Assembly (NCBI GenBank): GCA_002269645.1
Contig: NIVC01000137.1
Coordinates: forward strand, 1-64,000
Direction of reading: 5' to 3'
Origin: Macrostomum lignano
Taxonomy: Eukaryota
DNA: 64,000 nt
In this document: positions 1-64,000 of the stretch, piece by piece
Position numbering within the stretch: position 1 is the stretch's first letter
How the letters are laid out: each line of letters begins with the position of its first letter
The notes under the pieces: generated by a model
The model's input: the letters and a program-made list of their open reading frames with translations, nothing else
Told to the model about the DNA's origin: nothing
The model's database searches: none
Program-made: the position numbers and the translations under genes

Positions 1-483
1 TTGAACGATAAGTATACTATGATTTTTAATTTTGTTCTGGACCCATATCATGCTGTGAAATTTTTGGGCGATGGAGAACGCATGAAATCTCTACAAAGTG
101 GTTCAGTGGACGACGCTCTGAAAAAAAATGTTTGGAAGCTTGTGCACCCGTGGACATTTACCATACAATATTTGCCTGGTGAGCCGTCCGGTGCTGGGGA
201 CGACAATAGCAAGCAGTATATGCATTGCTACACTGACATCATCGACTATCAGCCCGTTGGAAGCACATCTGTTCCACTGTTGCGCGTCGTGGATTTGCAG
301 CGGAAGGGACACGAAGTAACGCATGAACATAGTTCCTTGACAAATCCTTACTATGTTGGAGTGAATCGTCAGGGCATCAGCGAGATTTCAATTCGACTGA
401 CTGATCAGCGTGGCAAAGGAATACAATTTCAACCGGGCTCGCATACTGTGGCGGTGCTCCATTTTCGTCCTAGAATTGACTAG
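1..483 (+). CDS. Polinton minor capsid (penton-like) protein, C-terminal part, 5'-partial
   Basis: Motifs YTDIIDYQPVGSTSVPLLRVV, YYVGVNRQGISEISIRLTDQRG and terminal VLHFR match the recalled C-terminal pattern of Polinton minor capsid proteins. Runs off the window edge (TTG at position 1 is not a real start). Confidence 0.8.
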   Translation: MNDKYTMIFNFVLDPYHAVKFLGDGERMKSLQSGSVDDALKKNVWKLVHPWTFTIQYLPGEPSGAGDDNSKQYMHCYTDIIDYQPVGSTSVPLLRVVDLQRKGHEVTHEHSSLTNPYYVGVNRQGISEISIRLTDQRGKGIQFQPGSHTVAVLHFRPRID

Positions 484-540
484 GTGACTAATTTATAAGC
501 AAACTTTGGGGTGTTGAGTATGATTTGACCAATAATTTAA

Positions 541-984
541 ATGCCTTTATTAACAGAAAAAGCTAGGAAGAGCCTCTGCTCGCTTTCTAAGTGTGCCATT
601 TTATTGCAGAGTGCGGCCCGCTTGAAAGATAAGCACCAACGCCGCCAATTTCTGCAAAGCTTGACTCTGACGGAAGTCCGCTGTCTACTTGAACTGTTGC
701 TGAATATTGTCAAGCGGCGCGTGCCGATAAAAGCCTGCGATCAGCGCCGATTGCAAAAACACGCGCATGTGATACGCAAGCTGCTGAACGGTGGAAAGAG
801 TCTAGTTGAAAGGAAGAAAATTATTGTTCAAAACGGAGGCTTCCTTCCTTTCCTGGCGCCCATCATTGCTGGCATCACCTCGGCCTTGCCTGCCATTGGA
901 ACAGCGCTAGGAATTACGTCCGGAATTGCGGGCACAGCAGCTGGAGCAGCAACTCTTGTGCGGAATATTCAAAACAAGAAATGA
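541..984 (+). CDS. Conserved small Polinton protein with adenovirus pX(Mu precursor)-like C-terminus
   Basis: 147 aa. Basic helical N-part (ELLLNIVK..VPI; RKKIIVQNGG) followed by GGFLPFLAPIIAGITSALPAIG, which resembles the adenovirus pX tail GG(F/I)LPxLIPIIAAAIGAxPGI. Confidence 0.75.
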   Translation: MPLLTEKARKSLCSLSKCAILLQSAARLKDKHQRRQFLQSLTLTEVRCLLELLLNIVKRRVPIKACDQRRLQKHAHVIRKLLNGGKSLVERKKIIVQNGGFLPFLAPIIAGITSALPAIGTALGITSGIAGTAAGAATLVRNIQNKK

Positions 985-1730
985 GTCGGCACGACGGGCT
1001 TCAGCGGATGGTTCTACTTCCCGAGGCAACATACAATATGATGTGTGATAAAAAAACTCCCCCTACAAATGAAGCCAATACCTCTCTGCCGGAGCACGAG
1101 GAACCTCGAACTAGCGTTTTGGACGGGCCACGCGAGGCACTAGGCAAAAATCTGGTTGGGATGCGACAACGGTTAGATGAACTTGATGCGGCTGCTGCTT
1201 CTACTCAGCACCCGCCCAATACAAGCGCACACCTGCAGCGCTCACAGTTGGAAAGTCGGCTTCTTCACGCGCGTCGAGATTATTTTCAGCCTTTACCACC
1301 TGCGCCTCCGAGCAAAGTTAAAAAGGAATCTGCTGGAAGCTTCATTACTGTTGAAGAAACAAGCATTCCGAAAGCTTTGAGGGCCCGATATAAACGCCTT
1401 GCAGACAAGGTGTTTGAAGAGAGCGAGGAGGCTGCACTACCATCTGAACTTACTCAAGATGAGGTTAAAAATCTAATGGAATATGTTGTGCGAGACAAGC
1501 CGCTTAAGCGCCACGTAGAGCGGCCACCGAGTGGACTATCAAATTTTATAGAATATCTGCAAAAGAGGAATTTAGATCCCAGCATGATTGGGAAGCATCT
1601 TCGTGGAGATTTGCAAAATGGCGGACCAAATCTTGGAGACAAGGAGGCCGACAGTTCTGCTGAAATGCCACATGGCGAGAGAAAAGGCGTTGATATGGAA
1701 ATGCTTGAAAACTATGAAACTCTAAATTGA
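981..1730 (+). CDS. Conserved Polinton ORF of unknown function (PZ-like)
   Basis: 249 aa. N-terminal RMVLLPE.TY and C-terminal PSGLSNFIEYLQKRNLDPSMIG patterns are recalled from Polinton accessory ORFs. ATGA overlap with the upstream ORF. Confidence 0.6.
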   Translation: MSRHDGLQRMVLLPEATYNMMCDKKTPPTNEANTSLPEHEEPRTSVLDGPREALGKNLVGMRQRLDELDAAAASTQHPPNTSAHLQRSQLESRLLHARRDYFQPLPPAPPSKVKKESAGSFITVEETSIPKALRARYKRLADKVFEESEEAALPSELTQDEVKNLMEYVVRDKPLKRHVERPPSGLSNFIEYLQKRNLDPSMIGKHLRGDLQNGGPNLGDKEADSSAEMPHGERKGVDMEMLENYETLN

Positions 1731-1789
1731 GTATGCAATGCTGGTGGTTTGGTTAATCTATATGCAAACTTGTTTTTATTCGAGATAAA

Positions 1790-1796
1790 TATAAAA
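1790..1796 (+). promoter_or_regulatory. Possible TATA box for the small ORF / integrase
   Basis: TATAAAA in the AT-rich intergenic gap, 25 bp upstream of ATG 1815. Sequence match only. Confidence 0.25.
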
Positions 1797-1814
1797 CATT
1801 TGCGTGTGTATGTT

Positions 1815-2030
1815 ATGGCTTCTTTGGGCCAGCGATTTTTTCGTTTTCTGGTGGAAATCTTTCGCGTTTGCTTCCATGGATCGCTTTGCGGTGAATTGAT
1901 TCAAGATGAAGTAGACAATGTGACAGTAAACCTGCGGACAAATATCAAATGCTGCACTAAGCAGAGCAACACCATTTCGTTCGAGAATGTCGGAGCAGAG
2001 GACGAAACAGCGGTTGCGGGCGCGAACTAG
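1815..2030 (+). CDS. Small Cys-containing hypothetical protein (71 aa) overlapping the integrase start
   Basis: MASLGQRFFRFLVEIFRVCFHGSLC...KCCTKQS. Fills the gap in an otherwise compact gene array; no family recognised. Confidence 0.35.
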   Translation: MASLGQRFFRFLVEIFRVCFHGSLCGELIQDEVDNVTVNLRTNIKCCTKQSNTISFENVGAEDETAVAGAN

Positions 2031-3189
2031 TTTGAACGACGCGGCTGCAAATGAACAAGACGCGTGGAAATTTCTGAGCGAGAATTTTTTTGACTTGGAA
2101 AATCCAACTTCATTTGGAGGGAACAAGGCGGAGCTGGTTCGCGCTGTACGAAAGAAATTCGCAGGACTTACCTTTGCTGCTGCAAAAAAGTTTGTAGACA
2201 AATGGGCGCGGGGAACACGCGAATATAACTTATTTCGCAAGGCGCGCCTGCGATTTCCCACGCCCCGGATTAGCGTGCCTCCAACAGCAAAATTTCAATT
2301 TCAAATTGACCTTGCTGACTTGCAGCAGTACAAGGACATCAATAAAGGTTATCGCTTTGTTCTCGTTTTGATTGATTGTCTAACACGAGTTGTTCGTCTT
2401 CGACCGCTGTACACAAAAAAGCCCACAGAAGTTAGTCAAGTGTTGCGTGCGATTTTCAACACCGGTTTCAAACCAAAGTATTTGCAGGGGGATGCTGGGA
2501 TGGAGTTTTTAGGACGTGCAACACAAACGATGCTGCGTGAAGAGGGAGTTCACTTTTTTGTAAGCCAAAGCACATACAAGGCCGCAATGGCTGAACGAAT
2601 CATTCGAACTCTGAAGGAGCGGTTGTCGCGCTATTTCAGGTCAATTAACTTGCCACAGTGGTATGACATTTTACCAAAGATGGAAAAAAATCTAAACCAA
2701 AGTGCGAACCGTTCATTGTATGGCCTAACGCCACAAGTGGTGCAAGCAGATCCCCATCTGCAGGGAATTCTGTGGGATCAGATGTTTGGTGCAATACCGA
2801 CTTCGCCTCGTTATGTGCCTGGCGATTGGGTTCGAATCGCGCGACGCAGAGGAACGTTTGAAAAGGGTTACTCGACTGTTTGGAGCAATGCTGTCTATCG
2901 AATAGGACGAGTCCGCGAAGGAACCCCGCCCATGTATGTGCTCGAGGATCCAGAAGATGACTTCGAACCGCTCAAGGGATTTTTTAATGAGGCAGAGCTT
3001 CAGCAAGTTGAGGGACCTGACAACGACGTGAATGAAATAGAGAAAGTTCTTCGAGTGGAGAAGCTGCCGGGCGGGAATCGACGCTATTTTGTAAAATGGA
3101 GAAATCTACCAGAATATCGGGCGCAGTGGCTGAAGAAACAAGAGCTGGACGAAGAGACCCAGAAACTGTTCAAACGTGTCTATAAGTAA
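1987..3189 (+). CDS. Retroviral-like (rve, DDE) integrase with C-terminal chromodomain
   Basis: QIDLAD...LIDCLTR...LQGDAGMEF...AAMAERIIRTLKE integrase core; C-terminal IEKVLR...RRYFVKWRNLP...QW chromodomain; 400 aa, uninterrupted. Confidence 0.95.
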   Translation: MSEQRTKQRLRARTSLNDAAANEQDAWKFLSENFFDLENPTSFGGNKAELVRAVRKKFAGLTFAAAKKFVDKWARGTREYNLFRKARLRFPTPRISVPPTAKFQFQIDLADLQQYKDINKGYRFVLVLIDCLTRVVRLRPLYTKKPTEVSQVLRAIFNTGFKPKYLQGDAGMEFLGRATQTMLREEGVHFFVSQSTYKAAMAERIIRTLKERLSRYFRSINLPQWYDILPKMEKNLNQSANRSLYGLTPQVVQADPHLQGILWDQMFGAIPTSPRYVPGDWVRIARRRGTFEKGYSTVWSNAVYRIGRVREGTPPMYVLEDPEDDFEPLKGFFNEAELQQVEGPDNDVNEIEKVLRVEKLPGGNRRYFVKWRNLPEYRAQWLKKQELDEETQKLFKRVYK

Positions 3190-3210
3190 ATGTAAGCATG
3201 AACTTGCTAA

Positions 3211-3725
3211 ATGTATGCCTGTATTCAAATGGATCCCGTGTTTCGTTTCTACGCGGGCCCGAACCATGAACAGGTGGGTGGACGCGGAAGTTCCTCTTCG
3301 CGCTCAATTCCCGTATACGAGGGCTACGGATTCTTGTCAAGCCTTGCGAATCGTTTGTTTTACCCTGTTCTGCGCAATACTGGCAAAGATCTGCTGCGAC
3401 GAGGATTGACCTACCTTGCATATAGCGATGAAGAATCCCGAAGGCAAAGAAGAGAGGAGGGGGATTCGACTATGGAGTAATTGGGAACGAACCGGCTGCC
3501 TCTCCCCCAAAGAGAAGGAAACATGGGCGTTCGCGTACCAACAAGATGCCAGCTACTATAAGCAAGGCGGGGCGCGGACGAGGAAAACTATCAAGGACAA
3601 GCAAGCAGAAGGGTCGTGGTGTGCAATCAAGAACCGGCAGGAAAAAGCTTCGTGGCAAGCGGCACAAGAAACGAGGCAAAGCAAGCGCTTCAAAGAGTCT
3701 GTTTAGTCTGTTTAATAAAGAATGA
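3211..3725 (+). pseudogene. Polinton core/DNA-condensing-like protein, split by one frameshift near 3447-3453
   Basis: Frame A (3211-3480) gives QVGG and the amphipathic GYGFLSSLANRLFYPVLR. A shifted frame from 3453 is open to TGA 3725 and reads RGGGFDYG...PPKRRKHGRSRT...GRKKLRGKRHKKRGK, ending in an ATGA overlap with the major capsid start. Confidence 0.6.
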
Positions 3726-5047
3726 ACCAGCTGCTGGGACCGGATGTTGTCGCACTGAAGAGTGAATTGTCTCTTTTTGACCCCTCTCCGGTCCAGTTTA
3801 GTGTTTTGGAGAGTCAGTTTACGAACATTCAGCCGCAGCATGGCCTCGCTGCTGGTGCTCCAATTGAATTCGAAATTCCTCCGGCTGGGGATTTGTATCT
3901 CGACTTGCATGAGACTGCGCTCAATGTGAGTTTTCGAGTGGTGGATTCGGAAAACAAAAGCATCGATGCTGCAAAAAACTTTGTGTGTCTGAACAACCTG
4001 CCGATTGCCTCGCTGTTTCAAGATGCGCAGCTTAGCATTGGAGACAGCGTTATCGAGGGCGGAAGCTTTCTCTATCCATACAAGAGTATGCTGCTGACGC
4101 TGCTTGAGTATGGAAGCATCGCTCAGAAGGCTGCATTGGTGCCCTGGGGATTTTACAAGGATACTGCGGGAGAAATGGATTCTGCTACGGATGCAAATGT
4201 CGGACGCAAATCGCGCGTGGCGTTGATTGCTGGAGGGAGAACTTGCAGTCTCTCAGGACCGTTGTTCCTTGATTTGTTCCGTCAGCCACGTTTCTTGCTG
4301 TCAAAGACAAACTTGCGACTGAAGTTGATTCCCTCCGATCCGAAGTTTGTGCTCAGTGGAGCCGGCGTCGGTGCAGAACCGCTGAAGGACTATTTGGTGG
4401 TTATTGAGCGTGCAGAGCTGCGAGTTCATTATGTGCTGCCATCGCCTAGTGTTCTGGCTGCCCATGCACAGGGACTCAAGAAGCATAATGCGCTTTACCC
4501 GCTGAACAGCCTGCAAATGAGCACCTTCACAATTCCGCAAGGAACCTCCAGCTACACGCGCGAGAATATGTTCCAGGGAGGCGTGCCGAAACTGCTGCTG
4601 GTCGCTTTTGTGACCAACAAAGCTTTCAACGGTAGCATGGATACGAATCCGTTCAACTTTCGACATGCAAACGCTTCATGCATTGCTGTGTTTGTGAACG
4701 GAGAGTCAGTTCCTTCGCGCCCCCTGCAAGTAAATCTGGCGAAGGAGAATGGTGAGGTGGAGTACAATTGGTTGCTACAGCAACTGGGCCTGTATATGCA
4801 GAGCAGAGAAATTGGCTTTAGAATGGACGAGTATGCTCGAGGATATGGCATCTTTGCGTTCAATCTCTGCAGTGAGCTGGGAGTGGGTGTTGGAACACAG
4901 CTATACAAAGAGGGCAGCGTGCGCTTGGAACTGCGGTTTAGCACCGCTACTGCAAGTGTCTACAATGTAATTGTTGGAGGGCTCTTTGATAAGCAATTGC
5001 AGCTGACGGAGTTTCGTGACGTTGTGCCTGGCACCGCCTGGAAATGA
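3722..5047 (+). CDS. Polinton major capsid protein (double jelly-roll, hexon-like)
   Basis: 441 aa, intact. ELSLFDPSPVQ, PIEFEI..YLDL, NNLPIASLFQ, YPYKSML..LL.YG, GFYKD, DLFRQPRFL and VRLELRF motifs are typical of Polinton PY/MCP. Confidence 0.9.
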   Translation: MNQLLGPDVVALKSELSLFDPSPVQFSVLESQFTNIQPQHGLAAGAPIEFEIPPAGDLYLDLHETALNVSFRVVDSENKSIDAAKNFVCLNNLPIASLFQDAQLSIGDSVIEGGSFLYPYKSMLLTLLEYGSIAQKAALVPWGFYKDTAGEMDSATDANVGRKSRVALIAGGRTCSLSGPLFLDLFRQPRFLLSKTNLRLKLIPSDPKFVLSGAGVGAEPLKDYLVVIERAELRVHYVLPSPSVLAAHAQGLKKHNALYPLNSLQMSTFTIPQGTSSYTRENMFQGGVPKLLLVAFVTNKAFNGSMDTNPFNFRHANASCIAVFVNGESVPSRPLQVNLAKENGEVEYNWLLQQLGLYMQSREIGFRMDEYARGYGIFAFNLCSELGVGVGTQLYKEGSVRLELRFSTATASVYNVIVGGLFDKQLQLTEFRDVVPGTAWK

Positions 5048-5601
5048 AAAGCGGCGTCCAGAGCGGATTGACAAACATTTATCTGGCCGCAGTATCCCGC
5101 AAACTGCAACGCATCTACCGGCACGCCGCGTTTTTGGGAGTATACTCTAGCAACTCTCTGCCTTTACTGCCCGCAAGAAACGGTGGCTTGCTTGACACTC
5201 AAAGTTATTTTTTAATTGCAAACACAGACACTAGTAACCTACCTGGCCGGCATTGGATTGCTATTTGGGTTGGACCTGGTCCGATTGGGGCCGCGGGGCG
5301 ACGAGGAGAATTTTTTGACCCACTAGGACTGCAACCAATGCCTGAATTTTCGCAGTGGCTGAGCCGCGAGTGTGGAGGCACTTGGAGTTTTACTCGCTTT
5401 TCTGTTCAGCATCCCTCCACGGGACATTGTGGCGTGTGGGTTTTGTTTTATCTGTATTTTAAACTTGCTACTAGAGAACCTCTGATACATTTTATCAACT
5501 TTGTTTTGCGCGGATATCGCCGTAGTTCTGTTTCGTTCCGCGCTGCTTTTCATGCTCTACGCAGTTTTCAGCTGAAAATTCTTAATCCCCTAAAGTGGTA
5601 A
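5044..5601 (+). CDS. Adenain-like cysteine protease (virion maturation protease)
   Basis: FLGVY, IANTD...PGRHWIAIW (catalytic His), EFFDPLG (Asp), VQHPSTGHCG (oxyanion Gln, catalytic Cys); 185 aa, intact. Confidence 0.9.
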   Translation: MKSGVQSGLTNIYLAAVSRKLQRIYRHAAFLGVYSSNSLPLLPARNGGLLDTQSYFLIANTDTSNLPGRHWIAIWVGPGPIGAAGRRGEFFDPLGLQPMPEFSQWLSRECGGTWSFTRFSVQHPSTGHCGVWVLFYLYFKLATREPLIHFINFVLRGYRRSSVSFRAAFHALRSFQLKILNPLKW

Positions 5602-5708
5602 TCTCTGACGTATCAGTTTTTTAACTCCTTGGATTATTGCCTGCTTTAAAACGCTTTTGCACGCTGTTATTTCAGTCTGTCTCGCGTTACTTGTTTATGC
5701 GGTGGCGA

Positions 5709-5714
5709 AATAAA
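5709..5714 (+). terminator. Candidate polyadenylation signal for the MCP/protease transcript
   Basis: AATAAA ~108 bp after the protease stop. Sequence match only. Confidence 0.3.
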
Positions 5715-6120
5715 ATATCGTTTATGAAAAAATCTTTGCCGTTGTTGGTCTGATTTAAAAACCTCTCCGGTCGACGCACCATGGAAAAACGGGCGGGTAA
5801 TTAGAACAGAAAATTAGTCTGGCATCGAGAAAAAAGGCAGTGGCACTTTGGCCGACGGACGGAGGAAAAAGCAAAAATCTGCTTTTGCACGGACCTAGCT
5901 ACGATCATTTGCACCACTCTGGCGGCAAGGGAAAGAAAAACTGGAGGTCTGCGCTGCATGGAAGAGAGGAAAATTGCGCCCCAGTTGCTATCGGGAGAGG
6001 GATGAAAATTTAGCCGAAGTTTCGGCTATCTCCCATGTATTTCGCCCATGTACCAACCATACATTTTTCGTATTTAAAAAAACCCTCCGTGTCCGATTTT
6101 TATCTACTACTTATAACATC

Positions 6121-6577
6121 CGGCGTAACACAACAGCTATGCCAATTGTGCGCCACTGCGCCGGCGTATCGGTGTCTGGCATAGATGTCTGGCGTGGCAA
6201 TAGACATATAAAATGATGTATTCACATATTGTATGTTCAATTGATGTACAAAAAACGTTTAAAAATGTTTTTACGAACAAAATGTTAAAACAAAATACAA
6301 AACAAGAAACACTATACAACAGTTACTATTTATTTATTCCCAGATTTTTGTGTTTATTAAAGTAAAAGGTAATTTTACTCAAAAAGAAAAGGGACCTAAA
6401 ATTTGAGTTTCAATTTGGCATAATGTTGCAATTTCGTTCTAGCGTACATATATCATGTACAAAATTTTTTTCTGGCATAAACTTAAATTTATGGCGTAAG
6501 GGGTCATTTTTTCTGGCGTACCATATAACAGATTCGAGAGTGTGGGGATAATGTGTCTCTCGAGTAACACTGGCATA
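6121..6577 (+). repeat. Dispersed same-strand YGGCRTA motif cluster in the putative terminal region
   Basis: Copies at 6121, 6162, 6177, 6416, 6473, 6492, 6514 and 6571 (variant at 6190) within otherwise AT-rich DNA. Confidence 0.5.
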
Positions 6578-6937
6578 TGATAGCTCGCTGCTTCTTTCTT
6601 ACTTTTGTTTCACGAGACCCGTAAGCAATATTCCTATTTTGCAGTCCTCTAAAACGAAAGTGTATATACACAGTGACCTCATGGCACTAGCGTAATATAG
6701 TTTGATAGGCTGGGTATGAGATTGGTGGAATAAATGCTTGCGATTACAGTAAAACAACTTTGTGTGAAATTAAGCACTGTCAATTAAAGCATCAACTTTG
6801 TGTGGAATTAACTTTTGCTACGCTTTCATTTTGTTAGTGAATGCTCGTTTTTTGATTGATTTCTTCCCCTTTTCTATGGGTCTTCCATTACGAAAGTCAC
6901 GCATTTTTGGGTCTTTTATAATGAAAGAATGCCATAT

Positions 6938-7823
6938 TGGCAATAGTGCAGTTTCATTTGCAAAATTATTTTTCATTTAAATTTGAAAGTTTGAAACCAG
7001 AAAAAAATAACAATGATGTTTCAAACCATTCTAGTGACTATGCCAGAGCAGGCAGAGCTCACTGGTCACGGAACTTTAAAGCAAATAGGTGCTCTATAAA
7101 TATACTTTTTTCATTAAATCTGTGCCACACTTGAATGCTACTTGAAATGCAAGTTGTCTATGGAAAAAATAGTTTAAAAAATCAAAAGGGGCTAAAGTGG
7201 GGGAGGGGGGCTTGAACTGTTTCCCTTTAGCTGAGAAGCTGCTAATAGGGCCTATTTGCTTTTTCTTTTGGACAACATATTGTATCATGGCTAGACAACC
7301 ACCAAGACCCTCGTGGATAATTCCACCGAATGAAGTGCTGCCAGCGAATGCTCTACTAGAACTAAATGCCTGCAAGCTGATGGCTGCCACGGCAATGCCG
7401 GAAGATACAATATGCTGGATAGCCAAGGTTGGGCTTATCAGCAACCAATGTACATGCTCCTGTCTAGCCCAGACCCCCATGAACCTGCAGCGTCGAGCTG
7501 GTGATTGCTTTGTAGATAGCTGGGCCTGGGACTGCAATCCAGGAGTTTATGTGGCGCCAACTGTTTGGAGCAAACAGGGCTTTTGGAAACATGCTTTTCT
7601 AGATTTGCCACTAGGCCTACTACAGTGCCCAGTGACAAGCTCTGTATCTGCCACTAGAACACAATGACGAGTTGGCAAGTTTGGCAACCAGGGAGCTAAA
7701 AACTCTGCCACAATCGTTAGAATGGTTTAAAACTTCAATTTTAATTGTTGTTATTGTTTTCTGGTTTTGAACTTTCAAATTTAAACGAAAAATAATTTCG
7801 CGAACGAAACTGCACTATTGCCA
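6938..7823. mobile_element. Old non-autonomous element bounded by long imperfect inverted repeats (~110-135 bp arms)
   Basis: TGGCAATAGTGCAGTTTC...AAATTATTTTTC.TTTAAATTTGAAAGTT...AAACCATTCTA at 6938-7048 is mirrored at 7703-7823. No TSD identified. Confidence 0.55.
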
Positions 7824-8829
7824 TTGTATTCCCTAGTCACCGGACCTTCGTCCCTCACTAAGTTCCTTACCTATGATATTTGCGAGAAAAATTGTAATCC
7901 ATTCCTGCTTATGATTTGCGAAACGAGGTCATTTCTTCTAAATTGAATGAATCAGTGACAGTGAGAGGATACTAAAAGTCTAAATGACAAATGGTACAGT
8001 ACGTTCGATTCAAATTTAACTCGAAAGTTCACCTGAATCCTTTTAAAAATAAAAAGAAATTTTACTTACCGAAGATTTATCCAGTAAAGAAGGCAAGTAC
8101 AGAAGTACTTGTAGTGACATTCGCGAAAGTTCGATGCATTAATTATGAAAATTATTTATTTCTAGAAATTTCCCCGTAGAGTACAAATTAAATTCTCGAA
8201 ATTTCTTCTCACAGTAACTAATTCTAATACTCGCATTTATAAATATTCAATGTATAATTTATTACAGTAAGGCAGTACTACAATTGATGCAAATCTAATA
8301 AGAATCAATAATTAATATTTGTTTTGTTATAATGCTCAAAATTTTCTAGAAGTTTCCTGATGGCTTCTAGAATGAAATAAACGGTGCCCACCGCGAATAA
8401 TTTTATCCTTGCTTATTCTCCTTACTTCTTACTCCGCTGTCTTTTAAACAAATACAATAAGAACCACCGCCTAGCTTTTTCCCTTTTCTTTAATTTACAA
8501 TAAATCCTTACATACTCTGCAGCCATGGCGGGGCGCCGCACCAGGACCTTTGTGACGACTCTATATAGCGGGGCCCCTAATATGAGGTTTGAAAAGGCTG
8601 TGGGCCCACAGGCCCACCCTCAAACCTCAACCCCAGCCCCACCACCCCAATTCCTGTCCAATTCCAAACCCTGGCTGTGGGGGGAAAGGGTCCTGGGGTC
8701 AATCGATATTCCGCTGGCCACACTCAGGGACTTCTAAAAATAGCATCACTGGACGGGAAGTTCCACACACGCATTTACCTTAGTGTTGCAGCCATTCCAA
8801 GCTATTGTGTGAGTATCTAACATCTTGAC

Positions 8830-10235
8830 GGGAGGGCTGATTAAGCGCGCCAGGAATAAGCGCGCACGTGTATATATTTTTTGCACACGTCGGAATAAGC
8901 GCGCAGGGAACAAGCGCGCACGGAAAAATGTTGGAATAAGAGCGCTGCGATATATCAAAATACTGTAATAAGCGCGCATCGATATTCCTCGATACAGGAA
9001 TGATCGCGCGCAAAGTTTTGTCAAAATACTGTAATAAGCGCGCATCCATATTCCTAGGTAACAGGAAAGAGCACGCAACGTTTTTAAAAGTCCTGGAATA
9101 AGCGCGCACAGATTTTCAACAGAACTAAGATTAAATTCGAATTTAAACTATGTATTTAAGACGAAGCAAGGTTACAAAGTAAAATTGCTAAAAGCTAAGC
9201 TTAGCTAAAAGTTGAAACTGCAGCTGAGAAGTTCGCTAAAATTAAAAATGGAGCTGCTGATACGAGACAGGCTGAGAGTCCAGAGCCGGCTGGAGCTGCT
9301 GATACGAGACAGGCTGAGAGTCCAGAGCCGGCTGGAGCTGCTGATACGAGACAGGCTGAGAGTCCAGAGCCGGCTGGAGCTGCTGATACGAGACAGGCTG
9401 AGAGTCCAGAGCCGGCTGGTCGGCTTGCCGTTTTGTTGCCATCATTTAATCAGCCAGCTTTTCTCAGACGCGTGGGACACCAGCGTCAGAAACTCAGCTG
9501 CCGTTATTTGCTTCACGTACAATTTTTGAGTCGCATCGGTAGGCGACTCAAAAAGCAGTAGGGGACCATGGACAGTGTTTGTCGCAGCAGCGGAAACCGA
9601 CTTTGCTTCTATCTCTGCCACTGTCTTTTCGATAGACGAATTCGTCCTTTACAAAAAGTTTTGAACCGCGACGGTTTCCTTCTATGCACTCCATAGCTAG
9701 AAGTAAACACTGAATAATTTGATCGCAGTGTAATCGGCTTTTAAACGCCGCAATTGAAAGTGTAATTGAAAGTGTAAGTCATCATATCAGGCCCACAACC
9801 TGATTTTCACGCTCCATGCGCTGGGCACTGTACATTGCACCCCTCTCCCCTGCAGCCAATCAGAAGCCGCGAGAGCCAACTGTGGCCAGTCAGTCAGATA
9901 TTGAGCCTAAGGCCCATGCCCTTTGAAAATTTCAGCCCCCTGCAGTCAGTCAGTTAAAATCATCATTTGCGCGCTTAATCCCGTCAGTACAAAAGCAGCT
10001 GCGCGCTCATTCCGAAAGCGGGTAAAATTTTGGCGCGCTTGTTCCAAGTCATGGGAAAACTCGTGCGCGCTTTTTCCTGTATCGATCAAAAATACTGCGC
10101 GCTTATTCCGGTCTGTGGAAAGTTAACTGCGCGCTTTTGCAGGTTTTGGTCCGTTCTCCTGCGCGCTTGTTCCGAACCGTGTAAAATATGTGCGAAAATG
10201 CGCGCTTGTTCCTGGCGCGCTTAATCTAGCTACCC
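8830..10235. mobile_element. Non-autonomous Mutator/foldback-like DNA transposon with modular inverted arms
   Basis: GGG...CCC ends. GATTAAGCGCGCCAGGAA(T/C)AAGCGCGCA is inverted at 8839-8866 and 10199-10226. Flanking direct repeat (C)ATCTTGAC at 8821-8829 and 10235-10243 (8- or 9-bp TSD). Arrays of AAGCGCGCA in opposite orientation in each arm. Confidence 0.8.
9250..9419. repeat. 42-bp tandem repeat, ~4 copies, inside the foldback element
   Basis: GGAGCTGCTGATACGAGACAGGCTGAGAGTCCAGAGCCGGCT repeated almost perfectly. Confidence 0.9.
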
Positions 10236-10339
10236 ATCTTGACAAGGGGCATTTTATCTCTCAGAGAGCTGTTTCGAGAGTATTGAACACCAACAGGATA
10301 CAAAATAGCGATGATTATTTTGGACATTGCTGCTATACT

Positions 10340-11659
10340 CAGGGGCGTAGCCAAGGGGGGGGGGTCAAGGTCATGGGGGTCATGGGGGAGCAGCAGCAGC
10401 AGCAGCTGTCTTATCAACCGCCTCCGTCTTATGAGTCTGTTGTGGCTTCATAAACTTTAATTTTGATTTTTCGACAGCTAAAGTTTAGAGGCACTAAGTC
10501 TAGAAGGTCTGCTGCAAGGGGAGAGTGCAGTTTGGAATTACGATCTGTCAGCTCAGTTGACTCTGTCACTTTATTATCTCTAGTCAAGTGCAGTTCACTT
10601 GTGTTCGGTTGTTAAATTATAAGGTAAACCTAAAACCCTGTAATTAAACAGATCTTCCAATATCATATGGTTTCGAAAAAGTATTTTCCAGGCCAGTTAT
10701 TTATCTTGGGAGTTTACTTACGCTTTGGACGGTGGGCGTAGCCTAGTGATCCGGCCCTCGCTCGATTCCAAGTGCAGTCACATTAATTTGGGGCTAAAAT
10801 TAAAATCTCGGCTTGGCTCTGCTCGTGCAATTAACGCCCTTGAGGCACAAGGCACAGTGAAGCACATGTCTAACGATAAATAAAGTTTAGGGCCGCTGTA
10901 CACTCCTGTGCGAGTGTGTGCCTGTGCGTATATCCGCGCGCTTGTGTGCCTGCTGAGGGAAGTCGGCAGAATGGGAAGAAATTTGCCTGTTGTCTATGGC
11001 CCAACCATCTTTGTTCTTTGTACTTTCAACTAGGGATTAAAAGTTCACCTTCAAAGTTTTATAAGCGAGGAACCTAATTGGTCTTTGATCTGCTGCTAAT
11101 GTCGTTTAATAAAATTTTTTCTTGGGTTGATTTTATCAAGTTATTTATCCTAGTTGCTAACTTCAAAGCACTAATCTACTCGCAAGGTAATGTTGAAGAG
11201 TTCTGTTAGTTAGTTCAGTAATAACTCATTCTTCCTTTGTAATATTTGGAAACAGTTCATTACTTAAATATTGATTTTTACGAGTATGTCTGTGTCCTGA
11301 AGCCATATTTTCACTTATAAAGTAACTTTTAGTGCGCCTAATTAAACGTTTCATTGTTTTGTAATTTTTATTTATTGTTTTGTAATTTTTACTTTTCAAA
11401 ATTAATCTCAAACCGGCATTATTTAACCCATTGATCTATTTTATTCAACAATGCTAGCTATAGAACAGATTTCAATCAATATTTGTTTTAATTTCCATAC
11501 GCTTGCATATTGTATTTATTTTTTGTAAAACACACTTATTTAAGCTGCTGCCCCTCCTCCGTCGCAGAGGCCTAGCGCCCCCTGCCCCCCGGTTGCCGCT
11601 GTGAGCCTGTGACTGACTGTGACCCCCCCCCCCTGAAGGAAATCCTGGTTACGCCAGTG
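10340..11659. mobile_element. Non-autonomous hAT-like (or P-like) DNA transposon
   Basis: CA...TG ends. Imperfect TIR CAGGGGCGTAGCC vs CACTGGCGTAACC, with mirrored poly-G/GTCA subterminal tracts. Exact 8-bp TSD GCTATACT at 10332-10339 and 11660-11667. Confidence 0.8.
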
Positions 11660-11993
11660 GCTATACTAGTATAATAATTTAGAATTTACGATGAGAATAT
11701 ATGGAAATAATAGAGCAAAATATTGATTTAATGCCAGGCTCAGACCAAAATTGTTTAAAAATAATTACAATTGCAAGAGCCCGAGAGGGAGGGAGATGGA
11801 AGATTCCTCGGCTGTGAAAGTTTTCGATGTTTTTCAAGTTGTGCTCGGATCGAATAGCAGGAAGACAGGTTCGTCTGATGCCTCATCCGTGAATGATGGC
11901 ACCAATTCAATCCCACTTGCGATGTAGATCTCGTCAATGACCAGGGTCACGACCTTTTTCATCTGTGACAGCTTTAAAACTCTCAGCGCGGCC

Positions 11994-12095
11994 TTGGCTG
12001 CGCCACGAATTGAAGATCCAACTCTTGCAATTATGGACCTCGGCGTGCGATCAGATATGATTGGAGGCAGATGACGTCCTGCTCAAGCACGGTCT
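11994..12095 (+). repeat. Left copy of exact 102-bp direct repeat (putative long TSD)
   Basis: Identical to 14297-14398 by eye; the sequence belongs to the interrupted transposase. Confidence 0.95.
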
Positions 12096-14296
12096 CCCCT
12101 AATCAGCACGCCTTTCGTCCTGGACGTTCCATCGAAAGTGCGCTGCACGCCATTGTCGACAAGCTGGAGCGCGCCGTGCTTGGCAGTGGATACGCGCTGT
12201 CGCTTTTCCTCGACAATGATGGTCCTTTCAACAATGTGCTCTTTGAAGCCTTTAAGCGAGCCCTGGAATCCCGGGGCACGCACGAGCACCTCACCCGCTG
12301 GATCATGTACATGGTCTCCCATCGTACTGCCACCTCGCACCTCCTGGGACACTCACGCTCCGTGGAAGTCCAGAAGGGCGGACCGCAAGGTGGAGTCCTC
12401 AGCCCGATCCTCTGGAACTTAGTCATGGACGAGCTGCTTTGCAGCCCGCATCCGGACCCTGTTCAGAAGGTCGGTTATGCGGACGATGTTACCGCCACTG
12501 TGGCTGGACCATCGCCCGCGGTCCTCAGGGACCTCCTTCAAGCCTTCATTCACCGTGCCGAGCGCTGGGCACATAGCTGCGGCCTCAGGTTCTCTGAGTC
12601 TAAAACCGTGGCTATCATGTTCACCAGCCGCCGAAACTGGAGGATCGAACCGCTCTCCCTCTATGGCAAACCTGTTGCCATGGAGAAACAAACTAGATGT
12701 CTGGGCGTCACCCTCGACCACAGGTTGAGCTGGACCCCGCACGTCCAAACGAAAGCCCGCAAAGCTCTCGCGACTCTCGCGCAGATCCGCAGAGCTTTCG
12801 GTGCTACCTGGGGCCTCACCCCCGCCGCCTCTGGTGGATTTACACTGCCATTGTTAGACCGGCCATCTCCTTCGCCGGCTTCATTTGGAACAGTGCCCTA
12901 GAGGTGAAAGGGGTTCTTGTGGTTTTAAATAGGGTGCAAGGCCGCGCTTGTCGAGCTATCATGAGCGCGGCTCCCTCTACGCCCTTCGCTGGCATGAACT
13001 CCTTCTTGGACATTCCCCCCCTCGACCTCTTTGTTAGAGGGAAGGTTATGAAAACCACCCGTCGTCTGCTTGACGCGGGTGTCCAAATCCAGAAGCAGTT
13101 TGCCTTCAGAAAGCGGAACCTCCGGCCGCATGGCGACCTCAGCCTGCGAGACCTGGAAGCAGCGAGAGGCCTGCTGACCCTCTCGGACGGAATCCCGTCC
13201 ACGCTCTGCCCCCCGCTCAAATTCAAAACCAGCATTCCACCACGCCATGAAGCGAGAGACAACTGGAAACCCCATGAAATCCACTGCTTCACTGACGGGT
13301 CCCAAATCAACTCCGCCTCTGGATACGGCTACTGCATCGTGTCTGGAGGGAGAACTGTGGCGACCTTCTCCCAACACGCCGGCACCTGCTCCACCGTATT
13401 CCAGAACGAAGTTGTCGCCATCAGCTCCTGCGCCATGGAGCTGTACAATCAGCGCGTCTGGGGGAAGGAAATTACCCTCCACTCGGACAGTCAAGCGGCG
13501 ATTCACGCCCTTGAGCGCACCACCACCTGCTCGCGTACAGTCCTTGACTGCATCGGGCAGCTCAACCGCTTAGGCGCCTCCAACAAGGTGTCCCTTAAGG
13601 TGGATCCCCGGGCATTCGGGCCACCCCGGCAACGAGCTGGCCGATCGCCTGGCCAAGGCTGGCTCGACCGGTTCTTTCACTGGTCCCCTGCCCGTGGCCC
13701 CCAACCCTATCGCCGTTGTCACCACTCGGATCAACCAGTGGGTGGCTTCTAAGCACAGGGAGAGGTGGGCTAACGCCCCCGACTGCCGGCAATCCCGCGC
13801 GGCTGTCCCCTGTCCCTCCTCCGCCCTACGCAGGGCCCTGCTTGGACTTAACCGCAGGGACATCAGGGCGGTGACCATGGCCCTCTCGGGTCATGGCTGC
13901 TTTGCCAGGCATCGTTACCTCCAGGAGAAAATCCGCAGTGAGGAATGCCCTTTCTGCCTCTCCGGTGTCGAGAATGCGGAGCTCCTCATCTGTGAATGCC
14001 CCGCCTTTACTCAGGACAGGCTCACCTACCTCGGCCCAAACCCGGACCTCTCCGACGTTTTCAGGCCCGAGAATCTCTGCCAGCTCGTCCGCTACCTAAG
14101 GGCTACTGGGCGAGCGAACATCCACCTCCTGGACTCTCCGGAGGGGGACCGCGCTGCGACGCCGGCACCACCGGAACTCCCTGCGCGACACCGCAGCACT
14201 AGCTGCCCGTGGTCGCCAGGGGTTAGCGAAATGGGCGGCAACGCCTCCTCGCTGTTTCCGGACGCGCGGAGCCCCCTGCAGCTAAGTCAAAGTAAG
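12096..14296 (+). mobile_element. 5'-truncated non-LTR retrotransposon (RT + RNase H + C-terminal Cys motif; I-group, R1/LOA-like), two frameshifts
   Basis: QHAFRPGRS, PQGGVLSPILWN, YADD, LGVTLD (RT); FTDGS, E..AI, SDSQAAI, W(I)PGHSG.PGNELAD (RNase H); LSGHG...CPFC...E....CEC. Frameshifts near 12825 and 13600. Ends in CTAAGTCAAAGTAAG tail. Confidence 0.9.
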
Positions 14297-14398
14297 TTGG
14301 CTGCGCCACGAATTGAAGATCCAACTCTTGCAATTATGGACCTCGGCGTGCGATCAGATATGATTGGAGGCAGATGACGTCCTGCTCAAGCACGGTCT
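14297..14398 (+). repeat. Right copy of exact 102-bp direct repeat (putative long TSD)
   Basis: Begins immediately after the LINE 3' tail; identical to 11994-12095. Confidence 0.95.
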
Positions 14399-15619
14399 TG
14401 TATCCTGATGGATTAGATCAAGTAGGAGAACACAAGGAGATCCTTGGAGTCCTGGTACCTGATGACTTCCTGCTCAGCTTCAGCTAGGGCAAAGCTCACA
14501 GTCCGATTGTCTGTCAGCCCTTCTGCTTCATCCAAGAGGTCTTGGACCGCATCCAGCAGACTGGCGACCTTGGTCTCAGACGACGACGGCCTCTTGATTC
14601 TCGACATGAGTTTCACAAGCTGGCTAAAAGTCAAAGCCTTTCCTCCAGTCAGTAGGTCGCTGAACATGCTTGCTTTTAGTGGCAGTTCATTGGATCCATG
14701 CGGGACGGAAAGGTCTTTGGTCAGGCAGATTTAGCAGGAAACACGGCACACTGGCTGTCTATATAGCATATACATAGAAGTAGACGGTAGAGCCTGTTGT
14801 CCTGGATAGCCGTCTGAAATCCAACTGGCTTGGCTGTTTCCTCCTCCAGCTTGCGCTGAATCTCCTGAAGGTCCGTCTCAGCAATGAAGTGAGCTTCCAG
14901 AAAGACTCCAATTCCAGCTCTCTCTCTATGCGCTCAGACAATGTCACTGGTCTCGCGGTGCCTTCTTGTCAGATCACAAGTAGATGGGAGCGTTCTGGAG
15001 GATGGATAGAACCGCTCCAGGCTTCCAGACACCTCCTTGACAGTAACTAGCTTCTTCTCTAATTATTCCATGTGACGTTGGTATCCACCGATCTACCGAG
15101 CAAATCTTGGAGAACTTCGCCGGCTCAAAGTATTCTCGGGTTTTCCCGCTTCCATTTCTCATGAAGAACTGCGTCTTAGAGAGGCTGGCTGCGGAAGCTC
15201 ACTCCAGATTCCGGGGTTGCTCGAGTTGAGCATTAGACGGTAGACAGCATCAGCAGTAGGCTGAACATGCATGCAGCATTTAAAGCTTGATGAAACAGGC
15301 TCCTGGAAATGATGGCAGTGTGGTTTTGTGATTTAAAATTAAAGGGGCAACCTGCACAATGCAAGGCATCATATACTCTTTGTCAGTGGTTGGCAGAGAA
15401 GCAAGGAGGATCTGGGGGTTAGGAGGGTGACTAATTTTTTAAATTGTTTTTTAAACATACCACGAGCACATATCAGTGTCCTGAGCTTGGTGTCCAAGCC
15501 CTGTAATTTCTATTCGTTGTCTGTTTCCCTGCTCTTCCCTCAGTTCCCTATCCCAAGGACTCCTGGGCCCGCTTCGCCCGCCCGAGACTTTTAAATCCCG
15601 GTAACGCTCCGCGGTAAAG

Positions 15620-15760
15620 ACCGCGCTATCACAGCCGCCGGCCCCGACAAGAAACCGCGTGCCGTCTGGTCGGTCGTCAATCAGCTGACAGGCAGCAAGC
15701 GACGCAATGCTCTGAACCTGGCAGGACCTGCTGCTACTCTCCCTTCAAGGGCCGCGGCGG
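15620..15760 (+). pseudogene. Possible short LINE ORF2 linker fragment
   Basis: Translates as KPRAVWSVVNQLTGSK, resembling the W..VN.L.G.K linker between endonuclease and RT. Very short. Confidence 0.3.
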
Positions 15761-17825
15761 CTTTGGTCAGGCGAGAAGTCTGCGTTTCGTCGAGCACATG
15801 CTTCGAAGAGACGCTGAGACTTTTGACCCTCGTGGACTCGCTACTCGTATTCTGCGCAACTCTGCGCTTGAACGCGCTTTTTGACAGCAACCCAGCTTGG
15901 CTTGTCCAGGGCCGCCGTACTTAATTTTTGTTGTTGTGGTTCAAGGAATCAGTTGTTGTTTTTGCAAATTGAGAATGAAGCCGAAGCCTTTTCAGATTTA
16001 GATAAATAAAATCCCCGGCTTTTTTGACATGGCTTGATATGGCTTTTTTCAGTTAATTTCTTGAGTCTCTAACTAAATTAGTGTGCTGTTCTAAGTTTAA
16101 AATCATTATTGATATGGATATGGATGGATATATGATATGGATTTTGTCTATTAGATAATTAATTAATTTCAACTCTAAAATGCAGAAAAGTTGTATGTGA
16201 TTTTCTATAAAAAATATCTTCCATTCAGTATACTAAATGAGTATGCGGGGACGAAAGGATTCTAGCCAACAAAATCGGCCTCCTGCTGGCAGCGAAGTCG
16301 GCAGAAAAACTGGCGTGTCATGTACCACTAAGCGAAGCGGGCCCGGAGTCCCTGCCTATCCCCAAGTGCCCCAACTCGAAAGAACTAACTTTATTTAGCT
16401 TTGTTAGCACAATTTCTATTCTACCTTGCCACACTAGCGTAAAATTGGGGGATCGTTCTATTCTAGCGTCCAGTCCAATGGTGCTATAGCTCTAGAAGTC
16501 CCTGCCACACCCCAGCGGGGGTCCACGATATCATGCGAGGATAAGTAATACAGTAGTAGAAGGCAGAAGCTCGACTCATCTGTGACTGTTCCTGTTGGCT
16601 GTGACCCATTTTCTCTGGGTGCGATCAGAAATAGATAAGATGCCAAAAATAATCTGACTTTAGAAGCCAAACAATTATAGTGACCCAATCTACCTAATCC
16701 CACCCAGTATAGCTATAGGCATGACCCCGGGGAGCTTTTCGGGGAATACTCCCCAACCAGGGAATTGGATTGGGGACCCCGAGAAAAAAAATTTAAAAAA
16801 ATGAATTCGTAACTTCATTTGTGCCATTACGAGTAAAGTAATAAAATGATTCATGGAAAGCTGCATGATTGAAACTGCTATTATTTCAAACAATGAAATT
16901 TGAATGTTTTTTCACTAGGAGTCTCGCAAATCAAGCAAATCAAGCAAATGCGCATGGAAATTTCCAATTACACCAGCTGCAGTTCTGCGCTTCTGCTGTG
17001 TGTGTGTGATAAATACAATAAATATATAAGCTGGAGCCGAAGCTGAAGAAGCTGGAACACAAACTAAAACCGGGGACGAAGCAGGAAAGAGAAGGCGAGA
17101 TCTGATTACCAAAACACACTTTCCTATATAGTCAGAGTCAAACCCTCAAAACCCCCCCTCAAGCCGGGTGGTGGTCGTCTGGCCGGCCGCCCGATAAGCC
17201 GATTTGCACTGTGCCCGCGGCGCCGGGTCGAACTGGAACTTGCCGCGTGCCAGGGTCCAGGCCGGTTCTGATTGGCTGGCCGCGCAAAGCTGGGGTTCGC
17301 AGAGAAACTCAACCCTCCGCTGAGTCACAATTGGCGTCTGACTTCTAGCCTGTTTACGCAAAATTGATTCCAACTAACAAGGAAAAAGTACACCAAAAAC
17401 GTATGACTAAACTAAAGCAAAATAACAATTCAATAACAATATAGAAACTATAATGCAGTCAATTTACAAACAAAATACACGCAAAAGATGCTCACACTAC
17501 AGTGTGCGCAACTGCAAATTTGTAATGCACGTTGAGCGCTGCTGCACGTTGCACCACTTTCAACAAATGAATGCTGACGTAATCACATGATGGCCTGAAA
17601 AAAACAATTTGAAATTAACTTTGCCTTGAGTAACTATTCTTTCAGATCTTTGACTTCTATCTACAGTGTATATATGCCTAGCAGCATACATCAGTAGACA
17701 GTACCATGGCAGAAGACAGCAGCAAAAAAGCTGAAGTCAGCAGGCAGCAGACAACTATTGAAGCCAGAATAGATAAATAGATAGCACCAGACTAGGAAGC
17801 AGGCATGCAGCTGATAGCAGCAATC

Positions 17826-18615
17826 TGTAGCAGACAGCATCAGGCTGTAACAGACAGCATCAGGCTGTAACAGACAGCATCAGGCTGTAAAAGACAGCAT
17901 CAGGCTGTAACAGACAGCATCAGGCTGTAACAGACAGCAATCAGGCTGTAACAGACAGCATCAGGCTGTAACAGACAGCATCAGGCTGTAACAGACAGCA
18001 TCAGGCTGTAAAAGACAGCATCAGGCTGTAACAGACAGCAATCAGGCTGTAACAGACAGCATCAGGCTGTAACAGACAGCAATCAGGCTGTAACAGACAG
18101 CAATCAGGCTGTAACAGACAGCAATCAGGCTGTAACAGACAGCAATCAGGCTGTAACAGACAGCATCAGGCTGTAACAGACAGCAATCAGGCTGTAACAG
18201 ACAGCAATCAGGCTGTAACAGACAGCATCAGGCTGTAACAGACAGCAATCAGGCTGTAACAGACAGCATCAGGCTGTAACAGACAGCAATCAGGCTGTAA
18301 CAGACAGCAATCAGGCTGTAACAGACAGCATCAGGCTGTAACAGACAGCAATCAGGCTGTAACAGACAGCATCAGGCTGTAAAAGACAGCATCAGGCTGT
18401 AACAGACAGCAATCAGGCTGTAACAGACAGCATCAGGCTGTAACAGACAGCAATCAGGCTGTAACAGACAGCAATCAGGCTGTAACAGACAGCAATCAGG
18501 CTGTAACAGACAGCAATCAGGCTGTAACAGACAGCAATCAGGCTGTAACAGACAGCAATCAGGCTGTAACAGACAGCATCAGGCTGTAACAGACAGCAAT
18601 CAGGCTGTAACAGAC
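17826..18615. repeat. 20/21-bp minisatellite ACAGACAGCA(A)TCAGGCTGTA
   Basis: ~39 near-identical tandem units. Confidence 0.97.
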
Positions 18616-19094
18616 TTTTGGTTCAGCTCCCAGGTTGATTCAGGAAAAGTTGGTTCAGGCTTAACTAGCGTTAGCTGCTGAGCGTGCATTTTCCTCCTCC
18701 GAGCTCTTTCTGACAAAGGTGCGCGCACGATTTGGTGATGCCACGGTTGTCTAATAAATTTTAAAACAAACATTATTTAAAGTTGTCTGCAGTTGACGAC
18801 TGCTAGCCACTGCGATTCAAGCTAGCAATGCCACTTAAGAGCAAAGTTGTCCGCCGCCTTTTACTTATTTTTGTTTTCCCTGGGGTCCCCAGGGAGTTGG
18901 CCGCAATGCAGACGCATTTCTGCCACGTGGCAATTTTTCCTGCCACCCACTGCCCCTACCAATACCACCAATCCTCCTAATCTCCCCTAGGAAAATACAG
19001 GGAGACAGGAGACCGGTACAGCTATAGATGAAATGAAAGAGACAGGGTGATGAAAGAAGAGATTAAAATATAAATTGAGGGATGTGCTGATGAA

Positions 19095-21420
19095 ACGAGA
19101 GACAGTGAGATGGAGGGAGAGACAGGGGGATGGAGGGAGAGCCAGGGAGATGGAGAGATAGTGAGATGGAGAGACAGTGAGATGGAGGGAGAGACAGGGA
19201 GATGGAGGGAGAGACAGGGAGATGGAGGGAGAGACAGGGAGATGGAGGGAGAGACAGGGAGATGGAGAGACAGGGAGATGGAGATGGAGGGAGAGACAAT
19301 GAGATGGAGAGACAGGGAGATGGAGAGACAGTGAGATGGAACGAGAGACAAGGAGATGGAGGGAGAGACAGGAAGATGGAGATAGAGAGAGAGACAGTGA
19401 GATGTAGGGAGAGACAGTGAGATGGAGGGAGAGACAGTGAGATGGAGGGAGAGACAGTGAGATAGAGGGAGAGACAGTGAGATAGAGGGAGACACAGTGA
19501 GATGGAGGGAGACACAGTGAGATGTAGGGAGAAACGGAGAGATGGAGGGAGAAACAGAGAGATGGAGGGAGAAACAGAGAGATGGAGGGAGAAACGGAGA
19601 GATGGAGGGAGAAACAGAGAGATGGAGGGAGAAACGGAGAGATGGAGGGAGAAACAGAGGGATGGAGAGAGAAACAGAGAGATGGAGGGAGAAACGGAGA
19701 GATAAAGGGAGAAACGGAGAGATGTAGGGAGAAACAGAGAGATGTAGGGAGAGACAGGGAGATGGGGGGAGATAGTGAGATAGAGGGAGAAACAGAGAGA
19801 TGGAGGGAGAAACAGAGAGATGGAGGGAGAAACAGAGAGATGGAGGGAGAAACAGAGAGATGGAGGGAGAAACAGAGAGATGGAGGGAGAAACAGAGAGA
19901 TGTAGGGAGAGACAGGGAGATGGGGGAGATAGTGAGATGTAGAGAGAAACAGAGAGATGGAGGGAGAAACAGAGAGATGGAGAGAGAAACAGAGAGATGG
20001 AGGGAGAAACAGAGAGATGGAGGGAGAAACAGAGAGATGGAGGGAGAAACGGAGAGATGGAGGGAGAAACAGAGAGATGGAGGGAGAAACGGAGAGATGT
20101 AGGGAGAAACAGAGAGATGTAGGGAGAGACAGGGAGATGGAGGGAGAGACAGGGAGATGGAGGGAGAGACAGGGAGATGGAGGGAGAGACAGGGAGATGG
20201 AGAGACAGGGAGATGAAGATGGAGGGAGAGACAGTGAGATGGAACGAGAGACAGGAAGATGGAGGGAGAGACAGGAAGATGGAGATAGAGAGAGAGACAG
20301 TGAGATGGAGGGAGAGACAGTGAGATGGAGGGAGAGACAGTGAGATGGAGGGAGAGACAGTGAGATAGAGGGAGAGAAAGTGAGATGGAGAGAGAGACAG
20401 TGAGATGTAGGGAGAGACAGTGAGATGGAGGAGAGACAGTGAGATGGAGGGAGAGACAGTGAGATAGAGGGAGAGAAAGTGAGATGGAGGGAGACACAGG
20501 GAGATGGAGGGAGACACAGTGAGATGGAGGGAGACACAGTGAGATGTAGGGAGAAACAGAGAGATGGAGGGAGAAACAGAGAGATGGAGGGAGAAACAGA
20601 GAGATGGAGGGAGAAACGGAGAGATGGAGGGAGAAACAGAGAGATGGAGGGAGAAACGGAGAGATGTAGGGAGAAACAGAGAGATGGAGAGAGAAACAGA
20701 GAGATGGAGGGAGAAACAGAGAGATGGAGGGAGAAACGGAGAGATGGAGGGAGAAACAGAGAGATGGAGGGAGAAACGGAGAGATGTAGGGAGAAACAGA
20801 GAGATGTAGGGAGAGACAGGGAGATGGGGGGAGATAGTGAGATGTAGGGAGAAACAGAGAGATGGAGGGAGAAACAGAGAGATGGAGGGAGAAACAGAGA
20901 GATGGAGGGAGAGACAGGGAGATGGGGGAGATAGTGAGATAGAGGGAGAAACAGAGAGATGGAGGGAGAAACAGAGAGATGGAGGGAGAAACAGAGAGAT
21001 GGAGGGAGAAACAGAGAGATGGAGGGAGAAACAGAGAGATGGAGGGAGAAACAGAGAGATGTAGGGAGAGACAGGGAGATGGGGGAGATAGTGAGATGTA
21101 GGGAGAAACAGAGAGATGGAGGGAGAAACAGAGAGATGGAGAGAGAAACAGAGAGATGGAGGGAGAAACGGAGAGATGGAGGGAGAAATAGAGAGATGGA
21201 GGGAGAAACAGAGAGATGGAGGGAGAAACGGAGAGATGTAGGGAGAAACAGAGAGATGTAGGGAGAGACAGGGAGATGGGGGGAGATAGTGAGATGTAGG
21301 GAGAGACAGTTTGAGATGGAGGGAGACAGGGAGATGGAGGGGGAAATAGTGAGATGGAGGAAGAGACAGGGAGATGGAGGGAGAGGCAAGAAAGATGGAG
21401 AGATAGAGATGAGAGATGCA
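19095..21420. repeat. Purine-rich ~20-bp minisatellite (GAGATGGAGGGAGAAACAGA and variants)
   Basis: Tandem GA-rich units with sub-blocks; produces the spurious 800+ aa minus-strand ORFs. Confidence 0.97.
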
Positions 21421-21559
21421 GGGAGAAGAGGAGTGATGACACAGGCACAGACATGTTAATGAAGTGAGTTGGATCCGAGGAAGGAATATGACATATGCCT
21501 TCTCCATCATACGCTCGTACATATGACATATGCCTGTAGGCATTGTATCTGTCGATGCA

Positions 21560-22342
21560 TTAACTCTGAAAGCGCCAGGCCGGTAGTGTTGGCTTTGGCT
21601 TACCGCAGTTGTTGCAGATCTTGCCCCTGGCTGCGTCGCAGGTGGCGTGGCCCCGCTCACCGCATCAGTAGCAGGTGTTCATCTGGCTCGGCTTTGATCT
21701 CGGTTCGCTGGCGGGTCCGCGTCTGTCTGTCGCTGTTTTGCTGCTCCTGGCCAGGCTAGCTACCTGGGCGTCGGTGGTCTTCTCCATCTCAGCAGCCTGC
21801 TCTTCCGCAGCCTCGAATGCTCTGGCCTTCCGCAGGGCATCCTCCAGCGTGATGTCTGCTTCTTGGAGCAGCCGTCTGCGCAGTTTGTCGGAGGTGCATG
21901 TCGCGACGAGCTGGTCCCGGATGAGCGAGTCCCTCAGGTTTTCGAATTCGCACGGTTCGGCTGCCGCCCGCAGTCTGCTGTGCCAGGCCTCGATTTTGTC
22001 ACCAGCTTGTTGGATGCACAGGCGAAATTGGTATCTCGCAAAAACGATGTTTTTCCTGTCGTCGAAATGGCGCTTCAGTCCGTCGAAGATGCTGGCCAAT
22101 GTGTGCTCCTTCTCTTCGCCTTCAACCTGAAGCTTTGGTAGCTCGCGAACGATATCAGAGACCTCCTTTCCGGCAGTGTAGCAGAGCAGCTTGCACTTCT
22201 GGTTCTCATTTGCAACTCCGGACGCCTCGATAAAGTCTGTGAAGCGCGCTGCCCATTCGCGCCAACGCTTGCCAGCGTTGTGAGGGTCGTCAGAGATGAC
22301 AAATGGTTCGGGGGGTGGTAGAGCGATGTAATTTGTGGCCAT
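21560..22342 (-). pseudogene. Ty3/Gypsy-type gag remnant with two zinc knuckles, no pol
   Basis: PPPEPF...WREWAARF..FIEA, FARYQFR..IQ..G.KIEAW..RLR..A..CEF...RD..IRDQL; then CY*CGERGH...C...A.GKIC.NCGK with a premature TGA at 21665 and a frameshift. Confidence 0.8.
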
Positions 22343-22664
22343 GCCCCGCGCTGGATGCGGTTGCTTGCGATGCCACTGTAGTGAGTGAAACGAGGCTAGA
22401 CTGCTTGTTGTAGTCGATAGTTGCCAAAAGCTTGCAGGCGAGAATAATAGCGATCAGTATATTTATTGAATTATTGAGCTGAGTCAGAATGGTGGCTAAA
22501 GTCGCACCATGCACATTTGATATTGTACGCATAAGGGTTGAGCTAGCAGAGTCACGCAGCGCAGCCGCTAACAACCCCCCAACACACACGATAGTAGGCG
22601 CTGCCTACAGCTACCAGAATAACAGAGGAATAAAATCTTTAAGGGCTAATAGTTATCTAAGAAT

Positions 22665-22728
22665 AATACTCAGACTAAATACTCAGACTAAATACCCAGA
22701 CTAAATACGCAGACTAAATACTCAGACC
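22665..22728. repeat. 13-bp tandem repeat ATACTCAGACTAA, ~5 copies
   Basis: Visible tandem units. Confidence 0.85.
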
Positions 22729-22835
22729 TATTCTAAGAAATATTCTCAAACTTATTTTTAAGATTAACAAACCCAAAATTTATTAATAGATAGTCTTGGC
22801 AGCTACCAACATTTATAAAGACAGAAGTTAAGCCC

Positions 22836-22911
22836 TGTAACAACTGTTGGTGACTTAGTGATAGGATTTACTAAAGAGAACAATAACCACTGTTACAACT
22901 TGGTGGCAGCG
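22836..22911 (+). mobile_element. Possible LTR remnant with tRNA-Leu-type primer binding site
   Basis: TGTAACA...AATAA...TGTTACA (62 bp, inverted 7-bp ends), followed 3 nt later by TGGTGGCAGCG. Confidence 0.3.
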
Positions 22912-25312
22912 AGTAAGACTAACAGAAGAACAATTAAGAGCCCTGGGACACTACTATAGTCTATATAGTATTAGCAGTAATTTATATTAAAATTTTACAA
23001 AAAGAACAATTAAGCTATAGTAATTTAAATCAGAAAGAATATTTTTAAAATATAATAATCAGTATAGCATTGTAGATTTTTGTTAGAACTAACTTGTAAC
23101 TTTTAAAGCAGCTTGATTCCAGTTTCAACAATTCTATGTTTCTAGTTTAAAATTAGTGAAATTTTTTTCTTGGAAAATTGTCAAGTGGCAATTGCCATTT
23201 TCCTAATAAAATTTTCCAAAGCATTTTTGTTGCTAAAGGCCAAAACTAAGAGCTGTAAGATACATATCACATACAGATACAGGAAAAAAATACAAATTTT
23301 TTATTTTCTATGAGGTGTTTCGTTTTTGGTGTTAGAATGAAAAAAAAAGAATTAATCAAATATCTTTTACTATTTTTAGTTAGTTAAAGTTAACAATTTC
23401 AAAAAGTTGAAGCATGCAAAAGTAGAGGAAATTATTAGTTTATGAAATTATGTAAATTGACAAAGCAGGTGCTTTGCTTACTAGCTACTGCCGACTGCTC
23501 AATGTAATTAACAAGTATTTTTTTAGTGCAAGCTGCCCGCAGCTGGACTGCGAACGAAAATAAAAAATACCAATTTTCGTGCTTTCTTTCAAATGTGTAC
23601 GATCAGAAGTTCGTTGATATTTTAAAATATAACAAAGTAGATTACTTTTTGTACAAGGTATGCGTGAGAATAGGAATTTAAAGTCATTTATTTGTTAAAA
23701 AACTAAATTTACATAATATTTTAGTTCAATTGTTTGTAACTTGCTCTTAAGTTGCATCATTCTTTACTTTTAACACTCGACAATAATCGATATTAATTTA
23801 ACATTTAAACACAACAGTTCCCCATCAGTGTCACAATCACGTAGCAGAATAGGACACGTTTTTTTTCGGCTTCAGAAGCGGTCAATACATGTTTTGTGTA
23901 CGAAAATGTATTAGTAAGCAGTTCCCCCACACTCCATTTTGGTTTGCTGTTCGGAAAAAAATCAGAATTTAATAATTACTTTTTCGAATCTTGAAAGCTA
24001 ATTTATGAATGCTTTTTTCAACTTGTTGACATTCGAAGTCAATGATTGGTTTTCTAACTTGTTTCGGATATTCTGGGTAATACTATAACCTATAGTATAA
24101 CCAGTCAACCAGACTAACCACTAACCAGTATAGCCTGCATAGCCATAGCCCATAGCATAGGTGTGAGCGCGCTATAAGGGTAAAGCTATAGATAGCGAAT
24201 AGGAATCATAAAATTGCCAGCTAGCATTATAGACTTAGTAAAAAAGTTTTTATAGGCTAAGAACCAGCTGCACCTGCATGTAATTGGTTATATACATTTG
24301 TTTGTTTCTTGTTTATATAATATTTTGATTTAAAGCTTTGGTAAAATAATTGATAGGTTTATTTCTCAGGTGCTCTTGTAGTATAATTTTTTTCATTAAA
24401 AATAAGCTGGCTCAAATATTAACAAATTGAATACTATAGAATTAAAGAAAGTACCCTATTAATATGCTATAGAATTGTTACTCTGATAGCATTAAGCCCT
24501 AATTAGTTCTAAATCATTTACAGATAGGGTAAAAACTAGCTAGCTACTGCTCTAGCTACTGCTAGCTATTCTCTGGATATGATAAAACAGATTATTATTT
24601 AACATTATATCTAGAAATAATCTGGGCTTTATGACCCTTTAGCTATATAGGCACTAGGCCTATGCCTATATGATTATGCCTAAATATTTATACTTTTCTA
24701 TAGAGGTTAATGTACAATTTAGGCAGTATAAGAAAATGCTAAATTTGTTGTAACTAAAATTGGCATTGAAAGCATAAAACTTAATTGCAAAATTTAAAAT
24801 CTATAATATAATACTATAATATAATATACTATATTGTATTCCTATATACTAAAAATTAAATGTCTGTAACTAGCTATGCGATAGATTTCAGAAAAATTGG
24901 CTCAACCGATTTTCTTCAAACTTGCACCATTCGATCAGAAATTTTCCTGGGACGGTACATGCATCTTGGCTAAAAAATTGCTCAGTGTTAAAGGGATTAA
25001 ATATTCGAAAAACATGCTTTTTTGCAAAGGTCAAGCCAAATTTTCGACTTGAATTGCATTGTAAGAATGCTAGAGAAAAAACTGACTGACTGAATTTTGA
25101 TTCTGATAAATATTACATCACAACAAGTTGAAAACAGTGTCGAAGAAATGCGCACAAGACTTGATTTAAATTGTGTAATTATATTGCTAACTTCAATTGA
25201 GACGGATACTGGCTGACTGAGAAATTGATTATGTCATACACCTTTTTACACTAAACGACTTGCTGTAAGTATTGAATTATAAGGGCCAAAATTCATGTTC
25301 TCCAATTGAAAA

Positions 25313-25380
25313 GAGATAGTCTAGATGCGAACAAACTGGACTGCTAATGTAGCGACCTGGGTTCGAATCTTAGTAGTGCA
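25313..25380 (+). other. Degenerate tRNA-derived (SINE-head-like) sequence
   Basis: A-box-like GATAGTCTAGATG, GACTGCTAAT and B-box GGTTCGAATC with tRNA-like spacing; no complete cloverleaf. Confidence 0.35.
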
Positions 25381-25414
25381 AAATAATTTTTTATTAAAAC
25401 ACCTTAAAAACACA

Positions 25415-28100
25415 AAATGCTAAACATAAAAGAGCCACTATGTCAAACATTACAGAGCCACCATATTGAACATAAAAGAGCCACCATATTAAAAATAAAA
25501 GAGCTACCATGTAAAACATTAAAGAGCCACCATATCAAGCATAAAAGACCCACCATGTCAAACATGTACGTGACTCCATGTCAAATATTGAAGAGACACC
25601 ATGTCGAACATTAAAGGGCAACCATGGAAAACATATACGTGACTGGATGTCGAACATTAAAGAGCCATGTCAAACATATACATGACTTCATGTCAAATAT
25701 TGAAGAGACACCATGTCGAACAGTAAAGAGCTACCATGACAAAAATAAAAGAGCCACCATGTCAAACATAAAAGAGCCACCATGTAAAGCATAAAAGAGC
25801 TCCCATGTCAAACATGTACGTGACTCCATGTCAAATATTGAAGAGCCACCATGTAGAACATTAAAGAGCGACCATTTCAAACGTAAAAAGCCACTATGTC
25901 AAACATAAAAGCGCAACCATGTAAAACATGTACGTGACTCCATGTCAAATATTGAAGAGCCACCATGTAGAACATTAAAGAGTGACCATTTCAAACGTAA
26001 AAAGCCACTATGTCAAACATAAAAGCGCAACCATGTAAAACATGTACGTGACTCCATGTCAAATATTGAAGAGCCACCATGTCAAACATAAAAGAGCCAC
26101 CATGTTGAACATTAAAGAGCCACCATGTCAAAAATAAAAGAGCCACCATGTAAAGCATATACGTGACTCCATGTCGAACATTAAAGAACCACCATGTCAA
26201 ACATATATGTGACTCCATGTCAAACATAAAAGAGCCACCATGTCAGACATGTACGTGACTCCATGTAAAACATTTAAGAGCCACCATGTAAAAAATATAC
26301 GTGACTCCATGACAAACATATACGTGACTCCATTTCAAACATTAAAGAGCCACCATGTTAAACATATAAAAGAGCCACCATGTAAAGCATATACGTGACT
26401 CCATTTCAAACATTAAAGAGCCACCACGTCAAACATAAAAGATCCACCATGTCAAACATTATTGAGCCACTATTTCGAATATTAAAGAGCCACCATGTCT
26501 AAATTAAAAAGCCACTGTGTCAAACATTAAAGAGCCACTATTTCGAACATTAAAGAGCTACCATGTCAAACATTGAAGAGCCACCATGTCAAACGTTTAA
26601 GAGCCACCATGTCAAACATTTAAGAGCCACCATGTCAAAGCTAAAAGAGCCACCATGTCAAACACTAAAGAGCCATCATGCCAAACCTAAAAAAGCCACC
26701 ATGTCTAAGATATACGTGACTCCATGTCAAACATTAAAGAGCCACCATTTCGAACATTAAAGAGCCACCATGTCAAACATAACAGAGCCACCATTTCAAA
26801 AATTAAAGAGCAACGATGTCGAACATAAAAAAGCCACCATGTGAAACATAAAAGAGCCATCATGTCAAAAATATACGTGACTCCATGTCAAACATTTAAG
26901 AGCCGCCATGTCAAACATTAAAGAGCTATCATGTCAAACACAAAATAGCCACCATGTCAAACATATAAGAGCCACCATGTCAAACATTAAAGAGCCACCA
27001 TGTCAATCATAACAGAGACAACATTTCAAACGTAAAATGGCCGCCATGGCGAACATTAAAGAGGCACCATGTCAAACATAAAAGAGACACCATGTCAAAC
27101 ATTAAAGAGCTACCATGTCAAACATTAAAGAGCCACCATGTCAAACATTAAAGAGCCACCATGTCGAACATAAAAGAGCCACCATGTCAAACATATACGT
27201 GACTCCATGTCAAACATTAAAGCACCATCATGTCAAACATATATATGACTGCATGTCAAACATAAAAGCGCCACCATGGTGAACATTAAAGAGCCACCCT
27301 CTCAAACATAAAAGAGCCACTATGTCAAACATATATGTGACTCCATGTCAAACATTAAACATAAAAGAGACACCATGTCAAAACATTATTGAGCCACCAT
27401 GTCAAACATTAAAAAGGTTGTTTGTTTACTCATAAAAGAGATAAAACACATAAAAGAGCCACCATGTCAAACATATATGACTCCATGTCAAACCTTAAAC
27501 ACAAAAAAGACACCATGTCACACATAAGGGAGCCACCATATCAAACATAAAAGAGCTACCATGTCAAAACATTTTTGAGCCATTATGCCCAATATAAAAA
27601 GACACAATTTCAAATGTAAAAGGGCCGCCATGTCAAACATAGAAGAGCCACCATGTCGAACATTAAAGAGCCACCATGTCGAACATAAAAGAGCCCCCAT
27701 TTCAAACATTAAAAAGCTATCATGTCAAACACAAAAGACCCACCATGTCAAACATAGAAGAGACACAATGTCAAACATAGAAGAGACACCATGTCAAACA
27801 TAGAAGAGCCACCATGTCAAACAACTAAGCCACCATGTTAAACATAACAGAGACAACATTTCAAACGTAAAAGGGCCGCCATGGCAAACATAGAGGAGCC
27901 ACCATGTCAACATTAAAGAGCTACCATGCCAAATATAGAAGAGCCACAATGTCAAACATTAAAGAGCTATCATGTCAAACACAAAAGAGCTACCATGTCA
28001 AACATAGAAGAGCTACCATGTCAAACATTAAAGAGCCACCTTTTTAAACAAAAAAGAGACACCATTTTAAACATAAAAGAAGTGTCATGCCAAACAAAAT
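25415..28100. repeat. Degenerate 21-22-bp minisatellite (TAAAGAGCCACCATGTCAAACA with TACGTGACTCCATGTC variant)
   Basis: Recurring core ...CCACCATGTCAAACAT... over 2.7 kb with many substitutions. Confidence 0.93.
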
Positions 28101-28149
28101 GGAACATTATAAAGCTAAGGAAATTCTTGCACTAGCTACTTGTTCTCTG

Positions 28150-28520
28150 GTGGATGCTTGCTATTTAAGGATGGATACTTGCTATCAGGGGGATGCTTGC
28201 TCTTGGGGGTGGAGAGTACTTGCTATCTGAGAGGGGGTTGCTAGATATCTATAAGGTCTCTTTGTATCCAGGTTATGCTTGCTATCAGGGGTTGCTTGCT
28301 GTCTGGGGGATGCTTGCGATCTGGGGGATGCTTGCTATCTGGGGGATGCTTGCGATCTGGGGGATGCTTGCTATCTGGGGGATGCTTGCTATCTCGGGGA
28401 TGCTTGCTATCTTGGGTTGCTTTCTATCGGGGGGATGCTTGCTATCTGGGGGATGCTTGCAGTCTGGGGGATGCTTGCTATTTGGGGATCGATGCTTGAA
28501 TGCTGTCTGAGGATGCTTGC
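28150..28520. repeat. 18-bp minisatellite GATGCTTGCTATCTGGGG
   Basis: Tandem units, degenerate at the edges. Confidence 0.9.
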
Positions 28521-29012
28521 TGTCTTGGGATGTTTTGTTTTTAAGAGGGAATGTCTGTTGTTTTTATGAAGGCTTTATTTTGCTGTCTATTTGTTGTTTG
28601 TAAAGAACAAGGATTCTATCCAGATGTCCCCCATCGGGGGGCAAAGATTGCTAGTTATATACTATATATATTATATACTATACTATAATATAATAATGTT
28701 TAGCAACTTTAAATAAAAGTGGAAGACCAATTTTATTGTTTATTAAAGTTTATTACAGCTTATTTTGCACTTAATGCATGTATATCTAAATCTTATTTTT
28801 TTAATAATATTTTATAGTTATAGAGAAACATTATGGCCTTAGGCTTAGTGCAATGCAAACATTTCAAAATTTTATGTAGCATCTGTAACTTTGGTTCTCA
28901 CACTATCAAAATTTGACTCTATTTCTTCTATTTAGAGCTTAGATACTTTTTTAGATATTTGCATTTTTCTATTTATTTTCCAATCTACTCTACTTTATGC
29001 AGTGTGTTACAA

Positions 29013-30158
29013 ATGTCAGCAGCTTCTAGACGCCCTGCAACGGTGGGCTTTGGCCCATCTGGCCAAGCTGCTGGCCTATCGACTGTCTCTCAAGGTGCAG
29101 CTCCTCCATTACAGCAGCAGCCGCTGCCCCGGCCTTCAACCCCATCATCGCAGCAGTCTTTCTCCGCTGTTGCTGAGGAATGCGCCGACCATTTTCACCG
29201 CCTGGTCTGCGGCCTCGTAGCCGTGGTCCAGTGCGCCCTGCTCAATTACTACTTAGTAACGGGTCTGAGCGTTGCCTGGCTTTGGTTCCTTGTCGCTGAC
29301 ATAGTCGTGATCGGAGCCTTAGTCTATGGCTTTGTCAACACCTACCTTTACAGGCGGGGCCAGTACACGAGGTTCCTTGAAGCGAAACAGCCCGGCGAAA
29401 TTCCATTTGCCTGGGCCCTGTGGCTGCTGAACCAGGCCTGCGTGGTTGCTCGCCTAATCGTTATATACTACTCGTTTGGTACAACAGTAGGCGCATGGGG
29501 GAATGTCGGCTCAAATCTGCTGCGCACAACCGGAGCACTGAGCTGCGTGACGGGATTCCTATTGATGAAATCCCTGCTGCTGGGACCGCCGTTCATACTG
29601 AAGAATCATTTGTTCATCTTCCGCATCGGAGCGGAAACTGCCATCGATGTGCTGGACGCTGTCGACTTTCTCGACGTGCTGTTAGTGAATAATTCGCGTC
29701 AACGCCTGCCAGCGGGTCTGACTGAGTGCATTCTGACTTTTGCCGCGGCCACACTGCTGGCTCCAGCCTGCCTGATGTCTGTGTACTCGTTCAGCCGGTT
29801 CGGCTACCTGACCACAGTCAAGAGTCGCTTAGTTCGATCGCTGCACCTGCTGTTCTCAGTGCTGCTGTGCAACCTGCCTCTGTTCATTATCCGACTCTAC
29901 CTGTGGTACAGCCTGTCACTGACTCTTGTGTCAGCTTTTGTGGTGAAAAATATTCTGTTCATCTATTTGAACTTCACCGATTTGATGCGCCAGCTTCTGC
30001 CTGAGATGGCTGGCCAGTCGGCTTTGCCTGGAACTGCTGCCGCTGCGGCTGCTTCTGTTGGTGCTTCTATAAGCCAACAACAAGCTGATGTCGGGTCTCT
30101 TGAGCAGCCGCCTGAGAGTCTGTCGGGATCCAGGGCTGGGCTCATTACGTCGCCATAA
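29013..30158 (+). CDS. Multi-pass membrane protein, TMEM121/CECR6-like (381 aa, single coding exon)
   Basis: GC-richer coding island in AT-rich DNA. Several hydrophobic helices; IDVLDAVDFLDVL, NLPLFIIRLYLW and FVVKNILFI motifs recalled from the CECR6/TMEM121 family. ATG 29013 chosen because it follows a splice acceptor (TTTATGCAG, 29002). Family call from memory. Confidence 0.75.
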   Translation: MSAASRRPATVGFGPSGQAAGLSTVSQGAAPPLQQQPLPRPSTPSSQQSFSAVAEECADHFHRLVCGLVAVVQCALLNYYLVTGLSVAWLWFLVADIVVIGALVYGFVNTYLYRRGQYTRFLEAKQPGEIPFAWALWLLNQACVVARLIVIYYSFGTTVGAWGNVGSNLLRTTGALSCVTGFLLMKSLLLGPPFILKNHLFIFRIGAETAIDVLDAVDFLDVLLVNNSRQRLPAGLTECILTFAAATLLAPACLMSVYSFSRFGYLTTVKSRLVRSLHLLFSVLLCNLPLFIIRLYLWYSLSLTLVSAFVVKNILFIYLNFTDLMRQLLPEMAGQSALPGTAAAAAASVGASISQQQADVGSLEQPPESLSGSRAGLITSP

Positions 30159-30240
30159 AATTTTAGTTAGTGACCATTTTGAGTCGTTCTGAGACTGTAA
30201 TTCTACCATTACTAGAGAGCATTCCTTGACTGTGCCAAAA

Positions 30241-30990
30241 ACTGGCCCTAGACTGTACCAATAACTGGCCCTAGACTGTACCAATAACTGGCCCTAGACT
30301 GTATCAATAACTGGCCCTAGACTGTACCAATTACTGGCCCTAGACTGTACCAATAACTGGCCCTAGACTGTACCAATTACTGGCCCTAGACTGTACCAAT
30401 AACTGGCCCTAGACTGTTCCAGTAACTGGCCCTAGACTGTATCAATAACTGGCCCTAGACTGTACCAATAACTGGCCCTAGACTGTACCAATTACTGGCC
30501 CTAGACTGTACCAATAACTGGCCCTAGACTGTTCCAGTAACTGGCCCTAGACTGTATCAATAACTGGCCCTAGACTGTACCAATAACTGGCCCTAGACTG
30601 TACCAATAACTGGCCCTAGACTGTTCCAGTAACTGGCCCTAGACTGTATCAATAACTGGCCCTAGACTGTACCAATAACTGGCCCTAGACTGTACCAATA
30701 ACTGGCCCTAGACTGTTCCAGTAACTGGCCCTAGACTGTACCAATAACTGGCCCTAGACTGTTCCAGTAACTGGCTCTAGACTGTATCAATAACTGGCCC
30801 TAGACTGTTCCAGTAACTGGCTCTAGACTGTATCAATAACTGGCCCTAGACTGTTCCAGTAACTGGCTCTAGACTGTATCAATAACTGGCCCTAGACTGT
30901 TCCAGTAACTGGCTCTAGACTGTACCAGTAACTGGCTCTAGACAGTACCAATAACTAACCCCAGATTTTGCCAATGACTGGGCTTAGACT
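30241..30990. repeat. 23-bp minisatellite ACTGGCCCTAGACTGTACCAATA
   Basis: ~31 tandem units beginning ~80 bp after the membrane-protein stop. Confidence 0.97.
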
Positions 30991-32594
30991 GTAACAACAA
31001 ATAGCCATTTGGTTGAAGTTGCTGGTACCCACATTCCGTCAATGTGTACCAGCAATTCGCTGTATATCCTAACCAGGAAGTATTCTGAAAGTTTTTTGGT
31101 TAAACGCTGCTAGCAAGTTTGCGATTGACCTTTTGTACTTATTGCAAACGACGACCCCAACAGATCAGTGTTAGTCAGCTACCGATATATATCGAAGTTT
31201 GATAATCTTTTGTAAACCTTTTAAACAATGAAGAAGTAGCGTTTTCTGTCTACTTGATGCCTCATTTCTCACGTAGGATCAGGCAACCGAAATCTAATTA
31301 AAATTAAAGTTTTGCATGTTTACTGTTTTTTTGTGTTTTTGTAATATTCACCACTTTTATCGGTTTTCTAATTTTCTTAATGGTGTACTTACTCTGTTTT
31401 CATTACTGTAAATAACTTAAACAGTTTGCATACTGGTGCCTAGGAAAGTTTTATTTTCTCCAGCTGTTGAATTCAGCCATATTCTTCAAATCATTCCATC
31501 AAATTTTCTCAAGTTTTCTACATAGCTTACTGTTAGTAGGCTAATTAAAATATTTTGCTGGTGATCTGGTATGCTCGAATTGTAATAATTCCTATTTTTT
31601 TCCTCCAGAGCTTGTAAAATTGAATTAATTTCGGTTTTTACAGATCATATTCCTTGAGAATGACAAATTGCTTTTGGTTGTGATTTTAATGATATTTTCT
31701 AATCTTAAAAATTGGTTATCATTTTCTCAAAGAAAATTACATATATTTTGTATATTAAACTATAAAATTTGGATATTATAATCTTATTACTGCAAAGATG
31801 ATAGCCTGTTTGATACAGAGGACCTGCGCTACTAGTCAAAACTTATATTTGTAATTAGCAAACCTCTTGATCAAACATTGATATTTTAAACTTTATATAT
31901 TAATTACTAAACGCAAATAAAATATTGAATTGCCAAAAGACTCGCGTTGCTTTTTTGCTTTGCAAATAATTTTTGGGTTTTATTTCACTTTAAATGCTGT
32001 TGTCATTTTTGACAGTCATTTCTTTAATTTTCTTTTCAATTTGAAATTGCGCAGTTCTCTAATAATCCACTGAATGAAAGTGGCTGGGCACCGATATGCA
32101 GAGAGATCAATATAAACACATTTGCACCAACCCAAAGACCTTGGGGACCCACCCAGGGAACCGGAGACCTAACCGATCTAGAGACACTGTCACCCAGGTG
32201 TACATGCAGACACTGCTGCTCGTTTAGAGAAGCTATTACACAGATAGTCATCTAATATCTATAGACCCTGAAGCACATCTAGAGATTCTGACACCATCTA
32301 TAAATCCTAGGACGCATCTATTGATCCTGACATGAATCTATCGACTCTAACATCTATCTATAGACCCAGACATTCATCTATATGTCCTGACATTTTGGAG
32401 ACGAGCTGTGTGCACCCTTTAAGCGACATTGTCACACAGCCGGCGAGAGGCATTGCTGCCCATTCCGCCGACTCCCCTGAGCAGGCATACAAGCGCAATG
32501 ATACGTACGCAGTCATACGCACAGGCACACACTCACACAGGAGTGTACAGTGGCCCTAACTTTATTTATCACTAAAGCATGTACTCTTCACTGT

Positions 32595-33258
32595 GCCTGA
32601 CATTCATCTAAAGACCCTGACATTCATCTATAGACCCTGACATTCATCTATAGACCCTGACATCCATCTATAGACCCTGACTTCCATCTATAGATCCTGA
32701 CATCCATATATAGACCCTGACATCCATCTATAGACCCTGACTTCCATCTATAGATCCTGACATCCATCTATAGACCCTGACATCCATCTATAGACCCTGA
32801 CATCCATCTATAGACCCTGATATCCATCTATAGACCCTGACATCCATCTATAGACCCTGACATCCATCTATAGACCCTGACATCCATCTATAGACCCTGA
32901 TATCCATATATAGCCCCTGACATCCATATATAGACCCTGACATTCATCTATAGAACCTGACATCCATATATAGCCCCTGACATCCATATATAGACCCTGA
33001 CATTCATCTATAGAACCTGACATCCATATATAGCCCCTGACATCCATATATAGACCCTGACATTCATCTATAGACCCTGAAATCCATCTATAGACCCTGA
33101 AATCCATCTATAGACCCTGAAATCCATCTATAGACCCTGACATCCATCTATAGACCCTGACATCCATCTATAGACCCTGAAATCCATCTATAGACCCTGA
33201 CATCCATCTATAGACCCTGACATCCATCTATAGACCCGGAAATCCATCTATAGACCCC
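32595..33258. repeat. 20-bp minisatellite AGACCCTGACATCCATCTAT
   Basis: ~33 tandem units. Confidence 0.97.
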
Positions 33259-33774
33259 GGCACATGCCTGAAAATCCTGCAAGCCTCTTTAAAAAAGCCC
33301 TGTCCAACTCTTTCTTAGAAAATCGACCCTGTTTAACTTGGCACTTGTGGCAGTAATTCTGTCAGGAATTTTCCATTTCCCAACCCAGTTGCAGGACATG
33401 GCAACAAATGCTTGATGATTCGACAGTACAGGGTAATTCCAAATTCTCTTGTCTGCAGCACAGAATTGCAGTTTATTAAGGCTGCAATTAATCGCGCTGC
33501 ACCCTCAGCCATGCGCGGAGGCTGTCCCGGCCCCATTCTCCATAACTATGCAATATGACGTAGTTGTGTTGTTTCCTTCTTGAACCTTCCTTGTCAACAG
33601 TAACCTGCATACAGAGAACTTGTTTTCAGTAGAAAACTTCTCTGCTAACTGCCGAAACAACGTGCATGCGATACAATATAACTAGCCCTCAGGGACTTCT
33701 GAATAGGTTCCTGGACTGGAGGCCAGAATTCCATTTCAAAACTTCTATTAAAGGGACACTGGTGTAGCAATTGA

Positions 33775-34582
33775 GAAGTGCCATTTCATTTGAGGGAGTG
33801 CCATTGCATTTGAGGGAGTGCCATTTCATTCTAGGGAGTGCCATTTCATTTGATAGAGTGCCATTTCATTCGAGGGAGTACCATTTCATTTGATAGAGTG
33901 CCATTTCATTTGAGGGAGTGCCATTGCATTTGAGGGAGTGCCATTGCATTTGAGGGAGCGCCATTTCATTCGAGGGAGTGCCATTTCATTCTAGGGAGTG
34001 CCATTTCATTTGACAGAGTGCCATTTCATTCTAGGGAGTGCCATTTCATTCTAGGGAGTGCCATTTCATTTGATAGAGTGCCATTTCATTCGAGGGAGTA
34101 CCATTTCATTCGAGGGAGTACCATTTCATTTGAGAGAGTGCCATTTCATTCTAGGGAGTGCCATTTCATTTGAGGGAGTGCCATTTCATTTGAGAGAGTG
34201 CCATTTCATTCTAGGGAGTGCCATTTCATTTGAGGGAGTGCCATTTCATTTGAGGGAGTGCCATTTCATTCTAGGGAGTGCCATTTCATTTGAGGGAGTG
34301 CCATTGCATTTGAGGGAGTGCCATTGCATTTGAGGGAGCGCCATTTCATTCGAGGGAGTGCCATTTCATTTGATAGAGTGCCATTTCATTTGACAGAGTG
34401 CCATTTCATTCTAGGGAGTGCCATTTCATTTGATAGAGTGCCATTTCATTCGAGGGAGTACCATTTCATTTGATAGAGTGCCATTTCATTCTAGGGAGTG
34501 CCATTTCATTTGAGGGAGTGCCATTTCATTTGAGGGAGTGCCATTTCATTCGAGGGAGTGCCATTTCATTTGAGGGAGTACC
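33775..34582. repeat. 20-bp minisatellite GAGGGAGTGCCATTTCATTT
   Basis: ~40 tandem units in constant phase. Confidence 0.97.
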
Positions 34583-35019
34583 AGATCCATTGCTACTGTT
34601 CAGGAGGTCCTTGGCACCAATAGCTATGCATATATATTATGTACCTCACTGCAAGTCCTCTACAGCCTCCTTGTTTCCGGTCTGTAACCCAATCTGTTAG
34701 CAACTGTTACTTCTCGCATAAGCGCGCATAATTCTCATGCATAATATCAGTAATATGCGCCTCGTAAAAAATGAGCCCCCCCCCTTCATTCAGCAATTTC
34801 AAGTTTTGTGCAGTCAAGGCGATCTCTGCTTCTTGTCAGGCAATAAAACTGGGTCAATTGTATCAATGCGAGCGGACTGAACTGTTCTGCCATAATAACT
34901 GGTGTAGCAAGCATGGCTTCGCCGAAAAGCAAATTAATTGTTTAACAGCTGTTTTTTCTATTATTGACTGGAATTACTGCTGCAGAACTGGATGAAATTC
35001 ATGATTTTGAGGGTGTAGC

Positions 35020-36325
35020 TGATTTTGGGGTGTCAGGAGCCGCTGATTTGGGTGTCAGGAGTCGCTGATTTTGGTGTCAGGAGTCGCTGATTTTGGTGTC
35101 AGGAGTCGCTGATTTTGGGGTGTCAGGAGTCGCTTCTTTTGATGTCAGAAGTCGCTGATTTTGGGGTGTCAGGAGTCGCTGATTTGGGTGTCAGTAGTCG
35201 CTTATTTTGGTGTCAGAAGTCGCTGATTTTGGGGTGTCAGAAGTCGCTGATTTTGGGGTGTCAGAAGTCGCTGATTTTGGGGTGTCAGGAGTCGCTGATT
35301 TTGGGGTGTCAGGAGTCGCTGATTTGGGTGTCAGGAGTCGCTGATTTTTGTGTCAGGAGTCGCTGATTTTGGGGTGTCAGGAGTCGCTGATTTGGGTGTC
35401 AGAAGTCGCTGATTTTGGGGTGTCAGAAGTCGCTGATTTTGGGGTGTCAGGAGTCGCTGATTTTGGGGTGTCAGGAGTCGCTGATTTGGGTGTCAGGAGT
35501 GGCTGATTTTGGTGTCAGGAGTCGCTGACTTTGGGGTGTCAGGAGCCGCTGATTTGGGTGTCAGGAGTCGCTTATTTTGATGTCAGAAGTCGCTGATTTT
35601 GGGGTGTCAGGAGTCGCTGATTTAGCTGTCAGGAGTCGCTGATTTAGATGTCAGAAGTCGCTGATTTTGGGGTGTCAGGAGTCGCTGATTTGGGTGTCAG
35701 TAGTCGCTTATTTTGGTGTCAGAAGTCGCTGATTTTGGGGTGTCAGAAGTCGCTGATTTTGGGGTGTCAGGAGTCGCTGATTTTTGTGTCAGGAGTCGCT
35801 GATTTGGGTGTCAGTAGTCGCTTATTTTGGTGTCAGAAGTCGCTGATTTTGGGGTGTCAGAAGTCGCTGATTTGGGTGTCAGGAGTCGCTGATTTTTGTG
35901 TCAGGAGTCGCTGATTTTGGGGTGTCAGGAGTCGCTGATTTGGGTGTCAGAAGTCGCTGATTTTGGGGTGTCAGAAGTCGCTGATTTTGGGATGTCAGGA
36001 GTCGCTGATTTTGGGGTGTCAGGAGTCGCTGATTTGGGTGTCAGGAGTGGCTGATTTTGGTGTCAGGAGTCGCTGACTTTGGGGTGTCAGGAGCCGCTGA
36101 TTTGGGTGTCAGGAGTCGCTTCTTTTGATGTCAGAAGTCGCTGATTTTGGGGTGTCAGGAGTCGCTGATTTAGCTGTCAGGAGTCGCTGATTTAGATGTC
36201 AGGAGTCGCTGATTTAGCTGTCAGGAGTCGCTGATTTAGCTGTCAGGAGTCGCTGATTTAGCTGTCAGGAGTCGCTGATTTAGCTGTCAGGGGTCGCTGA
36301 TTTAGCTGTCAGGAGTCGCTGATTC
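35020..36325. repeat. 22-24-bp minisatellite TGTCAGGAGTCGCTGATTT(T)GGG(G)
   Basis: Tandem units with variable T/G run lengths. Confidence 0.97.
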
Positions 36326-36957
36326 TGAGGCTTCAAAGCGCTCAACCTGCTGCCATGAGAGCCAGGATTTCATCTAGAAATCCCACGGACATGCGTGAAC
36401 ACCATAATCCCCCCAGAGAAAAGAATTTGAAGCACCCGGTAGTGACAGTGCAACCCCAATTGAAGTTCCGAAGCCCCCTAAATAAGTGCTTTCTTGTGTT
36501 ATCGAAGATGCCGCATCTGATCCCAGATCTTCATCGCTCTTGATTCAGCCTCATCCTGCTGCGGGGGGGTAGTTTAATGCCTCCATGATGAGGCAGCCTG
36601 CATCCCGTCAGACCTGTAAGGGTGAGGCTTAAGGATTACCCAAACCCCAGGTGCAGAAGATAGATGATGAAGCCCGATAAAAAAAGGTGGTTTGCTGAAC
36701 CCCCACCCCTCCGGAACGAGTTGATTAGAGTAAAAATCGTGAGGGCCCGTGTTAGTTAGCAGGAATCCTTTGATTTCTTAGGTGTTTGTAGCAACTTTTT
36801 TATGATGCAGCAGGTCCTTACAAGCAATGGCTTCTTTGTGCCGAAATCGCGTATATGTTTTACCTGATATGGACGTGTGTAAAGCCATGGACTGCACAAA
36901 TACATGAATGTAATACCGTATGCCGGTATAAAAAAATTCAATCTAATACTAATCCGA

Positions 36958-38700
36958 CAGGGGGCACCCACCAAGAGACAGGAGGCGCCCGCCAAGAGAC
37001 AGGGGGCGCCCACCAAGAGACAAGGGCGCCAACCAAAAGACAGGGGCGCCAACCAAGAGACAGGGGCGCCAACCAAGAGACAGGGGCGCCCACCAAGAGA
37101 CAGGGGCGCCCACCAAGAGACAGGAGCGCCCATCAAGAGACAGGGGCGCCCACCAAGAGACAGGAGCGCCCACCAAGAGACAGGGGCGCCCACAAAGAGA
37201 CAGGAGCGCCCATCAAGAGACAGGGGCGCCCACCAAGAGACAGGAGCGCCCACCAAGAGACAGGAGCGCCAACCAAGAGACAGGGGCGCCCACCAAGAGA
37301 CAGGGGCGCCCACCAAGAGACAGGAGCGCCCATCAAGAGACAGGGGCGCCCACCAAGAGACAGGAGCGCCCATCAAGAGACAGGGGCGCCCACCAAGAGA
37401 CAGGGGCGCCCACAAAGAGACAGGAGCGCCCATCAAGAGACAGGGGCGCCCACCAAGAGACAGGAGCGCCCACCAAGAGACAGGAGCGCCAACCAAGAGA
37501 CAGGGGCGCCCACCAAGAGACAGGGGCGCCCACCAAGAGACAGGAGCGCCCATCAAGAGACAGGGGCGCCCACCAAGAGACAGGAGCGCCCATCAAGAGA
37601 CAGGGGCGCCCACCAAGAGACAGGAGCGCCCACCAAGAGACAGGAGCGCCCATCAAGAGACAGGGGCGCCCACCAAGAGACAGGAGCGCCCACCAAGAGA
37701 CAGGGGCGCCCACAAAGAGACAGGAGCGCCCATCAAGAGACAGGGGCGCCCACCAAGAGACAGGAGCGCCCACCAAGAGACAGGAGCGCCAACCAAGAGA
37801 CAGGGGCGCCCACCAAGAGACAGGGGCGCCCACCAAGAGACAGGAGCGCCCATCAAAAGACAGGGGCGCCAACCAAGAGACAGGGGCGCCAACCAAGAGA
37901 CAGGGGCGCCCACCAAGAGACAGGGGCGCCCACCAAGAGACAGGAGCGCCCATCAAGAGACAGGGGCGCCCACCAAGAGACAGGAGCGCCCACCAAGAGA
38001 CAGGGGCGCCCACAAAGAGACAGGAGCGCCCATCAAGAGACAGGGGCGCCCACCAAGAGACAGGAGCGCCCACCAAGAGACAGGAGCGCCAACCAAGAGA
38101 CAGGGGCGCCCACCAAGAGACAGGGGCGCCCACCAAGAGACAGGAGCGCCCATCAAGAGACAGGGGCGCCCACCAAGAGACAGGAGCGCCCATCAAGAGA
38201 CAGGGGCGCCCACCAAGAGACAGGAGCGCCCACCAAGAGACAGGAGCGCCAACCAAGAGACAGGGGCGCCCACCAAGAGACAGGAGCGCCCATCAAGAGA
38301 CAGGGGCGCCCACCAAGAGACAGGGGCGCCCACCAAGAGACAGGAGCGCCCATCAAGAGACAGGGGCGCCCACCAAGAGACAGGGGCGCCAACCAAGAGA
38401 CAGGGGCGATAACCAAAAGACAGGGGCGCCCACCAAGAGACAGGGGCGCCAAAAAAGAGACAGGGGCGATAACCAAAAGACAGGGGCGCCCACCAAGAGA
38501 CAGGGGCGCCAAAAAAGAGACAGGGGCGCCAAAAAAGAGACAGGGGCGCTCACCAAGAGACAGGGTCGCTCACCAAGAGACAGGGGCGCCCACCAAGAGA
38601 CAGGGGCGCTCACCAAGAGACAGGGGCGCCAAAAAAGAGACAGGGGCGCCCACCAAGAGACAGGGGCGCCAACCAAGAGACAGGTGCGCCAACCAAGAGA
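36958..38700. repeat. 20-bp minisatellite CAGGGGCGCCCACCAAGAGA
   Basis: ~87 units in constant 20-bp phase. Confidence 0.98.
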
Positions 38701-39520
38701 CGGGCTGCGCCAGCAAAAAGACAACAAAAATAGGCGCCCTCTAAATTTCGGGCCTGTGCACATACGAGGGCCAAAGCACAGATAATATAAGCACAAATAA
38801 AATAAAATGTACATGAGTGCTCAGGCGTCAGTTGAATCCGCCCGACTCCTCACTGGCTTGTTTGAAATCGGACCTCCTTATTAATTAAAACAAAAGTTAT
38901 TCCTCAATCCAAGCGTCAGTTCCATTTCTAGTACTCCTCGTCCACAATAAATTTCTGTTTTCATCATCTTTCTAACCCCGAACGAACTCCCGTGCTGTTT
39001 CACAAATCGAATCTGTAAGTCAACTGAAGCGGATGAAAGGGGGCCTGTATTCGCTAAATAACACTCGGGCGCCTTCTTCCACTTTTATCTGGGCTGGTAA
39101 ATCAGCAGATTGAAGCGAGTCTGACTAACCAACCAAGAAGCTCGCTTGCGGTTGAAGAGAAACGTCTGTTTAGCAACCTGCGTGTTCGCGTGTGTGGCCT
39201 TCTGCGCAAGCGAGTATTGATCAGGATTCGTTATACTTCACTCTGATCGTAGGAGGCTGGGGTAGCGCGAAATCAGCACGATGATGATGACTTTATCAGG
39301 CTCTGGGATCTGTTCTCGCGCTCCTGACAAGCAGATATTGTTTCCGGGGAAAATCATTTTAGCTGGTCTTTGATCGGGCAGTTTGTTAAGATAATGATTG
39401 CTTTCAGCCTTTGCCGCAGCCGCAGCCTCAGTCTTCCGCACCTCTGCATCCCGGCTGTAATTAATCTGCTGCAGTTCTTGTCGAGTTGCCAAGCTTCAGG
39501 CGCAATTGCGTTTGGTGCTG

Positions 39521-42500
39521 GTCTGTCTCAGTGTCTGTCTCAGTGTCTGTCTCAGTGCCTGTCTCAGTGTCTGTCTCAGTGTCTGTCTCAGTGTCTGTCT
39601 CAGTGTCTGTCTCAGTGTCTGTCTCAGTGTCTGTCTCAGTGTCTGTCTCAGTGTCTGTCTCAGTGTCTGTCTCAGTGTCTGTCTCAGTGTCTGTCTCAGT
39701 GTCTGTCTCAGTGTCTGTCTCAGTGTCTGTCTCAGTGTCTGTCTCAGTGTCTGTCTCAGTGTCTGTCTCAGTGTCTGTCTCAGTGTCTGTCTCAGTGTCT
39801 GTCTCAGTGTCTGTCTCAGTGTCTGTCTCAGTGTCTGTCTCAGTGTCTGTCTCAGTGTCTGTCTCAGAGTCTGTCTCAGTGTCTGTCTTAGTGCCTGTCT
39901 CAGTGTCTGTCGTAGTGTCTGTCGTAGTGTCTGTCTCAGTGTCTGTCTCAGTGTCTGTCTCAGTGTCTGTCTCAGTGTCTGTCTCAGTGTCTGTCTCAGT
40001 TTCTGTCTCAGTGTCTGTCTCAGTGTCTGTCTCAGTGTCTGTCTCAGTGTCTGTCTCAGTGTCTGTCTCAGTGTCTGTCTCAGTGTCTGTCTCAGTGTCT
40101 GTCTCAGTGTCTGTCTCAGTGTCTGTCTTAGTGTCTGTCTCAGTGTCTATCTCAGTGTCTGTCTCAGTGTCTGTCTCAGTGTCTGTCTCAGTTTCTGTCT
40201 CAGTGTCTGTCTCAGTGTCTGTCTCAGTGTCTGTCTCAGTGTCTGTCTCAGTGTCTGTCTCAGTGTCTGTCTCAGTGTCTGTCTCAGTGTCTGTCTCAGT
40301 GTCTGTCTCAGTGTCTGTCTCAGTGTCTGTCTCAGTGTCTGTCTTAGTGTCTGTCTCAGTGTCTGTCTCAGTGTCTATCTCAGTGTCTGTCTCAGTGTCT
40401 GTCTCAGTGTCTGTCTCAGTGTCTGTCTCAGTGTCTGTCTCAGTGTCTGTCTCAGTGTCTGTCTCAGTGTCTGTCTCTGTGTCTGTCTCAGTGTCTGTCT
40501 CAGTGTCTGTCTCAGTGTCTGTCTCAGTGTCTGTCTCAGTGTCTGTCTCAGTGTCTGTCTCAGTGTCTGTCTCAGTGTCTGTCTCAGTGTCTGTCTCAGT
40601 GTCTGTCTCAGTGTCTGTCTCAGTGTCTGTCTCAGTGTCTGTCTCAGTTTCTGTCTCAGTGTCTGTCTCAGTGCCTGTCTCAGTGTCTGTCTCAGTGTCT
40701 GTCTCAGTGTCTGTCTCAGTGTCTGTCTCAGTGTCTGTCTCAGTGTCTGTCTCAGTGTCTGTCTCAGTTTCTGTCTCAGTGTCTGTCTCAGTGTCTGTCT
40801 CAGTGTCTGTCTCAGTGTCTGTCTCAGTGTCTGTCTTAGTGTCTGTCTCAGTGTCTGTCTCAGTGTCTGTCTCAGTGTCTGTCTCAGTGTCTGTCTCAGT
40901 GTCTGTCTCAGTGTCTGTCTCAGAGTCTGTCTCAGTGTCTGTCTCAGTGTCTGTCTCAGTGTCTGTCTCAGTGTCTGTCTCAGTGTCTGTCTCAGTGTCT
41001 GTCTCAGTGTCTGTCTCAGTGTCTGTCTCAGTGTCTGTCTCAGTGTCTGTCTCAGTGTCTGTCTCAGAGTCTGTCTCAGTGTCTGTCTTAGTGCCTGTCT
41101 CAGTGTCTGTCTGAGTGTCTGTCGTAGTGTCTGTCTCAGTGTCTGTCTCAGTGTCTGTCTCAGTGTCTATCTCAGTGTCTGTCTCAGTGTCTGTCTCAGT
41201 GTCTGTCTCAGTGTCTGTCTCAGTGTCTGTCTCAGTGTCTGTCTCTGTGTCTGTCTCAGTGTCTGTCTCAGTGTCTGTCTCAGTGTCTATCTCAGTGTCT
41301 GTCTCAGTGTCTGTCTCAGTGTCTGTCTCAGTGTCTGTCTCAGTGTCTGTCTCAGTGTCTGTCTCAGTGTCTGTCTCAGTGTCTGTCTCAGTGTCTGTCT
41401 CAGTGTCTGTCTCAGTGTCTGTCTCAGTGTCTGTCTCAGTGTCTGTCTCAGTGTCTGTCTCAGTGTCTGTCTCAGTGTCTGTCTCAGTGTCTGTCTCAGT
41501 GTCTGTCTCAGTGTCTGTCTCAGTGTCTGTCTCAGTGTCTGTCTCAGTGTCTGTCTCAGTGTCTGTCTCAGTGTCTGTCTCAGTGTCTGTCTCAGTGTCT
41601 GTCTCAGTGTCTGTCTCAGTGTCTGTCTCAGTGTCTGTCTCAGTGTCTGTCTCAGTGTCTGTCTCAGAGTCTGTCTCAGTGTCTGTCTTAGTGCCTGTCT
41701 CAGTGTCTGTCTAGTGTCTGTCGTAGTGTCTGTCTCAGTGTCTGTCTCAGTGTCTGTCTCAGTGTCTGTCTCAGTGTCTGTCTCAGTGTCTGTCTCAGTT
41801 TCTGTCTCAGTGTCTGTCTCAGTGTCTGTCTCAGTGTCTGTCTCAGTGTCTGTCTCAGTGTCTGTCTCAGTGTCTGTCTCAGTGTCTGTCTCAGTGTCTG
41901 TCTCAGTGTCTGTCTCAGTGTCTGTCTTAGTGTCTGTCTCAGTGTCTATCTCAGTGTCTGTCTCAGTGTCTGTCTCAGTGTCTGTCTCAGTTTCTGTCTC
42001 AGTGTCTGTCTCAGTGTCTGTCTCAGTGTCTGTCTCAGTGTCTGTCTCAGTGTCTGTCTCAGTGTCTGTCTCAGTGTCTGTCTCAGTGTCTGTCTCAGTG
42101 TCTGTCTCAGTGTCTGTCTCAGTGTCTATCTCAGTGTCTGTCTTAGTGTCTGTCTCAGTGTCTGTCTCAGTGTCTATCTCAGTGTCTGTCTCAGTGTCTG
42201 TCTCAGTGTCTGTCTCAGTGTCTATCTCAGTGTCTGTCTCAGTGTCTGTCTCAGTGTCTGTCTCAGTGTCTGTCTCTGTGTCTGTCTCAGTGTCTGTCTC
42301 AGTGTCTGTCTCAGTGTCTGTCTCAGTGTCTGTCTCAGTGTCTGTCTCAGTGTCTGTCTCAGTGTCTGTCTCAGTGTCTGTCTCAGTGTCTGTCTCAGTG
42401 TCTGTCTCAGTGTCTGTCTCAGTGTCTGTCTCAGTTTCTGTCTCAGTGTCTGTCTCAGTGCTGTCTCAGTGTCTGTCTCAGTGTCTGTCTCAGTGTCTGT

Positions 42501-45500
42501 CTCAGTGTCTGTCTCAGTGTCTGTCTCAGTGTCTGTCTCAGTGTCTGTCTCAGTGTCTGTCTCTGTGTCTGTCTCAGTGTCTGTCTCAGTGTCTGTCTCA
42601 GTGTCTGTCTCAGTGTCTGTCTCAGTGTCTGTCTTAGTGTCTGTCTCAGTGTCTGTCTCAGTGTCTGTCTCAGTGTCTGTCTCAGTGTCTGTCTCAGTGT
42701 CTGTCTCAGTGTCTGTCTCAGAGTCTGTCTCAGTGTCTGTCTCAGTGTCTGTCTCAGTGTCTGTCTCAGTGTCTGTCTCAGTGTCTGTCTCAGTGTCTGT
42801 CTCAGTGTCTGTCTCAGTGTCTGTCTCAGTGTCTGTCTCAGTGTCTGTCTCAGAGTCTGTCTCAGTGTCTGTCTTAGTGCCTGTCTCAGTGTCTGTCTGA
42901 GTGTCTGTCGTAGTGTCTGTCTCAGTGTCTGTCTCAGTGTCTGTCTCAGTGTCTATCTCAGTGTCTGTCTCAGTGTCTGTCTCAGTGTCTGTCTCAGTGT
43001 CTGTCTCAGTGTCTGTCTCAGTGTCTGTCTCTGTGTCTGTCTCAGTGTCTGTCTCAGTGTCTGTCTCAGTGTCTGTCTCAGTGTCTGTCTCAGTGTCTAT
43101 CTCAGTGTCTGTCTCAGTGTCTGTCTCAGTTTCTGTCTCAGTGTCTATCTCAGTGTCTGTCTCAGTGTCTGTCTCAGTGTCTGTCTCAGTGTCTGTCTCA
43201 GTGTCTGTCTCAGTGTCTGTCTCAGTGTCTGTCTCAGTGTCTGTCTCAGTGTCTGTCTCAGTGTCTGTCTCAGTGTCTATCTCAGTGTCTGTCTCAGTGT
43301 CTGTCTCAGTGTCTGTCTCAGAGTCTGTCTCAGTGTCTGTCTCAGTGTCTGTCTCAGTGCCTGTCTCAGTGTCTGTCGTAGTGTCTGTCTCAGTGTTTGT
43401 CTCAGTGTCTGTCTCAGTGTCTGTCTCAGTGTCTGTCTCAGTGTCTGTCTCAGTGTCTGTCTCAGTGCCTGTCTCAGTGTCTGTCTCTGTGTCTGTCTCA
43501 GTGTCTGTCTCAGTGTCTGTCTCAGTGTCTGTCTTAGTGTCTGTCTCAGTGTCTGTCTCAGTGTCTGTCTCAGTGTCTGTCTCAGTGTCTGTCTCAGTGT
43601 CTGTCTCAGTGTCTGTCTCAGTGTCTGTCGTAGTGTCTGTCTTAGTGTCTGTCTCAGTGTCTGTCTCAGTGTCTGTCTCAGTGTCTGTCTCAGTGCCTGT
43701 CTCAGTGTTTGTCTCAGTGTCTGTCTCAGTGTCTGTCTCAGTGTCTGTCTCAGTTTCTGTCTCAGTGTCTGTCTCAGTGTCTGTCTCATTGTCTGTCTCA
43801 GTGTCTGTCTCAGTGTCTGTCTTAGTTTCTGTCGTAGTGTCTGTCTTAGTGTCTGTCTCAGTGTCTGTCTCAGTGTCTGTCTCAGTGCCTGTCTCAGTGT
43901 CTGTCTCAGTGTCTGTCTCAGTGTCTATCTCAGAGTCTGTCTCAGTGTCTGTCTTAGTGTCTGTCTCAGTGTCTGTCTCAGTGTCTGTCTCAGTGTCTGT
44001 CTCAGTGTCTGTCTCAGTGTCTGTCTCAGTGTCTGTCTCAGTGTCTGTCTCAGTGTCTGTCTCAGTGTCTGTCTCAGTGTCTGTCTCAGTGTCTGTCTCA
44101 GTGTCTGTCTCAGTGTCTGTCTCAGTGTCTGTCTCAGTGTCTGTCTCAGTGTCTGTCTTAGTGTCTGTCTCAGTGTCTGTCTCAGTGTCTGTCTCAGTGT
44201 CTGTCTCAGTGTCTGTCTCAGTGTCTGTCTCAGTGCCTGTCTCAGTGTCTGTCGTAGTGTCTGTCTCAGTGTCTGTCTCAGTGTCTGTCTCAGTGTCTGT
44301 CTCAGTGTCTGTCTCAGTGTCTGTCTCAGTGTCTGTCTCAGTGCCTGTCTCAGTGTCTGTCTCAGTGTCTGTCTCAGTGTCTGTCTCAGTGTCTGTCTCA
44401 GTGTCTGTCTCAGTGTCTGTCTCAGTGTCTGTCTCAGTTCTGTCTCAGTGTCTGTCTCAGTGCCTGTCTCAGTGTCTGTCTCAGTGTCTGTCTCAGTGTC
44501 TGTCTCAGTGTCTGTCTCAGTGTCTGTCTCAGTGTCTGTCTCAGTGTCTGTCTCAGTTCTGTCTCAGTGTCTGTCTCAGTGTCTGTCTCAGTGTCTGTCT
44601 CAGTGTCTGTCTCAGTGTCTGTCTCAGTGTCTGTCTCAGTGTCTGTCTCAGTGTCTGTCTCAGTGTCTGTCTCAGTGTCTGTCTCAGTGTCTGTCTCAGT
44701 GTCTGTCTCAGTGTCTGTCTCAGTGTCTGTCTCAGTGTCTGTCTCAGTGTCTGTCTCAGTGTCTGTCTCAGTGTCTGTCTCAGTGTCTGTCTCAGTGTCT
44801 GTCTCAGTGTCTGTCTCAGTGTCTGTCTCAGTGTCTGTCTCAGTGTCTGTCTCAGAGTCTGTCTCAGTGTCTGTCTTAGTGCCTGTCTCAGTGTCTGTCT
44901 GAGTGTCTGTCTCAGTGTCTGTCTCAGTGTCTGTCTCAGTGTCTGTCTCAGTGTCTGTCTCAGTGTCTGTCTCAGTGTCTGTCTCAGTGTCTGTCTCAGT
45001 GTCTGTCTCAGTGTCTGTCTCAGTGTCTGTCTCAGTGTCTGTCTCAGTGTCTGTCTCAGTGTCTGTCTCAGTGTCTGTCTCAGTGTCTGTCTCAGTGTCT
45101 GTCTCAGTGTCTGTCTCAGTGTCTGTCTCAGTGTCTGTCTCAGTGTCTGTCTCAGTGTCTGTCTCAGTGTCTGTCTCAGTGTCTGTCTCAGTGTCTGTCT
45201 CAGTGTCTGTCTCAGTGTCTGTCTCAGTGTCTGTCTCAGTGTCTGTCTCAGTGTCTGTCTCAGTGTCTGTCTCAGTGTCTGTCTCAGTGTCTGTCTCAGT
45301 GTCTGTCTCAGTGTCTGTCTCAGTGTCTGTCTCAGTGTCTGTCTCAGTGTCTGTCTCAGTGTCTGTCTCAGTGTCTGTCTCAGTGTCTGTCTCAGTGTCT
45401 GTCTCAGTGTCTGTCTCAGTGTCTGTCTCAGTGTCTGTCTCAGTGTCTGTCTCAGTGTCTGTCTCAGTGTCTGTCTCAGTGCCTGTCTCAGTGTCTGTCG

Positions 45501-48500
45501 TAGTGTCTGTCGTAGTGTCTGTCTCAGTGTCTGTCTCAGTGTCTGTCTCAGTGTCTGTCTCAGTGTCTGTCTCAGTGTCTGTCTCAGTTCTGTCTCAGTG
45601 TCTGTCTCAGTGTCTGTCTCAGTGTCTGTCTCAGTGTCTGTCTCAGTGTCTGTCTCAGTGTCTGTCTCAGTGTCTGTCTCAGTGTCTGTCTCAGTGTCTG
45701 TCTCAGTGTCTGTCTCAGTGTCTGTCTCAGTGTCTATCTCAGTGTCTGTCTCAGTGTCTGTCTCAGTGTCTGTCTCAGTTCTGTCTCAGTGTCTGTCTCA
45801 GTGTCTGTCTCAGTGTCTGTCTCAGTGTCTGTCTCAGTGTCTGTCTCAGTGTCTGTCTCAGTGTCTGTCTCAGTGTCTGTCTCAGTGTCTGTCTCAGTGT
45901 CTGTCTCAGTGTCTATCTCAGTGTCTGTCTTAGTGTCTGTCTCAGTGTCTGTCTCAGTGTCTATCTCAGTGTCTGTCTCAGTGTCTGTCTCAGTGTCTGT
46001 CTCAGTGTCTGTCTCAGTGTCTGTCTCAGTGTCTGTCTCAGTGTCTGTCTCAGTGTCTGTCTCAGTGTCTGTCTCAGTGTCTGTCTCAGTGTCTGTCTCA
46101 GTGTCTGTCTCAGTGTCTGTCTCAGTGTCTGTCTCAGTGTCTGTCTCAGTGTCTGTCTCAGTGTCTGTCTCAGTGTCTGTCTCAGTGTCTGTCTCAGTGT
46201 CTGTCTCAGTGTCTGTCTCAGTTCTGTCTCAGTGTCTGTCTCAGTGCTGTCTCAGTGTCTGTCTCAGTGTCTGTCTCAGTGTCTGTCTCAGTGTCTGTCT
46301 CAGTGTCTGTCTCAGTGTCTGTCTCAGTGTCTGTCTCAGTGTCTGTCTCAGTGTCTGTCTCAGTGTCTGTCTCAGTGTCTGTCTCAGTGTCTGTCTCAGT
46401 GTCTGTCTCAGTGTCTGTCTTAGTGTCTGTCTCAGTGTCTGTCTCAGTGTCTGTCTCAGTGTCTGTCTCAGTGTCTGTCTCAGTGTCTGTCTCAGTGTCT
46501 GTCTCAGTGTCTGTCTCAGTGTCTGTCTCAGTGTCTGTCTCAGTGTCTGTCTCAGTGTCTGTCTCAGTGTCTGTCTCAGTGTCTGTCTCAGTGTCTGTCT
46601 CAGTGTCTGTCTCAGTGTCTGTCTCAGTGTCTGTCTCAGAGTCTGTCTCAGTGTCTGTCTTAGTGCCTGTCTCAGTGTCTGTCTGAGTGTCTGTCTCAGT
46701 GTCTGTCTCAGTGTCTGTCTCAGTGTCTGTCTCAGTGTCTATCTCAGTGTCTGTCTCAGTGTCTGTCTCAGTGTCTGTCTCAGTGTCTGTCTCAGTGTCT
46801 GTCTCAGTGTCTGTCTCAGTGTCTGTCTCAGTGTCTGTCTCAGTGTCTGTCTCAGTGTCTGTCTCAGTGTCTGTCTCAGTGTCTGTCTCAGTGTCTGTCT
46901 CAGTGTCTGTCTCAGTTCTGTCTCAGTGTCTGTCTCAGTGTCTGTCTCAGTGTCTGTCTCAGTGTCTGTCTCAGTGTCTGTCTCAGTGTCTGTCTCAGTG
47001 TCTGTCTCAGTGTCTGTCTCAGTGTCTGTCTCAGTGTCTGTCTCAGTGTCTGTCTCAGTGTCTATCTCAGTGTCTGTCTCAGTGTCTGTCTCAGTGTCTG
47101 TCTCAGAGTCTGTCTCAGTGTCTGTCTCAGTGTCTGTCTCAGTGCTGTCTCAGTGTCTGTCTCAGTGTCTGTCTCAGTGTTTGTCTCAGTGTCTGTCTCA
47201 GTGTCTGTCTCAGTGTCTGTCTCAGTGTCTGTCTCAGTGTCTGTCTCAGTGCCTGTCTCAGTGTCTGTCTCTGTGTCTGTCTCAGTGTCTGTCTCAGTGT
47301 CTGTCTCAGTGTCTGTCTTAGTGTCTGTCTCAGTGTCTGTCTCAGTGTCTGTCTCAGTGTCTGTCTCAGTGTCTGTCTCAGTGTCTGTCTCAGTGTCTGT
47401 CTCAGTGTCTGTCGTCAGTGTCTGTCTTAGTGTCTGTCTCAGTGTCTGTCTCAGTGTCTGTCTCAGTGTCTGTCTCAGTGCCTGTCTCAGTGTTGTCTCA
47501 GTGTCTGTCTCAGTGTCTGTCTCAGTGTCTGTCTCAGTTTCTGTCTCAGTGTCTGTCTCAGTGTCTGTCTCAGTGTCTGTCTCAGTGTCTGTCTCAGTGT
47601 CTGTCTTAGTTTCTGTCGTAGTGTCTGTCTTAGTGTCTGTCTCAGTGTCTGTCTCAGTGTCTGTCTCAGTGTCTGTCTCAGTGTCTGTCTCAGTGTCTGT
47701 CTCAGTGTCTGTCTCAGAGTCTGTCTCAGTGTCTGTCTTAGTGTCTGTCTCAGTGTCTGTCTCAGTGTCTGTCTCAGTGTCTGTCTCAGTGTCTGTCTCA
47801 GTGTCTGTCTCAGTGTCTGTCTCAGTGTCTGTCTCAGTGTCTGTCTCAGTGTCTGTCTCAGTGTCTGTCTCAGTGTCTGTCTCAGTGTCTGTCTCAGTGT
47901 CTGTCTCAGTGTCTGTCTCAGTGTCTGTCTCAGTGTCTGTCTTAGTGTCTGTCTCAGTGTCTGTCTCAGTGTCTGTCTCAGTGTCTGTCTCAGTGTCTGT
48001 CTCAGTGTCTGTCTCAGTGTCTGTCTCAGTGTCTGTCTCAGTGTCTGTCTTAGTGTCTGTCTCAGTGTCTGTCTCAGTGTCTGTCTCAGTGTCTGTCTCA
48101 GTGCCTGTCTCAGTGTCTGTCTCAGTGTCTGTCTCAGTGTCTGTCTCAGTGTCTGTCTCAGTTCTGTCTCAGTGTCTGTCTCAGTGTCTGTCTCAGTGTC
48201 TGTCTCAGTGTCTGTCTCAGTGTCTGTCTTAGTTTCTGTCGTAGTGTCTGTCTTGGTGTCTGTCTCAGTGTCTGTCTCAGTGTCTGTCTCAGTGCCTGTC
48301 TCAGTGTCTGTCTCAGTGTCTATCTCAGTGTCTGTCTCAGTGTTTGTCTCAGTGTCTGTCTCAGAGTCTGTCTCAGTGTCTCAGTGTCTGTCTCAGTGCC
48401 TGTCTCAGTGTCTGTCTCAGTGTCTGTCTCAGTGTCTGTCTCAGTGTCTGTCTCAGTGTCTGTCTCAGTGTCTGTCTCAGTGTCTGTCTCAGTGTCTGTC

Positions 48501-48895
48501 TCAGTGTCTGTCTCAGTGTCTGTCTCAGTGTCTGTCTCAGTGTCTGTCTCAGTGTCTGTCTCAGTGTCTGTCTCAGTGTCTGTCTCAGTGTCTGTCTCAG
48601 TGTCTGTCTCAGTGTCTGTCTCAGTGTCTGTCTCAGTGTCTGTCTCAGTGTCTGTCTCAGTGTCTGTCTCAGTGTCTGTCTCAGTGTCTGTCTCAGTGTC
48701 TGTCTCAGTGTCTGTCTCAGTGTCTGTCTCAGTGTCTGTCTTAGTTTCTGTCGTAGTGTCTGTCTCAGTGTCTGTCTCAGTGTCTGTCTTAGTGTCTGTC
48801 TTAGTGTCTGTCTCAGTGTCTGTCTCAGTGTCTGTCTCAGTGCCTGTCTCAGTGCCTGTCTCAGTGCCTGTCTCAGTGTCTGTCTGAGTGTCTGT
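39521..48895. repeat. 9.4-kb 12-bp satellite GTCTGTCTCAGT
   Basis: ~780 tandem units with sparse variants and occasional 1-bp deletions. Confidence 0.99.
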
Positions 48896-49789
48896 TTTTC
48901 CGCCCTACATATATTGGTCTGTCTGTCAGAGGACTGAAATACAACTTTTCATCATAACTGAGAAAACATGTCTGCATAATGACAGAACCAATGCTTATGA
49001 ATGTCTCTAATATGAATTCAATATTTTCCCAACGCACACAGACTAAAAGCGGGGCTTCAGTGAGTCACTGACAGTCTGTCTTGAACTCCACAATCGGAGA
49101 AACTCTGTGAAAGACGGGCAGGGCTGAAGTGACCAGGCCCTGATTGAATTCGCAGCTGGGGTGTTGAGGATGGGATCAGGGAGTTGGAAATCAATCAAGG
49201 ATTATGCTAGCTCAAGCCCACTCGAGCACTTCAATGTTTTGAGCCATTACCACGATCTGAGCCTTCTTGAAATCCCTATAGCTTATTTCCCCTCGAGCAA
49301 AAATAGTGTGGTCTCTTGGATAGACTATTGCGTAATCACACCCCAACGCTAATTATCCCTTGTATTCACTTGGCCTGAATTTTATCAACAGTTTTGGCCA
49401 TCGGCTAAATGTTGAGATTTGCTTTTCCTATTTTAGTGAAGTCATTTAGCGAGAAATCCCTCATTAGTGAGGGGTGATTAGATCAGAAAATAAAGTGACA
49501 AAAAAATTAGTCAACAAAGTCATCAAGCTTGCGCATTTCAGTAATTCAAAGGTTTAGTTAATAGCGCCAGTAAATTTATAAAATGACTTTTGACACCACT
49601 ATACAATCCAAGCGGTGAATCCGCGGTAAAAATTGCGATATAAAAACAGAATTCGATTTTTTATGTACAAAATAGCGTGGCTAGAGATACGACGACAGTT
49701 GAGAGAAAAAAACCAATTAATTTCAACGCAAAGCACTGAAGAAGCTTAGGGTTTGCTTTGGAGCATCAGAAAACCTGGGGGATGCAGGC

Positions 49790-50236
<447 letters not shown>

Positions 50237-50302
50237 AACAGCAGCCAGTGCCTCTCCCCAGCCTTCCATCAAAGCGACCCGCAGTCTGGCGGGAGCCAGG
50301 AC

Positions 50303-50940
50303 TCACACAAAACTAACAGTTGTGTACGGCGCTTTCAACTGTCTATGGTCCAACGTGACTGACCGCTTCTTGATGCTGCTGCCACCGTTGGCTCCACCGC
50401 CGCCGCCTCCGGAGCCGGGCTCGGAGCTGACCAGAGCCTGAGTTCGAACCTCGGAGCTGGCGGGCTGCTGGCAGTCCAGGGTGTCATCATCGTCCATGGA
50501 AGAGATTGCAGCAGCGGCGGACGCGGAGGCGGCGGGCAGGCGGGAGTAGTCAGCCCTCTCGTCTATGGCCGGGTTCAGCACCCGGATGGTCTGGTAGCCG
50601 TGATGCTGACGGAGAGGCGGCGAGGCCAGCTGGTGCATGGCGTGCACCTGCTGCTGCTGGTGAGCTCGACGGCGCTGCTGCCTGCCAAGTCCGCCGTCCC
50701 TGGGCTCACAGGTGTAGTAATACGGCGGCGGCGACGGGCTGAACATGTTCCGGTCCTGGGTTAGCGACTGGTAGGGGAAGGCAGGGATCCAGTGAGCTCC
50801 GGTGCCAATTATCGAATTAAGAAAATTTGTGTCGGTGAAAATACTCACTTTCTTAATGAGCGCATGCTCCAGGAGTGACGATGCGGGTGGGGGCATTGAG
50901 GCGCTTCGGGCTACCGAGCTCTCCAGGTGAGCGCGTTTGT
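50303..50940 (-). CDS. Protocadherin exon 2 (cytoplasmic tail, to stop)
   Basis: Acceptor TCCTGTGCTTGCAG ending at 50941; phase 1 matches the exon 1 donor. Reads KRAHLESSVARSASMPPP...SPSPPPYYY...APYTTVSFV*. Confidence 0.75.
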
Positions 50941-50974
50941 CTGCAAGCACAGGAGTGGGTGAATGGCGGATTGG

Positions 50975-51053
50975 TTGATTGACTGTTGGATTGATTGATT
51001 GATCGATTGGTTGACTGATTGATTGATTGATTGATGGATTGATTGATTGATTA

Positions 51054-51126
<73 letters not shown>

Positions 51127-51145
51127 CTGATTGGTTGGTTGATTT
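50975..51145. repeat. (GATT)n microsatellite in the protocadherin intron
   Basis: Direct reading; gives the spurious QSIN run in the ORF track. Confidence 0.95.
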
Positions 51146-51760
51146 GTTTACTTGTCTGATTGGTTGGATAAATGACTCTTCATAAACACTCGCCACACTG
51201 TTAGCAGCGCACCGACTAAAAAAATGTTACATTCAGGTGATGAAATCACAACATATCTTGACTCATTGCCGTGTCCCCTTACAGCCAATAAGCCTTTTGA
51301 GCTTTTAATCAGTCAATAAAGCAAAAGTGACTGTAAACGAAAGTCATCTCAAATATCGAACAATGAGCCAGGACTCCAACTGCTCGTAAAACTGGCACTT
51401 CCCCATTGTTCAGGTTCGTGAGTGTTAACTGGGGTACAGGTCGTAAACCAGCTGGGCAAAACAGACAACAGTGCCAATGCAAAGCAATCCAGTCTGCTTT
51501 TCTGGGGGAAATTTATTCTAATTGCCAGCAATAAAACACTTTTGAGTACGGGTTGCACTTGCAGGTAATCACTGCTCCAGTAATGGTCTCCCGCCAGCTC
51601 ACATCAACGCGCTCAATTATAACAAAAATAGATTGTAAATTGTGCTTGCTTATATCGGAGATCAAAGTGAGGGAGACACAAAGAGCTGTCATGGTTCTGA
51701 ATTATGTGCGCACGAGCCCCAAGTCACCAGAAACAGATTAACAAAGTCGCCTCAACTTAC

Positions 51761-54389
51761 GCCTATCGGCCATTCCGAACCCGTCCGTCTGCTGGTGAAA
51801 GTTTCGCCTACGCAGCAGGCAGATGGCGAACACCAGGATGACAATGAGGATGGCAGTGGCGATGATCAGCCCGACGATGGCAGCCAGGCTGGAGTCCCGA
51901 TCGCCCAGGCCACCGCCTCTGCCGCTTCCGTCGGGGCCGCGTCCGCTGCCAGCAGCCGAGTTCGCCCGGCCGTCGCTGCCGAATCCGTTGGCGCTGCCGG
52001 AGCCGGCAGTCCCAGCTGCTCCCAGCCGCTTCGGCGTGGTGGCAACGAGCAGCGTAGCGATGCGCGTCTGCGCCGGGCTGCCCCGGTCCGTGGCGCGGAT
52101 GGTGAGCGCGAATCGGTGCTGATAGGCGCCACACTCGAGCGACTTGGCCAGGCTGAGCTCGCCCGTGTCCGGGTTGATGCGGAAATGGTCCTGGCCGCTG
52201 CCTGTCAGGTTGAACGTTAGCCGGCCGTTCTCGCCGCTGTCCGAGTCGTTCGCGATCACCTTGGCAACCACGTCGTCGGGTCCGTAGTCGCAGGACACGT
52301 TGAGGCGGTTGTTGGCCGGGGACGGGAAGTAGAACACCGGCGCGTTGTCGTTCTCGTCCAGCAGGGTCACGTGCACGATAGTGGAGCGGTGCCTCGACGG
52401 CTGCCCGAAGTCGTAGGCGGTCACGTTCAGCTGGATGGAGGGCGTGCGCTCTCGGTCCAGGTTGTTGGACTTGGTGAAAATCTCGCCAGTTGGCCTGATG
52501 GCAAAGTAGGGGTTGTGGCCGACGAAAAACTTGACTTGACCGTTGACATCGGCGTCTCGGTCTGTGGCGTTGACTCGTCCAACCTGACTACTTGGCGGCG
52601 AATTTTCTTTGATCTCCAGCGTGAATGGCGGGTGCCACTCAGGTGCATGATCGTTCACGTCTCGAATTGTCAGGCGAACCTCCGCACTGGCTGAGTGCAC
52701 GCCGTCAGTGACGTGCACGCTGAACCTGTACTGGTCGCATGATTCGCGGTCGAAACGGACAGCCGATCTAAGAACGCCGGTCGATGAACCAAGAGTGGCG
52801 ATGCGCTGGCCCTCATCGTCTAGTGAGTAGACCAGAGTGGGCGACTGGTCGCGATCGACTGCCTCAAACCGATGGATCTGGATACCTGGTTGCTGCTCCT
52901 CGTCGAAGGCTAACTCGAATACCTGCCGATCGAAAGTCGGTGGTGAGTCGTTCTCGTCCAGAATCACTACTGTGATGAGCTGCGATGCGGAGAGTCTCGG
53001 GACACCGTTGTCGTGACACCAGACGGTCTCCTGGACAGTTGGCGTCGCCTCCCAGTCAAATGTGTCATCCGTGATCAGCTTGTAGACTACCTGAGGCTTG
53101 TGGCGCTGCTGCTGTTGCAGTCGGAAACGAATTTTCCCTTCTCCAGGGCTTCCGAGGTTGCACTCAACGTGGCTGTTGTTCCCGGAGTCATCGTCGCGTG
53201 CGACAATGTAGCCAATGGTCTGTCCGGGAGGCTGGTTCTCGCGAATCGACAGCGCGTGCGGCCCACCGCCCGGCTTGACTGGAAGGCCGCGCACGCTGAT
53301 CACCGGAACATTGTCGTTGTAGTCTTGCAGCTCGATGATTATGGTCTGCTCGATCTGCTTTGGCACAACGCCGCGGTCCCTGGCCACCACGGGGATGCGG
53401 TAGACGCTGGTCCGCTCATAGTCCAACACAGCGCCGTGGGCGACTTGCAGTTCGCCAGAGTTAGGGTGCAGGTAGAACATCTGCGCTTCGCGCGACGGCC
53501 TTGGATCGTTGAACAGGTAAATTATTCGGCCATTGGGCCCGGCGTCTTCGTCAGTGGCCTCCAGTTTCACTATTAACTGGCCGCCTTCGGCATTCTCTGT
53601 CAAATTGAAGCGAAAGTTTTTGGTCACCCAGACTGGCGCGTGGTCGTTCTCATCCCGGACTCGAACTGTCAGATTGAGCGATGCACTCTTCGGCGGACTG
53701 CCGCCGTCGAACGCTGTGAGAAGCATGTGGTGCTCGGTTTTGGTCTCCCTGTCCAGCTTCCCTCGCAGCAGCAGCACCACTCGATGGTCCTTCTCGTTCG
53801 GCTCTAGCGGCGCGACGTCAAACAGTCCCGTGTCCTTCGGGTCAAAAGGTGTCAGCTGTAGGCGAGCCACGCCGTACCTCGGCGAGTCCCTGTCCGTGAC
53901 GACCAGCCTCAGGCCAACCCGCGTGTCCAACTCGGCCAGTTCGCTCACCTCCACAATCGGCGAAGTCACTTTGAACTCTGGCGCGTGGTTGTTGCGCTCC
54001 TCGAGGCGCAGTCTGACTGTGCAGAGCCGTATGGAGTCGCCGTAGCTCACCTGCACCATGATAGGCACGACGCAACCGCTCCGGTCGCAAGAGCCCCGAT
54101 GATGTCCAGGCGAGCTGATCAAGGTGTCTCGGTAGATGGACATCCGCGTAGACACCAGGCCGCTCTTGCTGTTCAAGCTCAGCAGGTGGCCGTCCGTTCG
54201 ATCGTTGAGCAGGGCGAATTCCGCCTGGCCGACCGCCAGGCCGAGCTTGTCGCCGAGGTTCACCACCGGCGTGTCGGGCGGCGAGCCCTCCGTCAGGTCG
54301 GCGGAGATGCGCGAGCAGTCGTTTGGAACAGCGCAAACTGCAGCTGCCATGGCGGCAAGGAAGGCCGACATCAGCCCGACTAACTGCAT
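51761..54389 (-). CDS. Protocadherin exon 1 (signal peptide, 7 cadherin repeats, transmembrane helix); delta1-like architecture; spliced product ~1088 aa
   Basis: Six DxND/E-x-x-P linkers (ERNNHAPEF, DENDHAPVW, DYNDNVPVI, DENDSPPTF, DVNDHAPEW, DENDNAPVF), LDRE/DxD calcium motifs and TM AIVGLIIATAILIVILVFAICLL. GTAAGT donor directly after 51761. Confidence 0.95.
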
Positions 54390-55439
54390 TGCTGGTTTTT
54401 GCTCTTCTGAAATGCGAGGTTTTCGAGGCAGTGCGGCTACCGTGTCTCGGAGACTTTATCTAGTGCATATCTGGATATCGATTGCTACTGTCCAGCCCCC
54501 TCAAAAATATATTTTGGTCCTGATTAATGCCCTTGGAGAGAAAATCAAAACTCCCATTCCTAGGGTGAGACTTTGGCACTTGTTGCCCGCATATCGCAGA
54601 TTCCTATATAGTCCGTTTGGCTTGGATCACCACTACGATTATTATTATTGTTATCGTCAAAGAGAAACCCTGCAATTGCAGCCGGCACAGCTCCCGCAGG
54701 TCACAATTATTTCTCCCAAAAGTCGAGTGGCACGAAGGGGGTGGCAGCGTAAGGCCAAGCGGAACTTTTCTCCCGACAGTCCTGAGCCCCTCCCCAATAA
54801 ACCCCCCAATGCCCCATCAGTTCTGGCGGTGCCAAGTGTGCGCACAATATCTAAGACTGCTGCGCGGTAATGGCGCCCGAAGATTCCCATAATCTTCCTT
54901 CCTTCCCCGAAAACTTTCCCAGGCTTAGCATGCGGCGGCCTACACACTGCAGCAGTAATGGACTGGGTGAATCACCGCTGGAGGCCCCAATCAAATTTAT
55001 CCGCTCGTATTTCCTTCTTATTAGGGCGGATTTCCTTACACCTGGCTGCAGTGGCCTTCTTGATGTGGAAAAAATCTTGATTCCGAACTTCGCCCGCTAC
55101 CGCCTCTTCTCCTCCAACCGCCACAGGAGGTTCCCTTGCCGTGGCCTCGTCCAAAAAGGCCTAAAGCATGGAACTTGGAGTGGCAGCACTTCAGGCTAAT
55201 AACTGTGAGGCTGACTGCAGTTCTTCAATGTGCATACTAATTGTAGGCAAGTTTACGTGTATCTTTTACTTAACTTGTTATAACTTCGGTTTTGAAAGCC
55301 TAGGAGCCCCCTAATCGCTTCACAAAAGTTGCGCTCCTCTAAAATCTAAATGGACGGAGGACAGGAGCTCAACATTTGCCACCTCTTGGGCGTGACGTCC
55401 ACTGGCCTGGAGACTGTAGGAGGGACGCCAAGCATTAGA

Positions 55440-56200
55440 CAGTGGCGCCCACCAAGAGACAGGGGCGCCCATAAAGAGACAGGGGCGCCCATCAAGAGGC
55501 GCCCAACAGGAGACAGGGGCGCCCAACAAGAGACAGGGGTGCCCAACAAGAGACAGGGGCGCCCAACAAGAGACAGGGGCGCCCAACAAGAGGCGCCCAA
55601 CAAGAGACAGGGGCGCCCACCAAGAGACAGGGGCGCCCACCAAGAGACAGGGGCGCCCACCAAAAGACAGGGGCGCCCACCAAGAGACAGGGGCGCCAAC
55701 CAAGAGACAGGGGCGCCCACCAAGAGACAGGGGCGCCCACCAAGAGACAGGGGCGCCCACCAAAAGACAGGGACGCCCACCATGAGACAGGGGCGCCCAC
55801 CAAGAGACAGGGGCGCCCAACAAGAAACAGAGGCGCCCATCAAGAGGCACCCAACAAGAGACAGGGGCGCCTAACAAGAGACAGGGGCGCCCACCAAGAG
55901 ACAGGGGTGCCCAACAAGAGACAGAGGCGCCCATCAAGAGGCACCCAACAAGAGACAGAGGCGCCCATCAAGAGGCACCCAACAAGAGACAGGGGTGCCC
56001 ACACAGAGGCAAGGGCACCCACTAAGAGAAAGGGGCGCCCACCAAGAGACAGGGGCGCCCACCATGAGACAGGGGCGCCCACCAAAAGACAGGGGCGCCC
56101 ACCATGAGACAGGGGCGCCCACCATGAGACAGGGGCGCCCACCATGAGACAGGGGCGCCCACCAAAAGACAGGGGCGCCCACCATGAGACAGGGGCACCC
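55440..56200. repeat. Second array of the 20-bp CAGGGGCGCCCACCAAGAGA family (more degenerate)
   Basis: Same unit and orientation as 36958-38700, with shortened variants. Confidence 0.95.
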
Positions 56201-56815
56201 ACTACGACACCAAATATTTCGCTCCCTAAGGTCGCGGCTCCTCCGATAAAAACTCCTGCATGCGCCCCTACTTGGTTTAACTGCATATAAACCGAATTTC
56301 GTAATCTTGGTGACAATTGAAAGCTGAAAAAGCATATTTGAATAAAAACATAATAGCTGCATTAATGAGGTGTAAGCTCGTTTGTGCCTTCACACAGCCT
56401 ATTCTGAATGATTCGTGTTATATCAGTTATACACTGTATAAGCGATATAGATCACTAACCAGTAACAAAGGCCTCAGGTGCTTGGAAGTCCGCAGGTTAT
56501 AATTTTTGTGACTCACTCATCGAACAACTGCATGGTCATTAACCCAGTTAGTAGTGTTGCGCTCGCGCCACTAGGGAACTGCAGCAGCCCTTATTACTCG
56601 AAATGAGAACCCCGAATAATTACAGCCGACTCTAGACTTGACGGAGGGCCTTAACTTAACTCTTCTCTTCTCTTTGTTTCTTACCTAGGAACTTATTTTT
56701 CCGCAATAAGCGGCACTGAAACCCCATGATGGCAGAGTTCGCTACAGGAGCTGGTTGGTCTATGAAGAGCAGAGCAAAGTGTAGCTTAAAAGGATATAGC
56801 TAAGACTAGATATAG

Positions 56816-58142
<1,327 letters not shown>

Positions 58143-58667
58143 AACACCAAATTCACTAAGAATATATGTGCCTTAGCAACCTTAAGCAAGGTTCTAAGAA
58201 AATTCGGTTTAACGCCCTTCTACTCCAACTGACTGTCTTGTGCATTGGCGCTTACGTTTTTTTCGTTTAGCTTTTTCTAGTCTAAAAGAAGAAATCTGTA
58301 AAGATTGGAGAAATCAACGATAACGGATAGAATGGGAGATTTAATCAGGGCGAATATATCCCTTATAGCGTAGCAGTAACCAGTCTTACTGCACTAGCTA
58401 ACCCCTTCCCTGACTGGCGGCTTTCCCATTGCAATGGCTTTTTAGCAGCCAGCAGGAATATACCAGGCTCATCGTAAACTTTCCTCCATCTTTCCCAGCT
58501 GGAAGCGGTGAATTTAAATTAAGTCTTCGGCAGCTCGAAGTTGCTTGGAAGTCTTTGAATTCGATCCAAGTTTGCCGTTAATCAACTGCTGAGGGAGGCG
58601 GATGAAAGAAGAAAGAGGAAGTGAAAGAGCCAAATGCTTTCATTTTTATGGAGTCGGTTGTTGCCTT

Positions 58668-59095
58668 CTTTGTGTCAGGAGTGTCAGATCTCATGTGAGT
58701 TGTTGTCTTATTTGTGTCAGGAGTGTCAGATCTCATGTCAGTTGTTGCCTTCTTTGTGTCAGGAGTGTCAGATCTCATGTGAGTTGTTGTCTTATTTGTG
58801 TCAGGAGTGTCAGATCTCATGTCAGTTGTTGCCTTCTTTGTGTCAGGAGTGTCAGATCTCATGTGAGTTGTTGTCTTATTTGTGTCAGGAGTGTCAGATC
58901 TCATGTCAGTTGTTGCCTTCTTTGTGTCAGGAGTGTCAGATCTCATGTCAGTTGTCGCCTTATTTGTGTCAGGAGTGTCAGATCTCATGTCAGTTGTTGC
59001 CTTCTTTGTGTCAGGAGTGTCAGATCTCATGTCAGTTGTTGCCTTCTTTGTGTCAGGAGTGTCAGATCTCATGTCAGTTGTCGCCTCATTTTTTC
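58668..59095. repeat. 42-bp minisatellite TGTGTCAGGAGTGTCAGATCTCATGT(C/G)AGTTGTTG...
   Basis: ~10 units, two alternating variants. Confidence 0.96.
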
Positions 59096-59734
59096 AGGAG
59101 TTTGTTATTTTATGACAGGGATGTCGAAATTGTGTCAGGAATGCGTCATTTCATGTTAGGCCCACATAGATAATATCAGATGTGTATATTGTCTATGTAT
59201 ACTGTTCTTGGTGAGTATATTGTAAAGAAAAATATACGAACTGCAAGATCAATTTGAGTTTTTTCAGAAACGATTTTTTTAATTTGTGGCACATCTTGGC
59301 GAACTGGACTGTCAAGCGTCCTTGATAAAACGCCACGAGGGGAAATCGATGAGTCAGAGTTCTCAGGAGTTCTCAGCTGCATCTGCAAAATCGAATAAGT
59401 CCAATTGCGAGCGAATTCTGAGAACCCACAGGCTGCTCAAGTGCGCATCAATCCAATTTTTATTATTAGTAATTTCTTATCTGCAATTCTCTTGCCTTTC
59501 TTTCGCTTCTCTGCTTGAAGGAGTGGCAGCATTTATCATTCAGTGCATGCACTTGGTGCCAAAGACGCGTGCCATAATAGTAAGGTTTTTAGACCAGACA
59601 ATATAAAGTTATTTGTAGAAAGGCATGAGATAGAACTATTGAAGGATGAGGGACCATGAGACTCCAGGAGAGAAATAGAATGATTCTGAGAGATTTAGTA
59701 TGATAAATCTACATCTCTAAGAAAACTAGAAAGA

Positions 59735-60050
59735 GGTGTAGATAGGTCTAGAGAGTTGCAGATAGATCTAGAGAGTTGCAGATAGATCTAGAGAGTTGCA
59801 GATAGATCTAGAGAGGTGTAGATAGGTCTAGAGAGTTGCAGATAGATCTAGAGAGTTGCAGATAGATCTAGAGAGTTGCAGATAGATCTAGAGAGGTGTA
59901 GATAGGTCTAGAGAGTTGCAGGTAGATCTAGAGAGTTGCAGATAGATCTAGAGAGGTGTAGATAGATCTAGAAAAGTTTAGAAAGATCTAGAGAGGTGCA
60001 GATAGATCTAGAGAGGTGCAGATACCTGGTAGATCTAGAGATGTGTAGAT
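59735..60050. repeat. 20-bp minisatellite GATAGATCTAGAGAGTTGCA
   Basis: ~14 tandem units. Confidence 0.93.
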
Positions 60051-60782
60051 AGATTATGAGATTGTAGAGATTGTACAGATTTTAGACATCTACAGACATC
60101 TACATCTAGACACATCTAATCTCGTAAAAGGGTGAAGGCATATCTAGAGCTACATACTAAGATTAGAGTTTAAGAGAAGATGCAGATTATAAACAGATGA
60201 AGTCAGACGAGCTAAAAAAGTCAGTTAGATTTTTAAAGCCGATAAAGACAGACGGTGCCCCGATTCGTGACAGCTGAAAAATGTTGAGAGCGGGAGACTG
60301 GGACACTTCGAGGCTCGAGGTCCTCCCCTTGGGGGAGAGAAAAGCCAGATTTCATAAATAATTAGTTGGCGTCGATCTGGGCTTCAAGCCTTGGATTCTA
60401 TCTGTAAGATCAGCGAAATGATGGTTGTTGAGCAATTCTCGAAGCTCAAATTATCTAAATATTCCTGGATCTCATCTCTGTGCCTGAGATATTCTGGAAG
60501 ATTTTACGAGAATGTTTTCCTCCCATAAATTTAGATGTTGAGTCAAACAAGGATTGACTGCTTGTTTTAACGCCAAGCAATATAAACACAAGATTGGAAA
60601 TAAATTGAGTCAGAAACTTTTCCTTTCTAAGAAGTCTCCAAGGATTTCTTAACGCCCCATTTGACCGCGACTGGCCTGCTCTGAGTGATGGATTGCAGCT
60701 TGGCAGAAAATTGCAGAAAAATAATTCAAAAACAGTTTCTGACTCAATTCACACTTGCTGAGTTCATTCACGGGGAATCACA

Positions 60783-61139
60783 GGGTGAGAGAGGGTGAGA
60801 GAGTGAGAGAGATGGTGAGGGAGGTGAGAGAGGGTGAGAGAGGGTGAGAGAAGTCAGAGAGGGTGAGAGAGACGGAGAGAGGGGGAGAGGGTGAGAGAAG
60901 GTGAGAGAAGTCAGAGAGGGTGAGAGAGACGGAGAGAGGGGGAGAGGGTGAGAGAAGGTGAGAGGGTGAGAGAAGGTGGGAGGGTGAGAGAGAGAGGGAG
61001 AGAGGGTGAGAGAGAGGATGAGAGAAGGTGAGAGAGTGAGAGAGGGTGAGAAAGAGGGAGAGAGGGAGAGAGGGTGAGAGGGAGGGAGAAAGGGAGAGAG
61101 GGTGAGAGAGGGTGAGAGAGGGTGAGAGAAGATGAGAGA

Positions 61140-61179
<40 letters not shown>

Positions 61180-61205
61180 GAGATTGTGAGAGAGTGTGAG
61201 AGGGG
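60783..61205. repeat. GA-rich low-complexity repeat (GAGAGGGTGAGA)
   Basis: Direct reading. Confidence 0.92.
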
Positions 61206-61904
61206 TTGAGATATTATAGACCTATGTGACTGTAGAGACGAACTAGCAATTAAAGTTAACCTGAAAAACGCACTGCCCCGCACCGGTAGCTTCCCAATTA
61301 CAATAATAAAAATTAATTCTACATTGTGATTTTGGCACACATCTGGACCCGAGAGTGCAAAGCTGTTAATGTGAGCTATTAAGTGACAATAATGATAATT
61401 GAAGATGGCTTACCGGATGTGCTGCACTATAAATAACTTTGATTAATAAGACGTGACAGCTTTCGCATGTAAATCAGAAACTAAAAGACGATGTTGGGCT
61501 CCAGTAAACTTGCTGGGCGTCAAAAATCGTGCTTTTATATCCGCCAGGATTACAGACTGCAGTCTAGCAGGAATCGCCGGGGCGAACGGCTCTGCTGAGC
61601 CAGTGAGGGGGTCGGAGCGCCGATTTCTATTGGCTGAGAGCCGAGTGCAGCCCCACCCCTTCTCTCTCCCAAGTTGGAAACCGCTGCAGGTGGGCTGGGC
61701 CAGCTAATTATGATTTTGCTAACCTGCCTCTGGCTGATAGAGGCGCTCCAATTAAAACGGTAGAAAGTGAGACCAATTTAGAGCTTGTTTACTTCTCATT
61801 AAATTCTGCCGCCAATTTGGTCAACTCCGCGTGAGAGCGCGGCCCGGCAACCGGGTGCTGCTTGTCCTGCTTTTAGGGGGATGACTCAATTGAGTCTGTC
61901 CAAC

Positions 61905-62550
<646 letters not shown>

Positions 62551-63096
62551 AGCGAATTCCATTTTTCCATATCGATTCAGTGTGCTCTACCTCTAGTAGG
62601 ATAAAAGGAAATTGTGATTTTTTAGCCTCAGGAAGCTTCAAATTTGGACAACAGCAGACCTCCTCAACGTCACCAGAACGAAACACACCCGCACTACCAG
62701 AAGCTATGGAAATGCGCACCTTGCAGGCCGCCAAGCCAATGCTGGCCTTCACCACTGCACACGGCCTGCTTTATAAACATGGACCAGTTACAAGTCAGCA
62801 ATAAACAGGCCTGGGCTGATTGCTGGGACAGTGCAGAGACGAATGAGGGGGGGGGGGGGGGAAAGCCTGAACTGCCAACCCAGCCACCCAACCCCAGGCT
62901 GCGCACCGGGGAGCTCTTTTTCCGATTTTAGATTTAGAAAATACTGGAGAGGAAAGGTCTGTCGCCTTTCTTTTTTTGCCAGATTAGGAAAAATATATTT
63001 TTTCTGAAGCTTGTTCTTAACTTTGAAAAGAAATTAAATTTTCCTGCATAAAGTCGTCTACAGTCAACAACTGTCAAGTCAGGGCCTCTGAAACCT

Positions 63097-63530
63097 CTGG
63101 GTGCTGGCGCCCCTGGTGCTGGCGCCCCTTGGTGCTGGCGCCCCTTGGTGCTGGCGCCCCTTGGTGCTGGCGCCCTTTGGTGCTGGCGCCCCTTGGTGCT
63201 GGCGCCCCTTGGTGCTGGCGCCCCTTGGTGCTGGCGCCCCTTGGTGCTGGCGAACTTTGGTGCTGGCGCCCTTTGGTGCTGGCGCCCCTTGGTGCTGGCG
63301 CCCTTTGGTGCTGGCGCCCTTTGGTGCTGGCGCCCCTTGGTGCTGGCGCCCTTTGGTGCTGGCGCCCCTTGGTGCTGGCGCCCCTTGGTGCTGGCGCCCT
63401 TTGGTGCTGGCGCCCTTTGGTGCTGGCGCCCCTTGGTGCTGGCGCCCCTTGGTGCTGGCGCCCCTTGGTGCTGGCGCCCCTTGGTGCTGGCGCCCCTTGG
63501 TGCTGGCGCCCCTTGGTGCTGGCGCCCCTC
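63097..63530. repeat. 16-bp minisatellite GGTGCTGGCGCCCCTT
   Basis: ~27 tandem units. Confidence 0.96.
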
Positions 63531-64000
63531 GGCGCTGCAGAACTAGGAGCTCTTATAACCGGAAACTCCCTAACCAGAATCTCTCTCTGCTGCAGTTCGG
63601 CCCAGTGTTCCATGGCTGCAGTCATGTACACCAGCTGCGCGCACATAAGTAAAGCGAGCGCACTGCCCCTCCCCCTGACGCCAAGAGTAAAACTGATACG
63701 AGCGTGAAGAGCTGAGAGGCAGCTTGAACTGCAGTCACTTTGGAGCCAGCTAAATAAAGCCATTACTAATTTCGCATGTTGCCTATTTATAGCACTAAAC
63801 TAAATAATTCCTGCAGTCTACATCTCAAACAATAGTATTTCAACCAGCAACAAGTGAGATGTACAGTCAATCTGTTAAAGGTGAGTTCAATGCTACTTAA
63901 ACTGCAGTTGTACAAAACCCCTTACCCCTACGCTCGTACTTCAATAGAAAGCGAACTTGCATGGGCTGGGTGCTAGTTGAAATTGTATTTATTTACTAAC

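Follow-up and report, generated by a model that had tools for sequence, protein, structure and literature searches.

The window analysed here, a 64,000-nucleotide stretch of Macrostomum lignano DNA, carries at positions 1–6111 the right end of an approximately 17.5-kb Polinton that is truncated at the contig start. The open reading frames named in an earlier note on this DNA were all found where it had placed them, open and compactly packed head to tail on the + strand. The array begins with the C-terminal half of a putative minor capsid (penton) protein (mCP; 1..483, open at the contig start) and continues with a putative pX-like protein of 147 aa (541..984), whose match to Pfam Adeno_PX (E = 1.7e-5; 25 bits) lies at the cut-off; the adenovirus pX/mu-like part is C-terminal, and a protease-site-like motif, QNGG|F, can be read from its sequence. 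Next come a 249-aa ORF (981..1730), which gave no Pfam match and has positional counterparts in the related families B and C, and a Cys-rich 71-aa ORF (1815..2030) with counterparts of 72–75 aa in the same families. A retrovirus-like integrase with a C-terminal chromodomain (1930..3189, first ATG at 1987; Chromo E = 8.2e-6) shows D, D, and E motifs at about 2302, 2482, and 2584, its rve match (E = 2.5e-4) scoring under the curated Pfam cut-off. A putative Arg/Lys-rich virion core protein gene (3229..3725, broken in the window contig near 3440), the major capsid protein (MCP; 441 aa, 3722..5047), and an adenain-like cysteine protease (5044..5601) complete the array. The protease has His, Asp, Gln, and Cys motifs, and matched Peptidase_C5 under the cut-off (E = 0.032) and the ASFV S273R protease (E = 0.014), with the His, Gln, and Cys motifs aligning. 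The 249-aa and 71-aa ORFs, as well as the right terminal inverted repeat (TIR) at 5921..6111, had been overlooked by the earlier note.

Searches of PDB and Pfam by sequence gave no match for MCP or mCP. The structure model of MCP built from a 66-sequence alignment reached a pLDDT of 89.3 and a pTM of 0.89, the alignment being needed for the fold (pLDDT of only 32 from the single sequence), and its best PDB matches by Foldseek were the capsid proteins of iridovirus, PBCV-1, Sputnik, and mavirus (E = 6e-16, TM about 0.6). The fold of MCP is thus predicted to be the double jelly-roll that had been expected for it. Relatives of MCP occur in fish and sea cucumber as well as in a Maverick associated with a wasp; the nearest ones outside the source genome are 84–86% identical (2 contigs), and the next are at 48% and below. 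The mCP gene is whole in sister copies of the element (329 aa), and 71 homologues were collected for its product, conserved in motifs at both the N- and the C-terminus; its ESM Atlas neighbours include a Preplasmiviricota-rich cluster. The putative assignment as minor capsid (penton) protein is made from position and from this conserved family.

The right TIR (191 bp, no strand assigned) ends in ACTACT and is followed by a 6-bp target-site duplication, TATAAC (6112..6117, + strand), which has a matching left junction on contigs C277 and C4619 of G000. Sister copies likewise have 191-bp TIRs ending in AGTAGT/ACTACT, the outermost 68 nt being the same on the left and right, with 10 differences further in; AGTAGT-type ends together with a 6-bp target duplication are a hallmark of Polintons/adintoviruses. 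Of twelve exact element termini found in the genome, seven are right ends and five left ends, and the right flanks are of five distinct kinds, indicating five insertion sites, four of which show the matching 6-bp left duplication. The sister copies are 99.8% identical to the window element and contain, outside the window, everything that had been sought upstream of it: the left TIR, a pPolB (DNA_pol_B_2, PF03175, E = 2.5e-25, a partial match, plus an Endonuclease_7 domain), and a packaging ATPase with Walker A and B motifs (Pox_A32, E = 0.003, under the cut-off). They also encode a deoxynucleoside kinase (dNK; E = 1e-16) and a dUTPase (E = 1e-29). By Pfam, no OTU domain was matched in pPolB and no PLA2 domain on the pX-like protein; nor were there Rfam matches at the gathering score to a group I intron (RF00028) in nine stretches (88.6 kb) of families A, B, and C and part of a further family, X.

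In all 14 stretch comparisons, copies differed from each other by 0–8 substitutions per 3.4–9.0 kb, so transposition was very recent. The window element is the right third of a very young Polinton/adintovirus-type provirus, as the earlier note had proposed in calling it a recent endogenous element of this kind. Its further suggestion of possible present activity is borne out as far as recent transposition, by the near-identical copies and matching duplications. Intact Polintons of recent origin are widespread in animal genomes, so this part of the finding, the argument from intactness included, is ordinary. In all four runs, contigs of the element were about 2–4 times as deep as some flank-specific contigs; although such depth is no copy number, it does not point to large episomal amplification. 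Contigs that looked like empty sites were rejected as insertion polymorphism, since the target is a repeat and their loose ends differ from the window flank.

The single visible lesion that had been reported, a frameshift at about 3450, is real in the window contig, sits at about 3440, and is private to that contig: a one-base indel splits the 171-aa Arg/Lys-rich core-protein ORF, which is open in five of six other contigs, all six lacking the indel. The private alleles of the window were seen in the main contigs of none of four runs (contigs drop minor variants) and may represent either a real allele or consensus error. As for other lesions, 3 of 7 contigs have a split MCP gene and 3 of 6 a split pPolB; in one copy, an indel in MCP and an insertion of 1,075 bp in the protease gene were confirmed by an independent read set (run X15). 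Lesions are not common to the copies but differ copy by copy. As for the neighbouring transposons, all of which had been described as decayed, this holds for those spot-checked, namely, a retroelement at 12.0–14.4 kb broken across different frames and partial FLYWCH and PNMA-like fragments; "every" goes beyond that check.

Among families A, B, and C, of which the window element represents A, synonymous sites are saturated (pS 0.73–0.85), and the MCPs remain 70–81% identical (pN 0.12–0.20). Judged from such sequence comparisons, the capsid, ATPase, and protease genes have been under strong purifying selection across synonymous-saturating divergence, and this speaks for a virion stage that the lineage has needed. 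Contigs C4948 and C2158 suggested a recombinant carrying two capsid modules, an idea that was rejected: a second Polinton family, X, is inserted there, bounded by ends of its own and by a TTTTTT duplication. Genes of the A/B/C type lay within 1.5 kb of 3 of 60 family-X sites and of 1 of 240 control windows (40 stretches), the control-window match being a 29% integrase match; with p values of 0.026 by windows and 0.65 by stretches, targeting of Polintons into Polintons is not established.

Upstream of several virion genes, we found a recurrent TATAAG box on the + strand. In the window it occurs at 494..499, 47 nt before the ATG of the pX-like protein and at the same place in families B and C; at 3181..3186 before the core protein; and at 3557..3562 before MCP, inside the core ORF at synonymous positions in the three families. 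The box-to-ATG distances recur in families A/B/C (mCP, 49/43/51 nt; core, 48/51/50 nt; MCP, 165/158/158 nt). The MCP box is read as xxT-ATA-AGC codons in all three, for which codon use gives a joint chance of 0.017–0.037 per family. A variant, TATATG(CAAAC), at 1759..1764 (+ strand), 56 nt before the 71-aa ORF, is presumably the equivalent of the TATAAG found there in families B and C. With early and late blocks drawn after the motif list had been seen, the virion-gene blocks of the three families (25.6 kb) contained 26 sense copies and 1 antisense copy, two of the 26 being repeat duplicates, and the TBP-dNK-pPolB blocks (19.8 kb) 1 and 0, respectively. Taken by itself, the window has a modest excess (3 copies against 0.66 expected; 7 of 200 shuffles), and neither host DNA nor family X showed a TATAAG excess against shuffles. 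The box also precedes the dUTPase and one left-arm ORF, and no exact TATAAG occurs in family A within 200 nt of the integrase, protease, 249-aa, and 71-aa ORFs; the correspondence between box and structural genes is thus imperfect.

The left arm further contains, in families A, B, and C, a divergent gene for a stand-alone TBP-like protein of about 160–200 aa, which was not found in two stretches of family X examined. The earlier note mentioned neither this gene nor the TATAAG boxes, three of which lie within the note's coordinates. A direct Pfam search did not match the protein. Two relatives 66–70% identical to it carry PF00352, and a six-sequence profile matched TBP structures over both repeats (E = 5e-7). 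Its ESM feature score was 0.95 (210 of 256 features), with 30 of 30 matches being TBP and a recognition value of 1920, under the mark of 2300. By homology over the two-repeat core, the protein can be placed in the TBP fold family. Literature searches covering few subscription papers found none that ties a Polinton TBP to a promoter box.

Collectively, we consider it likely, with a probability of about 0.68, that this young provirus spreads via a virion stage and that its own TBP-like protein switches the particle genes on at TATAAG. To spread, the element would replicate by protein priming, insert by means of its integrase, and be packaged into predicted double jelly-roll particles. Expression would begin, from other promoters, with the TBP-like protein, dNK, and pPolB, whose genes lack the box; in a second step, the TBP-like protein would bind TATAAG(C/T) and recruit host RNA polymerase II to the genes for dUTPase, ATPase, mCP, pX, core, and MCP. 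The capsid would be filled by the ATPase, and the protease may cleave the basic core proteins at Gly-Gly sites. This TBP-driven early-to-late switch is an inference. A stronger version, to which we give slightly less than even odds, is that this is a recently mobile, true temperate animal virus lineage with a one-protein late switch, in which a self-encoded TBP reads a private TATAAG box, a system that would have arisen independently of herpesviruses.

The element might instead now be only an intracellular transposon, its capsid module a recent relic or its copies silent. The low copy number (five sites) and the lesions in several copies, including the independently confirmed one, are in keeping with this, as is the fact that particles are predicted from genes alone; however, the strong purifying selection on the capsid, ATPase, and protease genes and the copy-specific nature of the lesions weigh against it, and we regard it as unlikely. 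Slightly less probable still is an ordinary young Polinton in which TATAAG boxes are plain TATA promoters for host TBP and the TBP-like protein is a decoy, a host shut-off factor, or a replication factor. TATAAG is only one base off TATAAA, so host TBP could read it, and the element's own TBP-like protein is very diverged, with its binding to the box only predicted. Yet TATAAA is not favoured in the same virion-gene blocks (6 sense, 8 antisense), against 26 to 1 for TATAAG, the G is kept in three families despite saturated synonymous sites, and family X, with no TBP found, has no box excess (one family, partially covered).

Baculovirus/nudivirus-like late promoters have the motif DTAAG, and TATAAG contains ATAAG. 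The box could accordingly be the late promoter of a helper virus and the element a satellite whose particles form only when a large DNA virus infects the host; the distances of 43–60 nt would fit initiation inside the motif, and entomopoxvirus-associated PLVs are described as possible hyperparasites (PMC11296320). The enrichment is nevertheless limited to TATAAG, other xxTAAG hexamers showing no such excess (GATAAG, AATAAG, TGTAAG, and TTTAAG were not clearly enriched), and the element carries its own TBP-like gene. A LEF-8 search for a helper-virus relic gave no match, but neither did its control, so the result carries no weight either way. We consider this reading very improbable.

Under the preferred reading, a late switch driven by the element's own TBP-like protein, it is the pairing of factor and box that is less ordinary, the intact virion module alone being ordinary. 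Being very young, low in copy number, and equipped with both a defined promoter box and a candidate factor to match it, the family allows sharp tests of gene timing. For animal Polintons, the debate on particle formation and on gene timing continues to draw on gene content and bulk expression (PMC8502044, PMC11131425); if the stronger version is true, the mere five near-identical sites offer a clean system for a first search for natural particles of an animal Polinton and for mapping early and late transcripts.

The family shares with adintoviruses and animal Polintons (Mavericks) the pPolB, rve integrase, FtsK/A32 ATPase, double jelly-roll hexon, penton-like gene, adenain, pX-bearing protein, TIRs, and host integration (Starrett et al. 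2021, PMC8502044). It differs from adintoviruses in adding TBP-like, dNK, and dUTPase genes, in a pPolB that has an Endonuclease VII domain and in which Pfam detected no OTU domain, in a pX protein without a PLA2 domain, and in the TATAAG box common to virion genes. The definition by Starrett et al. includes an OTU domain at the PolB N-terminus (PMC8502044). Alpha and Beta adintoviruses are distinguished by PolB class and by virion accessory genes, PLA2X versus GasderminX/Cupiennin (PMC8502044), and the Beta-class virion module resembles that of the window by description only. An HNH-type nuclease domain inside pPolB is shared with nematode pPolB2 Polintons (Jeong et al., 10.1101/2023.08.22.554363); unlike in those elements, no fusogen was seen in the window family. 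MELD viruses with TBP genes are similar in combining a TBP-like gene with a linear dsDNA genome of middle size; in the figure legends of that source, TBP is a map label among non-animal and other-replicase viruses, with no promoter motif tied to it there (10.1101/697771). Alike as a model is the viral TBP of herpesviruses, a virus-encoded mimic paired with a variant TATA box for late genes. In beta- and gamma-herpesviruses, this mimic works with TATT late promoters and host Pol II. The herpesvirus realm is unrelated, however, and its TBP mimic is large, has several domains, and belongs to a multi-subunit complex, in contrast to the small stand-alone protein of the window family (about 160–200 aa), for which such a role is predicted.

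Positions 1–6111 of the window hold the right end of a Polinton (adintovirus) element, hereafter family A, whose GC-rich sequence ends at about 6.1 kb. The open reading frames that the earlier note had read as a near-intact virion module (1–5601) were all found, on the + strand and compactly arranged. Pfam identified Adeno_PX (541–984, +) and an integrase with rve and Chromo domains (1930–3189, +), the major capsid protein (MCP) is encoded by a 441-aa ORF (3722–5047), and the protease ORF (5044–5601, +) gave a weak Peptidase_C5 match in Pfam and matched ASFV S273R at E 0.014, with an alignment that spans the His, Gln, and Cys motifs. The MCP had been expected to be a double jelly-roll; indeed, a model built from the ORF and 65 of its 78 homologues (pLDDT 89.3, pTM 0.89) matched in Foldseek the double jelly-roll capsids of iridovirus, PBCV-1, Sputnik, and mavirus (best E 6e-16, TM about 0.6), and double jelly-roll capsids were likewise matched in a viral structure library. 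The frameshift placed at about 3450 is real in this contig, where a single indel splits the Arg/Lys-rich 171-aa ORF (core), but it lies near 3440 and occurs in none of six other contigs, five of which keep this ORF open.

Because the window begins at the start of contig C137, the left part of the element lies outside it. When the own genome was searched with the MCP gene, 40 of 71 candidates were scored, giving seven matches at about 100%, two at 68–69% (family B), and 31 at 65–70% (family C and others). Left of the window-equivalent region, sister contigs carry left-arm ORFs, genes for a TBP-like protein and a deoxynucleoside kinase (dNK), and pPolB, whose 1478-codon frame includes an Endonuclease VII domain. 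The same contigs also have a dUTPase gene, an ORF rich in Lys and Arg, a gene for an A32-like ATPase, and the putative minor capsid gene (mCP), here whole (329 aa); pPolB, the packaging ATPase, and the left TIR, suggested earlier as things to seek upstream, were each located in these contigs. The element measures ~17.46 kb from its AGTAGT end to its ACTACT end, and its 191-bp TIRs share 95% identity. In all copies compared, the two TIRs (the right one at 5921–6111) differ at 9–11 of 191 positions and share an identical outer 68 nt; the asymmetry is therefore inherited and not age-related. A 111-bp tandem duplication with TATAAG boxes lies between dUTPase and the Lys/Arg-rich ORF upstream of the ATPase (stretch L021:9396–9617).

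An exact terminus search gave 12 ends (seven right, five left) at five insertion sites, four of which are flanked on both sides by identical hexamers (TATAAC at the window's site, CATGTT, GAGGGG, and GGCCAG), the fifth showing a right end only. Copies differed by 0–8 substitutions per 3.4–9.0 kb and 0–12 small indels in 14 of 14 stretch comparisons. The family-A insertion burst is very recent, and the mapped paralogous copies bear out the proposal of a recent lineage. Six substitutions and the indel near 3440 are private to the window copy relative to the six other contigs; its alleles are absent from the region contigs of four public runs from four studies (one contig each), a kind of contig from which minor variants get dropped. 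Other copies bear different lesions, and one copy's set, an MCP indel together with 1,075 bp inserted into the protease gene, is real because it recurs in public run X15. This insertion lies at window-equivalent 5518 with a 4–5-bp duplication (own-genome contig G000 C4976, stretch L019). G000 C4619 and C4948, with the left flank of one insertion site and the right flank of another, are either recombinant or chimeras formed across the repeat. The GAGGGG-flanked insertion falls within an MCP gene that belongs to a fourth, related family (65–68% to A and B; G000 C1704:16311, C2285:173997; L042, L046).

A second Polinton family, X, has a PF21738-type capsid and 186 exact termini in the genome. It is inserted in one family-A copy just before the pPolB start, with a TTTTTT duplication (G000 C3268/C4948/C2158; L053, L011, L014), and a 3.8-kb piece with both ends and capsid-region genes only lies within a family-C element (G000 C105:570682–574517; L038), the hexamers on its two flanks being different. 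Elsewhere in the window, a TMEM121 family exon (28917–30155, +; E 3e-20) and host exons with six cadherin repeats (51741–54455, −; E 2e-78) mark the host as an animal; a non-LTR-type RT with RNase H, broken over different frames, occupies 12014–14374, and long simple-repeat arrays lie at about 19–21 kb and 39.5–49 kb.

In the ESM Atlas, the left-arm TBP-like ORF matched TBP clusters with a score of 0.95 (30/30 matches TBP), two close relatives carry PF00352, and a 6-sequence profile matched solved TBPs over both repeats (E 5e-7). Orthologues with 44% identity occur in families B and C; the stretches of family X that were examined yielded none. TATAAG, present in the window at 494, 3181, and 3557, occurs 26 times in sense versus once in antisense in the dUTPase-to-protease blocks of A, B, and C (25.6 kb), and once in the TBP/dNK/pPolB blocks (19.8 kb), the blocks having been delimited after the motifs had been seen, which counts against reading the box as a switch. 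The distances from box to ATG in A, B, and C are 49, 43, and 51 nt for mCP, 48, 51, and 50 nt for core, 47, 86, and 55 nt for pX, 165, 158, and 158 nt for MCP, and none, 134, and 134 nt for protease. Moreover, the MCP box sits inside the core ORF on synonymous codons identical in the three families while adjacent residues vary (joint chance 0.017–0.037 per family, from the codon use of each). Also against a switch are four virion-side genes of family A without an exact box, and the window alone, with three boxes versus 0.66 expected (7/200 shuffles).

In Polintons and adenoviruses, a linear TIR-ended genome is copied by pPolB via protein priming, insertion is performed by the integrase, packaging by the ATPase, and core-protein maturation by the protease. 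In family A, TBP, dNK, and pPolB would be the early genes; the element's own TBP-like protein probably reads TATAAG and would then recruit the host's Pol II to the late block, a scheme comparable to herpesvirus late promoters. Host TBP might instead read TATAAG as a near-canonical box; the same strand and block bias was sought for TATAAA and other xxTAAG words and not found, nor was a TATAAG excess over shuffles found in the window's host DNA or in family X, and we regard this reading as unlikely. That the box is a helper-virus promoter, with baculovirus promoters as the comparison, seems far less probable still.

On a separate axis, the element could now be silent or purely intracellular, which we consider unlikely. 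Despite saturated synonymous sites among families A, B, and C (pS 0.73–0.85), protein identity is kept between them (MCP 70–81%, ATPase 69%, integrase 62%, protease 45–55%, mCP 42%), and therefore the virion module has been maintained over a long history. Of the indirect arguments that the lineage passes through particles, this upkeep is the strongest.

The adintovirus-like module was correctly recognized as first written, and by itself it is ordinary, being a young representative of a familiar kind. In published work, adintoviruses are defined by the same gene set (Starrett et al., PMC8502044), TBP genes are labelled in some MELD viruses (figure legends of the preprint version, 10.1101/697771), an HNH-bearing pPolB2 and many full-length copies are described in nematodes (Jeong et al., 10.1101/2023.08.22.554363), coral polintoviruses number in the hundreds with capsid genes expressed and particles still inferred (Stephens et al., PMC11131425), and PLVs carry nested retrotransposons (PMC12220804); further comparison papers are PMC11071308 and PMC11296320. 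In the literature searched, no paper connected the TBP of a Polinton with any promoter box. It is the TBP-like gene, together with the conserved virion-gene box, that sets this family apart as a variant of the known Polinton kind.
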